DNA from: a virus
Reading direction: 5' to 3' (one strand)
DNA: 64,000 nucleotides
Virus record (IMG/VR): IMGVR_UViG_3300050821_003228
Coordinates: 1 to 64,000 of that record
The notes below the pieces were generated by a model. It was not told where the DNA came from. It did not search any database and worked only from the letters and a program-made list of their open reading frames with translations. This document shows positions 1 through 64,000 of this stretch, piece after piece (the first letter of the stretch is position 1; the number at the start of each line of letters is the position of its first letter). A program made the position numbers and the translations under genes.

Positions 1-8343: not shown

Positions 8344-10824
8344 TTATTTCTTCCAATAGACCTCCACGTTATAATCTGTCTCCATGACAAGCTTTTTAAA
8401 CTTCCGAGCAGCGGCTTCTTTAATGCATTGACTGATCAACTTTCCCATTTCTTCACCATGCCGCTTTGGAACCTTAATCAACAACTCATCATGAACCATT
8501 TTAATCAACTGTGCTTTATATTCCGGCAAACGGTGCCACAATGTTGCCATTGCAATTTTAATAATTGTGGCGTTCGTGCTTTGAATCGGGTGGTTCTTAC
8601 CTGCCCTCTCAATGCTTCCAGACATAGCTTTGAAGGCGTTACCAACTTCAAAATCAGTCGGCTTCCTGTGAGTCAATATCCACTTCTCGGAGTCAACATC
8701 AGATAGCCCACCTTCCGGCTTACGTCCCGTTTCAATGATAAAATCGCTGATATTCTTATCAGCAATCTTCTTGTCAAATAGAAGTTTTTCTTTCCTGTCT
8801 TCCTTCGCTTTATAGAGTGCCCGTTCCCAAGTCGGCTCTGGAAAGAGACGGCGACGGCCATACATATCAAACGACTTCTTTAACATCTTCGCTGACTTAC
8901 CAGATGCTTCTAAATAGGTCCAGAGGATCGGAAAACTCTGCCGATGCTTCTCTAGAATTTCCTTCGCCCGAGATAACGGTTTTTTCAACTGAGTAGCGAG
9001 ATTAGACGGCCCCCCACCATAAGGAATCAGGAAGTTCGGAACCTTCGTTTCATCACGAAGTTCCTTATGCTTAGGACAATTACATTTATATCTCTGTGGT
9101 TCTCCATCCTCTTTTAACTTGAAATAAGCACAATCATCTAACGCGAGAGTCGGCCATTCATCAGGATATTGAATCTCTGTACAAACCGCATGTAAATCTT
9201 CTCCACGATTAAAAGCATCAATCCAAACCGGTTCACCCGACAATTCGGCAAGAATACGAAGTTCAGCCCCACTCATATCGGCCTTTACATAAACCATTTC
9301 CTCCCCATCTTCATCAGGACCAACTATAAAGCAGGAACGAATTTCTTTCTCAGTTTTGATATTTTGCCCATTTGGATGTGAACTGCTTGAGCGGCCCGTT
9401 TCTGCTTCATACTGATTATACTGTGAATGTAATTTCCCATCGCCCGGATGTAGCCACCCCTCTTCTTTACAAGGATGAGTAGTCCACGTTTGTGTCCATG
9501 CCATACCATAAGTATTAATTTCTTTCGATAATTCACGATACTTCTGGATCAGTTTGATAACCGGGAATTGAGAGAACTCCTGAAGCGTATCATCGCCAGT
9601 GTCTTTCAACTTCGCTAACGTCTTATTCATCTGCCCGAGTGCTTCTATCAACTGCACGCCGGAATCGTAATTTATTAACGCCTCACCTTCACACTTATCA
9701 CTCAACTTTTTAATCTCAGAATACTTCCTACGAAGTGCGTAATGCTTCTCTTTCAGTAATTCTTTCTGATGTTTTCTCCCTTCCTCTAATCTGACTTGTT
9801 CCTCACGAAGTAACTGCTTCAGTGTTAAGTCTTTTTCTTTCCTGATTTGTGCCCGAAGATTGACTTCTTCATCTGTTACAATATTCAAACTCTTCCACTT
9901 CTTTTCAGCTTCATCAAGTTGCTCTTGTGTGATCGTTTCTTTCTTAGAACCAACAATCGGCAAGAAATGACGATCTAATTCATCAAGTGTATTTTTCAAG
10001 TCTTGTTTTCGGGCATCAATATTCTTCGTCCACTTCTCTTTATCAATATGCTCCCCATTGATATGCATGTCTACAAATGCGCCGATAGCGTTGTTCTCAA
10101 TCTCGGCTATTTCACGAAGATCATCACCAAAGAGATACTTCGGAAGATGATCTAATTGCTTCGTCATCTTGCCTGATAGAATAATATTCTGCATCGCTCT
10201 GATAGCAAGCGGAAGTCTTGTATCTAACGCGGCATATTCAATCTGCTCTTGTGTCAATGGACCAGTCAAATTGAATGACATCTGTAGCTCTTTATTAATC
10301 TGAACACCGAAATAGCGGGCCATCATGTTTTCCATATCATAGAATTCATAATGTTTCAGACTATGATCCCCGGCCCAAATACATCGCTCAACTAATGAAC
10401 AATCGAAGAATTTCCACGGACGTAACCCGAAATTCCAGCGCGAAGTCATGTACTCGAATGATAAATTTACTCCAACCCACGTAATTTTACCGCCCTCAAG
10501 GTGCGGCTGTAACATATCAAATAGTTTTTTTAATTTAGGCGCTTTATTTAAATTTTTACCAAAATATCCTTGACAATTTTGTAATAAATTTGTATCACCA
10601 TTACAAAGAGAAAGAAAATCTATTACGAATTGTTTATTTTGATTACCAAACTGAAATGTTCTACAATAACGCCAAAAATAATCTTTTGTTGGCAAAGTTT
10701 CACAGTCCCAACCAACATGGGACAAAGATTTTAAAAACGCATCAATTAAATCAAAACCATTCTCATCATTGATTATCACTGCTTGCAAGGGCGGATTCAA
10801 TATTAATGCCTTTGGCTCGTTCAT
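8344..10824 (-). CDS. polA: family A DNA polymerase with 3'-5' exonuclease
   Basis: Exo DCET and YAALD; TGRSSS; motif A KADMSGAELR; motif B R..K..NF...YG; motif C VHDEL. Confidence 0.95.
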   Translation of the reverse strand: MNEPKALILNPPLQAVIINDENGFDLIDAFLKSLSHVGWDCETLPTKDYFWRYCRTFQFGNQNKQFVIDFLSLCNGDTNLLQNCQGYFGKNLNKAPKLKKLFDMLQPHLEGGKITWVGVNLSFEYMTSRWNFGLRPWKFFDCSLVERCIWAGDHSLKHYEFYDMENMMARYFGVQINKELQMSFNLTGPLTQEQIEYAALDTRLPLAIRAMQNIILSGKMTKQLDHLPKYLFGDDLREIAEIENNAIGAFVDMHINGEHIDKEKWTKNIDARKQDLKNTLDELDRHFLPIVGSKKETITQEQLDEAEKKWKSLNIVTDEEVNLRAQIRKEKDLTLKQLLREEQVRLEEGRKHQKELLKEKHYALRRKYSEIKKLSDKCEGEALINYDSGVQLIEALGQMNKTLAKLKDTGDDTLQEFSQFPVIKLIQKYRELSKEINTYGMAWTQTWTTHPCKEEGWLHPGDGKLHSQYNQYEAETGRSSSSHPNGQNIKTEKEIRSCFIVGPDEDGEEMVYVKADMSGAELRILAELSGEPVWIDAFNRGEDLHAVCTEIQYPDEWPTLALDDCAYFKLKEDGEPQRYKCNCPKHKELRDETKVPNFLIPYGGGPSNLATQLKKPLSRAKEILEKHRQSFPILWTYLEASGKSAKMLKKSFDMYGRRRLFPEPTWERALYKAKEDRKEKLLFDKKIADKNISDFIIETGRKPEGGLSDVDSEKWILTHRKPTDFEVGNAFKAMSGSIERAGKNHPIQSTNATIIKIAMATLWHRLPEYKAQLIKMVHDELLIKVPKRHGEEMGKLISQCIKEAAARKFKKLVMETDYNVEVYWKK

Positions 10825-11374
10825 TTTCCTCCACATATTTTACAATATTTTTTAACTCTGACAAAGTGCCGTCGCTTTTAATTCTATTGGCTCTCCATGA
10901 TATAATACAAATATTACCTTTAATATATCCCAATTCAGGCACTATTCTATCGATAGATGGCGAATTATTTTGTCGGCCTTTTGTACCAATGATAATAGGA
11001 ATATTTAAAACCGGACAAATAGTGGGAATTACAAAATCATCTTCAGTTAAATTAAAAGATAACTTTAATTTATTCGCCCGCTTTCGTGCATCCCCAAGTA
11101 GACGGGTAGAAATAGTTTTTTCATAATATAATCTATGCTTTTTAACAAGTTTTTCTGCATTTTTAGCAGCATATATTTTAACTTTTTTAATTATTTCTTC
11201 ACGATTTTTTAAATAATATGCTCTCGCATATTCTTTTCGTTCTCGTTTTTTACTCTTACGATAATTTAAATGGCACTCATTACACCAGCACTGTTTTTTC
11301 GATACAGTTGAAGAACACAATGAAAATTGATCTTCAAATTTAACTGCCCCACATTTAGGGCATAATTTAGTCAT
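10766..11374 (-). CDS. HNH homing endonuclease
   Basis: CPKC..CNEC Zn-finger; CPVL..PSIDRI..GY..GN....S..AN..K. Confidence 0.85.
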   Translation of the reverse strand: MTKLCPKCGAVKFEDQFSLCSSTVSKKQCWCNECHLNYRKSKKRERKEYARAYYLKNREEIIKKVKIYAAKNAEKLVKKHRLYYEKTISTRLLGDARKRANKLKLSFNLTEDDFVIPTICPVLNIPIIIGTKGRQNNSPSIDRIVPELGYIKGNICIISWRANRIKSDGTLSELKNIVKYVEENERAKGINIESALASSDNQ

Positions 11375-11463
11375 AGGTTAATTATATTATAAATAAATAT
11401 CAAAGTCAAGTAAAATTTTTAAGTATAATTGACTTTTCCTAACAATATTGGTAAACTAGTAAC

Positions 11464-11880
11464 ATGAACGCTTTTACCGTTATGTTTGACGGCAGTTGTG
11501 CTCAAAATCCGGGCGGTATGGGCGCTTATGGTTATATCGTATACAAGGGCGCTGAAAAGATTCATGAAGGATACGGTAAAATCGGCCAATGGGACACGAT
11601 GACTAACAACTTCGCTGAATTTTATGCCCTCTATAAAGGATTAGAATATCTCTATTCTATCACAACCTTTCCTGTAATCATAGTCATAAAGGGCGATTCA
11701 GACTTAGTGATCAAAATTATGAGCAATAAATGGAAAGCGCGAAGGGATCGGCCATATTACAAAGCCTATGAAGAAGCGGCCAAATATGTCCGATTATTAC
11801 GAAACTCGGGCGGGCATCTGACGTTCAACTGGATACCAAGAGAGATGAATCAAGAATGTGACGACCTGAGTAAACGATAG
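11464..11880 (+). CDS. rnhA: ribonuclease HI-family protein
   Basis: FDGS..NPG, TNNFAE, GDSDLV, WIPRE.N..D. Confidence 0.9.
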   Translation: MNAFTVMFDGSCAQNPGGMGAYGYIVYKGAEKIHEGYGKIGQWDTMTNNFAEFYALYKGLEYLYSITTFPVIIVIKGDSDLVIKIMSNKWKARRDRPYYKAYEEAAKYVRLLRNSGGHLTFNWIPREMNQECDDLSKR

Positions 11881-12488
11881 AGACTTTAGACTCTAGTCGA
11901 AAGACTCTTGACAAGTGTTGTATAATTATAATAGTAGTAAAATACTGGTAGCTTCCCGGCACTGCGTATACCTTAATTAACGGGCCGATTGTTTGGCCAT
12001 TTTGTAATTGATACCGATAATTATCAAGTAACAGCGTAATCTGTTATCAAAATGGAATGTTAACCTGATGTAATTCCCGGCGATAGATGGAACCTATACT
12101 GAAAGGCATCAGAGGCATCAACTTTATCTCGTATTGTAGCGAGAGAGGAATAGAATATTGCAGGTAGCCAGAACTAACCCATCTGGAACTCAAGCTTGCT
12201 TACCAAGCCAGTGCAGTAATAACTACTTTAGTATCAACATCTTACAAGATATGCTAACGATACTAAAATTAGCTATTATTATTCTAGAATTCAATAATAT
12301 ACAACCAATTATCGAAATAAGACTAGCTTACTAACTTTCAGGTAGGGTTGAGCCGGGTTGTGTTTTTTAATATGTAATAAATACACTAATGTTTACTAAA
12401 CAGTAATAGCTAGTCAATTTGTTTACTTTATAGTAACTATTAAATATTTATTTTCTCTTTGTTTTCAATGGTTTATACTGTTTTGCTA

Positions 12489-12517
12489 TTGACATTTGTA
12501 TAAACAGGGTGTATAAT
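12489..12517 (+). promoter_or_regulatory. sigma70-type promoter
   Basis: TTGACA-17-TATAAT. Confidence 0.8.
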
Positions 12518-12735
12518 TTTATTATAGGGTTAAGTAATAGCCCTAACGATAATAGGGGTGGGCCTCCTCCGGGTCAGCTAAATACTGACTTCCTGCCCCT
12601 TCTTTTAGTGGGGTTGCGTATTTATTACGTCCATTCTTAATAGAGCTTAGCTCCGCATCCCACTATTTTAATTGTTACAATTTGGAGGGAGACTAGCTCC
12701 GTGAAAATCGGAGCGTTTTGTTTTTAGGAGGAGAT

Positions 12736-13071
12736 ATGGGTATTTATCAAATAGATAACCAAGAAGTAACTGATGTTAAATCAGTAAGTTATATGGATCG
12801 GGATGAACAGTTAGAACTTCCTTTTCCACCCCCGGCGCAAGTAAATCCGAAAGAAAGGGTTGAAAGTCCTCGGGAGAAGATGTTGCGTGAAAAGCAAGAG
12901 CAAGAAGAGTTGTTCCGTCAATTTAGGACTGTTCTTCAAGGTCGAGATGTCGCAACGGAACATAAGCAACAAGTCTTTATCACAGTCTTGAATAACTTTA
13001 AAAACGGGAATCCAGCGATTTCAAATCTTTCTCGTTCCTTCCTTCTTGAGTTTCTATTGCGTGGTTTATAA
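12736..13071 (+). CDS. hypothetical protein
   Basis: AGGAGG SD. Confidence 0.6.
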   Translation: MGIYQIDNQEVTDVKSVSYMDRDEQLELPFPPPAQVNPKERVESPREKMLREKQEQEELFRQFRTVLQGRDVATEHKQQVFITVLNNFKNGNPAISNLSRSFLLEFLLRGL

Positions 13072-13456
13072 ACTTTATACCGATGGCGCGGTCACTCGTA
13101 ATCCCGGTGGGACTGCCTCATATGGTTTCGTTCTTTTTCTTGATGATCAAGAAATTAGCTTTGGGTATGGCATTATTGGTTCTAGTGCGAAAATGAATAA
13201 TGTACTCGCAGAATATTATGCCATTTCTCAAGGGTTAGCGGACTTTACCCGACATTGGGATAAGCCGAAGAGTCAGTTGTATATTTACAACGATTCAAAA
13301 TACGTTGTTAGCCAAGTATGGAAAGATCGAATAGTTGGCTTTCAATTGCAACAATTGCAACAACATCTTGACGTTAAAGTAGCATGGATTCCTCGAATAC
13401 AAAATATTCGGGCCGATGATCTGGCGAAACGTTTAAGATCGCCTGAAATTGCCTAG
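13061..13456 (+). CDS. second ribonuclease HI-family protein
   Basis: TDGA..NPG, NN.AEY, NDSKYV, WIPR.QN.RAD. Confidence 0.85.
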   Translation: MVYKLYTDGAVTRNPGGTASYGFVLFLDDQEISFGYGIIGSSAKMNNVLAEYYAISQGLADFTRHWDKPKSQLYIYNDSKYVVSQVWKDRIVGFQLQQLQQHLDVKVAWIPRIQNIRADDLAKRLRSPEIA

Positions 13457-13477
13457 CATACTTCAGGCAAGGATAAT

Positions 13478-14092
13478 ATGGCTAATATTGCTCAGGCCCC
13501 TGTACAGTTTAGTGGGCCTTATACAGTTTTAACAGGAACAAGCGTTCAGTACATTCCGACAACTGCTGCCGGTGTGACTGCTGGTTTGCCTTCTGGAAAC
13601 TTTTTTTTAACCGCACCACAATCTGATCTTTTGAATGGAGCGAGTTTCAGGGTGAGGTTCGGTGGTTGGTACAAGTCTCACGGCACATCACAAACTCTTG
13701 CTCTTGGTTTGTATTGTAACCCGTTCACTAGTTCAAATAACCCGACTGGTAACGGAACATTGACATCCGCAACAGCAGTGGCTTCTGGTACTTTGACTGC
13801 CGGAACTGTTTATAATTTTTATTTCAATCAGGAATTTTTTGGAGATTCAACTGCCGGAACATTGTCATTTGGTACTCCGACAATTTTGATTGCTGGTGCG
13901 GGCGTAACACAAGCGTCTAGTACAACCCCACTTGCTGTTACATTTGCTTCAGGAAGTCAGACTTCTCCTGTAACTGGTATTAACACGACTTATGATTGGC
14001 CGTTGGCTAATTTCTATGTCGGTATTACAGACGGCGTATCTGATACAGCGGCAACGCTTCAGTTGACAGAATTTTATATGAGTCAAGCGTAA
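13478..14092 (+). CDS. Thr/Gly-rich putative virion structural protein
   Basis: Beta-rich composition. Confidence 0.5.
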   Translation: MANIAQAPVQFSGPYTVLTGTSVQYIPTTAAGVTAGLPSGNFFLTAPQSDLLNGASFRVRFGGWYKSHGTSQTLALGLYCNPFTSSNNPTGNGTLTSATAVASGTLTAGTVYNFYFNQEFFGDSTAGTLSFGTPTILIAGAGVTQASSTTPLAVTFASGSQTSPVTGINTTYDWPLANFYVGITDGVSDTAATLQLTEFYMSQA

Positions 14093-14113
14093 CGCGGGAC
14101 TGAAAGGAAAATC

Positions 14114-14635
14114 ATGTTTGATTATATTTCACAAGGACCGCCTACCGCTCAAGTACCGGGCGCAGGATCATATGCTCTTGCGGCTGATGTTTTGAATGGT
14201 GCGCTCTATGTTGGTACAGGCGGCGTTTGGAAACCAGCAGGAAGTGGTATAGTAGCTTCATTAAGTCTTACCGCACAAACCTCGGCTTCTAACGTCAATT
14301 CACTTTATACACCAACTTCAACGACAACTGGAATGTATGCTCTTGATTGGTACACGAAGTTGACTACGACAGGAACTTCTCCTGTTCTTGGTCCTTTTGT
14401 TGTAACGTATAAAGATGCGGTTGATAACGTTTCTCAGAGTGTAACTGCTCTTGGACAAACACAGGCGGGCGCTGCTGCAACAAGTTTGACAGCAACTACA
14501 ACGGGCCAGATTCTTTCTGGAACGTTGATTATTAATGCTGGAACTGCTGCTGCAATTTCTACAACATTGACTGTTTCTGGTACTATCGGGGCCGCACTAT
14601 ATGAATTGTACGTAAGGCTGGAGTTTTTAGGCTAA
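14114..14635 (+). CDS. Thr/Gly-rich putative virion structural protein
   Basis: N-terminus FDYI..GPPT shared with ORF 51185. Confidence 0.5.
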   Translation: MFDYISQGPPTAQVPGAGSYALAADVLNGALYVGTGGVWKPAGSGIVASLSLTAQTSASNVNSLYTPTSTTTGMYALDWYTKLTTTGTSPVLGPFVVTYKDAVDNVSQSVTALGQTQAGAAATSLTATTTGQILSGTLIINAGTAAAISTTLTVSGTIGAALYELYVRLEFLG

Positions 14636-14669
14636 TAGTTAAAATATTCCCTCTCTTGGGGGAAATATC

Positions 14670-14726
14670 GGGAGCGGTGACAGCAACATCATAATGATTA
14701 CTGCTAGTCCGCTCCCAATTTTTTTC
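14670..14726 (+). terminator. probable intrinsic terminator
   Basis: GGGAGCGG..CCGCTCCC followed by T-run. Confidence 0.6.
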
Positions 14727-14737
14727 TTGAGGAAAAT

Positions 14738-15163
14738 ATGAAATGTCGTGTCAGGATTAATAAGCACGCACTAAATTACTTCCGCAAGAAAGCAAAGGAT
14801 GCACAGCCAAAGGAAATACAGGCATTTTTGATTGGCCGTGTTATCAGTCCAGAATTAACAATTGTAGATGAAGTTCATTATACGAAAGAATATGCTGAAC
14901 AATCGTCGTCAACTGTTCGTTGGTGGATGAATGATTATGAAATAGTGAAGAAAGGCGCGGAGGAGCGAGGTTTGAGAGTGGTAGGAGATTTGCATTCTCA
15001 TCCTAACTGGTTGCCGATCATGTCTTCGACTGACTATCGTTCTCATATTGAAGAAGGTTTTCGTATATGTGGAATTTGTAGTGTAATCGGGCGAAAGACA
15101 AAGGTATTTTTTTGGACTAGTGAAAGCGCTCTACCATGTTGTGTAGAGCATGAAGCCAGATAA
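14738..15163 (+). CDS. JAB/MPN+ metallo-isopeptidase
   Basis: E..(n)..HSHP....S..D JAMM motif. Confidence 0.85.
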   Translation: MKCRVRINKHALNYFRKKAKDAQPKEIQAFLIGRVISPELTIVDEVHYTKEYAEQSSSTVRWWMNDYEIVKKGAEERGLRVVGDLHSHPNWLPIMSSTDYRSHIEEGFRICGICSVIGRKTKVFFWTSESALPCCVEHEAR

Positions 15164-15470
15164 TAAAGTCAATAGCACAAGATTACAAAAGAATTTTTTA
15201 AGGAATTTGATTCGTGATGAAAGGCTTCATCCGAATAAACGATTTCTTGCTGTTCTTCTTCTTTCTCATCTAGAAGAAACCCACCCTCGGGCACTTCTTG
15301 AATCGTTGATTAAGGAACAATTTGGAACGCCGGAGAAGGCGAAGATACATAGTGATGGAGAAGGTGATATAGAAACAGCGTTAGATTCAAATGCAGCGAA
15401 GGAATTAAAAGAAGAATGGAAAACTATTCTTATGGAGGAGAATAATGCAAGTAGCGTTTCCACAGATTAG
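15150..15470 (+). CDS. hypothetical protein
   Basis: Tightly packed ORF. Confidence 0.5.
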   Translation: MKPDNKVNSTRLQKNFLRNLIRDERLHPNKRFLAVLLLSHLEETHPRALLESLIKEQFGTPEKAKIHSDGEGDIETALDSNAAKELKEEWKTILMEENNASSVSTD

Positions 15471-15660
15471 TAAGGAAGAGACACAGAAGTTTGCAAAGGT
15501 TTGGACGTATAATGGAATTGTTGTTTCACTAGATGATACGGCACTTCAGTTTGCAACTGACTTCTCGAATGTTTTATTGAGGCAGGTATTTTCAGGAATG
15601 GCACAGGCCGCACAGTTGGCGGAACAGAAACAAGAAGAAAAGAAAGTGGTGGTAGAGTAA
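15445..15660 (+). CDS. hypothetical protein
   Basis: GGAGGAG SD. Confidence 0.6.
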   Translation: MQVAFPQISKEETQKFAKVWTYNGIVVSLDDTALQFATDFSNVLLRQVFSGMAQAAQLAEQKQEEKKVVVE

Positions 15661-15902
15661 TGATAAATACACAATGTCAAGCTGATACCCAACCGCAAGT
15701 TGATAATGCGTGGGGTGGTAGTACATATACATATCCATATGGTCATGTTTGCCCGTATTGTGGGCGTTGCCGTGGTTGTGGCGGGCATCCTTATCCAACA
15801 AATCCATATTCTTGGCCCACCTATCCTTGGAATCAGCCAATTTGGTGTGGCACAACTAATGTGGGAAGTACATCGAACGATCAATATCAAGTATGGAACT
15901 AA
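15660..15902 (+). CDS. small Cys/Pro/Tyr-rich protein
   Basis: CPYCGRCRGCG; TAATG coupling. Confidence 0.55.
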   Translation: MINTQCQADTQPQVDNAWGGSTYTYPYGHVCPYCGRCRGCGGHPYPTNPYSWPTYPWNQPIWCGTTNVGSTSNDQYQVWN

Positions 15903-16226
15903 ATGGGCATATTCAGTGGCATTACTACTAGTGACGGTGTGTTATTGGCAATAGCAGTAACTACTGCGTGGAATACTCGACAAACAAGCAAGATTAAATC
16001 AACTGGTGAAGCAACTCACATTTTGTCGAATAGCTCGATGGGTGAGCAAAAGAAGACGAATGTTGAATTAGCAACTCAGATTGCAAAACTTTCACATTAC
16101 ATTGCAACGTTAACTAATACTGAAGATGCTCGTATGGCCGCTTCTGCCGCCGATGTTTTAGTGAAAGAAAAAGAAGCTATTTATAAAGACCATCTAGTGA
16201 AGCAAGCAATTGTAGATGCGAAATGA
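15903..16226 (+). CDS. hypothetical protein with N-terminal hydrophobic segment
   Basis: Abuts upstream stop. Confidence 0.55.
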   Translation: MGIFSGITTSDGVLLAIAVTTAWNTRQTSKIKSTGEATHILSNSSMGEQKKTNVELATQIAKLSHYIATLTNTEDARMAASAADVLVKEKEAIYKDHLVKQAIVDAK

Positions 16227-16301
16227 AATACGTAGATAAAACTTTTACACTTCCGGCGAATACTTCAAAAATATCTCAGAAGGAATGGGATCGAATTTTT
16301 A

Positions 16302-16793
16302 ATGAAGCAGATAATAAAGAATTTGTTCGTGGGAGACAAGGAAGACGCGCCGATAGCAATAAGTAAGGATTTTGCAGTTGCTTCCATGTGCAAAGAGTCG
16401 CCTTATGGACACCGATATATGGTTGGATATAAAACCCCTGGTGCTACACCCGGCCCTGACTACTACTTTATTAAACGCGGTAAGCAATTTGCCGCTAACC
16501 TCATTGACATTGAAAACCCCAATTTTATACCAGAGGAGGTCATAAATCCGGCCCTCGACTTCATTCGTGAACATTATGATAAGGGAGAGAAAGTTTTAAT
16601 AAGGTGTGAGCGAGGAAAAAGTCGTTCGCCTTCAACTTGTTTGCTTTTTCTTCGTTCAATCGGAGAAATGCCGTATTCATTCAAAACGGCAGAGAAGATA
16701 TTTAAAACGCTTTATCGTCCGTATGATCCGTCTAACGGAATTCGTGCTTATGTTCGGACTCATTGGAATGAAATAGGAAACAAAAATGGCTGA
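16302..16793 (+). CDS. dual-specificity protein phosphatase
   Basis: LFVG..; VLIRCERGKSRS (Cx5R). Confidence 0.85.
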   Translation: MKQIIKNLFVGDKEDAPIAISKDFAVASMCKESPYGHRYMVGYKTPGATPGPDYYFIKRGKQFAANLIDIENPNFIPEEVINPALDFIREHYDKGEKVLIRCERGKSRSPSTCLLFLRSIGEMPYSFKTAEKIFKTLYRPYDPSNGIRAYVRTHWNEIGNKNG

Positions 16794-17433
16794 TAAACCG
16801 GCTGAACAAGCGCCTGAGTTATTAAGGAAAATTCTTAAAGGTCCGGTTGAGGATGGGCTATATACTGTTCCGACAGAAAAGTTAACAGTTGAAGAGGAAA
16901 CCGAAGCAGCCAAGAGAAGGATGCGTTGGGTAAGAATAGCTGATTACGCTGATGAGACATGCGGTATATCAAACACTCTTGATCCTGAAGCTGCTTATTT
17001 ATGTGGCGGGCGGGAAGATGGATCGTCATCTCCCTGTAATATGTTTCGTGGCAATGGTGATAATCGTTGCCTAATACTTGAGGGCGGGCCGATGAAAAAG
17101 CCTCACCTGTCTTCTTGTGGTAAATGGGAAATTCGTAATGATGGTGATCCCGAGGGTGATTCTTGTCATAAAGGATTTTTTTCTGCTGCTGATTTAAGTT
17201 TTGGCGTTACTAAGAATCCGCAGGGTTGGGGATGCGTTCGTTGTGAATACGGGCAGAAGTTTATGCCGGAACCTGACTCTGAAGGTCGAACACGTTTCTG
17301 TCAACTTGCTAATATCGCTGTAGGAGAAAAAGCTTGTTGTCGTAGAAATGAAGCGATAAAGATTGAAGAAAAAGAAGAATCGAAAGATAAAGCGCTAGAT
17401 TCAGTGAAAGACATATTGGGTGGTAAAGGATAA
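16786..17433 (+). CDS. Cys-rich hypothetical protein
   Basis: Multiple Cys clusters. Confidence 0.6.
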   Translation: MADKPAEQAPELLRKILKGPVEDGLYTVPTEKLTVEEETEAAKRRMRWVRIADYADETCGISNTLDPEAAYLCGGREDGSSSPCNMFRGNGDNRCLILEGGPMKKPHLSSCGKWEIRNDGDPEGDSCHKGFFSAADLSFGVTKNPQGWGCVRCEYGQKFMPEPDSEGRTRFCQLANIAVGEKACCRRNEAIKIEEKEESKDKALDSVKDILGGKG

Positions 17434-17438
17434 AAGAT

Positions 17439-17735
17439 ATGGCAATGGATTCGGTAAAAGATATATTAGGCGGGCACGAAGCACATAAACCGGCCAAGAA
17501 AATAAAAGAAATTCGTCATCGTCATGGTGCAGATGGTTCGCATATATTTGAGCACCACCACACCCATCCAGAACATCACCCGATGGAAGAACATACTGCC
17601 CCACACGATGATGCCGCTATCGAACATTTTATGCAGAATGCTACACAACCGGCAGAAGGTCAGGCGGAAGCCGAAGCTGGACAGCATGGAATTCCTGAAG
17701 GAACTCCGGGCGCTCCTCCACCGATGGTAGGATAA
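17439..17735 (+). CDS. His-rich hypothetical protein
   Basis: DSVKDILGG motif also at C-terminus of upstream ORF. Confidence 0.65.
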   Translation: MAMDSVKDILGGHEAHKPAKKIKEIRHRHGADGSHIFEHHHTHPEHHPMEEHTAPHDDAAIEHFMQNATQPAEGQAEAEAGQHGIPEGTPGAPPPMVG

Positions 17736-17743
17736 GGCATGTA

Positions 17744-17998
17744 ATGGTTCCCGAGGGTTGGCATTTTTATAATCCTAAAACGGGCGAAGAAATAAAGGAA
17801 ACTATGGTACATAATAAAGGTTTATATCATGCGATAAATCATCTTCATAAAGGCGGGTTGCATAAGGTACTCCATGTGCCTGAGGGAGAAAAAATTCCGG
17901 CTGAACGGCTTGAAGCTGCTCGACACTCAACGAACAGCCACGTTAAACATATGGCCGATTTCGCGCATGTGTTAGGTGGTTTTCATCATGGTAGTTAA
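17744..17998 (+). CDS. small basic phage protein
   Basis: KGGLH..L.VPEGEKIP motif typical of small phage late proteins. Confidence 0.65.
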   Translation: MVPEGWHFYNPKTGEEIKETMVHNKGLYHAINHLHKGGLHKVLHVPEGEKIPAERLEAARHSTNSHVKHMADFAHVLGGFHHGS

Positions 17999-18416
17999 GT
18001 TATTGAGTTTAGTTTTATTACTTTGTTCATTCTGTTTTGTTTCTATAGCACAAGAATTGCCCGGCGCACCTGTTCCTCAAATTTCAGTTGAACATCCAAA
18101 ATTTTTTGATGGTTGGCAACAAGGAAAAGATCACATTCGGACAAATAAGCAGACGATGAAAAGTCCGTGGTTTTGGGCACCTGAAATGATGATGTATAGT
18201 GCCGTGATTATTGATGTAAAAATAAATCAAGGACTTCCAGCAACTAGGGGGTTGAGCGGTAAAGAAATGTACCTTGATGCTTTATTGCCCGCTGTAGCAT
18301 GTACAGGAATGCATTATGTTGCAGATCGTTGGGTATGGCGTCCAGTTGGATTAGGATTAGTTGGTTATTTTATTGTTAGACATACGAATGGAGCAGCAAG
18401 ACAGGTGTATCCGTGA
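17988..18416 (+). CDS. exported/membrane protein
   Basis: Signal-peptide-like N-terminus. Confidence 0.55.
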   Translation: MVVKLLSLVLLLCSFCFVSIAQELPGAPVPQISVEHPKFFDGWQQGKDHIRTNKQTMKSPWFWAPEMMMYSAVIIDVKINQGLPATRGLSGKEMYLDALLPAVACTGMHYVADRWVWRPVGLGLVGYFIVRHTNGAARQVYP

Positions 18417-18432
18417 GGAGTAGGTTTTTAGA

Positions 18433-19488
18433 ATGGACAAAAAAGATGTACGATTAGCTTTAGTTTTTAAGGACTTTTGTGCTTGGTTACATGTTTCGTG
18501 TATTGGACTGAACATCGCGGGTTATACAACGGCAAAAGTATTACAAGAGAATGGTATTGATACAGTAGTATTTCCGGTACGTGACAATATTGATGTTGTC
18601 AATGATATTAATAAGTATAATCAAGAACATGATGTAAAATTAACGCATGTAGTAATTGCGGCCCCTTGGTTGAGTGTTTTTGATCTTCGTGCAATCTTAA
18701 CGGCATACCCTGATATTCAATTCTGTATTGAATCACATTCAAATGTAGGTTTTCTTCAGGCCGATCCCGGTGCTGTTGAATTACTTCGTGAATATTTGAA
18801 GTTGATGAATGAGTTTAGTAATTTGCAAGTGGCCGGTAACTCGCCTTTCTTTGTAGAATGGCTTGAACTCGCTTATGGTCAAGAAGTTGTATTACTTCCT
18901 AATTTATATCCGTTAGAAAGGCATAATAAACGTCCTGCATGGGACGGCGATCCTTTAAAAATTGGTGCGTTTGGTGCGGTTCGTCCTGAGAAGAATTTCA
19001 TGACTGCCGCTGCCGCTGCCGTTGTAATTCAAAAAGAATTGAATGTTCCGGTTGAATTTCATATGTCAACGGGCGGCGAAGGTGATCAAGGTCGTGTAGC
19101 TCCTGCAATTAAGCAGATGACTGATGGAATTGAAGGATTTACCCTTGTTCGTCATGATTGGGAATTGTGGGATAAGTTTATTAAGCGCGTGTCAAACATG
19201 GATTTATTGATTCAGGTTTCATACACTGAATCATTCAATATGGTTACTGCTGATGGTATTTCAGTCGGTGTCCCCTCTGTTGTGAGTCCCGCTATTTATT
19301 GGGCACCTGAGAATTGGAAAGTTAATCCTGATAGTGCCGTCGCGGTCGCGCATCTCGGTGAAGAGATTCTGTTGAGTGAGAAGCTGAAGAATGAAGGATT
19401 TCACTCATTGAAGCGACATAATGAATTAGGTTTGAAAAATTGGTTCAGATTTTTAGGAATACCAGAACATCATTGGTATGATTTTTAG
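18433..19488 (+). CDS. GT-B (GT4-like) glycosyltransferase
   Basis: FGAVRPEKN and SYTESFNMVTADGI..GVP. Confidence 0.8.
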   Translation: MDKKDVRLALVFKDFCAWLHVSCIGLNIAGYTTAKVLQENGIDTVVFPVRDNIDVVNDINKYNQEHDVKLTHVVIAAPWLSVFDLRAILTAYPDIQFCIESHSNVGFLQADPGAVELLREYLKLMNEFSNLQVAGNSPFFVEWLELAYGQEVVLLPNLYPLERHNKRPAWDGDPLKIGAFGAVRPEKNFMTAAAAAVVIQKELNVPVEFHMSTGGEGDQGRVAPAIKQMTDGIEGFTLVRHDWELWDKFIKRVSNMDLLIQVSYTESFNMVTADGISVGVPSVVSPAIYWAPENWKVNPDSAVAVAHLGEEILLSEKLKNEGFHSLKRHNELGLKNWFRFLGIPEHHWYDF

Positions 19489-19496
19489 GGGGAGAA

Positions 19497-21497
19497 TTGC
19501 TGATCAGTACATTAAGAAAGTTGGCAGAATCGTGTCTTACAAACGAGCACTTTCAACATAAAGATAAAACTGATAAGCAAATTCGGGAGTTAGCTAAGAA
19601 AAGTTTCATGCGTCTCCCGATAAGTCAGGCTGAGGGGGTGATCACATCTTGGTCTAAACGGTGCCGTGAAGAAAATATTGAACCTAGTTTAGAAGAATTG
19701 CACTATCTGCGTTTTCTCGCCCAGACAAACCTGTTTTTCCTTTGTCACCTTCTTGAACGTTACAACAAAGTAGATGAAAAAACGCATCAAGATGTATGCA
19801 ATGCTTTTTTCGTTTCTAAAGACCCAACCTTCAAGACATTTGAAGATTTCGCAAAAGCTTATGTTGGATTGAAGGATCGCCTTCTTTTAGTACCTCGCGG
19901 CGGGTTTAAGTCGTCAATTGATATTGCTGACATTGTACAGTGGCTTATATGCTTTCCTGAAACTACAGTTCTTGTATTGACTGGCGTGTATGCGTTGGCT
20001 AAAGATTTCGTTGGCGAGTTAGCTAGTCATTTCACGCTTGAAGAAATCGGGCGTGATGCAAAAGATCATCCTAAGTATGGTCCTAAGAAGTTCATGGATA
20101 ATACGAGAAGTATTTTTCAAGTTCTATTTGCTGAACATACTGTAACGCCTAACGAATGCCGTGATACTGAATTTCAAGACCCGGCCAGTTTGTTACTTGA
20201 TAAAGAGCCGTCAGTGATGGCGGCATCTATTGAACAGAACTTGTCAGGATGGCACTTCGGCATTATGAAGTTGGATGATGTCGTAACAAATGAAAACAGT
20301 TTAACTATTACACGTCTTGAGGCAGTTAACCGTCAGGTTGATGTTAATCGAGCTATGTTGCATCCCTTCGGCTTCTTTGATCTTATAGGTACGTGGTACG
20401 ACGAAAGCGATGTCTATGGATTGAGTATCAAGAATGAAGAACGTTTCGCTGAAGAAGAAGGATTGAAGCATAAAGTTCTTGGTTCTGTCTGGGATGGTTA
20501 TTTTAACAGTGAAGTAACGATGAAGATTTATCTTCGTTCGGCATGGTGGCCGACTGAAGAAGCAAAGAAGGCCGGCAAGATTGAAGAGGAAATGAAGAAA
20601 GAAGATTGGATTCTTTGGTTTCCTGACCGTCTTCCTTATGAATTTCTTATTCGTGAAAAGAAAAAGAATGCTGAAGGATTTGCTATCAAATATGAGAACA
20701 ATCCAAGGAAAGTACATCAAGTAAAGTTTCCTCGGGAATTGTTGATCAGAAGGACTATTCCAGCAACTTATCTTCCACAAACGGGATTGATTATTTCTGC
20801 CGTTGATACGGCATATTCTGTTAAGAGTTGGGCCGATTATACAGTGATGGTAACTGCTATTATTTATGGCGGGATATTTTATATTATAGATGTACTTCGT
20901 GGAAAATTCAATGAATATGAACTTCCGAAGGTCATTGCTACAACCGGGCATAAGTGGAAACCGAAGAGAATAGCGATTGAAGATTCGGTCGGTGTTCGTT
21001 GGTTCAGTCGAGAATTGAAGAGAGAGATGGATACTCTTCAAATTAGTATTCCAGTCGAATATGTTTCACTTGGAACTGGTACGAAGGCGAAATCGAAGGA
21101 ATTGAAAGCGAAGCCGGTCGTTAGGTTACTTGGTGATGAGAGGATGTTCTTCTCTAATTCATGTGCTGGATTAGAAGAATTATATAAAGAATTAGAGAAT
21201 TTTGGAACCGCATCAAGTACACACGATGATGTTGTTTCTGCATTGTCAATACTTGTCGATCAGTTCGGCGGGTATGCCGATATGGATTCTCGGGCCGGAA
21301 TGGTCAGCACGCAATTCGTTGCTGATCAAAGATCAAAATTGAGACATGATTTGATTTACGGACTCGGGCAGTTTAGCAAATTTAATAATAATTACGCGAT
21401 TGAAGACAATCCAGTTACAGTCTTTCAACAAGAGAATCAACAACAGGAATCATTTCGAGATATTGACCCTTTCGAGGAAGCCGGTTTGTTAGGATAA
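19497..21497 (+). CDS. terL: terminase large subunit
   Basis: PRGGFKS Walker A, MKLDDVV Walker B, VDTAYS/DYTV/HDD nuclease motifs. Confidence 0.92.
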   Translation: MLISTLRKLAESCLTNEHFQHKDKTDKQIRELAKKSFMRLPISQAEGVITSWSKRCREENIEPSLEELHYLRFLAQTNLFFLCHLLERYNKVDEKTHQDVCNAFFVSKDPTFKTFEDFAKAYVGLKDRLLLVPRGGFKSSIDIADIVQWLICFPETTVLVLTGVYALAKDFVGELASHFTLEEIGRDAKDHPKYGPKKFMDNTRSIFQVLFAEHTVTPNECRDTEFQDPASLLLDKEPSVMAASIEQNLSGWHFGIMKLDDVVTNENSLTITRLEAVNRQVDVNRAMLHPFGFFDLIGTWYDESDVYGLSIKNEERFAEEEGLKHKVLGSVWDGYFNSEVTMKIYLRSAWWPTEEAKKAGKIEEEMKKEDWILWFPDRLPYEFLIREKKKNAEGFAIKYENNPRKVHQVKFPRELLIRRTIPATYLPQTGLIISAVDTAYSVKSWADYTVMVTAIIYGGIFYIIDVLRGKFNEYELPKVIATTGHKWKPKRIAIEDSVGVRWFSRELKREMDTLQISIPVEYVSLGTGTKAKSKELKAKPVVRLLGDERMFFSNSCAGLEELYKELENFGTASSTHDDVVSALSILVDQFGGYADMDSRAGMVSTQFVADQRSKLRHDLIYGLGQFSKFNNNYAIEDNPVTVFQQENQQQESFRDIDPFEEAGLLG

Positions 21498-21500
21498 ATT

Positions 21501-23600
21501 ATGGCAGAGTTTTTAGTGGCAGACGGTAATCCGAATGCTTCACTTGTAAAAGAGGATTACAATTCGGATGGTTCATTAAAAACTAAAGCTGCCGATCTTG
21601 CACTAGTTTGTCAATCTGCCGTTGCCGCTGAATCATTTATTGCATCAAAACAGTGGGGATTGATGTGGCGCGATTCGGATTTACTTTTCCAGAGTCCGCG
21701 ACCGATGGAAGTTTGGGAGAACACATATATATTATCTCCTAACGTGCAAAGATTTACCGTTGCACAGGTTTGTAATGCGATTGTTCCACAGTTGTATAAA
21801 GGGTTGTTTTATGATGATCCTCCGATGATTCTTCGCCCACGTCCGGGCACGTCCCAGACTGTCGTAGATGCGAAGACGGCTCTATTCTCATACCTTCTTG
21901 ATCAATGTAATTTCAAGAGAGAAACGAAATGGGGATTAGAACAAATGACGTTCCTTGGAACGGGCATCTGGAAGTGGGGCAAAGAATACAAGAAGATTCA
22001 GATTAAAAAAAGGAAAGCAACTGTCGCAGACATTCCTACTGGAACTGTAACAGGACCGTCAACTGAGCAAGTTGTCACTGATGAAAAGCCACAGATTACG
22101 ATTGAAGAGAAAACAATTTGTCATCCGTTCTTTGAGTGGCGTTCACTTCAGCAAGTTCTAGTTGATCCACATACTCCTGTAGGCGACATTCGTTTCGCAG
22201 ATTTCGTCTGTGATGTGCGCTATATGGACTGGTATCAAATGAACGATTTGAAAGAATCGGTTACTGATGCCGAAGGTAAGTTGATGGATGGGTGGGAATT
22301 TCCGCCCGATATGATGGACTGTTGGCTTCCGCCGATGGCCGAAAACGCGGCCCCGAAGTTGATGTCTGATCAACAGACTTATACAACAGGAATCGTGCAT
22401 CACGCGCAAGATATAAATATCTCTGTTAGTCCTGATGCATTGTTTAAAAAATTAGAAGTTATTGAATATTGGGATAAGAAGAGGAAGATACTAGTACTTA
22501 ACCGTAAGAAGGTTATTTACAGGGGTGACAATGAGTTTCATGAAATTCCGTTCTTATCTGCTAATAATTGGAATCGTCCAAAGGCATTTTATGGAATGGG
22601 ACTCGGCTTAATAGTAGGTCAGAATCAACGTGTTGATCAAGGCACAATTAACGCTATTTTGAAGATGTTGTCTCTTGGCGTTAACCCGGTTTATCTTCGT
22701 AATCGTAATGCAAATTCGCCAACCCAGATGTTACGTTCCGGTTTAGGCAGGATATTAACAGTTGATGGGGAAATTGATAAAGCATACAAATTGTTAGAGA
22801 CGCCGAAGGTTCCGGGCGAAGTATGGAACGCTTTAGCTGAATCACAGCGAGCGACTGAATCAAGTTCGGGCGCTGATGCACAGTTAGTTCAAGGAAGTTC
22901 AGCAGGACCGCGTAGTTCTATGGGCAGGACTGCAACAGGGGCATCAACATTGGCCGGTGCTTCGGCTACGAGGTTAGACGGGCCGCTTGATAATTTCATT
23001 GAGCAAGTATTCAAACCGTTTCTTTATATTCTTGATAAATTAGTCTTCGAGTACATGACAGATCGAGAGATTATGGATGTTCTTGGTAAGGAGCTAGGCT
23101 CTGCCTTCCGAGTAGACATGCAAGAGTTTCATGATGCTGTTATAGAATATGAAGTACTAGCGGGGGCGAGCCTTTCAGCGAAGCGTCAAATGGCGCAGTC
23201 ATTAACACTGATTACTCAGATTTTTGAGAATCCGACAATTCAACAGAATCTTGCTGAAATCAATGGTGAGTATATCGACTTCAAACCGATCCTCAATATG
23301 TGGATGGAAGCGAGCGAATGGAAGAATCGTCAGGATATTATTAAACCTTTGACACCTGAGATGAAGCAAAGGATGCAGGAGAAGTCTCAGGCCGCGCAAC
23401 AGCAATCACAGGCTAATGTTCAGGCGCAAAGTAACCAACAAAAATTTGAAGCTAAGGCTCAGTTGGAAGACCAAGCAAACGACAATCGCATAAAACGTGA
23501 CATCGTGCGCGAAGCATTTAGGCATGATAGTATGAACGAGGCAGTGACCGGCGAAGCAAGTGATGTCACCGGTTTACAATCTGGTCCTGAAGTAGTTTAA
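21501..23600 (+). CDS. portal protein (P22/podovirus-like)
   Basis: Follows terL; GTGIWK, FYGMG, RTATG, Q-rich C-terminal coiled coil. Confidence 0.88.
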   Translation: MAEFLVADGNPNASLVKEDYNSDGSLKTKAADLALVCQSAVAAESFIASKQWGLMWRDSDLLFQSPRPMEVWENTYILSPNVQRFTVAQVCNAIVPQLYKGLFYDDPPMILRPRPGTSQTVVDAKTALFSYLLDQCNFKRETKWGLEQMTFLGTGIWKWGKEYKKIQIKKRKATVADIPTGTVTGPSTEQVVTDEKPQITIEEKTICHPFFEWRSLQQVLVDPHTPVGDIRFADFVCDVRYMDWYQMNDLKESVTDAEGKLMDGWEFPPDMMDCWLPPMAENAAPKLMSDQQTYTTGIVHHAQDINISVSPDALFKKLEVIEYWDKKRKILVLNRKKVIYRGDNEFHEIPFLSANNWNRPKAFYGMGLGLIVGQNQRVDQGTINAILKMLSLGVNPVYLRNRNANSPTQMLRSGLGRILTVDGEIDKAYKLLETPKVPGEVWNALAESQRATESSSGADAQLVQGSSAGPRSSMGRTATGASTLAGASATRLDGPLDNFIEQVFKPFLYILDKLVFEYMTDREIMDVLGKELGSAFRVDMQEFHDAVIEYEVLAGASLSAKRQMAQSLTLITQIFENPTIQQNLAEINGEYIDFKPILNMWMEASEWKNRQDIIKPLTPEMKQRMQEKSQAAQQQSQANVQAQSNQQKFEAKAQLEDQANDNRIKRDIVREAFRHDSMNEAVTGEASDVTGLQSGPEVV

Positions 23601-23614
23601 CTCTGGGAGGAGAA

Positions 23615-23923
23615 ATGGAATTAACACAGGTGGAACGTGCTCAATTGAGTGCGTTCCAAAGTACTGAAGGTTTTCAACTCATTTGTTTGATTATGAAAAA
23701 TGAGTTGATCAAATTTAACACAGCTTTATTGAACGCAAAGAAACCGGAAGACGTTTTAATAGCCCATAATTTAGCATCAGCGGCGGCTAAATTTTATGAA
23801 GGTGTATTGAATACAATTGAAGCTGAAATTGCAATTTATACAGGAACACCAAAACCGGGGGATCGTCCATTTGATGTCACCGATGGCGTACTAGATTTAC
23901 AGAATTATGTTGAGGAGGAGTAA
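23615..23923 (+). CDS. hypothetical protein between portal and scaffold
   Basis: GGAGGAG SD, synteny. Confidence 0.65.
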   Translation: MELTQVERAQLSAFQSTEGFQLICLIMKNELIKFNTALLNAKKPEDVLIAHNLASAAAKFYEGVLNTIEAEIAIYTGTPKPGDRPFDVTDGVLDLQNYVEEE

Positions 23924-24822
23924 TGGAAAATCAAATAGAAGAGAATGTAATAGAGACGAAGGAATTTGTTTATCGTTATCAGCCGGTCGATAGTCTTGGC
24001 CGGAAATTAGGTGCGGAGCAAGTTTTCAAGGGCGCGACTGCTCAAGAAGTGCTTGATAAGGTTGCTGAAGCTAATAAGAACTTAATTCAATTGAATCGTA
24101 ATTTGAAGAGGAGTTTACGTCTTGGTGAATTTGAGCGAGAAGAGTTGCCGAATGATGCGGCTAAGATTAGAAATAATCAAATTCTTCAACCGAGAGAATT
24201 GACGCTGGAAGAAAAGGCGCAATTCGCAAGAGACATTCTTGACCCAGAAAAATTTGATGATGTTAATAACAGGATTGTAGAAGCGCAACTCGGCGCTAAA
24301 CCTGAAGAGATTCGCAACCGTATCAATAGTCAGGAACAGAGGTTAGCTAATATTGAAGCGCGTCAGGAAGCTGAAGCGTTTTCAATGGCAAATCCTGATT
24401 ACTTCGTTTGTGTAGATAATTTCAAGACGATCACGGCTTGGATGGTGAAAAATGAACTTCATCCAGTTCGTGAGAATTTTCAACTTGCTTATGACACTTT
24501 GAAAGCGGAGGGACTGATTATTGAAGCGCCAGTTAAAGAGATTATTCCTACTCCTGCTATTCATTCAGTTCCACCTGTTGAAGTCGCGCCGGTTATACCT
24601 GTTACACCACCTGTTCCGCCAGTATCAGCAGCTAGAGTCGCGCCTTCAGGATTGACTCGTGAATTAGCATCAGATGCGGGCACTCCTCCAGTGAAAACGA
24701 CATTGACAATTCGTGATATTGAAAGAATGCCTTCAGCAGAATATAAAGATCGTCTATTGCATGATAAGAATTTTGCAAAAGCGGTCGATGAATTGTATAC
24801 CAAGAAGGTAGCGCGTGATTAG
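23923..24822 (+). CDS. probable capsid scaffolding protein
   Basis: Coiled coil, Pro-rich linker, C-terminal I..M...EY. Confidence 0.7.
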   Translation: MENQIEENVIETKEFVYRYQPVDSLGRKLGAEQVFKGATAQEVLDKVAEANKNLIQLNRNLKRSLRLGEFEREELPNDAAKIRNNQILQPRELTLEEKAQFARDILDPEKFDDVNNRIVEAQLGAKPEEIRNRINSQEQRLANIEARQEAEAFSMANPDYFVCVDNFKTITAWMVKNELHPVRENFQLAYDTLKAEGLIIEAPVKEIIPTPAIHSVPPVEVAPVIPVTPPVPPVSAARVAPSGLTRELASDAGTPPVKTTLTIRDIERMPSAEYKDRLLHDKNFAKAVDELYTKKVARD

Positions 24823-25249
24823 AGAGTATCAATCTGGGGATATGCAGTGGTTATGGAATTGTTATAAAAACTACCTTCCTGAATTGAATTTAAGGTCGCC
24901 TATATCCGGGTTTTCTCAATTTGCTGATGCTGTTGAGAAGGATAAAACTTTTATATACAATAATGAAAACATTAATTGTGGTTTCATAACTTCGTTTGTA
25001 GATGAAGGATCGCCGTGGATTTGGACCGTTGTGGTCAGACTTGATTGGCAAAATAAAGGTATCGCTACAAGGTTGATTAATAAGGTTGAGGAGCATTATA
25101 AGAATTTAGGTTATAGCCATATATGTCTTTATGTGGCAGACGATAACCCGGCCCAGAAATTATATTTTGATCTTGGTTATCGTGTTGTTCGAGTTATGAA
25201 GGGCGTTTATGGAGATAAACCGGCCCTTAAAATGGTTAAATATTTTTAG
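24815..25249 (+). CDS. GNAT acetyltransferase (RimI-like)
   Basis: V..WQNKGIATRL, N.AQKLY..LGY. Confidence 0.85.
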   Translation: MIREYQSGDMQWLWNCYKNYLPELNLRSPISGFSQFADAVEKDKTFIYNNENINCGFITSFVDEGSPWIWTVVVRLDWQNKGIATRLINKVEEHYKNLGYSHICLYVADDNPAQKLYFDLGYRVVRVMKGVYGDKPALKMVKYF

Positions 25250-25251
25250 GA

Positions 25252-25929
25252 GTGAGGATGATTAATCAGAATAGCATGTTGTATTGGTGGCCTAAGATTA
25301 AAGATTTAGGCATACCAGTTCCTAGAACTGAAATTGTTGAGTTTGGTTCACAAGATTTTACATCTTCAGACCGATTAGAAGAACGGGTCAACCTTATTGG
25401 TTTGCCTGTTTTTATACGTACCGATCTTTGTTCAGGTAAGCATGATTGGAATCAATCTTGTTTTGTTGACCGAATGAATGTTCTTATACAACGGTTTGCT
25501 AAAGTTGATGAGAATAATGTTCGTTGGCGAATGTTGGGTATTGAACCAAAAGCATTGGTTATTCGTGAGTTTCTTGATTTAGAATCGTCATTTCGGGCAT
25601 TTATTGGTAATATGCCGATTACTAAGGAACGACGTTATTTTGTTAAAGATGGTAAAGTTATTTGTCATCATCCCTATTGGCCTGTCACAGCATTTAATAA
25701 TCATCCAGCACGAATGGTTGATGATATTAATTGGAAACAAAAACTTGAAATATTAAATCAAGAAGATGATTCTGAAAGTATATTAGTTAACTATGCTGAG
25801 AAGGTTAGTTGGGCGGTTGATGGTTATTGGTCAATAGATTTTGCTAAGGGAAGGAATGGTAAATGGTATTTAATTGATATGGCTTTAGGAGAGAATTCAT
25901 ATCATTGGGCGGGCTGTAAAAAGATTTGA
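25252..25929 (+). CDS. ATP-grasp domain protein
   Basis: FIRT..SGKH, IREFL, ERRYFV, WSIDF..WYLIDM. Confidence 0.7.
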   Translation: MRMINQNSMLYWWPKIKDLGIPVPRTEIVEFGSQDFTSSDRLEERVNLIGLPVFIRTDLCSGKHDWNQSCFVDRMNVLIQRFAKVDENNVRWRMLGIEPKALVIREFLDLESSFRAFIGNMPITKERRYFVKDGKVICHHPYWPVTAFNNHPARMVDDINWKQKLEILNQEDDSESILVNYAEKVSWAVDGYWSIDFAKGRNGKWYLIDMALGENSYHWAGCKKI

Positions 25930-26105
25930 AAGTATCTTATCGGATTATAAGGTACTATCCCGAGTGCGTGAGGTAACTTTGATTTACTTTAGTCAAAGAT
26001 AATTGATTCCGGTCGGATTACCGGATAGGTTGATCGCAGTGAAGTCAAGTGAGTCCCTGACTATCAAAATTATTTTGAAGATCGGGCCATTTGTTAAGGA
26101 AAAAT

Positions 26106-27592
26106 ATGTCTTTTTCTCCATCAAGTAATGTACAGTCAAATTTACCTCAATCGACTGTAAAGTACTATGATAAAAAGTTTAGGGAGAATTTGAAGGCTCA
26201 GACTCCTTTCGTTGCTTGTGCAGAACGTTTGGATTTGCCTATGAAGTCTGGTAACCAATACCAGATGTTCATGTACGTGCCTTTGGCTGGTAATACTAGT
26301 CAGACTGCACAAGGTACAGTGGGCGCGGGTATTCAAGTATCTGTCCTAACTACGACAGCAACGATTGGCGAATACGCTGATTACGCATCGTTCTCTAGTT
26401 TGTCTCTTGCAACTGCAATCGACAATACTGTAGAAAATGTTGCGAGAGAGATGTCTTATCGTCTTGGTGAGTCATTGAGCGCACTTGTTCGTGCAACTGC
26501 TGACGGAGCAAACTCTGTTGATAGTTCTGTATTGACAAGTCTTGCTGCAACAAGTACTACTAGTTTTACAACTTTGAGTCTATCTCAAATCAGGAATTCA
26601 GTTCAGTCACTAGCTGGCCGTTCTGTGCGTCCTTTTGATGAAGCTTCAAAGGCTTTCGCGGGCGTGATCCATCCGTTCGCTTTGGGTGATGTATTGGCTG
26701 ACAATTCAAATGACAGCCCAATCGACATCTTGAAGCACACTCCCGTAGGTCAAGCACGAATGGATGAGTTAGTCTCTGTTGATTTGACAGAAGTCATTGA
26801 ACTTCCCGCATCGGGCGTTCATTTCTTCCAGTCTAATCAAGTTACTACCACATCTAACTATAAGTCTGTAACTGGATTGACTGCGTTACGTACTTATATT
26901 TTCGGGCGTGATGGAATCTTCGCTATCAACCTTGGCGCACAAGGCGACGTAGGTTATGGTGACGGAGAATGGCAGAACATTTATATTGGTGTTCTTTAAA
27001 TCTTTTTTAATTGACTCGAACCCTGAAATGGCAACGAGGCGCAAGCAGAGAAATCGTGCAGCGTGAGAGACTAAACAAAGAGACTCAGAAATGAGATGTA
27101 ATAGTCCGGTCTAGTGCAAATAAAAGTACTAGAGATAGACAGAAATGTTCTATCCTGTGAAAACAGTAACAATTCGCAAATGTAACATCGTTCAAAACGC
27201 TGAACCTAGCGTTGCGGACCCTGAAGGTTTGATTCCCGGCTTTATAATTGTCTGGCCGGATTATCTGGACTAAGAAGTTAGGGACAAGTTATCGCGTGCA
27301 TTTTACGACGAGCCTTGGCCCAGATACAACCATTAAAATTGTACTAGTAAAATGGATACACGGTGGTTGTTAAATTTACTCTGATTGACTTGAACGCTGA
27401 AATGCCAACAAGGGGCAAGCCGAAAGGCAGCCTGAGAGACTAAGCGAGTAAACACGGAAACGTGATGCGATAGTCCGTTCTAGTTGTTAATAAGTAAACA
27501 CTAGAGGTTAGCAGAAATGACTAATCCCGCCGAAAGGTGAGTAACAAGTAAGTCGTATCCGCGAAATTGATTCAGCATCGGCCATAAGTTAA
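26106..27592 (+). CDS. major capsid protein (N4-gp56-like), 343 aa after joining exons 26106-26980, 27177-27241, 27282-27333, 27553-27592
   Basis: Joined C-terminus ..WQNIKCNIVQNAEPSVADPEGLIPGWTSYRVHFTTSLGPDTTIRIREIDSASAIS*; exon lengths sum to 1032 nt, in frame. Confidence 0.88.
26981..27176 (+). mobile_element. group I intron (196 nt, ORF-less)
   Basis: P1 AGAACAT/GTGTTCT with U.G; GAGAGACTA and ATAGTCC P7 strands; ends in G. Confidence 0.9.
27242..27281 (+). other. 40-nt group I-like mini-intron without catalytic core
   Basis: IGS TTGTCTGGCCGG pairs with ligated exons CCGGCT|GGACAA; U before 5' site, G at 3' end; removal restores TGG and frame. Confidence 0.75.
27334..27552 (+). mobile_element. 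group I intron (219 nt, ORF-less)
   Basis: P1 ACAACCAT/GTGGTTGT; P10 GGATAC/GTATCC; GAGAGACTA and ATAGTCC; terminal G; core similar to intron 1. Confidence 0.9.
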
Positions 27593-27651
27593 TGAAAATA
27601 AAGGACTTAATAATCCAATGTTAATTAGTTGATAAGTGGCAAAATATTATA

Positions 27652-27680
27652 TTGACATAAGGCGGTATATATGATATACT
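27652..27680 (+). promoter_or_regulatory. sigma70-type promoter
   Basis: TTGACA-17-TATACT; ATG at 27687. Confidence 0.75.
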
Positions 27681-27686
27681 GTCCTT

Positions 27687-28247
27687 ATGTTGATATATGA
27701 TTTAGCTGGTCAAGTATTTTCAAAATTAAAAGTTCGTTGCAAAGACGGTAAAATAGGTACTCGTACTGCTTGGTTATGTGATTGTGAATGCGGCGGCACA
27801 ATAAGAACTATTCGTAAGAGTCTTCGTAATCGAAGTACCAAAAGCTGTGGATGTCTACGGCAAAAAGTAGGCCGCGCAAATAAAACGCACGGTGCAACAG
27901 TAGGCGGTAAACCGACTGTTGAATATTTTGCTTATATAAATGCAAAACGGCGTTGTAATAGCCCAAAAGCACAGGCATACGGTCGCTATGGTGCTCGTGG
28001 TATAAAATTTAATTTTACCAGTTTTGAAGAGTTTTTTTTTGAAGTTGGGCCACGTCCCTCAATAAACCATTCGCTAGACCGCATTAATAACGACGGGCAT
28101 TATGAAAAAGGTAATGTAAAGTGGTCAACTTATAAAGAACAGGCAAATAATCGGCACACTTCGTTAAAATATGTAAGAATGTTAGAGGAGCAAGTAAAAA
28201 ATTTAGAGGAACAATGCCGGTTGATGAAAATGGAGAAGAGTACATAG
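27687..28247 (+). CDS. free-standing HNH homing endonuclease
   Basis: WLCDCECG..SCGC, RC..YG.RGI, SLDRINNDGHY.KGN.KW..Q.NNR. Confidence 0.88.
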   Translation: MLIYDLAGQVFSKLKVRCKDGKIGTRTAWLCDCECGGTIRTIRKSLRNRSTKSCGCLRQKVGRANKTHGATVGGKPTVEYFAYINAKRRCNSPKAQAYGRYGARGIKFNFTSFEEFFFEVGPRPSINHSLDRINNDGHYEKGNVKWSTYKEQANNRHTSLKYVRMLEEQVKNLEEQCRLMKMEKST

Positions 28248-28410
28248 ATTGGTGTACAGTTTTAGTATCTCATATTATACGTTGTGAGAAACATAAAAAA
28301 TGGGATTGCAATGATAAAGAATGTGATCGGTTAGCTTGTATAAAGATTGAAGAGATAAGTGGGACGGACTAAATCCGTCCCTTTTTCTTTGGGCCGATTT
28401 TGGAGGATAA

Positions 28411-28824
28411 ATGGAGATAAAAGAGGCGGAACGATTGGTTTCTGAATTACAGAAAGCCAATCAAATAGTCGGGTTTGTAAAGAGGGGCGAGACTCTAAAT
28501 AAAGAAAAGGATTTTAGGAATAAGAGACAAAAAGAATGTAATCATCGTAAGGGACACGTTATTAACAGTTACATTGATAATCGTGGCGATTTACATACTG
28601 ATGTTACTGTTTCTGGTTCAAAATATAATAATTATTCGATAATTAAACATACATTCTTTCGGGGAGATACTTGGGTTATATGTCCGAATTGTGGTAAAAA
28701 GTGGAAGCCGGGCGATACTGATTATGAAGTTGCATTAAAATTTCCTACCAATAACCAAGCATCTGCATCAATCCAAATGACTGTAGATGTTAATCAGGCT
28801 CGACAATTAACTAAAGAGAGTTAG
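28411..28824 (+). CDS. Zn-binding hypothetical protein (paralogue of 30005)
   Basis: CNHRKG..KH.F..WV.C..CGK.WKP..ALKFPT. Confidence 0.7.
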   Translation: MEIKEAERLVSELQKANQIVGFVKRGETLNKEKDFRNKRQKECNHRKGHVINSYIDNRGDLHTDVTVSGSKYNNYSIIKHTFFRGDTWVICPNCGKKWKPGDTDYEVALKFPTNNQASASIQMTVDVNQARQLTKES

Positions 28825-28832
28825 GAGGAGTT

Positions 28833-29027
28833 ATGGAGGAGTGTGTACGCTGTCAATTATTGACAGAAGTAATAGACGAATTATCGCATGAATTGGCGAA
28901 GGCTCAACAAGGAAGACGGGCCGCGTTCAGAGAATCCCTTGCTTTAAAGAGATTGTTACTGATCGACATGGAAGTAGAACATGAAAAAGCGATAAGTCAG
29001 GCTGATGGGTTTGGAAATTCGGCGTAA
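28833..29027 (+). CDS. hypothetical protein
   Basis: AGGAGG SD. Confidence 0.55.
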   Translation: MEECVRCQLLTEVIDELSHELAKAQQGRRAAFRESLALKRLLLIDMEVEHEKAISQADGFGNSA

Positions 29028-29182
29028 TCATTCGGAAGGTCGGATTACTGGAAAAATGATTATGGGGTAGGGAGAGAAGGCCAATCGTAACTATCCGGTA
29101 AAGAGGAAGCGGCCTGATCCGCTGTCTCGATTTTTATTTCGTGTGAAGGTTCCCTCTCGGAGCCTAACGGGAGGGAGCATTC

Positions 29183-29785
29183 TTGGATACAGTAAAAGAT
29201 AATCGAGCACCGTGGGAAACTTATTCTCTAGACGAGAAGTTAGATCAACGGTTAGAAGAAGAAGTTAACGAATATAGTAAGAAGAGACATACTAAAACGT
29301 CAGAGCAAAATGCTGAAGAATTGGCCCGTTGGGAAGAAGAAAACCAACAATTAGCTAGACAGTACCAATTTTTAACACCTGATGAATATCGTGATGAAGG
29401 CGCACGAATCGGTAAGATCATACACTCCTCAAAATTTTTGAATATACTTCGGAAAGAATTCAAGCTGAATGCGTGGTATCGAATTCATCCTCACAAAGAC
29501 AAGTTAACTCTGATAGTTCAAAGAAAGAACTTTGAACCGGAAGTTGCTTGTTGGGCAATGAAGGGATTCATGCCGGAGTATGAAATCGTTCGATTTGATA
29601 AATATGGCGTGCCGTTAGATTCTAAATATCGTGGGTGGAGAACCTGTTGCCTTCAGATGATATTGAAGGGTATATTGAACGAGAAGGATGTAGACCGAGT
29701 ATTTGGTCGGGCACAAGGACCGGCATCAGAGAGGTATTGTAGTACGTTATTTGAGATTCGTAATCATTATGCGAAAGCGGTATAG
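29183..29785 (+). CDS. conserved phage protein
   Basis: MPEYE..D..G.P..RGWRT..L motif. Confidence 0.65.
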   Translation: MDTVKDNRAPWETYSLDEKLDQRLEEEVNEYSKKRHTKTSEQNAEELARWEEENQQLARQYQFLTPDEYRDEGARIGKIIHSSKFLNILRKEFKLNAWYRIHPHKDKLTLIVQRKNFEPEVACWAMKGFMPEYEIVRFDKYGVPLDSKYRGWRTCCLQMILKGILNEKDVDRVFGRAQGPASERYCSTLFEIRNHYAKAV

Positions 29786-29792
29786 GAGGAGT

Positions 29793-29996
29793 ATGAGTGG
29801 TTGGGGATTTGATCTAGGTGATTTAAAGAAGGATTATAAAGGTGTCATTAGAAAGAAATTGATGAATGGTTATCAATTAGATGATCCTTTAGTTTATTTT
29901 GAATTTAAGTACAACATTGAAACGAAGGAAGCGGCCAGACTATTGATTGATCGTTTGACTAAGTTAATAGATGAATGTGATCAGTACGGATTATAG
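29793..29996 (+). CDS. hypothetical protein
   Basis: AGGAGG SD. Confidence 0.55.
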   Translation: MSGWGFDLGDLKKDYKGVIRKKLMNGYQLDDPLVYFEFKYNIETKEAARLLIDRLTKLIDECDQYGL

Positions 29997-30004
29997 GAGG
30001 AATT

Positions 30005-30586
30005 ATGACAGAAGCAGTTACACCGGTACAGAAGAAACAATCGCTTGAAGATATGGAGTTAGAGTTTAAGCGATTAGAAATTGAAGCTAAGAAATTAGAG
30101 TTGTTAGATATACGTGATCGCGTTGATGATCGTCAGATGAAGCGCGATAATCGTGAACAAAGGACGAGGGCGAACGGTCAGGTATTAGATAATAACCTAG
30201 CTCAACGCCGTGCTGTTCAAGAACAGTGTAACCACCGTAAGGGTGGTAACGGGTTAGAAGGATTTGCGTCTGGACAAGGCGATGATCCTCAATATGCAGT
30301 GCTAAAGCATCAATTTCTTAACAGTGATGTTTGGGTCCGTTGTCTTCGTTGTGGTAAGTGGTGGAAACCACCTGTCGAGTCATCTTTCTATTTTGATGCG
30401 CGAGGAAGAGAAGTTGCCTCTAAAGATGGCAAGTTTGATGCAGAGAAGTTCGCTCAAGCTAAAGCTGAATACGCTATCGCGCTAAAGTTTCCTACAAGGA
30501 ATTCGATGTCAGGATCATACCAGTTCAAATTCTCAGACGGCGGTCAAGTATTTCGTGAAGCAACGAAAGATACCGACAAGACTTAG
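30005..30586 (+). CDS. Zn-binding hypothetical protein with N-terminal coiled coil
   Basis: Shares motifs with 28411. Confidence 0.7.
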   Translation: MTEAVTPVQKKQSLEDMELEFKRLEIEAKKLELLDIRDRVDDRQMKRDNREQRTRANGQVLDNNLAQRRAVQEQCNHRKGGNGLEGFASGQGDDPQYAVLKHQFLNSDVWVRCLRCGKWWKPPVESSFYFDARGREVASKDGKFDAEKFAQAKAEYAIALKFPTRNSMSGSYQFKFSDGGQVFREATKDTDKT

Positions 30587-30593
30587 GAGTTAA

Positions 30594-31706
30594 ATGAGCA
30601 GCAACAGTAGCGTTAAATTAAATCAGCTTGTTGATGATGCAAATTCAATGGGGGATTTAGCGCCCGCTTTGGCTACAGGCGGGTTTTCTGATGCCCCGGC
30701 TATTTCTATCGCTAATGATGTGATGGCCGCGATGATCCTCGGTGGAGCACAAGGTCAGCCGTTAAATCATAAATGGAATCGTATCAATGTCGCGCCATTT
30801 CCAACGATTAGTTATCAGCAAGATTATTTAACGAATATCGTAAATCTTGCGTGGATTGAATCGGCTTGGGCTACAAATATTAATCAGACTCAGGTTATTA
30901 AGCAGAAAGTTCAACTTGAAGTTCATCGTGATCTTCTTGTTACATATTGGCAATATGGTTATCCCGGTAAAATCTGTTGGATGCAGAATGATACATTATC
31001 GACAGGAGTTTGGGGATTACACCCCTTCGGGCCGACTGCTGGAAATCCTTCCGGTGAAACAACTTCTATCTTCGGTAATATAACAGGATTACAGAATCCC
31101 GGCCCCGGCGTAATATATACAAATCCGATCGGCGCGTCTCCAAGTGGGCCGATAAATGCTACCACGAATATTACTGATCCTAATGGTAATCTTTGGGTGG
31201 TAACGACATTTGGTACTTGTGGAACTGTTCAACCAACTTGGCCGACTACACCGGTTTATCCGACTTATAACAGTCCGTCAACTGTGGCAACTACAGTGAC
31301 AGATGGAACAGTCGTATGGACGGCAATCAATCCGAAGGGGCAGGGATTCAGATTAAATCCGATTCCTTCTCAAACAGGGTGTGTATGGTTAATTCAACCC
31401 GTTTGTCAAGCAAGGGCAGTTCAGTTTACAAGTTTAACTCAGACACTTGATCCTGTTCCTGACGATTATGCGACATACTTTAAGCAAGGATTTTTTGCTC
31501 AATGTTATCGTCGTAGTCCTGATCCCAAGGTTCGAGCAAAGTTTGCTGATGAGTGGCGTCTTTGGCTCGACTCGTTAAATCGTTCAGTTTTGAGCGGTCA
31601 ACGTGAAACTGACGATATGGGATTTTATCCCTCAAATTCTATAATGGATTCTGGGGTTGGATGCTATCAGTGGTTTCCTACAATCGGTTATCCGTATGTA
31701 GTATAA
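30594..31706 (+). CDS. probable head-tail adaptor with inserted Trp-rich module
   Basis: KWNR..QQDY..P.P..VPDDY pattern; synteny. Confidence 0.6.
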   Translation: MSSNSSVKLNQLVDDANSMGDLAPALATGGFSDAPAISIANDVMAAMILGGAQGQPLNHKWNRINVAPFPTISYQQDYLTNIVNLAWIESAWATNINQTQVIKQKVQLEVHRDLLVTYWQYGYPGKICWMQNDTLSTGVWGLHPFGPTAGNPSGETTSIFGNITGLQNPGPGVIYTNPIGASPSGPINATTNITDPNGNLWVVTTFGTCGTVQPTWPTTPVYPTYNSPSTVATTVTDGTVVWTAINPKGQGFRLNPIPSQTGCVWLIQPVCQARAVQFTSLTQTLDPVPDDYATYFKQGFFAQCYRRSPDPKVRAKFADEWRLWLDSLNRSVLSGQRETDDMGFYPSNSIMDSGVGCYQWFPTIGYPYVV

Positions 31707-31714
31707 GGAAAATT

Positions 31715-31990
31715 ATGAAAAAGAAAATGAAAAGTAAAGAATCACACATGTCTGGTGGAACTCCACCGGCAGATACTAAGCCTGAATATCCAGAACAGTT
31801 TGGAAAAAAGGCCGGTTTAGGTCGTTTACGTAAGGGTGGTGTTCAACCCGATTATCCAGAAGGTCATTGTCTAGGCCCATTTAAAGGTACTCGCGCCGGA
31901 GCAAAGCGTCATGGCGATAATCGTATTATGATTGGTTATCCCGATGCGCCGATGGCCGGTGATGGACATCCGGGTGCCCATCAGAACTAG
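31715..31990 (+). CDS. basic hypothetical protein
   Basis: AAGGA SD. Confidence 0.5.
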   Translation: MKKKMKSKESHMSGGTPPADTKPEYPEQFGKKAGLGRLRKGGVQPDYPEGHCLGPFKGTRAGAKRHGDNRIMIGYPDAPMAGDGHPGAHQN

Positions 31991-31998
31991 GAGAGTTT

Positions 31999-32235
31999 AT
32001 GATTGATTCAGTTTTAGCTTCTGAAATAAGGTCACGCACTACTTTTGCTTGTTGTTCAGATAGTCAAACAACTTTTATGTTGATTGGTGGTCTGCTATGG
32101 CAAAATAATGGCGATGGTTGGAATCCGGCAGGCTATGGGTTAATGGATAAAATATTTGATAAGCACTCGACTATAAGAATTAAACGAACACTTGTAATTG
32201 ATAGTGCTCATCGAACAACTGAAGTTGAATTATAA
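31999..32235 (+). CDS. hypothetical protein
   Basis: AGGAG SD. Confidence 0.45.
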   Translation: MIDSVLASEIRSRTTFACCSDSQTTFMLIGGLLWQNNGDGWNPAGYGLMDKIFDKHSTIRIKRTLVIDSAHRTTEVEL

Positions 32236-32241
32236 GGAAAT

Positions 32242-33153
32242 ATGGCAAGTTCTAGTATATTATTACTCAACACGCTCGAATGGGCGAAAACCTTTAATTT
32301 CGGTCGTAGTTTTGCTAATGGTACTTATCTAGAACCTGCTATGACTAGTGCTAATACTGTCCTTCAGACAATTGTTGGTGCTCCTTTTTCTTGGCGCTGG
32401 AACCGTGTTGTTACGGGGTTTATATCTACAATCGGGCAACAGGATTATCTTGTCATCAATTGGTCTGCTTCATTACCTGTTACAGTCGGCACGTATTTAG
32501 TTGATGCTGCCGGATATAGTCAGAAGGTGACTACAGCCGGAACTACAACAACTTCTATTCCTTCATTTAATGCGACTCCGGGTGGAACTACAACTGATGG
32601 AACGGCGGTATGGACTAATCAAGGCTTGATTCCAACAAAGACATCATCAACCTATTCTCTCGCGTGGATTGAAACTTCAAGCATTCAAGATGTCACGTTG
32701 ACATCGCCCGCTTGGATTGAAATGGAGAGTAAGACGGTTCTCGGTTTAGAATCGAAGCAATCTCGTTCCCGTTTCATTTCTGCTCAATTGAATGACAGTC
32801 TCGGTAACATGACTTTCAGGTTGATGCAAACACCCGATAAGACATATCCTGTAGCAATTACAATTCAACAAAAACCGGGTCTATTTACAAGCGTTAATCA
32901 AACGTGGTCGCCCATTCCTGATGAATATTCGCATATTTATAATTGGGGATTTCTTGCGATGATGTATATGTACGCTGATGATCCTCGTTTTGCTTTCGCA
33001 AATCAAAAGTTTGTTGCTCATCTTTTAGCCGCAAGCGAAGGATTAACTGACACAGAGGTCAATATTTTTCTTCAGAATTGGCAGTATGTGACAGGTTCGC
33101 CTATAGAAAAAACTATCAGAACACAGCAAGGTGGGCAAGCGCGGGGGACATAA
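32242..33153 (+). CDS. second adaptor-like protein (paralogue of 30594)
   Basis: RWNR..GQQDY..PIPDEY. Confidence 0.6.
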   Translation: MASSSILLLNTLEWAKTFNFGRSFANGTYLEPAMTSANTVLQTIVGAPFSWRWNRVVTGFISTIGQQDYLVINWSASLPVTVGTYLVDAAGYSQKVTTAGTTTTSIPSFNATPGGTTTDGTAVWTNQGLIPTKTSSTYSLAWIETSSIQDVTLTSPAWIEMESKTVLGLESKQSRSRFISAQLNDSLGNMTFRLMQTPDKTYPVAITIQQKPGLFTSVNQTWSPIPDEYSHIYNWGFLAMMYMYADDPRFAFANQKFVAHLLAASEGLTDTEVNIFLQNWQYVTGSPIEKTIRTQQGGQARGT

Positions 33154-33536
33154 TGGACCGTTGGATAACAGAAGATGACCGTAGTTTATTAGAGCTAAGT
33201 CTCGCCTCAGATCAGTATCATCAGACTACGAAGGCCGATTTTTATTTCAAAACGGGCACTTTTACTAAGTGTTATGAGGACGAACAAGGGCCGGTTTTAT
33301 TTATTCGTGGCGCGAAGTCCCTTCGGGTTGATATACAGTTTTTGAATAATTATGATTATGAACGTAATCGTAAAATGTTAATTGATAACTTCGCTTCTTT
33401 TGTTAATCAATGTAAGTCTGCTGGATTTCAGGAACTAGTGTTTAACACTACGAATCCGTTATTACGTCGATTTTGTAAGCAAAGTTTGAAGTTTGAAGAT
33501 GTTGAAGGTAACGAGTTAAGATATTTCATAGAGTGA
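33153..33536 (+). CDS. hypothetical protein, possible GNAT fold
   Basis: TAATG coupling; C-terminal pattern. Confidence 0.5.
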   Translation: MDRWITEDDRSLLELSLASDQYHQTTKADFYFKTGTFTKCYEDEQGPVLFIRGAKSLRVDIQFLNNYDYERNRKMLIDNFASFVNQCKSAGFQELVFNTTNPLLRRFCKQSLKFEDVEGNELRYFIE

Positions 33537-33540
33537 ATAA

Positions 33541-36500
33541 ATGCCAAACCAAACGGCAATGGCCGGTTCTCAATCACAGAAACAGAAAGCGCGTAAGTAT
33601 GCTCCTATTTGGGTAAACCGCTTCATTTCTGGGTATTGGCCGAACCGTAATCCGCTCCGTGATGCTTCACTTCCTGTTTTACAAGAAAAATTTTATGGAG
33701 CGTTGAATGATGCTCTCTACGATGGGTTAAATTGTGAACTGAATACGAAGTCAGAATTAACTCGTCGTGCGGGCAATTCAATCTTTGATTCTAATACTTT
33801 CGGCCCGCAACAACGTTTTTATTCGTTCCCCGTTTTTGGCAATAATGCTAATTCTTATCAGCGTGTATTAACTTCATCAAGTTCACAGATTACCGATATT
33901 ACTGGCGGGGGAAATAATGTTATTTATAATCGTGCCCAATTAGTACAAACTGGAACGTTAGTTAATATTACAACTTTGAATACTCCAATTTTTGTTTTAG
34001 TTGGTAGTATTAATAATATGTTTGTCGGACAGAAGTTGAATATTGATGTCGGAGCTAGTGCCGAAGTTGTTACTGTTTTGGGTCTTGAAAATGTGTCCGG
34101 TGGGGTTCTTTTCCAAGCTGTATTTACTAAAACTCATGGCGTTGATACATTAGTTGCTGCCCCATATTCAACAAAGGTAACATTTCAAGCAATTGGTGAT
34201 ACAACATTTTTTGCCGATCAATACAATCCAAGTCAATTATTGAGTTTCATTAGTTCATGGACAGCCAATACTATTTTTCAAATTGGCACTGGAATTACTG
34301 ACAGTAATGGTAATGTCCAAAAGAATTTGGGCGCTGCCGCCGCTATTACCAGTATTACGATTTCATCGGCTGTCCCTCAATATTCAGTTCAAATAACATA
34401 TACAGGGACCATTCCTGTTGTTGTTAGTAGTAAAGTTACTTTAGTCAATATCAATTATTATCCATTTACATTTTTAAATGGTACAACGCAAACAGTAACG
34501 GCCACTGGTGTAAATACTTTCACATTTTTAATAAACAATACTGTTCCAATTGGAACCAGTTCATTAACCGGCGCTACTTATGTTTTAGGTACTAATAATG
34601 TTGGTTCTACTGGAACAACACAACCGGCTTGGAGTACATCATATCAGGGGCTAACGTTTGACGGTAATACAATTTGGCAGTATAACGGCCACGCGGTACG
34701 TAACATCGGTATTGTAGCTCCTACAACTTCTCCCGTTGTGACTAATACGCCCGCACCGCCAACGGGAAATCCGTGGGCTGCAAGTACTTATTATTTCCCC
34801 GGACAGGTGATTTATGATTCAACTGGTACGACTGTTCAACAGTTAACAACTGCTGGAACTACAGCGGGGGCACCGCCAGTGTTTGCGACGACAGTTGGTG
34901 TAACAACTAATGACGGGTCCGCTGTGTGGACATGCATTGCTTCAGGAGCAAGTGGAAGTACTTCAGCAACTCGCGCCGTTTCTACTGCTTATGCTGTGGG
35001 AGCAATTACATTAATAACATGGACGAAAACGTTCATTAGTGGGTATAATACATCACAGAATAGCGATACTCCGGGGCATACAGTAGCTCCTGCAACTCCG
35101 ATTTATAGCACCGTTACATATTCAGCATTTTTTCAATGTACTATTGCCGGAACTACATCATCAACAGCAACAAATTCAATTTCTTGGCCGTTATCAGGCA
35201 CCTATGTGGATGGTGGGGTAACTTGGGCATTTGTTGGTCTTCAAATAAAACGAGGAGCAACCTCATCTTCGCCTTCAGTAACAACTTCAACATTTACGTT
35301 TGGTGTTATTGGTAATACAACATTAGTATCAATTTTTGGTAGTCTTGCTATTGTTAATTTTGTTTCGGCCCCATTGAATGATGCTGTATCTTCGGGCGGT
35401 GGTGCTGGTAATTTTGAAGTTATCGCGTTGGCCGGTTTAAGTGGTTCTACTCATCCAACATGGCCTTCAGGTGCTGGTTCAAGTGGGGTAACGACGGTTG
35501 ATGGTGGAGCGAACTGGATTAGCGCCGGTTCTGCCGGTTCTGCTGCTAATACTGGATATTGGACTTATGCATATGCATTTTTAAGTTCAAGCACTCCTGA
35601 TATTTCATCGGCAAGTCCGCTATCTGTTCCTATTATTCGTGCTCCGGGATCATTCATTTCTATTAGTGGTCAAGGTGATCCTAATAATATGTTCCTTGAT
35701 GGCGTAGATACAATAAGAATATACCGCAGTACTCAGCAAGCAACTAACGTTGCATTGCCGGGGGCCGACCTTTTCTGGATTGCTGATATCCCAGCAATGA
35801 TTAATCCAATTATAGGTTCAGGATTAGCATGGAATTTTGTTGACACAACTAATGATCCACCTGATCCTAATAGCACGATGAATAATCAGATTATTGCGGA
35901 TACTATAGGAGTTAATACTACTCCACCTTCGGCTATAACGAATTTGGTTTATTATCTTGGCCGACTTTGGGGATCAATCGGTAACACGGTTTATGCAAGT
36001 GCTGGACCGGATGTGTTAAATGGTGGAAACCCGTTTACGGCATTTCCGCCGTCTAATTTTATGGATTTTCCGGCAACAGTTGTACGTATGGTTTCATCGT
36101 CTCAAGGATTGATGGTCTATACGTCTTCTGGTGTACAAGTGGTCACTGGTAACGGTGTCGCCCCTGTCGGTTCATTTTCTGGATTTACTACATTTGTGCC
36201 TGTTATCTTTGCTGAGGGAATTTCTCTCGGTAGTTATGACAATTTGGCAATTGATGGTGGAACAACATATATTTATACAACTGACCGTAATCTTGTAAGT
36301 ATTTCATCTAGCGGATTACGTTGGATGAGCACGGCAATTGCTAATAAACTGATTGCCCCGTTCAATCTTCCAGATGGAACGAATGTTGATTTTAATCCAG
36401 CAAACACTTATTTGTCATGGTATGTCAACAGTGATGATTATGGTCTATTTCTTTCAGATGGTAAAACCGGCTGGTTTAGAATGATGCCAAGTACATCTCC

Positions 36501-37020
36501 TGATGCTGGTAATATGGTTTGGAGTCCATTTGCAGAGATTGCTGGTGGAGTTTCCGCCGTGCAGAATATTGAAGTAACACCGGGCATACATAAGTTGTTA
36601 GTAGCTCCGGGCGTTAGCGGCCCAATCTTACAAAGGGATACAACTGTCAACCTTGATAATAATGCAACATATTCGTGGTTTGCTACGTTTGGAAGTGTCA
36701 TATTGGCACATCCGGGCGAAATAGCGATGGTTCAAGCGATTACTGTTGACTCAATTGCTGTCGGTAGTCATCCAACTTTGACTGTCTATTTCGATGAAAT
36801 TAATAATGTAAACCCGAATGTTTATACTAATTACAAGTATGATCCATATTCGGCAAGTCAATCGAATACAGTCTTCGCTGACAGATTCTTTATGTCAGAA
36901 GATACTACTGCTAACGCTATTTGTCGTCATCTTCAGTTCACTATTGGATTCCCCGCTGAAAACGCGGCTAACACCGTACTATCAGCAACTATCATAGGCG
37001 CAACTGAATACGATAATTAA
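33541..37020 (+). CDS. tail nozzle/stabilisation-like virion protein with inserted modules
   Basis: DGLNCE..L.RR.G N-terminus; YYLGRLW..GN.VY.S beta-propeller pattern. Confidence 0.65.
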   Translation: MPNQTAMAGSQSQKQKARKYAPIWVNRFISGYWPNRNPLRDASLPVLQEKFYGALNDALYDGLNCELNTKSELTRRAGNSIFDSNTFGPQQRFYSFPVFGNNANSYQRVLTSSSSQITDITGGGNNVIYNRAQLVQTGTLVNITTLNTPIFVLVGSINNMFVGQKLNIDVGASAEVVTVLGLENVSGGVLFQAVFTKTHGVDTLVAAPYSTKVTFQAIGDTTFFADQYNPSQLLSFISSWTANTIFQIGTGITDSNGNVQKNLGAAAAITSITISSAVPQYSVQITYTGTIPVVVSSKVTLVNINYYPFTFLNGTTQTVTATGVNTFTFLINNTVPIGTSSLTGATYVLGTNNVGSTGTTQPAWSTSYQGLTFDGNTIWQYNGHAVRNIGIVAPTTSPVVTNTPAPPTGNPWAASTYYFPGQVIYDSTGTTVQQLTTAGTTAGAPPVFATTVGVTTNDGSAVWTCIASGASGSTSATRAVSTAYAVGAITLITWTKTFISGYNTSQNSDTPGHTVAPATPIYSTVTYSAFFQCTIAGTTSSTATNSISWPLSGTYVDGGVTWAFVGLQIKRGATSSSPSVTTSTFTFGVIGNTTLVSIFGSLAIVNFVSAPLNDAVSSGGGAGNFEVIALAGLSGSTHPTWPSGAGSSGVTTVDGGANWISAGSAGSAANTGYWTYAYAFLSSSTPDISSASPLSVPIIRAPGSFISISGQGDPNNMFLDGVDTIRIYRSTQQATNVALPGADLFWIADIPAMINPIIGSGLAWNFVDTTNDPPDPNSTMNNQIIADTIGVNTTPPSAITNLVYYLGRLWGSIGNTVYASAGPDVLNGGNPFTAFPPSNFMDFPATVVRMVSSSQGLMVYTSSGVQVVTGNGVAPVGSFSGFTTFVPVIFAEGISLGSYDNLAIDGGTTYIYTTDRNLVSISSSGLRWMSTAIANKLIAPFNLPDGTNVDFNPANTYLSWYVNSDDYGLFLSDGKTGWFRMMPSTSPDAGNMVWSPFAEIAGGVSAVQNIEVTPGIHKLLVAPGVSGPILQRDTTVNLDNNATYSWFATFGSVILAHPGEIAMVQAITVDSIAVGSHPTLTVYFDEINNVNPNVYTNYKYDPYSASQSNTVFADRFFMSEDTTANAICRHLQFTIGFPAENAANTVLSATIIGATEYDN

Positions 37021-37026
37021 GGAAAT

Positions 37027-37254
37027 ATGGAACGTTTTTTAACGCCCGAACAAGTTGAAAATTTGGGCATGACAGTATCAACTATGAGGCACGGCTCGTT
37101 AACCGGGCCGATGCCTATAAACCCCGTAATTGCTTTCTATCGTGGGCCATTACCTTCAACAAGTACATTTACTGATAGTGTTGTAAATTTTTATACTGAG
37201 AATAATTTTCGTAGTCAAAGACTATTTCAGCCCCGATTGAATGGAAGTCTTTAA
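37027..37254 (+). CDS. hypothetical protein
   Basis: AAGGA SD. Confidence 0.5.
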   Translation: MERFLTPEQVENLGMTVSTMRHGSLTGPMPINPVIAFYRGPLPSTSTFTDSVVNFYTENNFRSQRLFQPRLNGSL

Positions 37255-37261
37255 GGAATGC

Positions 37262-37996
37262 ATGTTTATAACGACTAGAATAACATGGGATTTATCAGGT
37301 AAAGTTATTGAACATGAGGGCTATTTTTATTCCGGGCCGATTTCATCCCTTTGTGGCGCTTCATCGCAGCAAAATCAGATAGAGGCTCAGCAACAAGCCT
37401 ATTATCAAACTTTGACACAACAGGCGCAACAAGAATTCGGCCAAGCATCAAAAGTCTTTGATGATCTTTATGCTGCAATGAGTCCTATAGTTGCTGCTGG
37501 AATTAATCAACAAGGATTTTCAACTGGTGAATTACAGAACTTGAATTCAATAGCTGAAACTAGTTCTGGTGAAGCTTATAGTGCGGCTGCCCAGAATGTT
37601 CGTGAACAAGAGGCCGCTGCTGGCGGAAGTAATTTCGTTCCATCGGGCGCGAATGAACAGATTAACGCTGAAGTTGCTGCTCGTGGTGCAGGACAAACGG
37701 CGGGTGAATTAAATCAGATCGAACAGGCTAATTATGCTACTGGACGATCAAATTATCTAGCCGCTGCTGGCGATTTATCTGCTGCAACAGGAACTTATAG
37801 TACTTCAATTGGTGCAGCTAACGCCGCTACTGCGGGCGGAAATGCTGCTGCCAATACTGCCAACCAAATTGCACAAGAGAATAATTCGTGGGTCGGGGCC
37901 GTAACTGGCGCTCTTGGTGGAATCGCGGGATCAGTTGTTTCTGGTGGTATGAGTAATCTTGGTAAAGGTGTTGGATTCTTCGGACAGAACGGATAA
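37262..37996 (+). CDS. probable ejection (pilot) protein
   Basis: Ala/Gln/Gly-rich, hydrophobic Gly-rich C-terminus. Confidence 0.6.
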   Translation: MFITTRITWDLSGKVIEHEGYFYSGPISSLCGASSQQNQIEAQQQAYYQTLTQQAQQEFGQASKVFDDLYAAMSPIVAAGINQQGFSTGELQNLNSIAETSSGEAYSAAAQNVREQEAAAGGSNFVPSGANEQINAEVAARGAGQTAGELNQIEQANYATGRSNYLAAAGDLSAATGTYSTSIGAANAATAGGNAAANTANQIAQENNSWVGAVTGALGGIAGSVVSGGMSNLGKGVGFFGQNG

Positions 37997-37998
37997 AC

Positions 37999-40521
37999 AT
38001 GGCAGATACACTAAACAACTTTAGCGGGCCAATGATGGGCGATTTTCAGCCAGCTACACTAGATAATGCCCCGTTAAATGATAGAACTGCGCCAATAACA
38101 CAACAACCAGTTCCGCCTGTACCAAGTACAAATAATATTCCGGCTGTATCGCCTAAAACGGCGAATACTCCACAGCCGCCCCCTGTACATCCGGCTGTCC
38201 AAAAAGCTAGTATGGGCGCGAACATTGTGAAGGGCATTGCTGATGTATTATCTCCTCCACAATATAAGACTGAAATAAATCCTGACGGTTCTACGAAACA
38301 AACGCCAATTCCGCGCACTCGTAAAGATGTTGGTATGTCTATTGCGTTAGCTGCATTATCAGGTGCATTTTCTGGATTAGGTCAAGTCGGCCCCGGTCAT
38401 CTCGGTCGTGCTGCCGCTGCTGGATTTAATACTACGATGCAACAGAGGCAACAGGCTGATCAACAACAGAGTCAACAGGCACAGGCCGATTTTGCTCGTA
38501 AACAGGCTACAGTTTCATTTAATATGCAACAAATGAATGCTGCATTAGACCTTGGCACTAAAGATAAGTCGTATCATGAAGATTATGTTCAAAGTTATGA
38601 TCATCTTGTAAAACAATGGTCTGAATTGCCGAATGTTGCAGATATAATTAAATTTGGAAGTCCTGATGCACCATTATCTGAGGATGAAGCCGAAGATATT
38701 AAAAAGCATTCAGTTTTTGAATTGATGCGCGTTCCTGTTAGTACTTATGAACGCCGTGACCCTAAAACTGGTAAACAAGTTTGGGTTAATAATAAGGGGG
38801 AAGTAGTTCCAGAGGGTAGTTATTCTGCTCATCCTGCTTGGGATAACGGTTACATTCTTGTTGATAAAAATGCGCCAGCAAAATTGAGTGATGAAAATGG
38901 TCCTACCCAAACGGTGAAAGATTTAGTTGCTAAATATGATGGTATAATTCCGGGTGTTAATAAATCGTTATTAGCCGGTAAGGGGGTTCAAGAACCAATA
39001 CCTGCCACATCATACGGACAAATGTTGTTTAAGGCCAACACTATTAAGTCAGCGCAAGATACGGTTAATAATTTTGTTAATACATTGAATGAAGGGGAAT
39101 CTGAGAAAAATCAGATAAAACCCGTCGATTTGGTCGATGCTATTAAAAATAATAAGATTACGTTGAATGATCTTGATTTATTTCAACGAGCAATTGGCAA
39201 GTCTTCACAGGCGAATGCTACATCATTACAGACAAAACTTGATGCTGTATCAGCAAAAAATCAGGCAGCGGGAGCTAGATTAGTTGGTTTTTTTGATTCA
39301 TTAACTCCTACAGGGGAAGGATTAAAAACTTTTGATCAGAAAATTCAGGCCCAAGGTAAAGCATATGTTGCAAAGTTAGAACAAGAATCTAAAGCAATGA
39401 CTCCTGATGAAGCCGAATCTATTCAGGCGAAAGCTGTCGCAGGTCAACATGTTGATCCTCACGATTTAGCTGTTGCAAACGAGTTTACTAGAATTCATAC
39501 AGCAAATATTGTTAATAAAGATAAACAAGTTGAACAGGGTAAACAAGATTTAGCTGATCAACAAAATCGAAAAGTTCTTGCATATACTGAAACTCCTCCG
39601 GGCTGGGGTTTACAACAAGCACAAACTGCCGCTAGTATGCGTGATCCTTTTGCAATTGAAGAATATTTAAAGAAGAATAATGTGCCGAATGTGCCTTATC
39701 TTCATGATTTAATTTCAATTTCACAGTACCGAGATTCATTAGATGAATTTACAAAGAGATTGACGAAAGGTACCGGACAGATGGATGAAGCTACTGCCGC
39801 AACATTCATTAATAAGTTTTTGAATCCGGGGTTCACGAAAGAAAAGTTTAGAGAAGGTAGTGCATGGTTTCAAGAACTTGGTCAAACGAAACCGGGAACT
39901 GCTGGCGGTACGATTATGGCTGCTGGAACAGCGGCAAGACATCTTGACCATTATGGGCCGTTGTTAGAGGCGGTTAATAATGGCGATGTTCAATTATATA
40001 ATAAGTTACTTACTAATTTAGCTCAACAAACAGGTAGTACACCAATTGTACAGGCGCAGATTGTGGCTAACGCTCTATCTGCTGAAACTGAAAAGGTTAT
40101 TACCGGATCAACACCTCTTGAATCAAGAATGAAGGATGCTTCACAAGGATTAAATCCGAAAGCACTTAGTAAGGATCAAGGGTTCGGGGCTATCAAAACT
40201 CTTTCAGGATTGATGAATGATCGTTTGAATGAGTTGAATGATAAGAATATGGCTCTTTATGGAACGCCATTGAATTTGATTAGCCCACATACAACTCAAT
40301 TTATGAAGAAACTCGGATTTGAGACTTCATGGGATCAAAAGAGCGAACAACAGAGACAACAAGAAACTAATCAACAGAAGCAGCAGAAGCTTCAAGCTAT
40401 TACACTTCCGGGCGGTGGTCATCCGGTTGATATAAAGTATAAAGGTAATACCACGATTGTTTCAGATGGTCATCAATGGATAGATTTAGCAACTGGTAAA
40501 CCTTACGTTGCTCAGAAATAG
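37999..40521 (+). CDS. probable internal virion/ejection protein
   Basis: Size, composition, synteny. Confidence 0.55.
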   Translation: MADTLNNFSGPMMGDFQPATLDNAPLNDRTAPITQQPVPPVPSTNNIPAVSPKTANTPQPPPVHPAVQKASMGANIVKGIADVLSPPQYKTEINPDGSTKQTPIPRTRKDVGMSIALAALSGAFSGLGQVGPGHLGRAAAAGFNTTMQQRQQADQQQSQQAQADFARKQATVSFNMQQMNAALDLGTKDKSYHEDYVQSYDHLVKQWSELPNVADIIKFGSPDAPLSEDEAEDIKKHSVFELMRVPVSTYERRDPKTGKQVWVNNKGEVVPEGSYSAHPAWDNGYILVDKNAPAKLSDENGPTQTVKDLVAKYDGIIPGVNKSLLAGKGVQEPIPATSYGQMLFKANTIKSAQDTVNNFVNTLNEGESEKNQIKPVDLVDAIKNNKITLNDLDLFQRAIGKSSQANATSLQTKLDAVSAKNQAAGARLVGFFDSLTPTGEGLKTFDQKIQAQGKAYVAKLEQESKAMTPDEAESIQAKAVAGQHVDPHDLAVANEFTRIHTANIVNKDKQVEQGKQDLADQQNRKVLAYTETPPGWGLQQAQTAASMRDPFAIEEYLKKNNVPNVPYLHDLISISQYRDSLDEFTKRLTKGTGQMDEATAATFINKFLNPGFTKEKFREGSAWFQELGQTKPGTAGGTIMAAGTAARHLDHYGPLLEAVNNGDVQLYNKLLTNLAQQTGSTPIVQAQIVANALSAETEKVITGSTPLESRMKDASQGLNPKALSKDQGFGAIKTLSGLMNDRLNELNDKNMALYGTPLNLISPHTTQFMKKLGFETSWDQKSEQQRQQETNQQKQQKLQAITLPGGGHPVDIKYKGNTTIVSDGHQWIDLATGKPYVAQK

Positions 40522-40527
40522 GAAAAT

Positions 40528-42330
40528 ATGGAACCAGATGTAACAATCCCTCAACCTGTGAGCAGCGGGGCTGTTGATCACCCAGAAGCAGCACAATCTG
40601 GCGTCCCTCAATCGCCCGCTGTACCAGAAGGTTTTGGGGATACTCAGGGACCGCCCCCACCGGCAGGATTTACTGATACTCCTCCTGAACAGGGTAATAC
40701 CGAAAAACCGGGTTTTTTTTCAACTCTTGGTTCTGATGTTTTAAACGCGGGTAAAGGATTGCGCGATTTAAGCTATAATACAGCTAATTTTTTAACATCT
40801 ACGCCTAATAAAGAAGGTCTTGAACAAGGTAGACAAATACAAGAAGAACATAAACATAAAGTTTATACTCAAATAAAAGATGATCTGCACAACGGCAATT
40901 ATGTTCAAGCTTTTAGTCATTTTGGCGATTTGTTTGATCCTCACTACGATGATCCTAATGATCCTATTTCAAGAGTTATACAGGCTCAATGGGATTCTAG
41001 TAAACTTGCCAAAGAGCGTATGATGGAGGCAGCTAAGAACAAAGATTACGCTTCTGTTGTTCAACATGCAGCAGGAATTCTTCCTGTAGCTAGTCAAGTT
41101 GATTCAGCAATGGAAACGTATAGAAAAGACCCTACGCGAGAGAATTTGGCCCATGTTATTTCATCAGCTATTCCCGCATTTGTTCCTTCTTTAATGAAAG
41201 GGGCAAAATACGTGATGGAAGGGGCCAGCGAGACTTTAGAGGCGGCAAAGGCCACAGGTAAGGCCACTACTGAAGTTCCTAAACCTAATTTAGTGCGCCC
41301 ATCAACAGTTAAAATAGCTGGAGAAGATGTGCCAGTAAGTACGCCGCAATTAAGTACACAATCAAAACTATCAAAAGCCGTTTCATCTGTTGCTACTGAA
41401 GAGGGGGCGCAAGGATTTATTGATAGAGAAGTTCAGCCTGCGGCTATTAATGCTACAGGTAATACGTTTCGTGATGTTGCTCAAAAAGCTGTTTCTGATT
41501 TACGAGATCTAAGCGGAGAATCCGGTTCTATCCCTCGTATGGAAACTATTGATGAAATGGCTAAAGCAATGGAAGCTGAGGCAAAAAAGACCTATTCTCG
41601 ACTTGATGATGCAGGCCAAAGTGATATAGAGGCTGTTGTTAAGCGTAACAAAGAGGGGGCAGCAGCAGCAAGAGCGGCGGGCAGAGATTTTACGCCACAA
41701 GAATTGCCGAAATCTTTTACCGAATTGCAAGAAGGTATTAATGATGCTAAAGCTACATTGAAATCTCGTACCGCGAGTACAGTCGATAAAGAGCTTGCAA
41801 AAAGTAGTTTAAAAGATTATAACAGTCAAATGGGCGAGTTTTTAACTAAACACGGCGATTCTGTAAATTATGGCGAATTGGACGCAGCTAACGGAATTTA
41901 CCAAAGAGCGCAACGTTTTAAATACATCGCAAAAAATATACGCTCTGCTGTAAAAGGGGTTGAAGAAAGTGATTCTGAATTAAATTCGGTTCCTAGTTCA
42001 ATTAATAAAGATGCTCTTGCCAGCTTACCTGCTAAATTTGATAATCGTTTTGGTGAAGGTGCATTTGAAAAAACCCTTGGTAATGAAGGTTTAAAGAATT
42101 TTAATGATATAATAAAAGTTCTACAGAACCCGTTTTCTAAAGCAGGAAATGAAGGGCTAATTAGTACAACAGCTAAGGCCGGGGCAAAAGCAAGTGATTT
42201 TATTACCTCTGTTGCAAAACTTATAGGTAAACCTGTTTCGTGGACAGCCGATAAATTGTTATTTGATCCTGAATTTGGGCAAAGCATGTTAAAACGTTTC
42301 GGCCAGTTAAACAGGCAACTAAAGCGTTAG
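40528..42330 (+). CDS. probable internal virion/ejection protein
   Basis: Helical Ala-rich, synteny. Confidence 0.55.
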   Translation: MEPDVTIPQPVSSGAVDHPEAAQSGVPQSPAVPEGFGDTQGPPPPAGFTDTPPEQGNTEKPGFFSTLGSDVLNAGKGLRDLSYNTANFLTSTPNKEGLEQGRQIQEEHKHKVYTQIKDDLHNGNYVQAFSHFGDLFDPHYDDPNDPISRVIQAQWDSSKLAKERMMEAAKNKDYASVVQHAAGILPVASQVDSAMETYRKDPTRENLAHVISSAIPAFVPSLMKGAKYVMEGASETLEAAKATGKATTEVPKPNLVRPSTVKIAGEDVPVSTPQLSTQSKLSKAVSSVATEEGAQGFIDREVQPAAINATGNTFRDVAQKAVSDLRDLSGESGSIPRMETIDEMAKAMEAEAKKTYSRLDDAGQSDIEAVVKRNKEGAAAARAAGRDFTPQELPKSFTELQEGINDAKATLKSRTASTVDKELAKSSLKDYNSQMGEFLTKHGDSVNYGELDAANGIYQRAQRFKYIAKNIRSAVKGVEESDSELNSVPSSINKDALASLPAKFDNRFGEGAFEKTLGNEGLKNFNDIIKVLQNPFSKAGNEGLISTTAKAGAKASDFITSVAKLIGKPVSWTADKLLFDPEFGQSMLKRFGQLNRQLKR

Positions 42331-42383
42331 CCGTTGATGAGACGGCCCGATCGGAGGGATTTATACTTCGTCAAGATGATTTT

Positions 42384-42767
42384 GTGAAGGCCCATTTAGT
42401 TACAGTGGGCTATAATTGCGGGAAAGAATACGGTGCCCATCTAGCAGCATGCATGATTATGTCGTGTATAGCGAACCGCGTGAGGTTGGGGTGGGGCACT
42501 TGGCTAGATATAATTAATACATTACCGAAATACGCGGCTGAAGAAAATTTACCAACTGGAATACCTTCTCTTTGGGATGTTAATTTTATCAGGTTATTGA
42601 CCGAAGTTGAGGGTATCTACGATGGTTCTGCAAAGGATTTATCTTGTGGGGCATTATATTGGTGTGATTCGCGCCGGGTGACTAGGAAGTGGTTTCGTGA
42701 TGAAATCATTCGTTCACCGAATCACATAGTAACCGCAAACATGAACTCTCTCACTTGCTACCGCTAG
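42384..42767 (+). CDS. SleB/Hydrolase_2-like cell wall hydrolase (candidate endolysin)
   Basis: E..(n)..CIANRV..W..D...GALYW; start may be upstream (in-frame ATA 42363 after GGAGGG). Confidence 0.55.
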   Translation: MKAHLVTVGYNCGKEYGAHLAACMIMSCIANRVRLGWGTWLDIINTLPKYAAEENLPTGIPSLWDVNFIRLLTEVEGIYDGSAKDLSCGALYWCDSRRVTRKWFRDEIIRSPNHIVTANMNSLTCYR

Positions 42768-42773
42768 GAAACT

Positions 42774-43091
42774 ATGATACAAGGGCAAAATTTAGAGATT
42801 AGCCGACAGTTTTATACGGAATTTAAGTTTTGGGGGCCAGTGATCGGCGGTATCTGGTCTGTTTTTAAACTTGTAGATTGGTTTAAAGCTATTAAAACCG
42901 ATGATTTACAGCAAATTAAAGATGGTATTAAAAATTTTAATGTTCAACTTGATCAAGGTTTACAGAAGCAGACTGACACTATAGTTAATAGCATGACAGT
43001 AAACACGAATGAGTTGAAAGAATTGCGCGTTGATGTTAAAATGATGACATCAGCCGCGTTAACGAAAGCGGCCCGCGTTAGGAAGAAGTAG
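42774..43091 (+). CDS. membrane protein with coiled coil (holin-like)
   Basis: One TM then coiled coil, next to hydrolase. Confidence 0.4.
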   Translation: MIQGQNLEISRQFYTEFKFWGPVIGGIWSVFKLVDWFKAIKTDDLQQIKDGIKNFNVQLDQGLQKQTDTIVNSMTVNTNELKELRVDVKMMTSAALTKAARVRKK

Positions 43092-43127
43092 TTGACTTCT
43101 GGTGATAAATCGAGTATACTCATTAAT

Positions 43128-43901
43128 ATGGAGAAAAATAGTCTTGGTCCACGCATACTTGTGCTGGACATAGAAACGCTACCCAACCAAGCCTTTGTCT
43201 GGGGCACATATGATCAAAATGTTATTCGGTTCATTAAACAAAGTTGTATAGCAACATTTTCAGCAAAGTGGTTGGGCGATAAGAAAATGATTTCAAGGGC
43301 GTTGATAGATTATTCAGGGTATGTGCCCGGTTCTTATGATGACCAACATTTAGTTCGTGATTTGTGGGAATTAGTTGATCAAGCTGATATTATTATCGCG
43401 CATAATGGTAATGGGTTTGATTTCAAGGTTTGTAATGCGCGGTTCATATTTCACGATTTGAAGCCGCCTAGCCCGTTTAAGACGATTGATACGAAGAAAA
43501 TCTTTAAGGAAATCGCCCGTTTTAATACGAATAAATTAGACGATCTTTGCCAGCTTTTAGGAATTGGCGCGAAGATCAAGACTGATTTCGATCTATGGGA
43601 AGGATGTATTAATGGGGATAAAAAGTCTTGGAAGTTGATGGTTCAGTATAATGAGCGTGATGTAAAAATGCTTGAAGAATTGTATCTGAAAGCACTTCCG
43701 TGGGTGAAAGATCATCCAAATTTGACTTTATGGACTCAAGGATTGTGTCCGAAGTGCGGCTCACATCAAGTTCAATATCGCGGGTATCAAGTAACAACTA
43801 CAAGGCTTTATCGAAGATTCCAGTGTGTAAATTGCGGCGGTTGGGGTAGAGTAGTAAAGTGTGAAAAAGATGTAAAAGCATTGACAACTAATGCAGTTTA
43901 G
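43128..43901 (+). CDS. DEDD/RNase_H_2 (YprB-like) exonuclease with Zn ribbon
   Basis: LDIET, AHNG..FD, IDT, YN..DV, CPKC..CVNC. Confidence 0.85.
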   Translation: MEKNSLGPRILVLDIETLPNQAFVWGTYDQNVIRFIKQSCIATFSAKWLGDKKMISRALIDYSGYVPGSYDDQHLVRDLWELVDQADIIIAHNGNGFDFKVCNARFIFHDLKPPSPFKTIDTKKIFKEIARFNTNKLDDLCQLLGIGAKIKTDFDLWEGCINGDKKSWKLMVQYNERDVKMLEELYLKALPWVKDHPNLTLWTQGLCPKCGSHQVQYRGYQVTTTRLYRRFQCVNCGGWGRVVKCEKDVKALTTNAV

Positions 43902-44038
43902 GCTATAATTAATTATGTCAGATTTTACTGCTGCATTAATTGGGGTTGTATTAGCTTTTGTATTGATATATATTTATCAAGAAATAGCTTTTAAATCGGG
44001 CGATAAAAAGATTAAATAAAAAGATTATTGGAGGATAA

Positions 44039-44431
44039 ATGTTAGCTAGAGAAGTAGTTTATGGTGGATTAACTCGGGAAGATAATTATGCTCAAGGGTG
44101 GTCAAAAGGAAAAAAGAGTTTAGACAATCTTGTACCAGATCATATGGTGTCTAGACGTACCGGACATGCTTTTACAGAAATGGATTGGATTGTATTTGCG
44201 GAAAAGTATCTAAATGAAGCAAAAAGGGCGTATTCAGATTTTTGTCCCGATATTCGTACAGTTCATGTCCGTATGTTGAAGGCGGCATCACTTTTAGTTT
44301 CTGGTTTACAGTGTAATGCTGAGGAAGTGGAGAGTATTAGTGGTATTTCTAGTAATAAATTTCCCTTACGGCAAGATGGTGGTGGGTTACAATCTTTTTT
44401 AAAATCTGATATAAAGCAGGACGGTGTTTAA
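44039..44431 (+). CDS. hypothetical protein, possibly all-alpha NTP pyrophosphatase fold
   Basis: E..Y..W..W.....YL.EA..LK.A.L pattern. Confidence 0.45.
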   Translation: MLAREVVYGGLTREDNYAQGWSKGKKSLDNLVPDHMVSRRTGHAFTEMDWIVFAEKYLNEAKRAYSDFCPDIRTVHVRMLKAASLLVSGLQCNAEEVESISGISSNKFPLRQDGGGLQSFLKSDIKQDGV

Positions 44432-44880
44432 TGTCTGCTTATAGACGAAAAGTAAAGTTAAATATTCCCGCTTTGAAGGCAAGTATTTCTGTATTAGATA
44501 AACACGTTAATGGTAAAGAAGTTGATCCAAAAGGACTTGATCCTAAGACACAAGGGGCAAAATTGGATTTAGGAAAGCCGCCCGTTTTTCAAGGCGTGTT
44601 AAGTTATTTTCCTAAGGCATTGAATGCGGTATCTCTCGTTTCTTTAGCGGGCGCTAAGAAGTATCATTGGAAGGGATGGGAGAAGGTAGAAGACGGGTTT
44701 AACCGCTACAGTGATGCGCTTGGTCGCCATCTGCTGAAAGAATCGTATGAATTATATGATGATGTAGACGATAATGGTAATGAAGGAACGCATTTGCTTC
44801 ACGCAGCGCAAGTTGCGTGGAACTCACTCAGTCGGTTAGAATTTCTATTACGCGAACACAAAGTCAGCAGTCAAGGATAA
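44431..44880 (+). CDS. DUF5664 dATP/dGTP diphosphohydrolase
   Basis: GAKLD.GK, GAKKY..W, Y.DA..RH, H.AQVAWN. Confidence 0.85.
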   Translation: MSAYRRKVKLNIPALKASISVLDKHVNGKEVDPKGLDPKTQGAKLDLGKPPVFQGVLSYFPKALNAVSLVSLAGAKKYHWKGWEKVEDGFNRYSDALGRHLLKESYELYDDVDDNGNEGTHLLHAAQVAWNSLSRLEFLLREHKVSSQG

Positions 44881-44882
44881 AA

Positions 44883-45122
44883 ATGTGGCGTTCATTTAAG
44901 GTGTTTACTGTAGGCATTTCTTGGTTATTGGCGATGTTGTTTTTCGTCATTTCCCTTTACCTTGGTACACACGGCTTTCTCTTTGCTGGTGGATTGATTT
45001 TATTCTTTGGTGTTGGATTGTGGTGTTTTTCTCGGGCACTTGAACAGGATTTAGTTAGAGAATCGGGCGATAAAGATGATGATGATCAAAATCCTACTAC
45101 AACGATATATAAATTCGCTTGA
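44883..45122 (+). CDS. small membrane protein
   Basis: Two TM segments. Confidence 0.55.
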   Translation: MWRSFKVFTVGISWLLAMLFFVISLYLGTHGFLFAGGLILFFGVGLWCFSRALEQDLVRESGDKDDDDQNPTTTIYKFA

Positions 45123-45147
45123 CAATCGGGCGGTAATGGGGTATAAT
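45119..45147 (+). promoter_or_regulatory. sigma70-type promoter for tRNA array
   Basis: TTGACA-17-TATAAT. Confidence 0.8.
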
Positions 45148-45184
45148 TAATTATGATAGGTACAGAGTGGTTGTAGGTTTATGT

Positions 45185-45261
45185 TGTTTTGTCGTATAAT
45201 TTGATAGTATGTCGCTCTGTTAAAGCGAAAGGTGCAGGTTTGAATCCTACCGAAACAGCCA
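45185..45261 (+). tRNA. tRNA-Asn(GTT)
   Basis: TCGCT-CTGTTAA-AGCGA, G73, CCA. Confidence 0.85.
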
Positions 45262-45285
45262 AGTTGTTGATTGTAAAATATTTAC

Positions 45286-45368
45286 GGGCCGGACACCGAA
45301 CGGTTTTGGTAGCAATCTGTTAAATTGCCGCGTAAGCATAGTTGGTTCGACCCCAACCCGGTTCGCCA
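45286..45368 (+). tRNA. tRNA with GTT anticodon and long variable arm
   Basis: GCAAT-CTGTTAA-ATTGC, 12-nt V region, G73, CCA. Confidence 0.8.
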
Positions 45369-45512
45369 TTTTAGTTAGTGTCTTTATCTTAAACAGTAAT
45401 GTTTACTCCGAATTTAAAAGCGTGTTAATCGGGCCTTAACCCGAATGATTGTTAAGGTGGTCGGGAGGCTTTTCACTACACCGATGCTCTGAGAAAGCGT
45501 CAGTGAAAGCAA

Positions 45513-45854
45513 TTGCCATACAAAGATGAAGGGTTACAAAAACTTGCTCAACATGAGCATTATTTAAGAAATAAAAAGTATTTTAAAGAAAGAACAAGAT
45601 TAAGACGAAAACAGCAAAGAGCATGGTTTCAGGAATTAAAATCAAAATTGGTTTGTAGTAATTGTCCTGAACCTGATTCAATATGCCTAGATTTTCATCA
45701 TCTTGATCCTAAAGATAAGAGCGATACTGTTTCAAAATTGGCAGCAGAATTACGAAATAAAGAAATAATTTTAAAAGAAATTGCTAAATGTATTGTTCTA
45801 TGCTCTAATTGTCATAGAAAATTACATAGAGATGAATATCAGCCTGTTGGGTAA
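45513..45854 (+). CDS. HNH endonuclease
   Basis: CSNC..LDFHH..K..E..KC.VLCSNCHR..H. Confidence 0.88.
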   Translation: MPYKDEGLQKLAQHEHYLRNKKYFKERTRLRRKQQRAWFQELKSKLVCSNCPEPDSICLDFHHLDPKDKSDTVSKLAAELRNKEIILKEIAKCIVLCSNCHRKLHRDEYQPVG

Positions 45855-45914
45855 TGGTAACCCCCAATCCTCGGACGATTGTATATGCAGATTCGACTTC
45901 TGTCAGGCTGACCA
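45840..45914 (+). tRNA. tRNA-Pro(CGG)
   Basis: CAATC-CTCGGAC-GATTG, C1-G72, CCA. Confidence 0.85.
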
Positions 45915-45915
45915 T

Positions 45916-46002
45916 ACGGGTGTAAAACGGTAGTTGGGAGCCGTCTCGCTTTGGAAGCGAGAGATAAGATCACTAGAGGTCCGAATCCTCTCACCCGTAC
46001 CA
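45916..46002 (+). tRNA. atypical tRNA-Pro(TGG)
   Basis: CTCGC-TTTGGAA-GCGAG, extended V region, A1-U72, CCA. Confidence 0.75.
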
Positions 46003-46058
46003 TTTTCATAATGATCCTTGAATTGACAAGGTTCTACCGGTTATGATAAACTGGCATT

Positions 46059-46211
46059 ATGTTTGATAAAAGTATACAAACTGAATTAGAAGATTTGTGG
46101 AAGAAATTGAATCCATATCCAGAAGGAAGTTACAAATGGTATGGATGGAGTTTAGAAGTAGATTGCGAGAATTATCAATTTGATAACACGGACAGTGAGC
46201 TAGTTAGGTAA
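46059..46211 (+). CDS. 50-aa hypothetical protein
   Basis: Follows TTGACA-18-TAAACT promoter; stop lies within tRNA-Phe. Confidence 0.5.
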   Translation: MFDKSIQTELEDLWKKLNPYPEGSYKWYGWSLEVDCENYQFDNTDSELVR

Positions 46212-46265
46212 TAGCGTTCGGTTGAAGCCCGAAAGAACGGGGATCGTTACCTCGACTGTCCACCA
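46190..46265 (+). tRNA. tRNA-Phe(GAA)
   Basis: TTCGG-TTGAAGC-CCGAA, CCA. Confidence 0.85.
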
Positions 46266-46283
46266 TGTTTAAAAGGAAAAAAA

Positions 46284-46475
46284 TTGCTACAAATTTTAAT
46301 AGTTTTAATTGTTGTAGGCGTTTTGTTGTGGTTAGTTAATACATACATCCCGATGGATGGTAAGATTAAGACGATTTTAAATGTTGTAGTAGTCATCTGT
46401 GTTGTTCTTTGGTTATTGAACGTTTTCGGTGTGCTCGGAATGGATGTGCCCGTTCCGCGTGTTCATCGTTATTAA
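46284..46475 (+). CDS. Thivi_2564-like small membrane protein
   Basis: LIVVGVLLWLVNTYIPMD.KIKTILNVVVVI. Confidence 0.75.
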   Translation: MLQILIVLIVVGVLLWLVNTYIPMDGKIKTILNVVVVICVVLWLLNVFGVLGMDVPVPRVHRY

Positions 46476-46477
46476 GG

Positions 46478-46680
46478 TTTTGATGGGAAGTTGGCTTAGA
46501 AGCAGCCATCTTTTAAAGAGTAGCACTGAACGTGGAACCACTTAAAAAATAGGGCACTCAATTTTAAAACCTATTTGATCCTATACAGGCGGTATAGGTT
46601 GAGGACAGTCCCGTATTGAGCGTTTCTCAGGACGGCCATTTGGCCGATAACACTTTTGGCGTAATAGCACACCATCAAAA
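46478..46680 (+). ncRNA. 23S rRNA H43/H44 (L11-binding, GTPase-associated centre)-like RNA with ~137-nt insertion
   Basis: GTTGGCTTAGAAGCAGCCATC.TTTAAAGA and GCGTAATAGC blocks closed by TTTTGATGG/CCATCAAAA. Confidence 0.85.
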
Positions 46681-46687
46681 AGTTTAT

Positions 46688-46775
46688 GCATTGGTTGGGC
46701 TAATGGTAGCCTCGCGCTCTGTAAAAGCGCCTCTCTTAGCGAGAATAGTGAGTTCAATTCTCACCCAATGCACCA
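46688..46775 (+). tRNA. tRNA-Tyr(GTA)
   Basis: GCGCT-CTGTAAA-AGCGC, V-arm, CCA. Confidence 0.9.
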
Positions 46776-46790
46776 TTTTAGGAGGAATGA

Positions 46791-47105
46791 TTGAAAGTAA
46801 AATTTGAACCGGCACCTAATAAAGTCCTTGTACGTGTGGCCGATCCTGTAACTATTACGAAAAACGGAATACATGTTCCAGATTCGGCCCAGATGAGGCC
46901 AATGGAGGGCGTCATAGTTAAAATCGGGCCAAATAGTGATACAGTGGATAAACTGACTAAGGGTGTTGTTCATGTCGAACCTCTTTGGAAAGAGAAGGAT
47001 CACGTTCTATTCGGTAAGTATGACGGTATTGAAATCAGGATAGATGAAGAGGATTTCCTTCTTTTAAATCATGATCAGATTTTAGGTAAAAGGACAGGCA
47101 ATTAG
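46791..47105 (+). CDS. groES: co-chaperonin GroES
   Basis: P..NKVLV..T.NGI.VP..G.IV.IG..VLFGKY.G.E..ILG. Confidence 0.92.
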   Translation: MKVKFEPAPNKVLVRVADPVTITKNGIHVPDSAQMRPMEGVIVKIGPNSDTVDKLTKGVVHVEPLWKEKDHVLFGKYDGIEIRIDEEDFLLLNHDQILGKRTGN

Positions 47106-47169
47106 TTAATTGACATAACCTTCGGCCCTGAACCGAAAAAAGAACGTTTGATTCGTTCATTGCCTACCA
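47096..47169 (+). tRNA. tRNA-Gln(CTG), atypical (C33)
   Basis: AGGCAAT/ATTGCCT acceptor, TTCGG-CCCTGAA-CCGAA, CCA. Confidence 0.75.
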
Positions 47170-47170
47170 C

Positions 47171-47246
47171 GGTGCGGTAGTTTAACTGTTAAAATGCTTT
47201 CCTGTCACGAAAGACGATGCGGGTTAGAATCCCGTCGGCACCGCCA
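47171..47246 (+). tRNA. tRNA-Asp(GTC)
   Basis: CTTTC-CTGTCAC-GAAAG, G73, CCA. Confidence 0.88.
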
Positions 47247-47254
47247 TAATTTAG

Positions 47255-47283
47255 TTGACAAAATGGTTTAAAAATAGTAAGAT
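47255..47283 (+). promoter_or_regulatory. sigma70-type promoter for Y RNA/Ro60
   Basis: TTGACA-17-TAAGAT. Confidence 0.75.
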
Positions 47284-47289
47284 TGATCT

Positions 47290-47354
47290 TGACGTGGTGA
47301 AGAGTAGAGTTACTTCTCGATTAGAAAAAACACTCTACTCGTTTGTTCCCGTCA
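47290..47354 (+). ncRNA. Y-RNA-like 1 (minimal)
   Basis: TGGTGA..AGTTACTTC..TCGTTTGTTCC motifs shared with three paralogues; terminal stem. Confidence 0.7.
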
Positions 47355-47375
47355 TTTAATTTTCTCGGAGGAGAT

Positions 47376-48764
47376 ATGTCGTCAGTCAATACAGCTACAA
47401 AGACAGCAAAATATACGCATGAAGGCGCGAAGGCGTCTAATATTACGAAGAAACAAGAGCTTCGCCGTAGTGTTACAGCTTGTATGCTTTGGGAGAACAC
47501 CTTCTATGAAGATGGAAAGGCGATTGCTGACCGTATCAAGGAATTAGTTCATCAGCTTCCCGGCCAATTTGTTTCAGAATTGGCAATTGAAGCGCGTGAG
47601 AAGATGAAACTTCGTCACGTTCCGCTGTTCCTAGTTCGTGAATTGGCCCGTCATCCTAAGAAGGCTGAACGACAGTTTGTATCAGATACATTGGCCCGAG
47701 TAATTCAACGTCCTGATGAATTGACTGAGTATATTGCAATTTATTGGAAAGACGGTAAAGAACCGTTGTCTGCTCAATCCAAACTTGGATTAGCAAAAGC
47801 GTTTCTGAAGTTTAACGAATATAGCTTTGCTAAGTACACCCGTGATGGCGCTGTGAAGCTTCGTGACGCATTGTTCTTATCCCACGCAAAGCCGGGCACG
47901 AAGGAACAAGAGAAACTGTTCAAGAAGATCGTAGATAACACTCTTGTTACTCCTGATACTTGGGAAGTCGCACTTTCAGGTGGGGCCGATAAGAAAGAGA
48001 CGTTTACTCGATTGCTGAAAGAGGGCAAGCTTGGTGCATTGGCTCTATTGCGTAATCTACGTAACATGAGTGAAGCCGGGGTATCAACCGAGTTAGTTAC
48101 AGAGTCATTAGAGAATTTGGATGTCATTCGCGTACTGCCGTTTAGATTTATTTCTGCCGCGAAGTATGCTCCACAACTTGAATCAGTTCTAGAGAAGACA
48201 ATGTTTAAAGCGTTGGAAAGTCATCCTGAATTGCCGGGCAAAACTGTAATGATTGTTGATGTCTCTGGCTCAATGGGCGGCAATGTTTCTGGTAAGTCAG
48301 AAATTGGACGAGTTGATGCTGCTGCATCTTTAGCAATTCTTCTTCGTGAAATTTGTGAAGATTTTTCAATTTATGCAACAGCGGGTAATGATTATAGTCG
48401 TATTCATAAAACGGCATTGATTCCTTCACGTCATGGTTTTGCACTGAAAGATTCAATTTTGAAGTCCAAAAATGAATTGGGTGGTGGGGGAATATTTTTG
48501 AAACAAGTTATGGATTATGTTTATAACTTGGAAAAAAGCAATGATGTCGCTCGTATCATAGTAATTACTGATGAACAAGATTGTGATACTGATCCGGCTA
48601 AATCGCCGTCAAAAGCAAATACGTTTGGTGCTAATAATTATCTGATAAATATAGCTAATGAGAAAAATGGCATTGGCTATGATAAATGGGTTCATATTGA
48701 TGGTTTTTCTGAAGCAGTAATAGATTACATTCAAGCCTTTGAAGATCAAGGCGATGAAGATTAA
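47376..48764 (+). CDS. rsr: Ro60/Rsr TROVE-vWA protein
   Basis: HEGA, FYEDG, LRHVP, TPDTWE, ALLRNLRN, LPFRF, MIDAS DVSGSM, ITDEQ. Confidence 0.93.
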   Translation: MSSVNTATKTAKYTHEGAKASNITKKQELRRSVTACMLWENTFYEDGKAIADRIKELVHQLPGQFVSELAIEAREKMKLRHVPLFLVRELARHPKKAERQFVSDTLARVIQRPDELTEYIAIYWKDGKEPLSAQSKLGLAKAFLKFNEYSFAKYTRDGAVKLRDALFLSHAKPGTKEQEKLFKKIVDNTLVTPDTWEVALSGGADKKETFTRLLKEGKLGALALLRNLRNMSEAGVSTELVTESLENLDVIRVLPFRFISAAKYAPQLESVLEKTMFKALESHPELPGKTVMIVDVSGSMGGNVSGKSEIGRVDAAASLAILLREICEDFSIYATAGNDYSRIHKTALIPSRHGFALKDSILKSKNELGGGGIFLKQVMDYVYNLEKSNDVARIIVITDEQDCDTDPAKSPSKANTFGANNYLINIANEKNGIGYDKWVHIDGFSEAVIDYIQAFEDQGDED

Positions 48765-48813
48765 AACGTATGAAGCGGATTAACCGCTGATTTCAAGTTA
48801 CCGCTTCGCAAGT

Positions 48814-48903
48814 TTGCGTGGTGATAGGTTGTAGTTACTTCTTACTGAAAAAAAGGAAGTTGGGTGAAATCCCCGACATACCTGCAATCGCATGTTCCCG
48901 CAA
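48814..48903 (+). ncRNA. Y-RNA-like 2
   Basis: Same motifs; T-loop-like GGGTGAAATCCC. Confidence 0.7.
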
Positions 48904-48978
48904 TTAATTTAGAGTGTAGACGCACGATAAAATGTTAAGGTTTTACGGTAGTCCTTGAAATAAACCGTCTAAGTTTAT

Positions 48979-49088
48979 TTGTGATGGCGTAGAATGCAGA
49001 TACTTCTCTTACTTAAAGAGACTGTGTGGTTCGATTCCATAAGTAAGGATGGTTCCTAGTCATTTCTGTAATCGCTTGTTCCTCACAA
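48979..49088 (+). ncRNA. Y-RNA-like 3 (YrlA-type tRNA-like module)
   Basis: Same motifs; GGTTCGATTCC T-arm. Confidence 0.75.
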
Positions 49089-49136
49089 TTATTTGTGTTA
49101 TAATCACTATAGTAAATTCAATTAAAGGATAACAAA

Positions 49137-49937
49137 TTGAGCAAAGTATTGGATGCTGCTACAAAGCTTGTAACTAAAGAGGAAGCTGAAACTGAAAAAT
49201 TATTGAGTGAAGCGGCATTGCGTCGTTTTCGTCTTGAATCGGAGAGAAAGAATGGCCCGAAAGAAGATGAACTGATTCTTGCCCGTCGTCAGGCTGAAGT
49301 TGAAAAAATTAAGAATGAGTCTCAGAAGGCCCACTTTGAAGCGGCCTGTGCGGAATTGATTTTCAATAACGCAAAACGTGAAGAAGATAAGATTCTGACT
49401 GGCGACCGTTATAACAAAGTTTATCGCTTTGTTCATGAAGTTTGTCATGAATCTGTCGCTGACTGTATGATGATTCTTTCTCGTTGGTCGCGTCTTGAGC
49501 CGGAATGTGCGATGGAAATCGTATTCTGTTCGCCCGGTGGAAGCATTATTGACGGTTTCGCTCTTTTCGATTTTATCCAAGATTTGAAAGCAAAGGGCCA
49601 TAAGGTCACTACAAAATCAATCGGTTATGCTGCAAGTATGGCAGGTGTATTGTTACAGGCCGGAAGTGATCGAGTGATGGGCCGTGAATCGTGGCTTTTG
49701 ATTCATGAAGCTTCATTCTTTGCGATGGGTAAAATCGGCGCGGTTGATGATACGGTTGAATGGATCAAAAGGATGTGTGATCGTATTGTAGACATTTTCG
49801 CTGAACGTGCATCCGAGAAAACTGGAAAATCAGTAAAGGCAATTCGGGCAACAATTAAAAAGAATTGGCTTCGTAAAGATTGGTGGCTTTCTGCTGACGA
49901 GGCGCTAGAGTACGGTTTTTGTGATCGTATTAGTTAG
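49137..49937 (+). CDS. clpP: ClpP-family serine protease with N-terminal coiled coil
   Basis: SPGG, AASMA, IHE, D.WLSA.EALEYG..D. Confidence 0.9.
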   Translation: MSKVLDAATKLVTKEEAETEKLLSEAALRRFRLESERKNGPKEDELILARRQAEVEKIKNESQKAHFEAACAELIFNNAKREEDKILTGDRYNKVYRFVHEVCHESVADCMMILSRWSRLEPECAMEIVFCSPGGSIIDGFALFDFIQDLKAKGHKVTTKSIGYAASMAGVLLQAGSDRVMGRESWLLIHEASFFAMGKIGAVDDTVEWIKRMCDRIVDIFAERASEKTGKSVKAIRATIKKNWLRKDWWLSADEALEYGFCDRIS

Positions 49938-49945
49938 GAGAGAAT

Positions 49946-50155
49946 ATGTCAGTTAATGAAGCAATAATGTTTATACATCCGCTAGATTTTGTAAGAATGC
50001 TGAATCATCGTGATGGTCCGATTGATATTATATTTCGGAAATTACACGGTCTTCAGGTGAATGAAGTTAATGGTGTAATATATTATCAAACGGTTGAAGT
50101 GCCAGAAACGCTTCAAGATGCAGAACCGGCCAACTGTTGGCCGTATAAATTTTAA
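49946..50155 (+). CDS. hypothetical protein
   Basis: AGGAG SD. Confidence 0.5.
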   Translation: MSVNEAIMFIHPLDFVRMLNHRDGPIDIIFRKLHGLQVNEVNGVIYYQTVEVPETLQDAEPANCWPYKF

Positions 50156-50158
50156 AGT

Positions 50159-50254
50159 TTGTAGTGGTGATTGATAGAGATACTTCAAGGTGAAAGTTGA
50201 CTAATACTCAACGTGCTGTCGAAAGCACAAGCCTCTGTCGCTTGTTCCCTACAA
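50159..50254 (+). ncRNA. Y-RNA-like 4
   Basis: Same motifs; two distal hairpins. Confidence 0.7.
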
Positions 50255-50263
50255 TTAAGTTTT

Positions 50264-50338
50264 GCCCGTATCGTCTAAAGATAAGGCCCACGCCCGATTA
50301 GCGTGAGATGATCGGTTTAATTCCGACTACGGGTACCA
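50264..50338 (+). tRNA. tRNA-Ile(GAT), atypical loop
   Basis: CACGC-CCGATTA-GCGTG, CCA. Confidence 0.8.
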
Positions 50339-50340
50339 AT

Positions 50341-50415
50341 GCTCGGCTAGTAGAGTGGCTATAACACTTCTCCTACAAAGAAGAGAGCAAGGTTCGATTC
50401 CTTGGCTGAGTACCA
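50341..50415 (+). tRNA. tRNA-Val(TAC)
   Basis: CTTCT-CCTACAA-AGAAG, CCA. Confidence 0.85.
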
Positions 50416-50423
50416 TTTTTATT

Positions 50424-50743
50424 GAGGCAATAACTCGGCACCTGACTGAATAAGGATTGCCAGTCCTCAAAGTATGGGATAGCTAACCGAGAGGTTACTA
50501 TTCTAGTTGTTGCGTAATCGCTACATAAAGGTCTAAATAGTGGCTCTAGATCGAGAGCCATGACGTAAGGACACGACAAATCGTCTATTATACATAGAGA
50601 TGGCTGTATCGTGCTGTGAGTAACCATACTCACCAGACATTAACTGTTAGAGTAATTACCTAACAGGTCTGTGACCGAATAATGAGGCGTTTACTGCGAA
50701 CTTATGGGTATTCTCAAATCCCATGATGCTGAGTTATTGCCTC
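50424..50743 (+). ncRNA. unassigned 320-nt structured RNA
   Basis: 17-bp closing stem GAGGCAATAACTCGGCA/TGCTGAGTTATTGCCTC, many internal hairpins, flanked by tRNAs. Confidence 0.75.
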
Positions 50744-50746
50744 TAT

Positions 50747-50822
50747 ACCGGGATCGTTCAACATCCGAGGACGGTTGCCTTTGAAGCAATTTATCTAGGT
50801 TGGAATCCTAGTTCCGGTGCCA
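50747..50822 (+). tRNA. tRNA-Gln(TTG)
   Basis: GTTGC-CTTTGAA-GCAAT, G73, CCA. Confidence 0.85.
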
Positions 50823-50857
50823 TTTTTCACAAGGCATTGTTTAAAAGTGCGACGGGA

Positions 50858-50890
50858 GCGCGGCTCGGATTAATTTCCGGGCCGTTTTTA
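50858..50890 (+). terminator. intrinsic terminator
   Basis: GCGGCTCGGA..TCCGGGCCGT followed by T-run. Confidence 0.7.
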
Positions 50891-50901
50891 TTGGAGTAAT
50901 T

Positions 50902-51180
50902 ATGAAGTGTGGAAACTGTTATCAAGAACAGCCGTGTAAATGTATTGTGAACACTCCAATTCATGAGCACCAAAAAATTAAATCTAGAACGAATGGACAA
51001 GAATATGAAATTATGTTTGGTCCTCAACCTGGAAATTTAGTTCCGGCTAACCCATTTGCCTCAAAACTTCAAAGTCGATTTGCTCATGCTAATCCTGATA
51101 AGTTTGGTGGCAAAAAGGGATTAGAACATTGGGATAAGGTTACTAACTACTCTAGTTTACCTGAAAAGAAGGAAGGGTAA
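50902..51180 (+). CDS. small phage protein
   Basis: PF.SK.Q.RF.HA..WD..T..LPEK motif. Confidence 0.6.
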   Translation: MKCGNCYQEQPCKCIVNTPIHEHQKIKSRTNGQEYEIMFGPQPGNLVPANPFASKLQSRFAHANPDKFGGKKGLEHWDKVTNYSSLPEKKEG

Positions 51181-51184
51181 TTCT

Positions 51185-51634
51185 TTGGCGTTTGACTACA
51201 TTTGCGAAGGCCCTCCAACATTTCCAGTAACAATGAATCCGGCTTTACTATTAGATATAGTAAATAACAATCTCTATGTTTCTTCGCCATACAGCACGAA
51301 CTGGATTCTAATTGGTAATTCGGGCGGAACTAATGATTCTGTCCAGAATGCAAATATATCACAGACAATTAGTTTCCTTGGCGCAACTAATACATTTTTA
51401 AAAGCTACTGCTGGAGTGCCCGGAATTACATTAACTCTGCCCGATTCAGTTGGTAATTCGGGACAAAGAGTAACAGTTATCATGGTTGATACTGGTGCCG
51501 GTGGAGTTACGATCAATACAACAAATTCTGAAACTATTAATGGAAATTTATCTTATGAACTTACGAATCAATATCAAGCAGTTACTTTTGAGTCCGATAA
51601 CGCTAATTGGTTTGTCGTTGCTACTTCTAACTAG
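51185..51634 (+). CDS. tail-fibre-related domain protein
   Basis: TLTLP..GQ..V.I..ETING..L..Y..V..SD..NW. Confidence 0.6.
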   Translation: MAFDYICEGPPTFPVTMNPALLLDIVNNNLYVSSPYSTNWILIGNSGGTNDSVQNANISQTISFLGATNTFLKATAGVPGITLTLPDSVGNSGQRVTVIMVDTGAGGVTINTTNSETINGNLSYELTNQYQAVTFESDNANWFVVATSN

Positions 51635-52295
51635 TTGTGCATCGGCCCGAATACCAATAGTTATACCGACTGCTCCCCCATTACAGGTTGCAACGGCTAC
51701 ACGATCTGTTTCTTCGTTACCAGCAACGTGTAAGGGCGGCAGTCCTTTTATGCCCACTGACATTGTTGTAGTTATATCGGGCGGTAATGGAACGTTAAAT
51801 TGGTGTAATTCAACGAATCATTGGACTTCTGGAACAGGAACCTCGCCGGGCGGTTCTCCTAATCAAATTCAATATAATTTATCAGGAGCATTTGCTGGAT
51901 TTACAATGACTGGCGATTGTACTGCTGTTGTTAGTACGGGCGTAATAACTTGCACAAAAAGTAGTGGCACTCCATTTGGAACGGGCGCGTTCTTAAATAA
52001 TGTCACCCAAACGATAGCAAACGGATCGGCTGCACTTGGTACATCAGCGATTTCTTCAGGTTCTTGTGCAAGTCCGGTCACCGTATCAACTTCGGGCGTA
52101 GCAACATCTGATGTCATACAAGCAACTTTTAATAGTGATCCAACATCGACTGTAGGATATATTCCGTCAACATCGGGCGGGTTAACGATCTTCGTTTATC
52201 CAACCGCAAATAACGTCAATTTCAAAGTGTGTAATTCAACGACTTCGAGTATAACTCCGGGGGCTGTAACAGTTAATTTTCGTGTAACAAGGTAA
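51555..52295 (+). CDS. fibre-like protein with (lipo)protein signal peptide
   Basis: LLLLTSC; PGGS..QIQYN.G.FAG fibre motif. Confidence 0.55.
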   Translation: MNLRINIKQLLLSPITLIGLSLLLLTSCASARIPIVIPTAPPLQVATATRSVSSLPATCKGGSPFMPTDIVVVISGGNGTLNWCNSTNHWTSGTGTSPGGSPNQIQYNLSGAFAGFTMTGDCTAVVSTGVITCTKSSGTPFGTGAFLNNVTQTIANGSAALGTSAISSGSCASPVTVSTSGVATSDVIQATFNSDPTSTVGYIPSTSGGLTIFVYPTANNVNFKVCNSTTSSITPGAVTVNFRVTR

Positions 52296-52297
52296 TA

Positions 52298-55200
52298 ATG
52301 AAGAAGTTTTTATTTATCATTCTATTATTAGCATTGCCCGCATTTGCTCAAAGTGTAACAAATAACACTTCAGCGTGCGGCCCTGCAAATGGATTTCCAA
52401 CGGCGGGCTGTAATTTAACGACAGGAATGCCGTTTCTTGGTAATCCGGCTAATACGGGTTTAGAAACTGCAACGCCCGATCCATTACCGGTTAACACTTC
52501 AACCTTGAGTGTTCATAATTATCTTTATGCCGGATCGACAACAAGACATATCGGTGAATATCAGCCGTGGTTCTGTAATACATCAAATCCATGTAACGGG
52601 CACAAAGTCAATGGAATGGAAGAGTCTAATGCGGCCCAAGTTCTAGTTCAGGCGCAATGGATGTTCACTGTCGGAATGGATGCAACAGTAGTAGATTGGT
52701 ATGGTTGTTCTGATTATTGCTCTACTCCACAAAGTTCTGCTCAACATTATAATAATTCGGTTACCCTTGCTTTAGCTTCAGCTATTAATAGTAATCCTTC
52801 GACAACGCCGAAGTTCATGATCATGCTCGACATTGGAGCAATTGATGGTTCTGGTACAGGACAATGTGCTCCTGCTGGTGGGGATCAATCAGCGTGTGTA
52901 ATTGCCGCGATTAATCTTCAAATGGACTATGTAGCAGCAACTTGGCTAGGCCATAGTTATTATGAGACAGATCGTAACGGTCGGCCAATGGTTCTTATAT
53001 TTGGTATTAATACGGGACCGTATCCGGGCACTAATTTTACTACAGTTTGGAATGCAGTTTCAGCACATGTAACTTCTGGTAATTCATGCGGTACAGGATG
53101 TACTTATCCAGCAACAATAGATTTTATAGATGAGAACGCTGGCGCATTTAGCGAATCAGGTATTGCGGGCGGATATGCTTGGCCTCAACCGAATTCTTGG
53201 AGTAGTACTAATCAATTTTGTTATCTAGGCAACCCTTGCTCATTCAATTATATTGCTGATTTCTATTCACACGCCCGCTCCAACCCAAGTAAGATTGCAA
53301 TCGGTGTAGGGTATAAAGGGTTTGATGATTTCAATGCAAGTTGGGGATCAAATCGTGTTATAGCGCAGGAATGCGGCCAATTGCCCGGACTATTAGGAAC
53401 TGCTGTATCAACGGCGGGCTATAGTTCTTCTAGTCAGTTAGATTATTTTCAATGGGCAACATTGAATGATTATGAAGAAGGAACTGAAGTAGAATCGGGC
53501 ATTGACAATTGTATGACTGTAAGTACTCCTGTAATTTCTGGTAGTACGATGTCATGGTCATTATTGAACACTGATGCTACTTATGCCAGCACGAATACTA
53601 TCAATAGTTTCAGTATTTATACGGGGACGGGTTCACCAACAACATTATTTGCTTCAGGCATTTCTGCGACCTCGACTAGCCATGCTGCACCCACTTTGAC
53701 GGCAGGGCAATCTGCGTGGGTGTACATGGTTGGTCAACCGCTGATTCATAATCAATTATCTGGCCCGAGTGTGAATAATAATCCGGCAGGATATGTTGCT
53801 TATACGGGAACAGATATTGTTATACCTTCGACAACTCCTCCAAATTTAGGTACATACACGAAGAATAATGCGATTGTTTATGACAATTCTTATGTATCTC
53901 ATGGATTTAGTTCAGCTAATTTAAGTCCGCACGCCCGCTGTACGGATCAAAACTTTACGCCTACAAACGGATTGAAGGGGTTTTCAGCGGGACAGGGCGG
54001 CGGCGGTGGAGCTATAATGTGGAATGCCGGATCACCACCGACATTAATTCACGTTGTAACTAATGGCGGCGGTTCTGCTATTTCACTATTTAATGCAACA
54101 ACGATGTCTTGTCTTGGGGCGATTACTGCGGATAAGAATTTATCTCATCCCGGCTCATCTTCTAATATAGCTTCTTTTGGAGACGGACAATTTGATCGTC
54201 AAAATTCTAGCAAATGGTGGGCATTTGGTGTAGTAGGCAATGATATTTTAAGCAATACTTTTGTAACACCACTTACAATTAATACTACTACTGGAACATT
54301 TACTGAGGGGGCGACAGCCGTTGATTTTAAATCAGGGCTACCGCTAGGAACTAATGCTCCTGAATGGTTACCGAATCATGCGTATATTAAGGGCGCTTAT
54401 GTTTCGCATACAATGGTACCGGGTGAATTTTTTACTTATCAATCTAACTATAGCGGATTTCATCTTGGAGATATTATTTGGCCCCTTTATCCTTCTGGAT
54501 GTGGATTTACTTTAAGGGTTGCAGGAACAACGGGAGCAACTCCCCCTAATTGGTCAACTTCGGCCAATTGTGGAGTTAATCCTACAGTTGTTAAAGATGG
54601 AACTGCAACATGGCATAGTTTAGTAGGTCCAGCAAAATTTGTATTTCAATTGATCAGTTCTAGTGGTACTTCAGGCAGTCCTACACCAGCATTTGTTCCT
54701 GTAGCTACAAAACACCCTGATGTATTAAGCCAAGTATCAGATAATGGCTTGACTTGGGAAAATGTAGGTGTTAACTCGTCTAATCCAATATGGGGAAGCT
54801 TAACTAGTGTTTCATTTGATGGAACAAAATTTGCAAAAGGGTGGAGTACAAATATTTATGGAGCCGATCCTAGTTCACTCGGCGGCGCGTTTAATCTTTG
54901 TGTGTACTCAGGTTGTGGTGGAGGTCAAGGTACAGGGTTTTATATTGTAACTTACGATTCTGTTGCTAATGTATATCACTTATTGAATACTGTAACAGCA
55001 ATGCAAACAGATATAACATGTAGTGGCGGAATAGGTTATAATTGTGCCGGTGGAACGCAAGTATTTACAACTGCCGGAACTGCAACCGGAATTGCGTGTC
55101 CGTTCTTTATTCATGATAATTCTGGTTATGCTAATTCTAATCCAATTCAAATGCAACCACAGGCTGGATATATCGGCGTTGGATGCCCGTCTGGTATAAA

Positions 55201-56167
55201 CAATTTATTATGGTCACCATATCAACCGTTTAATGCGACAACACAAGTACAAGTGTTTCGTACACCGCTGAACCATCCGGCCAGCGGGGTTAGTCATGTT
55301 TCATTTACTGGACAAAATGCTAGTAATTATGGGTTTGAAACGGGCGCATATGCGGTAGAATATCCTATTAATGATATCGCTGATGTTCCACCTATTACAT
55401 GGCAAGCCGTTCCGTGTGACACTATAGTTCCTTCGGTTTGGTTTCCGGGCGATCCTAATCAGCCATGTTTCTTACAATGGGATAACCATCTTTCTTGGGC
55501 GTATAACCCCAATCAAGATGATACTACCCCCGTTTGTGGAACTTATTTTGGTAACGTTGTAGCAAACGCCGGTCAAGTTCCTGTAGCAGCCTATGAAGGT
55601 GAAGTTGTTTGTTATTCAACTGTTCCATCATGGACTGATACATCAACTCCAAATTCAGGACAAACACAGTGGAGATTCGGGCATACATTTAATTTTCAGG
55701 CTAATGTAAATTTTAACATCTGGTTTAACATCGGTCAATGGTCGTTAGATGGCCTTTATTTCGCATACGGCACAGATTGGTACGGGCAATTTGGATCAAC
55801 TACAGGTGTAGCCCCTGTATTGCCGATACCTAACGCTTCAGTTCTATGCCTTGGTGGATTTCCTTGGCAAGCAAGCCATACTTATACTTTAGGGTCAGTC
55901 ATTAATCCGGTGGCTAATTTAAGTGGGGGCGGCTCACCATATGATGTGTTTCAAGCGATTGCTGTAACCGGGCCGAGTGGCAGCACTGCTCCGGCTTGGG
56001 GAACTGCATCAATTGGTTCAAATTTGACTGATAATGGAATTATATGGCAAAATGTTGGTGTAGGCAATTGTCGTGGGGATGTTGTCATCGTTAAAATGAC
56101 TCCATTTTCAACCCCACCACCATCAGGAACATTAACAAATATTTCGCCAATTATAATAACATTTTAG
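52298..56167 (+). CDS. large exported protein with GH71/GH99-like domain and Trp-rich modules
   Basis: Signal peptide ..PAFA|Q; VVDWYG, KGFDD, NDYEEGTEVE. Confidence 0.65.
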   Translation: MKKFLFIILLLALPAFAQSVTNNTSACGPANGFPTAGCNLTTGMPFLGNPANTGLETATPDPLPVNTSTLSVHNYLYAGSTTRHIGEYQPWFCNTSNPCNGHKVNGMEESNAAQVLVQAQWMFTVGMDATVVDWYGCSDYCSTPQSSAQHYNNSVTLALASAINSNPSTTPKFMIMLDIGAIDGSGTGQCAPAGGDQSACVIAAINLQMDYVAATWLGHSYYETDRNGRPMVLIFGINTGPYPGTNFTTVWNAVSAHVTSGNSCGTGCTYPATIDFIDENAGAFSESGIAGGYAWPQPNSWSSTNQFCYLGNPCSFNYIADFYSHARSNPSKIAIGVGYKGFDDFNASWGSNRVIAQECGQLPGLLGTAVSTAGYSSSSQLDYFQWATLNDYEEGTEVESGIDNCMTVSTPVISGSTMSWSLLNTDATYASTNTINSFSIYTGTGSPTTLFASGISATSTSHAAPTLTAGQSAWVYMVGQPLIHNQLSGPSVNNNPAGYVAYTGTDIVIPSTTPPNLGTYTKNNAIVYDNSYVSHGFSSANLSPHARCTDQNFTPTNGLKGFSAGQGGGGGAIMWNAGSPPTLIHVVTNGGGSAISLFNATTMSCLGAITADKNLSHPGSSSNIASFGDGQFDRQNSSKWWAFGVVGNDILSNTFVTPLTINTTTGTFTEGATAVDFKSGLPLGTNAPEWLPNHAYIKGAYVSHTMVPGEFFTYQSNYSGFHLGDIIWPLYPSGCGFTLRVAGTTGATPPNWSTSANCGVNPTVVKDGTATWHSLVGPAKFVFQLISSSGTSGSPTPAFVPVATKHPDVLSQVSDNGLTWENVGVNSSNPIWGSLTSVSFDGTKFAKGWSTNIYGADPSSLGGAFNLCVYSGCGGGQGTGFYIVTYDSVANVYHLLNTVTAMQTDITCSGGIGYNCAGGTQVFTTAGTATGIACPFFIHDNSGYANSNPIQMQPQAGYIGVGCPSGINNLLWSPYQPFNATTQVQVFRTPLNHPASGVSHVSFTGQNASNYGFETGAYAVEYPINDIADVPPITWQAVPCDTIVPSVWFPGDPNQPCFLQWDNHLSWAYNPNQDDTTPVCGTYFGNVVANAGQVPVAAYEGEVVCYSTVPSWTDTSTPNSGQTQWRFGHTFNFQANVNFNIWFNIGQWSLDGLYFAYGTDWYGQFGSTTGVAPVLPIPNASVLCLGGFPWQASHTYTLGSVINPVANLSGGGSPYDVFQAIAVTGPSGSTAPAWGTASIGSNLTDNGIIWQNVGVGNCRGDVVIVKMTPFSTPPPSGTLTNISPIIITF

Positions 56168-56213
56168 ACTTGACAATCGCCCGAATTTCTGATATATTCA
56201 TAATAGGAGAAAA

Positions 56214-56621
56214 ATGAAATTTAAACAAGTATTAATGGCTTTAATATTGTGCCCGCTATTGACAGTTGGTGTAATAAGTACAACGGGGTGTATGAATCGT
56301 CCCGCTGCTCCGGTGCCCGGATCGTTAAATCAGTTCGATTCTGATACGTACCTCGCGCTAATAACGGCGAAAGGTGTGATTGATCAGACTAAAACTGATT
56401 TAATAAATGATATATTTCCGCCTAATCAGGTTGCAATTGTGAAAAAGTCGGTCAACGATCTTATAACGTATTATAATGTATCAGATACAGCATACACGGC
56501 TTATCATGCGGCTTCATTAGCAGGAACGGCCACACTTGAGCAACAACAGGCTGTACAAGCGACTGTCGATAATTTGAATAAAGCGGTCGTAGCAGTCAGT
56601 ACTGCAAAGGCAGGAAATTAA
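56214..56621 (+). CDS. lipoprotein
   Basis: Hydrophobic N-terminus ending TTGC. Confidence 0.6.
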   Translation: MKFKQVLMALILCPLLTVGVISTTGCMNRPAAPVPGSLNQFDSDTYLALITAKGVIDQTKTDLINDIFPPNQVAIVKKSVNDLITYYNVSDTAYTAYHAASLAGTATLEQQQAVQATVDNLNKAVVAVSTAKAGN

Positions 56622-56824
56622 TGGCAAACTTATCGTTAACAAGTATATTGCAGATCATACAAATTGCACTGACAGCGCTACAAGCAATTCCGGCAACCGG
56701 TGCAGTTGATCGTGAAGTGAGTGCATTAGTCGGGCTATTACAAGCAGGATTGAATGCTTATCATCAAGCTTCTGGTTCGCCACTTGATCTAACTCGAATA
56801 CCTTTAGAAACGCCGATACCGTAA
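56621..56824 (+). CDS. small amphipathic protein
   Basis: TAATG coupling. Confidence 0.55.
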   Translation: MANLSLTSILQIIQIALTALQAIPATGAVDREVSALVGLLQAGLNAYHQASGSPLDLTRIPLETPIP

Positions 56825-57025
56825 TTGACAAGTCGGGCGGTTTGTAGTATATTAATAATATGTCACATAGAGAATATGGAACTACAAACGGAAAACATTT
56901 GAAAATTCATCCAAAGCAGTTTATATCCGTAATCCGTCACATCCACGAATTCTGGCCTAAAGGCTGTCTTTGTGTAGCGTGTAAAGCAGTTGACAACCGT
57001 GAGGATATTGTGGTAAGATAGCATT

Positions 57026-57250
57026 ATGATGACTCGCGGCAAGTTTCAATGTTATAGTGATAAGAGAGTTTACTGGAATAAGGACGTTCATGTCTACACG
57101 TTTCAGGCAGTTTGTAATGATGGAACACCTGAAAACGAGCGGTTTCATAAGTATACGCCATCAGGATCAATTGAAATAACAGTTGATAATCCTAATGTCG
57201 TTCTTGAACCGGGCAAGTTTTATTATGTAGATTTTACTGAAGTAAGTTAA
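57026..57250 (+). CDS. conserved small phage protein
   Basis: R.KF.C..PEN..F.KYTPSG.I...DNP..G..YYVDFT. Confidence 0.75.
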   Translation: MMTRGKFQCYSDKRVYWNKDVHVYTFQAVCNDGTPENERFHKYTPSGSIEITVDNPNVVLEPGKFYYVDFTEVS

Positions 57251-57254
57251 AGTT

Positions 57255-57330
57255 GGGCTTATAGCTCATTCAGGAGAGCGCCTGTCTTGCAAACAGGAGG
57301 CGACCGGGGCGGAACCGGTTAAGTCCACCA
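57255..57330 (+). tRNA. tRNA-Ala(TGC)
   Basis: G3.U70, CT-TGC-AA, CCA. Confidence 0.9.
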
Positions 57331-57335
57331 TTTTT

Positions 57336-57410
57336 GAGGCTAGGGTATGACTGGCGGTGCCACAGGTTTCCACCCTGTAGAGTCCGATTCGATTTCGGAT
57401 AGCCTCTCCA
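57336..57410 (+). tRNA. tRNA-Gly(TCC)
   Basis: ACAGG-TTTCCAC-CCTGT, U73. Confidence 0.85.
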
Positions 57411-57414
57411 TTTT

Positions 57415-57489
57415 GGGCGCGCACCTTCTGGTGAAGGCTCAAGTTTGTGAAGCTTGTAGAAATACATTCGATTTGTAGCGTGCCCTCCA
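57415..57489 (+). tRNA. tRNA-His(GTG), possible 8/4 fold, U73
   Basis: GGGCGCGC/GCGTGCCC acceptor, 4-bp T-stem. Confidence 0.8.
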
Positions 57490-57494
57490 TTTTT

Positions 57495-57570
57495 GGATAT
57501 GTCGTATAAAGATAAATACTCTGTTTTCGTAAAACAGCTAATGTCGGCTCAATCCCGGCCATATCCTCCA
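57495..57570 (+). tRNA. tRNA-Thr(CGT)
   Basis: CTGTT-TTCGTAA-AACAG, CCA. Confidence 0.82.
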
Positions 57571-57645
57571 GTAGATATAATATAATGGCTATTATAATTT
57601 CTTGGTAAGAAATTTATATGCGTTCGATTCGCATTATCGGCTCCA
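57571..57645 (+). tRNA. tRNA-Thr(GGT)
   Basis: ATTTC-TTGGTAA-GAAAT; acceptor mismatch. Confidence 0.78.
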
Positions 57646-57646
57646 T

Positions 57647-57720
57647 GCACTTGTAGCATAATGAAATGCCCCATACTTGTAATATGGCTTATGTCGGCCC
57701 ATTGCCGATCAAGTGCTCCA
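57647..57720 (+). tRNA. tRNA-Thr(TGT)
   Basis: CCATA-CTTGTAA-TATGG; aberrant T-loop. Confidence 0.8.
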
Positions 57721-57728
57721 TTTTTATT

Positions 57729-57803
57729 GCGGGAATAGCTCAGAGGCAGAGCACAACATTGCCAATGTTGAGGTCGCGGTTTCAACATCCGTTTCCCGCT
57801 CCA
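57729..57803 (+). tRNA. tRNA-Gly(GCC)
   Basis: GCGGGAATAGCTCAG.. canonical body. Confidence 0.92.
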
Positions 57804-57804
57804 T

Positions 57805-57881
57805 ATGCCGTTGGCGAAGAGGTCAAACGCGGAAAGCTACAACCTTTCTAATCAGGGGTTCGACTCCCTTACGGCATTCCA
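57805..57881 (+). tRNA. tRNA-Cys(ACA)
   Basis: GAAAG-CTACAAC-CTTTC, U73, CCA. Confidence 0.82.
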
Positions 57882-57968
57882 TTTTTATGTTTGAATTTAT
57901 ATTAATGATTTTAGCTAATTTGGCCCATAGAATCGGGCCGGAATATCCTAATTATAAACAAGATTAAT

Positions 57969-58042
57969 AGGTGATTGATGTAATGGAAGCATGACAGTCT
58001 CCAAAACTGTTCGTAAGGGTTCAAGTCCTTTATCATCTGCCA
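57969..58042 (+). tRNA. tRNA-Trp(CCA)
   Basis: ACAGT-CTCCAAA-ACTGT, G73. Confidence 0.92.
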
Positions 58043-58045
58043 TTT

Positions 58046-58186
58046 ATGGGCAAAGCTAATAAAATGCCTTATGTACCGACAGAATGGGCTAAACATCTTC
58101 GCCCGTTTCTGAAACGGCTGTTCTGGAAGAAAGTTCGCCGTAAAACGAAAGAATTGACAAATCGAGTAAAGGATGATATAAGTTAA
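58046..58186 (+). CDS. 46-aa basic peptide
   Basis: MGKANKMPYVPTEWAKHLRPFLKRLFWKKVRRK.. Confidence 0.5.
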   Translation: MGKANKMPYVPTEWAKHLRPFLKRLFWKKVRRKTKELTNRVKDDIS

Positions 58187-58188
58187 AT

Positions 58189-58695
58189 ATGCAAGACTGT
58201 TTAGTGGTGGATTCAACACATCGGCCCATCGCTTACTGCTCTTGGATGGAAGCGGTCAAACTTTATTATGAAGGTGTAGCGGACATTATTAAAGAGGATG
58301 CTGAGAAAGAAATACACTCGCCCTCTGTAACAATGAAGGTTCCAAGAGTTATAGCAATTAGGAATTACGTCTCGAAGAGATTCGGGCGCGATACTATAAC
58401 ACTTACAAGACGTAATATTGCTATCCGTGATGAACGAAAATGTCAGTACTGCGGGCTGGAATTAAGTAATGATGAACAAACGCTTGATCACGTTATTCCC
58501 CGTTCTCGCGGCGGCAAGAGTTCATGGGATAACCTTATATTATGTTGCAAGCCATGTAACCGCTTAAAGGCAGATTTAACTGTTGAAGAAGCAGGAATGA
58601 AATTGTTAAGCATTCCAAAGAAACCCAAACCGGGAGTGCAGTACCGAGGAATCGGGCACGTTAGACCGGAATGGGCCGATTACGAGAGGAATTAG
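58189..58695 (+). CDS. McrA-like HNH endonuclease
   Basis: RD..CQYCG..TLDHVIPRSRGG.SSWDNL..C..CN..K. Confidence 0.9.
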   Translation: MQDCLVVDSTHRPIAYCSWMEAVKLYYEGVADIIKEDAEKEIHSPSVTMKVPRVIAIRNYVSKRFGRDTITLTRRNIAIRDERKCQYCGLELSNDEQTLDHVIPRSRGGKSSWDNLILCCKPCNRLKADLTVEEAGMKLLSIPKKPKPGVQYRGIGHVRPEWADYERN

Positions 58696-58769
58696 GCTGT
58701 TTAGCTCAAAGATGGAGCAAGCGTCTCATTAACGCAAGGCTATTGGTTTAAATCCAATAACAGCCACCA
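58695..58769 (+). tRNA. tRNA-Met/Ile2(CAT)
   Basis: GCGT-CTCATTA-ACGC, CCA. Confidence 0.85.
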
Positions 58770-58941
58770 AGTCGGGCCGGGGAGAGAGGTTAAATGGGAA
58801 CTATGCCTATTCTCACAAGTGATTCCCACAACGGTCCATCAATTTTTGAGTAGCCCACATTGCTGAGGCAAGGCCAGCCCAAAGATAAACGGAAGAGAAA
58901 GCACCACAGCCTAGCGCCGTTTCTCAAAAACCAATTTTTAT

Positions 58942-59018
58942 GGCGAGTTAGTAGCGTAGGACAATACGAGAGGCTCATAACCTCTAAACGGTGCGTGCAA
59001 ATCCACCACTCGCAACCA
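58942..59018 (+). tRNA. initiator-like tRNA-Met(CAT)
   Basis: 1:72 mismatch, AGAGG-CTCATAA-CCTCT. Confidence 0.8.
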
Positions 59019-59075
59019 ATTTAGTTGTACAATAGTTACTAGGGAGAGAAACAGCTTCCTAGTAACAGCGCGTTT

Positions 59076-59153
59076 GTGGAATTAGTTTAAATGGCTTAGA
59101 ACCCTTGACTTTCAATCAGGAAGATGCGAGTTCGACTCTCGTATTCCACACCA
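59076..59153 (+). tRNA. tRNA-Glu(TTC)
   Basis: CTTGA-CTTTCAA-TCAGG, CCA. Confidence 0.9.
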
Positions 59154-59161
59154 AAATTTAT

Positions 59162-59251
59162 GGATAACGGGCAGGACGGGTAATGCAATGTCCTGCTAAG
59201 TCATGATAACCGAAAGGTTATAACCGAGTTCGACTCTCGGGTTATCCGCCA
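59162..59251 (+). tRNA. tRNA-Ser(GCT)
   Basis: Long V-arm, G73. Confidence 0.9.
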
Positions 59252-59252
59252 C

Positions 59253-59345
59253 GGAAGGTACCGCTGAGAGGTCAGCAATTGGCTTTGAACACCAAGGAAA
59301 CCGTATGCACTACGGTTTAGCGTTCGACTCGTTTATCTTCCGCCA
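59253..59345 (+). tRNA. tRNA-Ser(TGA), 8/4 fold
   Basis: GGAAGGTA/TATCTTCC acceptor, AGCG/CGTT T-stem, long V-arm. Confidence 0.85.
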
Positions 59346-59346
59346 C

Positions 59347-59420
59347 GAAGCTGTCATCTAATGATAGGATAGAACTTTCTCAAGGTTTTAATACGGGTTT
59401 GACTCCCGTCAGCTTCACCA
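59347..59420 (+). tRNA. tRNA-Glu(CTC)
   Basis: GAACT-TTCTCAA-GGTTT, CCA. Confidence 0.85.
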
Positions 59421-59451
59421 AATTTAATGGGATCATTGATCCCGCCAAATC

Positions 59452-59480
59452 AGACTCACTTCGGTGGGTCTTTTTTATTT
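59452..59480 (+). terminator. intrinsic terminator after tRNA array
   Basis: AGACTCAC-TTCG-GTGGGTCT followed by T-run. Confidence 0.85.
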
Positions 59481-59490
59481 TAAGGAACTA

Positions 59491-60999
59491 ATGCCAGTTA
59501 CTATTGATGAAATCTATGGCGGAAAATTTTCTAATCCTGACGGATCACCGTTAAACGGTGGAAAAATTCTTTTCCAGTTATCAACAAATGCAATGGTCAC
59601 TGGCGGGGATGAACAAATAGCTCAAGGCCATATCATTGCTTACACATTAGATTCTAACGGCAGTGTGCCCGGTCCTGATACTAGTCATGTACTTTGGGGC
59701 AATGATCAATTAACGCCTACTAATACTTATTATATTGTACGCCTTTATAATGCAAATGGTCAACTCGTTGCTGGCCCGATGAACGGGGTAATTCAAGGGA
59801 CATCACCGATTGATTTAGGTTCTGTCAATTTTTCAAGTGGCGCGGGTTCGGGCGGTATTGGCTCTAGTCTTCTATTACAAACGAATGATGTTAACAATAC
59901 AAATCAAGCTTTATTAGATTTGAAACAAGGCTCTAATATCAGCCTTGCAAACGTCAACGGTGTAACAACTATTACAGGCACGGCTGTTCCTATTACACTA
60001 CAAACAAACGGAACGCCCAATTCTAACCAAAGTCTATTAAATATTGCTCAAGGCAGCAATATGACAATTAGTAACTCAGCCGGGACAACGACTATTACCG
60101 GGCCAACTCCCCCTCTATTACAGACTAATGGTAGCACAAATTCAAGCCAAACGCAACTAAATCTTGCTGCTGGAACGGGTATCAGTCTTGCTAACGTTAC
60201 TGGTACTACAATGGTGACTAACAGTGCTCCCGCCTTGCCATCGGCCCAAATTGGAGATGTCGCTCGCTTTAATGTTAACGGTGATTCATTGTGGGATAGT
60301 GTCAATTTTGCCACTAAAGCAGTAACAATCTTCGCTAATTATGCTCAAGGTGATTTAGAAGCATATGGAGCAACTAAAAATAACCCTACCGTTAATTCAC
60401 CAAGTCACGGCACAGTCGCACCAACTGCGACAGATAGTGGAGCATACAACCAATCCGCCCCTGCTACCGCATCTACTAGCACTGTCTTAGGGTTTACTGA
60501 AGGCGCAAATCCGAACTTTGGTGGTTATGGATTTGGAGCATTCTATCGTTGGTCACTTCGTTATGCTCTTGGCGTTACAACTAATGCCCGATTTTGGTTA
60601 GGAATTACTGCGTATAATACAAGTGGTGGTGGTACAGAAGGACAAGACCCGAAAGCTTCTGCTAGTTTTGCTACTAATACTCCAAACCGTTCTACAATAG
60701 CGTTTCGTTATTCGGCGGGCACCGATACGACATGGAAAGCTACGACACAGGTGACGGGCGGTTCTCAAACTGTTGTTGATACAACTGTTGCAGTTGATAC
60801 TAATCCACATAATTTTGAATTCACTTATGATGGAACAACAGTACGATTTTATATTGATACAGTGTTACGGGCATCAATAACAACGAATATACCGGCAGCT
60901 AATGCTAACCCGTTTATGCAAATTGCTGTAGTTGATAATCAAAATACAAATAATGCAGTATCAGCCACGATTTATCATGGCTTTCTTTCTTTGAAATAA
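59491..60999 (+). CDS. tail fibre/spike-like protein with three internal repeats and C-terminal lectin-like domain
   Basis: LQTN..N..Q..LN...G..I.L.N..GTTTIT x3; H.F..DG..V.FYID. Confidence 0.65.
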   Translation: MPVTIDEIYGGKFSNPDGSPLNGGKILFQLSTNAMVTGGDEQIAQGHIIAYTLDSNGSVPGPDTSHVLWGNDQLTPTNTYYIVRLYNANGQLVAGPMNGVIQGTSPIDLGSVNFSSGAGSGGIGSSLLLQTNDVNNTNQALLDLKQGSNISLANVNGVTTITGTAVPITLQTNGTPNSNQSLLNIAQGSNMTISNSAGTTTITGPTPPLLQTNGSTNSSQTQLNLAAGTGISLANVTGTTMVTNSAPALPSAQIGDVARFNVNGDSLWDSVNFATKAVTIFANYAQGDLEAYGATKNNPTVNSPSHGTVAPTATDSGAYNQSAPATASTSTVLGFTEGANPNFGGYGFGAFYRWSLRYALGVTTNARFWLGITAYNTSGGGTEGQDPKASASFATNTPNRSTIAFRYSAGTDTTWKATTQVTGGSQTVVDTTVAVDTNPHNFEFTYDGTTVRFYIDTVLRASITTNIPAANANPFMQIAVVDNQNTNNAVSATIYHGFLSLK

Positions 61000-61001
61000 T
61001 T

Positions 61002-61220
61002 ATGACGACGACGATTTCACAAGTCAAGTTTCCAAAAATGTATATTAAAGGCGGGCAAGGTAATATTGCCGATGTCAATAATAGTTCCCAATTATTAACC
61101 AACACTGGTGGAGTAGGAATTTCAATTTTAAGTATGGGTTCGCAATCAATGATTGCCGGGCCAAGCGGTTATATAGCCAACGTTTCATCAACCGGCGATT
61201 TACAAACAACGAACGGATAA
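61002..61220 (+). CDS. short protein paralogous to N-terminus of 61791
   Basis: TI.Q..FPK and GPSGYIA.V.S.G.LQTT shared. Confidence 0.55.
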   Translation: MTTTISQVKFPKMYIKGGQGNIADVNNSSQLLTNTGGVGISILSMGSQSMIAGPSGYIANVSSTGDLQTTNG

Positions 61221-61221
61221 C

Positions 61222-61785
61222 ATGAAAGTTTATTACACCTATTTATGGTTGCGCGAAGACGGAACGCCTTACTATGTGGGTAAAGGGACTGGCATTAGAG
61301 CGTTTACTAATAGTTCACATAATGTTCATAAACCTTTAGATGAATCTTTAATTTTAACACAAGAATTTCCTGATGAACAATCCGCTTTTGCTGCTGAAAA
61401 ATTTCTGATTGCCTATTACGGACGTAAAGATTTAGGTACAGGATGCCTTCGCAATTTAACCGACGGTGGGGAAAATCCTCCAACACATAGAAGAGGCAAT
61501 CCGGGTCATATACCTTGGAACAAGGGTAAACCGTGGTCTGAAGAAATTAAATTAAAATTTAGTAACGCGAAAAAAGGAAAACCTTCAAACTGGTCGGGGA
61601 TGAAAGCATCTGATGAATTAAGACGAAAATTAAGTCGAGCACACTCTAAGTTTACGCAAGAACAAATAAATGAAATAAAAGAATTAAGAAAACAAGGTAT
61701 TAAATATCAAGTTATAGGAAAACAATTTGATATAAGTGCTAGTTATGTTGGTGAAATTTGTTCTGGAAAGAAGTGTAATTTCTAA
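61222..61785 (+). CDS. GIY-YIG homing endonuclease with NUMOD3 and HTH
   Basis: YYTY..PYYVGKG..R..E..LI..YGR..NLTDGGE; PWNKGK. Confidence 0.88.
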   Translation: MKVYYTYLWLREDGTPYYVGKGTGIRAFTNSSHNVHKPLDESLILTQEFPDEQSAFAAEKFLIAYYGRKDLGTGCLRNLTDGGENPPTHRRGNPGHIPWNKGKPWSEEIKLKFSNAKKGKPSNWSGMKASDELRRKLSRAHSKFTQEQINEIKELRKQGIKYQVIGKQFDISASYVGEICSGKKCNF

Positions 61786-61790
61786 AAAAT

Positions 61791-62492
61791 ATGGCTAATA
61801 CTATAAATCAAATAAATTTTCCAAAAGTTTTCGTGGTTGGTCCGAGCGGTTATATTGCCGATGTGACGAGCGCGGGGCAGCTTCAAACTACTGGAAGTGG
61901 AGCAAGCGGTAGCGTCACTAGTGTAGGAACTGCCGGTATTGCTACAGGTGGGCCGATTACTACAACCGGAACTGTAACAGTTCTAGGTTCTGGTAATACG
62001 ACAACTGCTGTTACAGCCGGAGCTAGTGTCGCTGGCGCTGCTAATAACGACGTTCTAGTTGCTGACGGTTCAGGTAATGCTAAAGATAGTGGCGTATTGA
62101 TTGGTAGTCTCGCCCCATTAGCATCGCCCGCATTCACTGGTAATGCATCTGCTATCAATATTACAATTTCAGGCGCACAGGTTAACACACCGACAATAAT
62201 TGCGTTCTCTGCTACACCCACTTTTAACGCGGCTACAGCTAACAACTTTAAAATTACATTGACCGGTAACGTTACTAGCTCAACACTCTCAGGAGCAACA
62301 GCGGGCCAAAGAATAATAATGGAAATTATACAAGATGGGTCCGGGGGACACACTTTTGTATGGCCTAGTAATATGAAAAATACAATGAATATCGCTGATC
62401 AAGCGGCAGGAGCAAACGAAGTCTCATTACAAGAATTTTACTATGATGGTACGAACGCCTATGCGCTTACGACCGGAATGATATACCCATAA
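61791..62492 (+). CDS. tail fibre protein
   Basis: GSVTSV, APLASPAFTG, QDGSGG.T..WP. Confidence 0.75.
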   Translation: MANTINQINFPKVFVVGPSGYIADVTSAGQLQTTGSGASGSVTSVGTAGIATGGPITTTGTVTVLGSGNTTTAVTAGASVAGAANNDVLVADGSGNAKDSGVLIGSLAPLASPAFTGNASAINITISGAQVNTPTIIAFSATPTFNAATANNFKITLTGNVTSSTLSGATAGQRIIMEIIQDGSGGHTFVWPSNMKNTMNIADQAAGANEVSLQEFYYDGTNAYALTTGMIYP

Positions 62493-62499
62493 GGATTTA

Positions 62500-64000
62500 A
62501 TGAAAAAGATAATCACAGTTTTATTAACTATTATAGCGTGTCTCGGCGTTTCTGTAGCCCAAAACTCGTCTGTCAACAGTTTAACATTTGGGCCGCGCTA
62601 TACAGTAAGTACGTTACCCGCCGCTGCATCAAATAATAAAAGAATTTTTGAAATTACAGACGGTACTACAGGGGCAGATTGTACAGTCGGGGGCGGTAGC
62701 TCAGTTAATCTTTGCCAATCAAACGGCAGTGTATATGCTTCTTTGAATACTAATAGCATTACTTCAATAGTGACAGCAAACCAAATAGCTGCTGCCGCAA
62801 AATGTAATGATATATCTGTCTCAGCTAATACTATTACCTGTAACCCTACGAATGCTTTGACTGCTTATGTCGATGGAACATTGTTGGAAGTAAAAGTAGC
62901 TAATACTGACACCGGAGCTACAACAATTAACGTTTCATCTATTGGTAGTAAAAATGTAAAGTCTAGTCTTGGCAATCCAACCGCATTAAGTGGCGGTGAA
63001 TTGGCCGCTGGATCAACTTATTTATTATATTACGATGGAACACAATTCGTAATGATGAACGATTTTGCTTGGGTAGATGCAGCAACATTCCCTGGAGCAA
63101 CGGCTGATGTTCAAATTGCTAATGCAATTACTGCCGGATGTACAAGCCGTTCGGCTGTTGTTGAAGCACGAAACCTTGTTTCTCCAGTTTTTGTTGCTAA
63201 CCCATTTCAGGCATTAATTGGGGCCGGATATAAGCCTTCTTGTACTGGAATATTGTTACTTCCGTCAGGTGTTGTAACAGTTAATGTGCCGTTAATTATT
63301 CCGGGCGGTTGGAGAGTTCTTGGCGTAGGCGCTAATGATACGTTGAATAATGCTAATTCTACTGAAATTTTAGCTTCTGCTACCAATTTTAAAGGGCCAT
63401 ATTCAGCCGGAACAGCGGCTAATGCGGTCTGTTCTGGAACACCGCTGACTTGCGCTATCACAGGTACAACAACATCATGGACAACAGCTAATATATCTCT
63501 TGGTATGCGTTTTACAATGTGTACAGCCGCGATTACAGGAACAGCTTGTGGCGGAACCCCCGCAGCTAACGCTGTCACCGGATTAATTACAACGATTACA
63601 GATAGTACACACATTACGATTACAACGAATCAGGCGTATTCATCTAATACAGCGTCTAGTTATGTCATAGTGCCTTCTGTAGTTGAAATGGGTGATGAAT
63701 CTGGTGTAGCTTCTCAGCCGGGCAACTTTGATGTCGGCATTGGTGGGTTTGTAATTCAAACTAATAATATAACAGGTGTAAATGGTCTAGCTAATTATAG
63801 CTGCCAAAACTTATGTCATTTTATTGATAGTATTTTTATTCATCCTGCACCTAGCGCAATCGGGTTCGATATGGAAAGTCCACAAGCACAAAATTCTGGA
63901 CCTTTTTATCCATTATGGGTTGTAGGACAAACTGGCGGTTGTAATACAAGTACAATTGGAATTGTTGTTCGTGCTTCAACTTCTATGCCGTTCGCTCTTG
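62500..64000 (+). CDS. fibre/spike-like protein with signal peptide (runs off window end)
   Basis: MKKIITVLLTIIACLGVSVA|Q; YTVSTLP..DGT..DCTVGGGS; ANTDTGATTINV; absent from ORF track, apparently because it has no stop in the window. Confidence 0.7.
   Translation, partial: MKKIITVLLTIIACLGVSVAQNSSVNSLTFGPRYTVSTLPAAASNNKRIFEITDGTTGADCTVGGGSSVNLCQSNGSVYASLNTNSITSIVTANQIAAAAKCNDISVSANTITCNPTNALTAYVDGTLLEVKVANTDTGATTINVSSIGSKNVKSSLGNPTALSGGELAAGSTYLLYYDGTQFVMMNDFAWVDAATFPGATADVQIANAITAGCTSRSAVVEARNLVSPVFVANPFQALIGAGYKPSCTGILLLPSGVVTVNVPLIIPGGWRVLGVGANDTLNNANSTEILASATNFKGPYSAGTAANAVCSGTPLTCAITGTTTSWTTANISLGMRFTMCTAAITGTACGGTPAANAVTGLITTITDSTHITITTNQAYSSNTASSYVIVPSVVEMGDESGVASQPGNFDVGIGGFVIQTNNITGVNGLANYSCQNLCHFIDSIFIHPAPSAIGFDMESPQAQNSGPFYPLWVVGQTGGCNTSTIGIVVRASTSMPFAL

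Follow-up and report, generated by a model that had tools for sequence, protein, structure and literature searches.

The major capsid gene of a soil phage, an essential gene, contains a 40-nt intron that lacks a ribozyme and is nevertheless precisely removed from the mRNA, and many such elements are found in the capsid genes of related phages, with clear selection on the helices that define their splice sites. The possession of a ribozyme of their own is what defines group I introns. The mini-intron described here has the guide and the splice sites of that class, and on comparative grounds it most likely borrows the ribozyme of a complete group I intron that begins 52 nt downstream. New here are an exact spliced RNA junction at the site and covariation for the P1 and P10 helices and for a tether that joins the mini-intron to the exon behind it.

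The interrupted capsid gene and the excision of its inserts

The window (the whole 64,000-nt stretch of DNA that was analysed) belongs to a virus record that is complete, 97,817 bp long and bounded by direct terminal repeats, and the major capsid gene, on the plus strand, is present as a single copy in this 97.8-kb genome. The gene product shares 80% identity with the major head protein (gp6, 343 aa, uninterrupted) that is encoded by Tunturiibacter phage Tunturi_3, a cultured podovirus of Acidobacteriota, and tblastn against that protein delimited four capsid exons, which are split by inserts of 196, 40 and 219 nt (Table 1) and which, once joined, encode a complete protein of 343 aa. The first-pass annotation had proposed that the middle insert breaks the capsid frame and that its removal repairs it, and both statements hold. 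Left unspliced, the ORF at 27145..27273 stops at a TAA at 27271-27273, and deletion of exactly the 40 nt at 27242-27281 recovers in the window protein the sequence that Tunturi_3 gp6 reads across this point, LIPGWTSYRVHF, and with it the full-length product. An alignment of homologous capsid genes, suggested at the same time, gave an uninterrupted reading with a W at the insertion point in 99 of 101 relatives (PGW, most commonly within GLIPGWTSYRVH); the 40-nt insert is missing at this point from 99 of the 101 homologues.

Table 1. Coordinates of the capsid gene, its inserts and the adjoining endonuclease gene in the window
Feature	Position	Strand	Basis
Capsid exon 1 (..GEWQNI)	26106..26980	+	80% identity to Tunturi_3; PHROG 1357 major head protein; contiguous in RNA contig (run X2, record 4)
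Intron 1, full compact group I, 196 nt	26981..27176	+	Family alignment; skipped exactly in RNA contig
Capsid exon 2, 65 nt	27177..27241	+	tblastn, RNA contig
Core-less mini-intron, 40 nt, terminal omega-G at 27281	27242..27281	+	Skipped exactly in RNA contig
Internal guide TTGTCTGGCCGG	27248..27259	+	12 contiguous bp with ligated exons, p = 0.0008
Tether strand TATCTGGACTAAG	27262..27274	+	Pairs at 12/13 positions with exon 3 27314-27326, p = 0.005
Capsid exon 3, 52 nt	27282..27333	+	tblastn, RNA contig
Intron 3, full compact group I, 219 nt, proposed helper	27334..27552	+	Family alignment; skipped in RNA contig; core motif at 27384
Capsid exon 4 (RIREIDSASAIS, then stop)	27553..27592	+	tblastn, translation, RNA contig
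Free-standing HNH endonuclease gene, directly after capsid gene	27687..28247	+	PHROG 374, E = 4e-41

Excision was observed in RNA. A soil metatranscriptome (run X2) yielded a 1280-nt contig at a depth of 29, with zero mismatches to the exons over all 1080 nt that align to the window, in which position 26980 is joined to 27177, 27241 to 27282 and 27333 to 27553, leaving none of the three inserts. The 27241/27282 joint is exact, with no positional ambiguity, and it is the very junction that the first-pass annotation had predicted and had put forward as a test. The intron bins of the run are at zero depth and depth falls tenfold just beyond the stop codon, as expected from abundant capsid mRNA and not from contaminating DNA. 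Meanwhile, in DNA run X1, possibly the source sample, a 46.5-kb Logan contig keeps all three inserts and the spliced joints are absent. The insert is not an assembly error, since this independent DNA contig carries it and homologous inserts occupy the same site in other metagenomes, and the RNA is unlikely to stem from an unrelated allele without introns, given that DNA identity to the window capsid gene is only about 72% even in the nearest relatives. With RNA support from one assembled contig of one run, the data confirm that the 40-nt insert is a genuine intron, precisely excised from the capsid mRNA. Two further RNA runs carry parts of the gene: a small piece in run X3 covers only 26106-26329, and a low-depth contig in run X4 (27371-27598) has intron 3 still joined to exon 4 and represents either precursor RNA before splicing or carried-over DNA; both pieces lie outside the mini-intron. 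Among the fetched loci, a search for the other mini-intron genes described below in spliced or intron-less form gave no exact match.

Splice-site helices, tether and the flanking introns

The internal guide of the mini-intron defines both of its splice sites. Its first half, TTGTCT (27248-27253), is the P10 strand, whose partner is the opening hexanucleotide of exon 3 (GGACAA, 27282-27287), and its second half, the P1 strand GGCCGG (27254-27259), pairs with CCGGCU, the last six nucleotides of exon 2 (CCGGCT in the DNA, 27236-27241), placing a G27254.U27241 wobble at the 5' splice site. A continuous P1 plus P10 pairing of 12 bp with this wobble had been pointed out by the first-pass annotation, and it is well beyond chance: a guide as good arose in only 0.08% of 5000 shuffles. 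Thus a U in a U.G wobble of P1 at the 5' splice site, an omega-G (G27281) together with a P10 pairing to the 3' exon, and exact excision with exon ligation in RNA, all of them marks of group I splicing, are found in the 40-nt insert. The catalytic core P3-P9 with its guanosine-binding P7 is absent; there is no room for it and no Rfam match was obtained. The earlier reading of the insert as one that obeys group I splice-site rules and is too short for a core is thereby upheld, as only 22 nt remain after the guide, 13 of which pair with exon 3, and about 9 nt of the whole mini-intron lie outside the P1, P10 and tether pairings.

The tether helix ends at exon base 27326 and the exon strand of the intron 3 P1 (CAACCAU, 27327-27333) begins at the next base, so the two pairings are directly adjacent. 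The minimum-free-energy fold of 27228-27334 returned both the P1 hairpin and a 7-bp core of the tether helix. Part of this strand, the motif GGACTA, had been assigned by the first-pass annotation to a contact with the TAGTCC strand of P7 in the neighbouring introns, and this assignment did not stand. Complementarity is present but at chance level against length-matched targets (p = 0.31 for intron 1 and 0.69 for intron 3), and the motif is missing from the homologous mini-introns of loci L089 and L151, though the L089 helper keeps TAGTCC; the downstream intron of L151 is cut off by the end of the contig, so the comparison of helpers is confined to L089. The GGACTA bases are part of the 13-nt helix with exon 3, which covaries and abuts the P1 of the downstream intron. 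Mimicry of a P7 strand, which was considered for the mini-intron of L010 as well, was rejected as being at chance level and not conserved.

The inserts on either side of the mini-intron were placed in an intron family through an alignment of the two window introns with four inserts of about 200 nt each from related capsid genes. This six-sequence family has P3, P4, P5, P6, P7 (GACUA/UAGUC), P8 and P9 helices, with compensatory changes in 25 of the 39 predicted pairs, and each full intron of the family is preceded by a U paired to G in P1 and has G as its last base. In intron 3, the guide GTGGTTG at 27363-27369 pairs with the exon strand CAACCAU to form a 7-bp P1. Both flanking inserts have a covarying P3-P9 core, the U.G pair and the omega-G and are excised in RNA, which makes them genuine group I introns, an identity that comes from their own alignment and their removal from RNA. 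Neither an Rfam scan of 25000-29000 at E <= 1 nor an RF00028 search of the whole genome returned a group I match, full introns included, and the introns were for this reason defined from homologues. The family core motif was matched in at least 119 stretches of IMG/VR (loci L083-L201); in this genome it is found only in introns 1 and 3. A compact group I family of about 200 nt that goes undetected by RF00028 even at E <= 1 represents an annotation gap in phage metagenomes.

Mini-introns of related phages and the introns downstream of them

Relatives were gathered from IMG/VR with a search for exon 1 followed by a search for the intron core motif, and they identify the capsid gene as a hot spot of interruption in this phage group, with up to five or six inserts per gene. 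Sixteen distinct short inserts of 35-98 nt lie at seven codon positions of the related capsid genes. All 16 have a U at position -1 paired to G, a terminal G and, near the 5' end, a contiguous P10 plus P1 guide of 11-16 bp, and every guide is better than expected from shuffled sequences (p <= 0.006). Full-length introns of 566-881 nt occupy three of the seven mini-intron sites in other phages, which suggests that the short forms were derived from full introns by loss of the core. The mini-introns of L010 and L035 (35 and 34 nt) differ by indels, which excludes a coding constraint on the insert. In some genes of this group, five or six interruptions fall within 1 kb of capsid sequence (L126, L154, L100, L146 and L199), full introns of 200-1200 nt being mixed with two mini-introns per gene, and some of these full introns are big enough to hold an endonuclease gene.

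The site of the window's mini-intron (site 2) is occupied by short variants in the window, in the L089 type, which was present in four metagenome samples, and in L151, and by a form of 94-98 nt in L092, L146 and L199. The exact pattern of the window's mini-intron had no match in IMG/VR; a 14-base degenerate pattern gave, in metagenome_contigs and viral_contigs, chance matches only, except for L089 and L151, and a 16-base pattern retrieved only the four copies of the L089 variant and L151. Among the window, L089, L151 and the L092 type, P1 covaries at position 2 (CG, UA or AU) and position 5 (CG or UA), and P10 changes at positions 5-6 between AU AU and UA UA, switching together with the exon; this covariation rests on few sequences, and the pairs were counted by script, not from a MAFFT alignment. 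The tether behaves in the same manner: in L089 and L151 the helix forms between the mini-intron and exon positions that also pair in the window, the pair at position 8 being U-A or C-G and that at position 11 A-U or G-C, so that synonymous exon changes are matched in the mini-intron, although the statistics rest on only three homologous site-2 sequences. At the level of sequence comparison, these matched changes demonstrate selection on P1, P10 and the tether. The 94-98-nt form (L092, minus strand; L146, 8045-8141; L199, 7536-7633) sits at the same codon as the window's mini-intron and combines the same guide with a TATATCT motif and an extra covarying hairpin, and it looks like an intermediate between the full and the 40-nt introns.

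A full intron accompanies the mini-introns throughout. Each of the 13 mini-introns on contigs long enough to be checked has one 26-209 nt downstream, and a sample chosen by capsid similarity alone comprised about 69 uninterrupted genes, 5-6 with full introns only, 5 with both kinds and none with a mini-intron only. This constant co-occurrence with a downstream full intron, shown by the sequences of the sampled genes, fits the dependence on a neighbouring full intron that the first-pass annotation had anticipated. The intron of site 3 is present in L062 without any mini-intron and is therefore autonomous. L010 and L035 have no full intron upstream of the mini-intron, only a downstream one.

Comparable tethers occur with other mini-introns. 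In L010 and L035, the tether is an 11-bp helix that leaves 6 nt to the following 5' splice site (p <= 0.002), and GACGUAG-like segments of the L092 type and of the different mini-intron of L154 pair with the same exon stretch, 9-10 nt ahead of the splice site at which the same helper intron begins. The tether thus abuts the P1 of the helper in the window and in three other combinations of mini-intron and helper (L010/L035, the L092 type and L154). Where the exon downstream of the mini-intron is long (90-209 nt), the tethers are short, about 5 bp, and not significant.

Catalyst, precedents and genomic setting

With somewhat better than even confidence, it is proposed that the mini-intron is a substrate-only intron and that its 40 nt are removed from the capsid pre-mRNA through group I-type chemistry carried out by the tethered downstream ribozyme. 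The mini-intron supplies a P1 with its U.G pair, the adjoining P10, the terminal G and the 13-nt tether. Pairing of the tether with exon 3 sets the P1 of the mini-intron (6 bp) and that of the helper (7 bp) at one junction and, since the tether abuts the helper's P1, both helices, which are of similar length, radiate from that junction. The core of intron 3 and its guanosine-binding site could then serve the two P1 helices in turn. For the mini-intron, the core would dock the tethered foreign P1 and guanosine would attack after U27241, after which G27281 would be bound in the G site of intron 3 and exons 2 and 3 would be ligated; intron 3 might remove itself before or after this excision. One ribozyme would in that case serve two introns, and the mini-intron would be a natural non-autonomous group I intron hinged beside the P1 of an autonomous one, a description held to be somewhat more likely than not. 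We infer that the downstream ribozyme would perform both transesterifications in the order given and that the mini-intron would have originated by core loss.

A group I core might also splice the mini-intron without intron 3 being the specific source, the catalyst being intron 1, 65 nt away, or either neighbour, and the helix with exon 3 serving only to organise folding. Intron 1 is just as near and is a member of the same family, the mini-intron is flanked by two full introns, and the P7 strand of intron 1 is complementary to CTGGACTA of the mini-intron over 8 bp. That pairing is the chance-level one discussed above and is not conserved in L089 or L151; moreover, the downstream-only arrangement of L010 and L035 and the abutment of the tether on the downstream P1 in four combinations of mini-intron and helper speak against intron 1, so that this alternative is considered unlikely and the comparative evidence points to the downstream intron 3 over either neighbour alike. 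Splicing with no canonical core at all, aided only by the exon context, has been claimed in vitro for PaSSU, a 67-nt intron of Phialophora (PMC3160393), and the phage tether resembles the helix between intron middle and 3' exon of that intron. Such a route is improbable here, as the roughly 9 unpaired nucleotides leave no room for a guanosine-binding P7 and no mini-intron was found without a full intron in the same gene.

Excision by protein machinery, an endonuclease and an RNA ligase of phage or host for which the helices would be recognition elements only, is regarded as very improbable: the U.G, the terminal G and P10, all conserved, are precisely the features that determine group I splicing, and a bulge-helix-bulge motif was not seen in the fold. 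No splicing endonuclease is known in bacteria. It is harder still to credit that the insert stays unspliced in this phage, as a dead relic or as a site of ribosomal bypass or frameshifting, and that the RNA contig came from an intron-less allele. Contigs cannot prove that the insert was in the DNA template, and frame B is open from 27248, which would in principle allow a rescue by a +1 shift; against this, the RNA contig matches the window at every aligned nucleotide while the nearest relatives differ far more, and DNA run X1 holds no intron-less joint. Bypass would, in addition, make selection on P1 and P10 pointless and would sit poorly with L035 and L010, whose mini-introns differ in length by indels and the first of which has no matching take-off and landing codons. 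Translational bypass and +1 frameshifting were both dropped once the RNA contig without the 40 nt and the L035 codons had been considered: the gap is not kept in the mature mRNA, and in the window the only codon pair near the homologous reading, GGC to GGG, loses the W that nearly all relatives keep.

Phages are known to carry self-splicing group I introns, with several in one gene in some cases, as in td, nrdB and sunY of T4 and orf142 of Staphylococcus phage Twort. The mini-intron shares with these a U.G in P1, a P10, an omega-G, residence in an essential phage gene and homing endonucleases nearby, and the flanking introns of the window are of the T4/Twort kind; however, each intron of that kind has its own P3-P9 core and the 40-nt insert has none. 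In organellar split group I introns, two halves rebuild one core and join the exons of separate transcripts. Splicing depends there too on non-contiguous RNA parts, but the phage insert has both splice sites and no piece of a core, and the neighbouring introns are complete on their own, so it is not a split intron. T4 gene 60 contains a 50-nt bypass gap with a mobA HNH cassette, and the gap stays in the mRNA while the ribosome hops over it. Like that gap, the insert is short, contains a stop and interrupts an essential phage gene near which a free-standing HNH gene lies, but the insert is gone from the RNA. A conceptual likeness exists to MITEs and SINEs, stripped derivatives that keep recognised ends and rely on an autonomous relative, although these depend on proteins for DNA mobility and the mini-intron would need an RNA catalyst for splicing.

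[quoted passage not shown] These small introns are thought to derive from full introns by deletion, and they are said to keep P7 and to use a terminal U (PMC3160393). The phage mini-intron is likewise far below ribozyme size and has P1, P10 and a helix of intron middle and 3' exon; it differs in having no P7 of its own, in lying outside rDNA and in not belonging to the fungal set. The fungal introns reside in eukaryotic rRNA genes and are not reported beside a full intron, whereas the phage inserts interrupt mRNA and are always followed by a complete intron. Furthermore, the phage inserts are smaller, most being 34-49 nt, and end in the canonical G where the fungal ones have U. Engineered trans-acting group I ribozymes, such as the Tetrahymena L-21 ScaI construct and the trans-splicing Azoarcus ribozyme (PMC3895272), demonstrate that a group I core can act on a P1 that is not its own and that the chemistry is feasible. 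Those are laboratory systems in which the ribozyme supplies the guide; in the phage gene the arrangement is natural and the substrate itself would carry the guide, tethered in cis. Full-text literature searches found no description of core-less introns of group I type in phages; the Tunturi phage paper does not mention introns, and a study of crAss-like phages mentions only 'unknown forms of gene fragmentation'.

If the proposal is correct, the capsid gene would provide the first example from nature of a group I ribozyme that works on another intron besides itself. Should the neighbouring intron indeed do the work, the natural repertoire of group I ribozymes would extend to foreign substrates, and introns could parasitise other introns. 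The essential capsid gene would be locked into keeping its helper intron, making a host gene dependent on a selfish element. Within group I, the arrangement would parallel the transition from introns that splice themselves to ones that need a shared catalytic RNA. Independently of the catalyst, the mini-inserts, 35-100 nt in length, shift the frame and add stop codons, and gene callers consequently truncate or split capsid genes in phage metagenomes.

The capsid gene is followed directly by the free-standing HNH endonuclease gene, which is preceded by a near-consensus sigma-70-like promoter site at 27652-27680. The endonuclease may target intron-less capsid alleles and so drive the spread of introns. 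Pfam gave no match for either the HNH ORF or the capsid exon, and both were named through PHROGs. Further downstream on the plus strand, two paralogous ORFs at 28411-28824 and 30005-30586 (137 and 193 aa), which had no Pfam or PHROGs match, share a zinc-ribbon-like motif, CNHRKG...KH.F...W..C..CGK.WKP...ALKFPT. Directly upstream of the capsid gene, also on the plus strand, 25252-25929 encodes an R2K-clade ATP-grasp protein (PF14243, E = 9e-9), and this gene is itself preceded by an ORF at 24815-25249 that lies in the same position as the acetyltransferase gene gp5 of Tunturi_3.

Follow-up and report, generated by a model that had tools for sequence, protein, structure and literature searches.

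The window that we analysed, a stretch of 64,000 nucleotides of viral DNA, belongs to a complete soil-phage genome of 97.8 kb with terminal repeats. It contains 28 tRNA genes identified by ARAGORN, together with a circularly permuted tmRNA gene on the minus strand (7402-7801; Rfam tmRNA_permuted, 65 bits; tag ANTNVLAMSAAAGA). Two further plus-strand features are absent from the ARAGORN list: a tRNA called by Rfam at 57255-57327 (50 bits), and a tRNA-like gene at 58942-59018, with a CAU anticodon loop and a G1-A72 mismatch, whose Rfam tRNA score of 27.2 bits falls just below the threshold of 29 bits. Downstream of a tRNA-Phe gene, at positions 46478-46680 of the plus strand, lies the gene for a structured non-coding RNA of 203 nt, a self-closed mimic of the GTPase-associated centre (GAC) of 23S rRNA with an internal insert. 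The gene for tRNA-Tyr (46688-46775, plus strand) starts 7 nt downstream of this element, the stop codon of an ORF (46473-46475) lies 2 nt ahead of it, and no ORF of the plus strand spans it. The nearest upstream promoter-like site located by a consensus scan is at 46023-46052 (plus strand; TTGACA, an 18-nt spacer and TAAACT with a TG), and no terminator-like site was detected between it and the element, except for the H43 hairpin of the element itself. The complete 97.8-kb genome carries a single copy of the element. No homologue of uL11 or of a translational (EF-Tu-type) GTPase was found in this genome; both positive controls of the search worked.

The two ends of the element correspond to the two halves of the GAC (E. 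coli 1051-1108), one with H43 and the other with H44, split after U1090 and separated by 137 nt. All parts lie on the plus strand. In the 5' half (46482-46521, corresponding to G1051-U1090) the position in the window is the E. coli number plus 45431, which places G1051 at 46482, A1067 at 46498 and U1090 at 46521. Within this half, the 35-nt stretch from G1056 to U1090 (46487-46521, as given by the Rfam LSU alignment) comprises the H43 hairpin with the 1067 loop, the 1082-1086 turn and G1087-U1090; it ends in GAGU and is identical base-for-base to the bacterial consensus of H43 and the following junction. The insert and its linker occupy 46522-46658 (137 nt): a variable part of 133 nt (46522-46654), placed after U1090, is followed by UUUG (46655-46658), a linker conserved in the family that separates the insert from G1091. 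The 3' half (46659-46676) corresponds to G1091-C1108, with A1095 at 46663 and C1108 at 46676. Its 13-nt stretch from G1091 to A1103 (46659-46671), the H44 hairpin with the 1095 loop, reads GCGUAAUAGC followed by ACA. Both the 1067 loop and the 1095 loop are those of the bacterial consensus. The element is closed by a stem whose 5' strand (46478-46486), made of four U and the tip of H42 (1051-1055), has its complement in the last nine nucleotides (46672-46680; 1104-1108 and four A).

The bacterial LSU rRNA model of Rfam (RF02541) aligned 46486-46526 with its positions 1096-1145, with a score of 23.3 bits (E 2.4e-5). This score stands against a gathering threshold of 50 bits, so that the element does not qualify as a bacterial LSU rRNA gene, and besides the LSU model no Rfam 15 model matched it. 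The 18-mer corresponding to 1062-1079 occurs once in the window, and shuffled sequences gave 0.05 matches even when 3 mismatches were allowed. An earlier note on this DNA had described two rRNA-like blocks on the plus strand, about 137 nt apart and enclosed by a 9-bp stem; the blocks were recovered, the Rfam alignment and the unique 18-mer exceeding chance, and the distance (46522-46658, 137 nt) and the stem (46478-46486 with 46672-46680) proved correct. No other rRNA flanks the element, its neighbours being an ORF and a tRNA, and we agree with the note that the uL11/thiostrepton domain exists here as an independent, self-closed copy within a phage tRNA operon, outside any rRNA gene. Every helix of the GAC secondary structure (the H42 tip, H43, H44 and their three-way junction) can form in the window. 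The minimum free energy fold of the whole region, in which GAC nucleotides pair with the insert, was set aside because it would break pairs that covary among the relatives described below.

A blastn search with the element against 50,697 phage records revealed matches in unannotated intergenic DNA of five cultured phages. The full split architecture is present in Xanthomonas phage XacN1, Pseudomonas phage Astolliot, Aeromonas phage 4_4572, Ralstonia phage RSP15 and the jumbo Vibrio phage 2.275.O, with inserts of about 110 to 290 nt and with a closing stem of its own in each element. With a shorter query, further matches to the 5' block, nearly all of them unannotated, were obtained in Pseudomonas phages pf16, Milchi and UNO-G1W1, in Acinetobacter phage ME3, and in Rak2-like jumbo phages (Cronobacter GAP32, CBB, Serratia BF, several Erwinia pEa_SNUABM phages, Yersinia fHe-Yen9-03 and -04, and Xanthomonas XbC2). 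Pattern scans of IMG/VR returned 9 loci with both halves 120-150 nt apart, at least 119 loci with the family-specific 3' half and 110 loci with the 5' half. Contiguous rRNA was found in none of 109 matches anchored on the 5' half; the inserts of this sample ranged from 45 to about 340 nt (89 were resolved, the longest being 338 nt). The 3'-half pattern was also detected in 82 bacterial assemblies, mostly MAGs, and both blocks were present in 39 of the 80 loci that were fetched. More than 190 loci of the same architecture were thus recovered from IMG/VR, cultured phages and bacterial assemblies, with phages of Proteobacteria, Firmicutes and Bacteroidota all represented. The window element shares the features that define the family, namely a self-closing stem of variable sequence, the GAC core, an insert after U1090, a UUUG or UUUA linker, and G1091.

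Matches in Paenibacillus phage Pd_22F and in Staphylococcus records were rejected as members, being ordinary contiguous 23S. In the Pd_22F record (MZ092003.1, 82477-85512), an unannotated stretch of about 3 kb consists of such 23S, possibly host DNA or the product of an assembly error; several short 'phage' records (Staphylococcus, Listeria, Escherichia) also turned out to be pieces of rRNA. The GAC-mimic RNA is a large phage RNA family for which we located no prior description: Rfam 15 holds no model of it, and no description was found in a full-text literature search or in the 224-motif survey of Weinberg et al. 2017. Relatives of the phage itself were recovered through Ro60 loci (up to 61% identity) and through a 629-aa protein (58% identity). 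Among three complete genomes recovered in this way through Ro60 and four partial records, the only match to the element, with 2 mismatches, was on one contig (L306) and was judged spurious. The element is absent from the three complete genomes (Ro60 identity of 61%, 49% and 42%), indicating that it is dispensable, or accessory.

Selection on the fold was analysed on 91 distinct elements aligned in a fixed register with E. coli numbering. The recovery patterns fix positions 1091-1104 in the 3'-anchored sample and 1062-1079 in the 5'-anchored one; invariance of these positions in the respective samples is therefore partly due to ascertainment, and only the columns outside each are unbiased. The closing stem covaries at every position, 1051:1108 being for instance AU in 26 elements, GC in 21, UA in 20 and CG in 13. 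Pairing was observed in 483 of 546 cells, against 136 to 236 when the 3' strand was shifted by 1 or 2 positions. Inside H43, 1058:1080 is paired in 91/91 elements, by all four Watson-Crick types and by wobbles (shuffle mean 38), while 1057:1081 is AU in 82 and CG in 9 and is never mismatched. The tertiary pair 1082:1086 is UA in 51, CG in 26 and AU in 11, and is paired in 88/91 (shuffle mean 54). The base triple 1072/(1092-1099) is CCG in 90/91 and UUA in RSP15; the UUA combination appears again in the divergent first copy of phage Astolliot. U1060, A1077, the G1059-C1079 pair and A1088 are invariant, with U1060 and A1088 at 91/91, and the U1060-A1088 pair is hydrogen-bonded by Gly130-Thr131 of L11 (PMC2175356). 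These sequence patterns indicate that the tertiary contacts of the GAC (1082:1086, the 1072 triple and U1060-A1088) are kept in the phage RNAs. The conservation of the two blocks relative to their flanks, which the earlier note had put forward as a check, is thus found across many phages and is accompanied by covariation.

At the junction, U1090 is present in 91/91 elements and positions 1089-1090 are GU in 90-91 of the 91. In 66 distinct members that were retrieved by their 5' half only, the linker before G1091 is UUUG in 52 and UUUA in 7. Position 1101 is A in the family and U in the Rfam consensus, a replacement that would create a U1090-A1101 pair; in the window element, A1101 can indeed pair with U1090. 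The window carries the majority base of the family at every core position, except at the freely covarying 1058:1080 pair. The exposed bases that contact factors and drugs are less fixed than the structural ones: position 1067 is A in 77/91 elements and G in 12, position 1068 is G in 69/91 and A in 21/91, and position 1095 is C in the first Astolliot copy. Such relaxation fits selection on the fold and on uL11 binding better than selection on factor contact.

Two proposals of the earlier note fared less well on these data. The insert had been described as closed by an AAGAGT/ACTTTT stem, which is unsupported because A1086 varies together with 1082 (UA, CG, AU) while the 3' linker stays UUUG; C:G at 1082:1086 occurs with a UUUG linker 13 times, and A:U with UUUG twice. 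Binding of uL10 had also been suggested. In the stalk base of H42, however, positions 1047-1053 and 1106-1112 covary without any constraint on their sequence, the closing stem being, beyond the last H42 pairs, an ordinary Watson-Crick helix. Below 1054/1105 no sequence is conserved in the stem, which therefore lacks the determinants of the uL10 site in H42. RelA, which the note had named as a possible target, is not known to bind the uL11/thiostrepton domain by itself.

The insert of the window element is predicted by folding to contain four local hairpins (46547-53/46570-76, 46580-86/46592-98, 46617-21/46627-31 and 46633-37/46642-46) and possibly a long-range helix, the ensemble being split between topologies. 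Its folding energy (-32.3 kcal/mol) is no better than that of shuffled sequences (-28.0 +/- 3.3 kcal/mol, z = -1.3). At the base of the insert, at least 3 consecutive pairs can form in 81/91 elements, with evident covariation, against only 2 in the window (AG with CU). No homologue of the window insert was detected: in the 50,697 phage records, blastn of the element found nothing beyond the H43 block, the matches of a blastn-short comparison with 104 family members did not exceed 13 nt, and a pattern anchored on GUGGAACC retrieved from IMG/VR and metagenome contigs only an unrelated insert class. A comparison with the rest of 23S, for which the real rRNA of the Pd_22F record was used, gave only words of 7-13 nt. 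The insert therefore appears to be a private domain of 133 nt whose structure is a prediction.

Across the family, the inserts fall into unrelated sequence classes carried on an almost invariant handle. Some classes are conserved across unrelated phages: one ends in GACCCUUAGAG, another is marked by CCCGUAA-NUGG-UAAGG, and the sarcin-ricin loop is present in a third. The sarcin-ricin-type hairpin was found in 3/104 distinct elements (L048, L054 and L071), with a GUA-C-GNRA-G-GA core and covarying flanking stems; in these elements the insert is about 300 nt long and the hairpin reads GUACGAGAGGA or GUACGGGAGGA. By its motifs, this subclass imitates the factor-binding site in both of its halves. 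The window insert contains no sarcin-ricin loop. A candidate at 46611-46635, where GUA and GA strands surround an extended hairpin, was rejected, as it has no GNRA loop and its lower stem is pre-empted by a strong CGGCC/GGCCG hairpin. A search of the whole window gave four matches with 3 mismatches, the level expected by chance, two of which correspond to the end of an HNH ORF and to the anticodon arm of a tRNA-like gene.

Other variations of the architecture were observed. In Astolliot (L002:1170-1480), a second and more divergent copy of the GAC mimic lies directly upstream of the other, the tandem copies having different insert classes; the divergent copy has U at 1072, a U1092-A1099 pair and C at 1095. 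About 10% of members (L025, L047, L057, L084, L085, L107, L114, L115 and L124) have a second insertion site in the 3' strand of H43, after GCAGCCA (around A1077/U1078), usually occupied by a hairpin. The junction is purine-rich on its 5' side throughout the family (AAAGAGU, then GGGA, AGAG or GAAUC), and on its 3' side pyrimidines run up to a terminal UUU. A1088 and G1089 might also pair with the U residues of the linker in an alternative, extended helix, so that the RNA might switch between two folds.

The family is strictly associated with tRNA genes of the same orientation. At 165 IMG/VR loci we counted 925 tRNA genes on the strand of the element and 0 on the opposite one, and a same-strand tRNA was found within 30 nt in 66/165 loci. 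The loci from bacterial assemblies gave 203 tRNAs on the same strand versus 0 on the opposite. This context suggests that the element belongs to tRNA transcription units, from which it is probably released by tRNA-processing enzymes. No neighbouring protein family recurs in more than 11 of 166 loci; the largest clusters, each within that limit, were TerD, a weak PspA-like match, the CCA-adding enzyme (9 loci), a P-type ATPase and vWA-TerF. In the window, the distance from the element to a downstream Ro60 gene is 660 nt, and in XacN1 (L001:833-1483) about 15 nt separate the end of an annotated 2'-5' RNA ligase gene from the start of the copy. A loose linkage between the element and genes of RNA repair is possible.

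Judged by conservation and covariation, the element reproduces both the secondary and the tertiary architecture of the uL11/thiostrepton domain, in many unrelated large phages and among their tRNAs. The best explanation that we can offer, held tentatively and with slightly less than even confidence, is that a free GAC fold binds the uL11 protein of the host and forms an off-ribosome imitation of the GTPase-associated centre. The RNA would be transcribed together with the neighbouring tRNAs and small ORFs and freed by tRNA-processing enzymes, cleavage by RNase P at the tRNA-Tyr located 7 nt downstream setting its 3' side. It would then take the fold of the ribosomal site and bind uL11, which would be that of the host because the phage has no uL11 gene. 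The resulting RNA-uL11 particle could pull uL11 or GAC-binding factors off ribosomes, or it could be a stable, uL11-bound handle on which the insert domain is displayed. Since both uL11 and EF-G are abundant, titration would demand the RNA in very large amounts. It is conceivable, though we consider it unlikely, that the free ribonucleoprotein copy (GAC RNA and host uL11, in some members with a sarcin-ricin loop) captures or mis-activates translational GTPases or the stringent-response machinery at a distance from the ribosome. If true, this would represent a new viral route to reprogramming translation control, in which the variable insert tunes what is captured.

The main rival of an off-ribosome mimic binding uL11 is a scaffold carrying a cargo, a possible if somewhat doubtful reading in which the GAC fold, with or without uL11, would serve as a nuclease-resistant, tRNA-like handle, the insert being the functional part and differing from phage to phage. 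In favour of such a scaffold are the unrelated insert classes, of 45 to about 340 nt, that are mounted on a handle with hardly any variation, the conservation of several classes across unrelated phages, the different inserts of the Astolliot tandem and the relaxation of A1067 and G1068. However, a handle does not need an rRNA tertiary fold reproduced down to a base triple, simple helices or tRNA folds being sufficient; the shortest resolved insert, in L052, has 45 nt and is mainly one extended stem, so that some members carry little cargo; and the window insert has no conserved or unusually stable structure. More improbable is a decoy, in which the RNA, with or without uL11, would spare the ribosomes by absorbing an agent directed at the GAC. 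Candidate agents would be defence nucleases of the host, modifying enzymes, toxins and the thiopeptide antibiotics found in soil. We know of no defence enzyme that targets H43/H44, and thus no attacker can be pointed to; a stoichiometric sponge would also be inefficient against a catalytic enzyme. Moreover, a family that is spread over phages of Proteobacteria, Firmicutes and Bacteroidota is more likely to have a universal partner than to answer one particular defence system. In favour of a decoy, the adjoining tRNA genes are of a kind widely read, in large phages, as replacements for damaged host tRNAs, the same phage carries a tmRNA gene, a minority of members add the sarcin-ricin hairpin, a known toxin target, and the copied loops belong to the cleft of thiostrepton, which is made of these two loops and the N-terminal domain of uL11 (PMC2175356).

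We regard as very improbable that the insert is an intron or intervening sequence whose removal after transcription leaves a contiguous or two-piece GAC mimic of 58 nt. The boundary bases are those of group I introns (U1090 on the upstream side in 91/91 elements, and a G at the end of the insert in 79/91), the joined flanks restore GAGU-GCGUAA, the exact consensus of bacterial rRNA, and position 1090 of LSU rRNA is a known site of group I insertion in some eukaryotes. Against this, no group I or group II model matched the window (E <= 10) or five homologues (E <= 1); a group I core (RF00028) is thus not found, and the insert classes have no core in common. Family inserts go down to 45 nt, and those of 45-62 nt are too short for a ribozyme core, 12/91 inserts end in A, and the covarying basal helix (at least 3 pairs in 81/91) resembles an expansion segment and not a P1 with an internal guide. 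The two last possibilities are effectively excluded. One is an inert remnant, a piece of host 23S rDNA captured by a phage, later interrupted by an insertion and devoid of function; real rRNA fragments do occur in phage records, as in Pd_22F and several short records. It is effectively refuted by covariation, with compensatory changes in helices and tertiary contacts in hundreds of independent copies. Against a remnant also speak the individual closing stem of each copy, the family hallmarks that the bacterial rRNA consensus lacks (A1101, the UUUG linker and the insert) and the strict strand bias relative to tRNAs. In addition, the copy of the Aeromonas phage has A1058:U1080 where enterobacterial 23S has U:A, which argues against a recent capture, assuming that Aeromonas 23S is like the enterobacterial one at this place. 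The other is a cis-acting leader that would bind a protein to control a downstream gene. mRNA leaders that imitate rRNA (the L10, L1 and L20 leaders) are an established precedent, but here the next gene is a tRNA at 7 nt, a tRNA directly abuts the element in 66/165 loci, no downstream protein family recurs, and neither L10_leader (RF00557) nor any other ribosomal-protein leader model matched.

A widespread phage RNA reproducing the uL11/thiostrepton domain, base triple included, would add a novel class to the non-coding RNAs of viruses and would represent a new kind of molecular mimicry directed at translation. The mimic is directly testable, because cultured phages carry members of the family. 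It would provide a natural, self-folding version of a classic model system for RNA folding and antibiotic binding, in which the insert tolerated at 1090/1091 is useful for engineering. The family also explains a recurrent unannotated gap in phage tRNA clusters.

The phage element and the 58-nt uL11/thiostrepton domain of 23S rRNA share the same three-way junction, the same loop sequences and tertiary contacts that are supported by covariation or invariance. The phage element differs in lying outside an rRNA gene, in a phage tRNA operon, with a variable closing stem of its own; it is split after U1090 by 137 nt ending in UUUG, has A1101 for the consensus U, and across the family keeps A1067 and G1068 less strictly. 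To our knowledge, rRNA domains have not been described as free-standing genes. Like the leaders of ribosomal-protein operons (L10_leader, RF00557, or the L1 site in the L11 operon mRNA), the element is an off-ribosome copy of the binding site of a protein on rRNA. These leaders, however, are cellular, act in cis, precede the ribosomal-protein genes that they control and copy a local motif, not a whole tertiary domain, whereas the phage element abuts tRNA genes and is not followed by a ribosomal-protein gene. Pseudo-ToxI of phage PhiTE is similarly a phage non-coding RNA that imitates a host RNA so as to occupy its protein partner (PMC3475682). It reproduces, in one phage lineage, a small antitoxin repeat that belongs to one defence system, unlike the GAC mimic, whose model is a universal domain of the ribosome and whose carriers are phages of many bacterial phyla. 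Finally, tmRNA, the Y-like RNAs of Ro60 and the manA-type RNAs occupy the same niche in phage tRNA clusters, on the same strand and presumably with the same processing; they have no relation in sequence or structure to the GAC mimic, which is distinguished from all of them by copying a domain of rRNA.

What the first reader, a model, noticed from the sequence alone, without database searches (positions are those of the whole stretch)
50424..50743. Orphan 320-nt multibranch RNA excisable from the tRNA transcript
Seen: 17-bp terminal stem and at least seven internal hairpins (TAACC-GAGA-GGTTA, TGGCTCT/AGAGCCA, GTGAGTA/TACTCAC, CAGAC..CTGTTAG/CTAACAG..GTCTG, ATGGG/CCCAT), no + strand ORF, lying within 9 and 4 nt of tRNA-Val and tRNA-Gln so tRNA processing would release it. 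I see no RNase P, tmRNA, SRP or group I signature. Large orphan RNAs such as GOLLD and ROOL occur in phage tRNA clusters, but this one is shorter.
Basis: partly seen in the sequence, partly recalled or inferred. Interest (0 to 1): 0.7.

Follow-up and report, generated by a model that had tools for sequence, protein, structure and literature searches.

The report
Abundant orphan structured RNA in phage tRNA operon
A soil phage carries, between two of its tRNA genes, a 320-base stretch that folds into an unusually stable many-armed RNA; its central 240 bases or so stand in soil RNA libraries far deeper than the neighbouring genes, and it matches no known RNA family, so it is a real but so far one-of-a-kind phage RNA whose job is unknown.

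Summary
Window 50424-50743 (+) lies 8 nt after tRNA-Val(UAC) and 3 nt before tRNA-Gln(UUG). It folds into a 17-bp closing stem plus two multi-helix junctions. MFE is -116.6 kcal/mol, z -6.2 to -6.9, and no shuffle folds as well. It has no internal ORF.

No Rfam 15 family matches, even at E up to 10. That covers RNase P, tmRNA, SRP, 6S, group I, ROOL and GOLLD.

New evidence: RNA-library contigs from three soil metatranscriptomes lie 100% identical on the core (50449-50701 taken together). In one run the core's depth is 126, against about 3 for the flanking phage contigs. So a stable, abundant RNA exists. The closing-stem arms are not in those contigs, and the RNA's ends and strand are not measured.

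No homologue was found in IMG/VR, metagenome contigs, GTDB genomes or the phage database, so covariation cannot be tested.

One relative phage has, in the same tRNA-Ile/tRNA-Gln slot, a 76-nt element with the same closing-stem letters. That relative also carries a true RNase P RNA elsewhere in its tRNA array.

Best reading: a new, orphan, trans-acting structured RNA excised from the tRNA precursor. It is of the same kind as ROOL, GOLLD and T4 RNAC/RNAD, and its function is only inferred.

The scan had noted this same stretch before on this genome, and on no other DNA.

The parts
50264..50335 (+). tRNA-Ile(GAU), first tRNA of the local run; missed by ARAGORN
   Evidence: Rfam RF00005, 34.4 bits
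50341..50415 (+). tRNA-Val(UAC) with encoded CCA; its 3' maturation would free the 5' side of the element
   Evidence: ARAGORN and Rfam, 48.1 bits
50424..50440 (+). P1 5' arm of the 17-bp closing stem. Its outer letters, TTGAGGCAA, are shared with the 76-nt element in the same slot of relative L011.
   Evidence: Fold and pair probability 0.98; inverted repeat I1; L011 comparison
50445..50473 (+). H2: hairpin with an asymmetric internal loop, GAAUA opposite CAA
   Evidence: MFE helices
50475..50505 (+). H3: 13-bp hairpin capped by a GAGA (GNRA) tetraloop
   Evidence: MFE helices, pair probability 0.89-1.0
50510..50699 (+). D4: long interrupted stem (15 bp, with a second GAAUA/AAA internal loop) leading to a five-way junction. 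The junction carries hairpins 50540-50561, 50569-50615, 50616-50633 and 50634-50671.
   Evidence: MFE helices, pair probability 0.8-1.0; used for model R1
50702..50726 (+). H5: last hairpin before the closing stem
   Evidence: MFE helices, pair probability 0.96
50727..50743 (+). P1 3' arm
50449..50701 (.). Union of the stretches held by RNA-library contigs of three soil metatranscriptomes: 50449-50686, 50452-50691 and 50459-50701, all 100% identical to the window
   Evidence: read-laying table 8; depth 125.8 in X2 against 2.8-3.3 on the flanking contigs
50747..50822 (+). tRNA-Gln(UUG); RNase P cleavage at its 5' end would free the 3' side of the element
   Evidence: ARAGORN and Rfam, 47.3 bits
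50860..50892 (+). Intrinsic terminator (10-bp stem, 7 G-C pairs, then a T run) that closes the tRNA/RNA transcription unit before the next ORF at 50902

Best explanation
The stretch encodes a genuine non-coding RNA on the + strand of a roughly 98-kb soil phage, made as part of a polycistronic transcript (Y-like RNA, tRNA-Ile, tRNA-Val, this RNA, tRNA-Gln, terminator).

Shown:
- It folds far better than chance into a closed, many-armed structure.
- Its core accumulates in RNA libraries well above the neighbouring phage sequences.
- It belongs to no catalogued RNA family.

Inferred:
- Host RNase P cutting at the 5' end of tRNA-Gln, together with 3'-end maturation of tRNA-Val, releases a 331-nt precursor. 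Its ends are clamped by the 17-bp stem, which extends to 21 bp if the flanks are included.
- The stem then either protects the ends or is removed by a double-strand-specific nuclease such as RNase III. Removal would leave a core of about 255 nt (H2, H3, D4). I put the odds at about 40% for removal and 60% for retention.
- The mature RNA acts in trans during infection as a stable scaffold or decoy that binds a host or phage factor. It lies in a gene island devoted to translation and RNA quality control: about 30 tRNAs, Ro60 with Y-like RNAs, a 23S GTPase-centre look-alike, GroES, ClpP, and a tmRNA elsewhere in the genome.

The existence of a stable RNA I hold at about 0.85. Release by tRNA processing I hold at about 0.6. 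The scaffold or decoy role I hold at about 0.3.
For: Structure: MFE -116.6 kcal/mol, z -6.15; for the exact 320 nt z -6.9; most helices have pair probability 0.9 or more; 31% unpaired against 40% in shuffles.

Strand: every gene and tRNA in the local operon (about 45.1-51.2 kb) is on +. The + fold has 11 G.U pairs against 5 on the - strand, and the one G.U in P1 would be a C.A mismatch on the - strand.

Expression: contigs from RNA libraries X2, X4 and X5 lie on 50449-50686, 50452-50691 and 50459-50701 with no differences. X2 depth is 125.8 on the core against 2.8-3.3 on the contigs over 49900-50161 and 50197-50397, and nothing lies on 50720-51100. Uniform DNA carry-over would not give a 40-fold step.

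Co-transcription: the X3 contig 50178-50430 runs from the Y-like element through both tRNAs into P1. A terminator follows tRNA-Gln, and the consensus scan finds no promoter-like site on the + strand between 49471 and the element.

RNase P separating polycistronic tRNA transcripts is established in E. coli (abstract of PMC4176162, listed).

Not a known family.

Context: TROVE/Ro60, Clp protease and Cpn10 by Pfam; 23S look-alike.

Slot conservation: relative L011 has a stem-closed 76-nt element between tRNA-Ile(gat) and tRNA-Gln(ttg) whose stem begins TTGAGGCAA and ends TGCCTC, as here, although the flanking tRNA-Gln acceptor stems differ.
Against: - No homologue, so there is no covariation. The structure rests on thermodynamics alone.
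- All the expression evidence comes from assembled contigs. Depth is one figure per contig, the strand is unknown, and the three 'studies' are soil projects of 2018 that may be one campaign.
- The contigs leave out P1 and H5, so the 320-nt form is not seen as RNA.
- The minus strand folds about as well (z -7.9).
- A very stable spacer fragment could accumulate without having any function.
- Nothing ties the RNA physically to Ro60 or to any other neighbour. It lacks the Y-like scaffold motifs.
Confidence: 0.6

Rival explanations
1. A cis-acting spacer or processing by-product. The long stem brings the 3' end of tRNA-Val and the 5' end of tRNA-Gln together, as the processing stems of rRNA operons do. 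The excised piece persists only because it is so stable, and it has no function of its own.
For: Only the closing stem is shared with the 76-nt element in the same slot of L011; the interiors are not significantly alike. P1 is absent from the RNA contigs, as expected of a processing stem. There are no homologues elsewhere.
Against: About 290 nt folded into two ornate junctions is far more than a processing stem needs. The other long inter-tRNA spacers of this phage are less structured. A depth of 126 against about 3 points to marked accumulation.
Confidence: 0.2
2. A self-assembling RNA-only particle of the ROOL/GOLLD kind: copies join through loop-loop and A-minor contacts into a multimer.
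For: It has the same genomic habitat (phage tRNA islands) and high abundance, as reported for ROOL and GOLLD. Two hairpins end in self-complementary loops, GAUC at 50549-50552 and AAUU at 50654-50657. The junction strands are A-rich, with 45% A among unpaired bases.
Against: There is no sequence or model similarity to ROOL or GOLLD. It is about half the length of ROOL. Four-base palindromic loops follow automatically from near-perfect DNA palindromes. The A enrichment is only z 1.9.
Confidence: 0.1
3. A relic of a mobile or self-splicing element (a MITE-like insertion with 17-21-bp terminal inverted repeats, or a decayed intron) that is transcribed only because it sits in an operon.
For: Terminal inverted repeat of 21 nt at 90%. 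The size difference from the L011 slot, 320 against 76 nt, could reflect an insertion. Homing HNH genes sit in the same tRNA arrays.
Against: It is single-copy in the genome. There is no target-site duplication next to the arms. No group I or II signal appears in Rfam at E up to 10. No copies were found in 2.9 million viral contigs carrying the arm sequence beside a tRNA. The interior is far more structured than a MITE needs to be.
Confidence: 0.06
4. A radically diverged RNase P RNA or other ribozyme that replaces the RNase P RNA carried by the relative phage.
For: Relative L011 has a 322-nt class A RNase P RNA in its tRNA array (148.7 bits). This genome has none but has an RNA of the same size with a long end-to-end stem.
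Against: No RF00010 signal even at E up to 10. The universal CR-I (GGAAAGUC) and CR-V (ACAGAA..GGCUUA) motifs are absent (sequence). The helix order does not fit P1-P4. The L011 RNase P gene is not in the syntenic slot; that slot holds the 76-nt element.
Confidence: 0.03

Closest known systems
ROOL (RF03087) and GOLLD (RF01998) RNAs
   Same: Large, elaborately folded RNAs of phages and prophages, often next to tRNA islands, abundant, with function unknown.
   Different: No match to either covariance model. About 320 nt here, against about 580 nt for ROOL (own knowledge) and over 800 nt for GOLLD. The secondary structures are unrelated. No conserved family or multimer has been shown here.
Phage T4 RNAC and RNAD (species 1 and 2 stable RNAs)
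   Same: Stable small RNAs encoded with the phage tRNA genes (own knowledge) and still of unknown function (PMC9697503).
   Different: The T4 RNAs are roughly 120-140 nt (own knowledge). This RNA is two to three times longer and multi-junctioned.
Functional tRNA-operon spacers such as the E. coli 3'ETS of leuZ (an sRNA sponge)
   Same: An RNA released as a side product of tRNA precursor processing that then acts in trans (own knowledge, Lalaouna et al. 2015).
   Different: That spacer is short and acts by base pairing. Here no complementary target of more than 13 nt exists in the phage genome, and the RNA is almost fully folded.
Bacterial RNase P RNA class A (RF00010), as carried by relative phage L011
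   Same: Similar length (322 nt in L011), a long stem joining the 5' and 3' ends, and a location inside a phage tRNA array.
   Different: No model match and no CR-I or CR-V motifs. It is not in the same slot.
Bacterial and phage Y RNAs bound by Ro60
   Same: Ends paired in a stem with a variable interior; encoded 1.7 kb from a Ro60 (TROVE) gene, which has Y-like elements nearby.
   Different: It lacks the scaffold motifs shared by this phage's Y-like elements (UGGYG ... UUGUUCC, seen in the sequence at 47290-47354 and at L011 11329-11888). It is also much longer.

Membership tests
RNase P RNA class A (RF00010) | Covariance-model score at or above 100 bits | tested here: not met
   No hit at gathering score, at E up to 10 on 341 nt, or in the whole-genome family search, whose controls rang in 11 of 14 genomes.
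RNase P RNA class A (RF00010) | Conserved CR-I (GGAAAGUC) and CR-V (ACAGAA..GGCUUA) strands forming P4 | tested here: not met
   The motifs are absent from 50416-50746. They are present in the L011 positive example.
ROOL (RF03087) / GOLLD (RF01998) | Match to the family covariance model | tested here: not met
   All 4227 Rfam models were scanned. Only two chance hits appeared, at E 4-6 (Afu_199 and one manA hairpin).
ROOL / GOLLD (as a kind, not a family) | Encoded in phage or prophage near a tRNA island, and abundant | tested here: met
   It lies between two tRNAs in a phage with about 30 tRNAs. RNA-library depth is 126 against about 3.
ROOL / GOLLD (as a kind) | Homo-oligomeric assembly | not testable with these tools
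   Needs native gel, mass photometry or cryo-EM.
Y RNA (Ro60 ligand) | Terminal stem carrying the Ro60-binding scaffold shared by the phage's own Y-like elements | tested here: not met
   P1 is a plain 17-bp duplex with no UGGYG or UUGUUCC motif.
Group I intron (RF00028), tmRNA, SRP RNA, 6S RNA | Match to the family model | tested here: not met
   No hits at E up to 10. The phage's own tmRNA is elsewhere, at 7493-7769 on the - strand.
rRNA-fragment look-alike (like the 23S GTPase-centre copy at 46490-46519) | Local sequence identity to 16S, 23S or 5S rRNA | tested here: not met
   blastn-short against the E. coli rrnH operon gave only 10-mers inside the element. The positive control at 46490-46519 gave 29/30, E 7e-9.
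Conserved structured RNA family (any) | Homologues with compensatory base changes | tested here: inconclusive
   No homologue was found. The RNA-library contigs carry no variants.

The most novel reading that the evidence does not exclude
This is the founding member of a new class of ornate phage RNAs. A conserved 'slot' between tRNA-Ile/Val and tRNA-Gln is bounded by a fixed closing stem, and its interior has expanded from 76 nt (relative L011) to about 290 nt. This parallels the 'fixed scaffold, variable cargo' design of the same phages' Y-like RNAs. The mature RNA would be an abundant effector of host takeover. It could be a decoy for a host factor or nuclease that targets the translation apparatus, or a self-assembling RNA particle.
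Probability: 0.25. Interest if true: 0.75.

Novelty: new variant of a known kind. Interest (0 to 1): 0.55.

Why it matters
Large, well-folded bacterial and phage RNAs without a known function are few (OLE, ROOL, GOLLD, raiA, T4 RNAC/D). Each has opened new RNA structural biology. Here is another candidate of that kind from a little-studied group: soil phages whose nearest cultured relative infects Acidobacteriota. Unusually, there is already environmental evidence that it accumulates to high levels.

It sits in a striking island that also holds Ro60 with several Y-like RNAs and a near-exact copy of the ribosome's GTPase-associated centre. It may therefore be one piece of a phage toolkit aimed at host translation or RNA surveillance.

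It is short enough (255-320 nt) for direct chemical probing and cryo-EM. Its weakness is that it is a singleton: without relatives its structure and importance rest on folding energy and expression alone.

Tried and rejected
Homologue hunt, all negative:
- blastn (distant mode) against 50,697 phage records.
- blastn and nhmmer against 55 loci around Ro60 relatives from IMG/VR and metagenomes.
- The same against 58 loci around relatives of the downstream 92-aa ORF. None of these is next to tRNAs.
- Exact-pattern scans of IMG/VR with the P1 arm (4 chance single sites), with junction strands around a variable hairpin (0 hits), and with the P1 bracket at 290-320 nt spacing (34 hits near the chance expectation, none near tRNAs or similar).
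- A 17-mer scan of 185,579 GTDB species genomes (17 seed-only hits).
- BLAST on 401 genomes of the class of an Acidobacteriaceae MAG.
- Single-sequence covariance model R1 of the five-way junction on 620 kb of relatives, on five whole relatives including Tunturiibacter phage Tunturi_3, and with filters off on 80 kb (best E 0.21).
- Model R2 of the L011 mini element on 482 kb (only a terminator-like hairpin).

Tools and limits:
The contigs of the 64-71% identical ORF92 relatives P0002-P0006 could therefore not be inspected.

Other checks that led nowhere:
- A chained alignment of the L011 76-nt element to this RNA is not significant beyond the closing stem (z 1.7, 16 of 300 shuffles).
- The 332-nt L011 spacer 12054-12385 and the 448-nt L034 spacer are protein-coding: an HNH gene and a probable secreted protein.
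- No antisense target in the phage genome.
- No loop-loop complement longer than 5-6 A/U-rich bases.
- The resemblance of the H3 loop (C-GAGA-G) to the sarcin-ricin loop is limited to 7 nt without the bulged-G motif, and was dropped.
- The manA hairpin hit (9.7 bits, E 4.2) and the snoRNA hit (E 5.6) are chance.
- The supplement of the IMG/VR structured-RNA survey is not held.

Parts of the stretch without RNA-contig cover (50398-50448 and 50702-51100) are not counted as evidence of absence.

Full report
**What the window is.** The window is the first 64 kb of a 97,817-bp IMG/VR virus record with direct terminal repeats, rated complete. It encodes a large terminase, a portal protein and a family-A DNA polymerase. 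ARAGORN and Rfam together find about 30 tRNAs in three islands. A permuted tmRNA lies at 7493-7769 on the minus strand.

The nearest cultured phage by terminase (52.9% identity over 98%) is Tunturiibacter phage Tunturi_3. It is a 97.6-kb podovirus of an Acidobacteriota host from Finnish tundra soil. It has only 3 tRNAs and no match to the element.

**The observation.** The element at 50424-50743 lies between tRNA-Val(tac) 50341-50415 and tRNA-Gln(ttg) 50747-50822. Rfam also finds a tRNA-Ile(gat) at 50264-50335.

The + strand folds to -116.6 kcal/mol (z -6.15; no shuffle as good). For the exact 320 nt, z is -6.9 over 200 shuffles.

The fold has these parts:
- A 17-bp closing stem (P1).
- Two hairpins, H2 and H3. 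H3 has a GAGA tetraloop.
- A long arm, D4 (50510-50699), that opens into a five-way junction with four hairpins.
- A last hairpin, H5.

Most helices have ensemble pair probabilities of 0.9 or more.

Per nucleotide (-0.35 kcal/mol) it is the most stable of the long (over 200 nt) inter-tRNA spacers in this phage and in the relatives' loci examined; only two short spacers (80 and 99 nt, -0.34) come close. No ORF lies inside it, and the overlapping frames have no Pfam match.

**Strand.** The minus strand folds about as well, so energy alone does not give the strand. However, every gene and tRNA in the local operon (about 45.1-51.2 kb) is on +. The + fold uses 11 G.U pairs against 5 on the - strand. 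The single G.U in P1 would be a C.A mismatch on the - strand.

**Known families.** Rfam 15 gives nothing at gathering score on the whole window or on the rest of the genome. On the element alone at E up to 10 it gives only two chance hits. A dedicated RF00010 search of the genome is empty, although its controls ring. There is no local similarity to E. coli 16S, 23S or 5S rRNA. In the same test, 46490-46519 matches 23S positions 1059-1088 at 29 of 30. The element is therefore not RNase P, tmRNA, SRP, 6S, a group I intron, ROOL, GOLLD or an rRNA copy.

**Expression.** Five soil RNA libraries and the likely source DNA library hold words of 50100-51000. Four RNA runs were laid on 49900-51100.
- Runs X2, X4 and X5 each hold one contig lying wholly inside the element: 50449-50686, 50452-50691 and 50459-50701, with no differences from the window.
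- In X2 that contig has depth 125.8. The contigs over the ORF upstream (49900-50161) and over the Y-like element and tRNAs (50197-50397) have depths 2.8 and 3.3. Nothing covers the ORF downstream.
- Run X3 holds a contig, 50178-50430, that runs from the Y-like element through tRNA-Ile and tRNA-Val into the first 7 bases of P1.

A 40-fold step between adjacent stretches is not what DNA carry-over gives, so a stable RNA accumulates.

The limits of this evidence:
- These are assembled contigs, so strand, true ends and levels are not measured.
- The runs may belong to one campaign.
- Neither arm of P1 nor H5 is in the abundant contigs. Either cover fades towards the ends, or P1 (21 bp with its flanks) is a processing stem that is removed. 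Removal would leave H2-H3-D4, about 50445-50700.

**Transcription unit.** An intrinsic terminator follows tRNA-Gln at 50860-50885. The consensus scan finds no promoter-like site on the + strand between 49471 and the element. With 8 and 3 nt of spacer, cleavage by RNase P at tRNA-Gln and 3' maturation of tRNA-Val would release the element. This is inference from the known role of RNase P in separating polycistronic tRNA transcripts (PMC4176162 abstract).

**Relatives.** The neighbouring Ro60 (TROVE) gene brought in 10 viral and 38 metagenome loci. None contains the element by blastn, nhmmer or covariance model. Searches with exact patterns in IMG/VR and GTDB genomes, with the downstream ORF's relatives, and in 401 genomes of an acidobacterial class also failed. 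The RNA-library contigs carry no variants. Covariation therefore cannot be tested.

**One informative relative.** The phage behind L003, L011 and L022 (Ro60 61% identical; 109-kb complete record) has 26 tRNAs around Ro60. Between its tRNA-Ile(gat) and tRNA-Gln(ttg), the same slot as here, lies a 76-nt stem-closed element at 8354-8429. Its stem begins TTGAGGCAA and ends TGCCTC, the same letters as the outer end of P1. The acceptor stems of the flanking tRNA-Gln genes, by contrast, differ.

The interiors are not significantly alike, and the small element has no other relatives in the loci held. So the slot and its closing stem are conserved, while the interior is 4 times larger here.

The same relative carries a bona fide, reduced class A RNase P RNA (322 nt, 148.7 bits, with CR-I and CR-V intact) elsewhere in its tRNA array. 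This genome has none, but the element shows none of the RNase P hallmarks.

**Interpretation.** The evidence supports a real, abundant, highly folded RNA that is specific to this phage lineage. Its biogenesis from the tRNA precursor is likely. Its function is not shown.

By habitat, size class and abundance it belongs with ROOL, GOLLD and T4 RNAC/RNAD, whose functions are also unknown. By sequence and structure it belongs to none of them.

I favour a trans-acting scaffold or decoy role linked to the surrounding translation and RNA-surveillance genes, at about 0.3. The main rival is a cis-acting or functionless stable spacer, at about 0.2.

A large survey of IMG/VR structured RNAs required at least three occurrences and would have missed a singleton like this one.

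**Verdict.** I class it as a new variant of a known kind, with interest 0.55. No look-alike on other DNA is on record.

Noticed in passing
L011:7047-7368 (also in L003 and L022): A 109-kb soil phage related to this one encodes a genuine bacterial class A RNase P RNA of 322 nt (148.7 bits; CR-I and CR-V intact; the model regions for P13/P14 and P18 are deleted). It lies inside the tRNA array, 6 nt before tRNA-Thr. I found no report of phage-encoded RNase P RNA in the paper library.
   Followed up: partly
window 46490-46519 (element 46478-46680): 29 of 30 bases are identical to E. coli 23S rRNA 1059-1088, the GTPase-associated centre (E 7e-9).
   Followed up: partly
L011:8354-8429: A 76-nt stem-closed element in the tRNA-Ile(gat)/tRNA-Gln(ttg) slot shares the closing-stem letters of P1. 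It is not a tRNA by ARAGORN or Rfam, and no further relatives were found.
   Followed up: yes
window 50264-50335: tRNA-Ile(GAU), found by Rfam (34.4 bits) but missed by ARAGORN. Its anticodon loop reads CCGAUUA, so position 33 is C.
   Followed up: partly
window 57411-57494, 57646-57728, 45915-46002, 58940-59016: Inter-tRNA spacers of 83-88 nt with 7-8-bp closing stems or tRNA-like ends. They are probably further tRNAs or tRNA-like RNAs that the finders miss.
   Followed up: no
L011:11329-11417, 11506-11630, 11654-11888 and 8515-8580; window 47290-47354: Y-like RNAs next to Ro60 share the motifs UGGYG ... UACUUC ... UUGUUCC but carry very different interiors. One has a T-arm-like module (Rfam tRNA partial hit at 11520-11574) and one has an insert of about 180 nt.
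   Followed up: partly
window 45513-45854; L011:12088-12423: HNH endonuclease genes sit inside the tRNA arrays of both phages (weak Pfam HNH hit for the window gene; the two share a C-terminal CxNCH motif).
   Followed up: partly
L048 (Ga0210383_10101264, 2424 nt): This is the closest relative seen (Ro60 85% identical over residues 12-194). It has the same tRNA order (Asn, Pro, Pro, Phe, Tyr, Gln) but much shorter spacers. The contig ends inside Ro60, so the slot of interest is missing.
   Followed up: partly
window 7493-7769 (-): A permuted (two-piece type) tmRNA, RF04321 at 65.1 bits, on the strand opposite to the neighbouring tRNA genes (5700-7017).
   Followed up: no
window 50413-50431, 50820-50838, and other tRNA 3' ends: The tRNAs of this phage (about 98 kb) whose 3' ends were read carry an encoded CCA followed by a run of T (CCATTTT). 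The L011 phage has CCAATTTT. This is a shared 3' trailer signature of unknown meaning.
   Followed up: no
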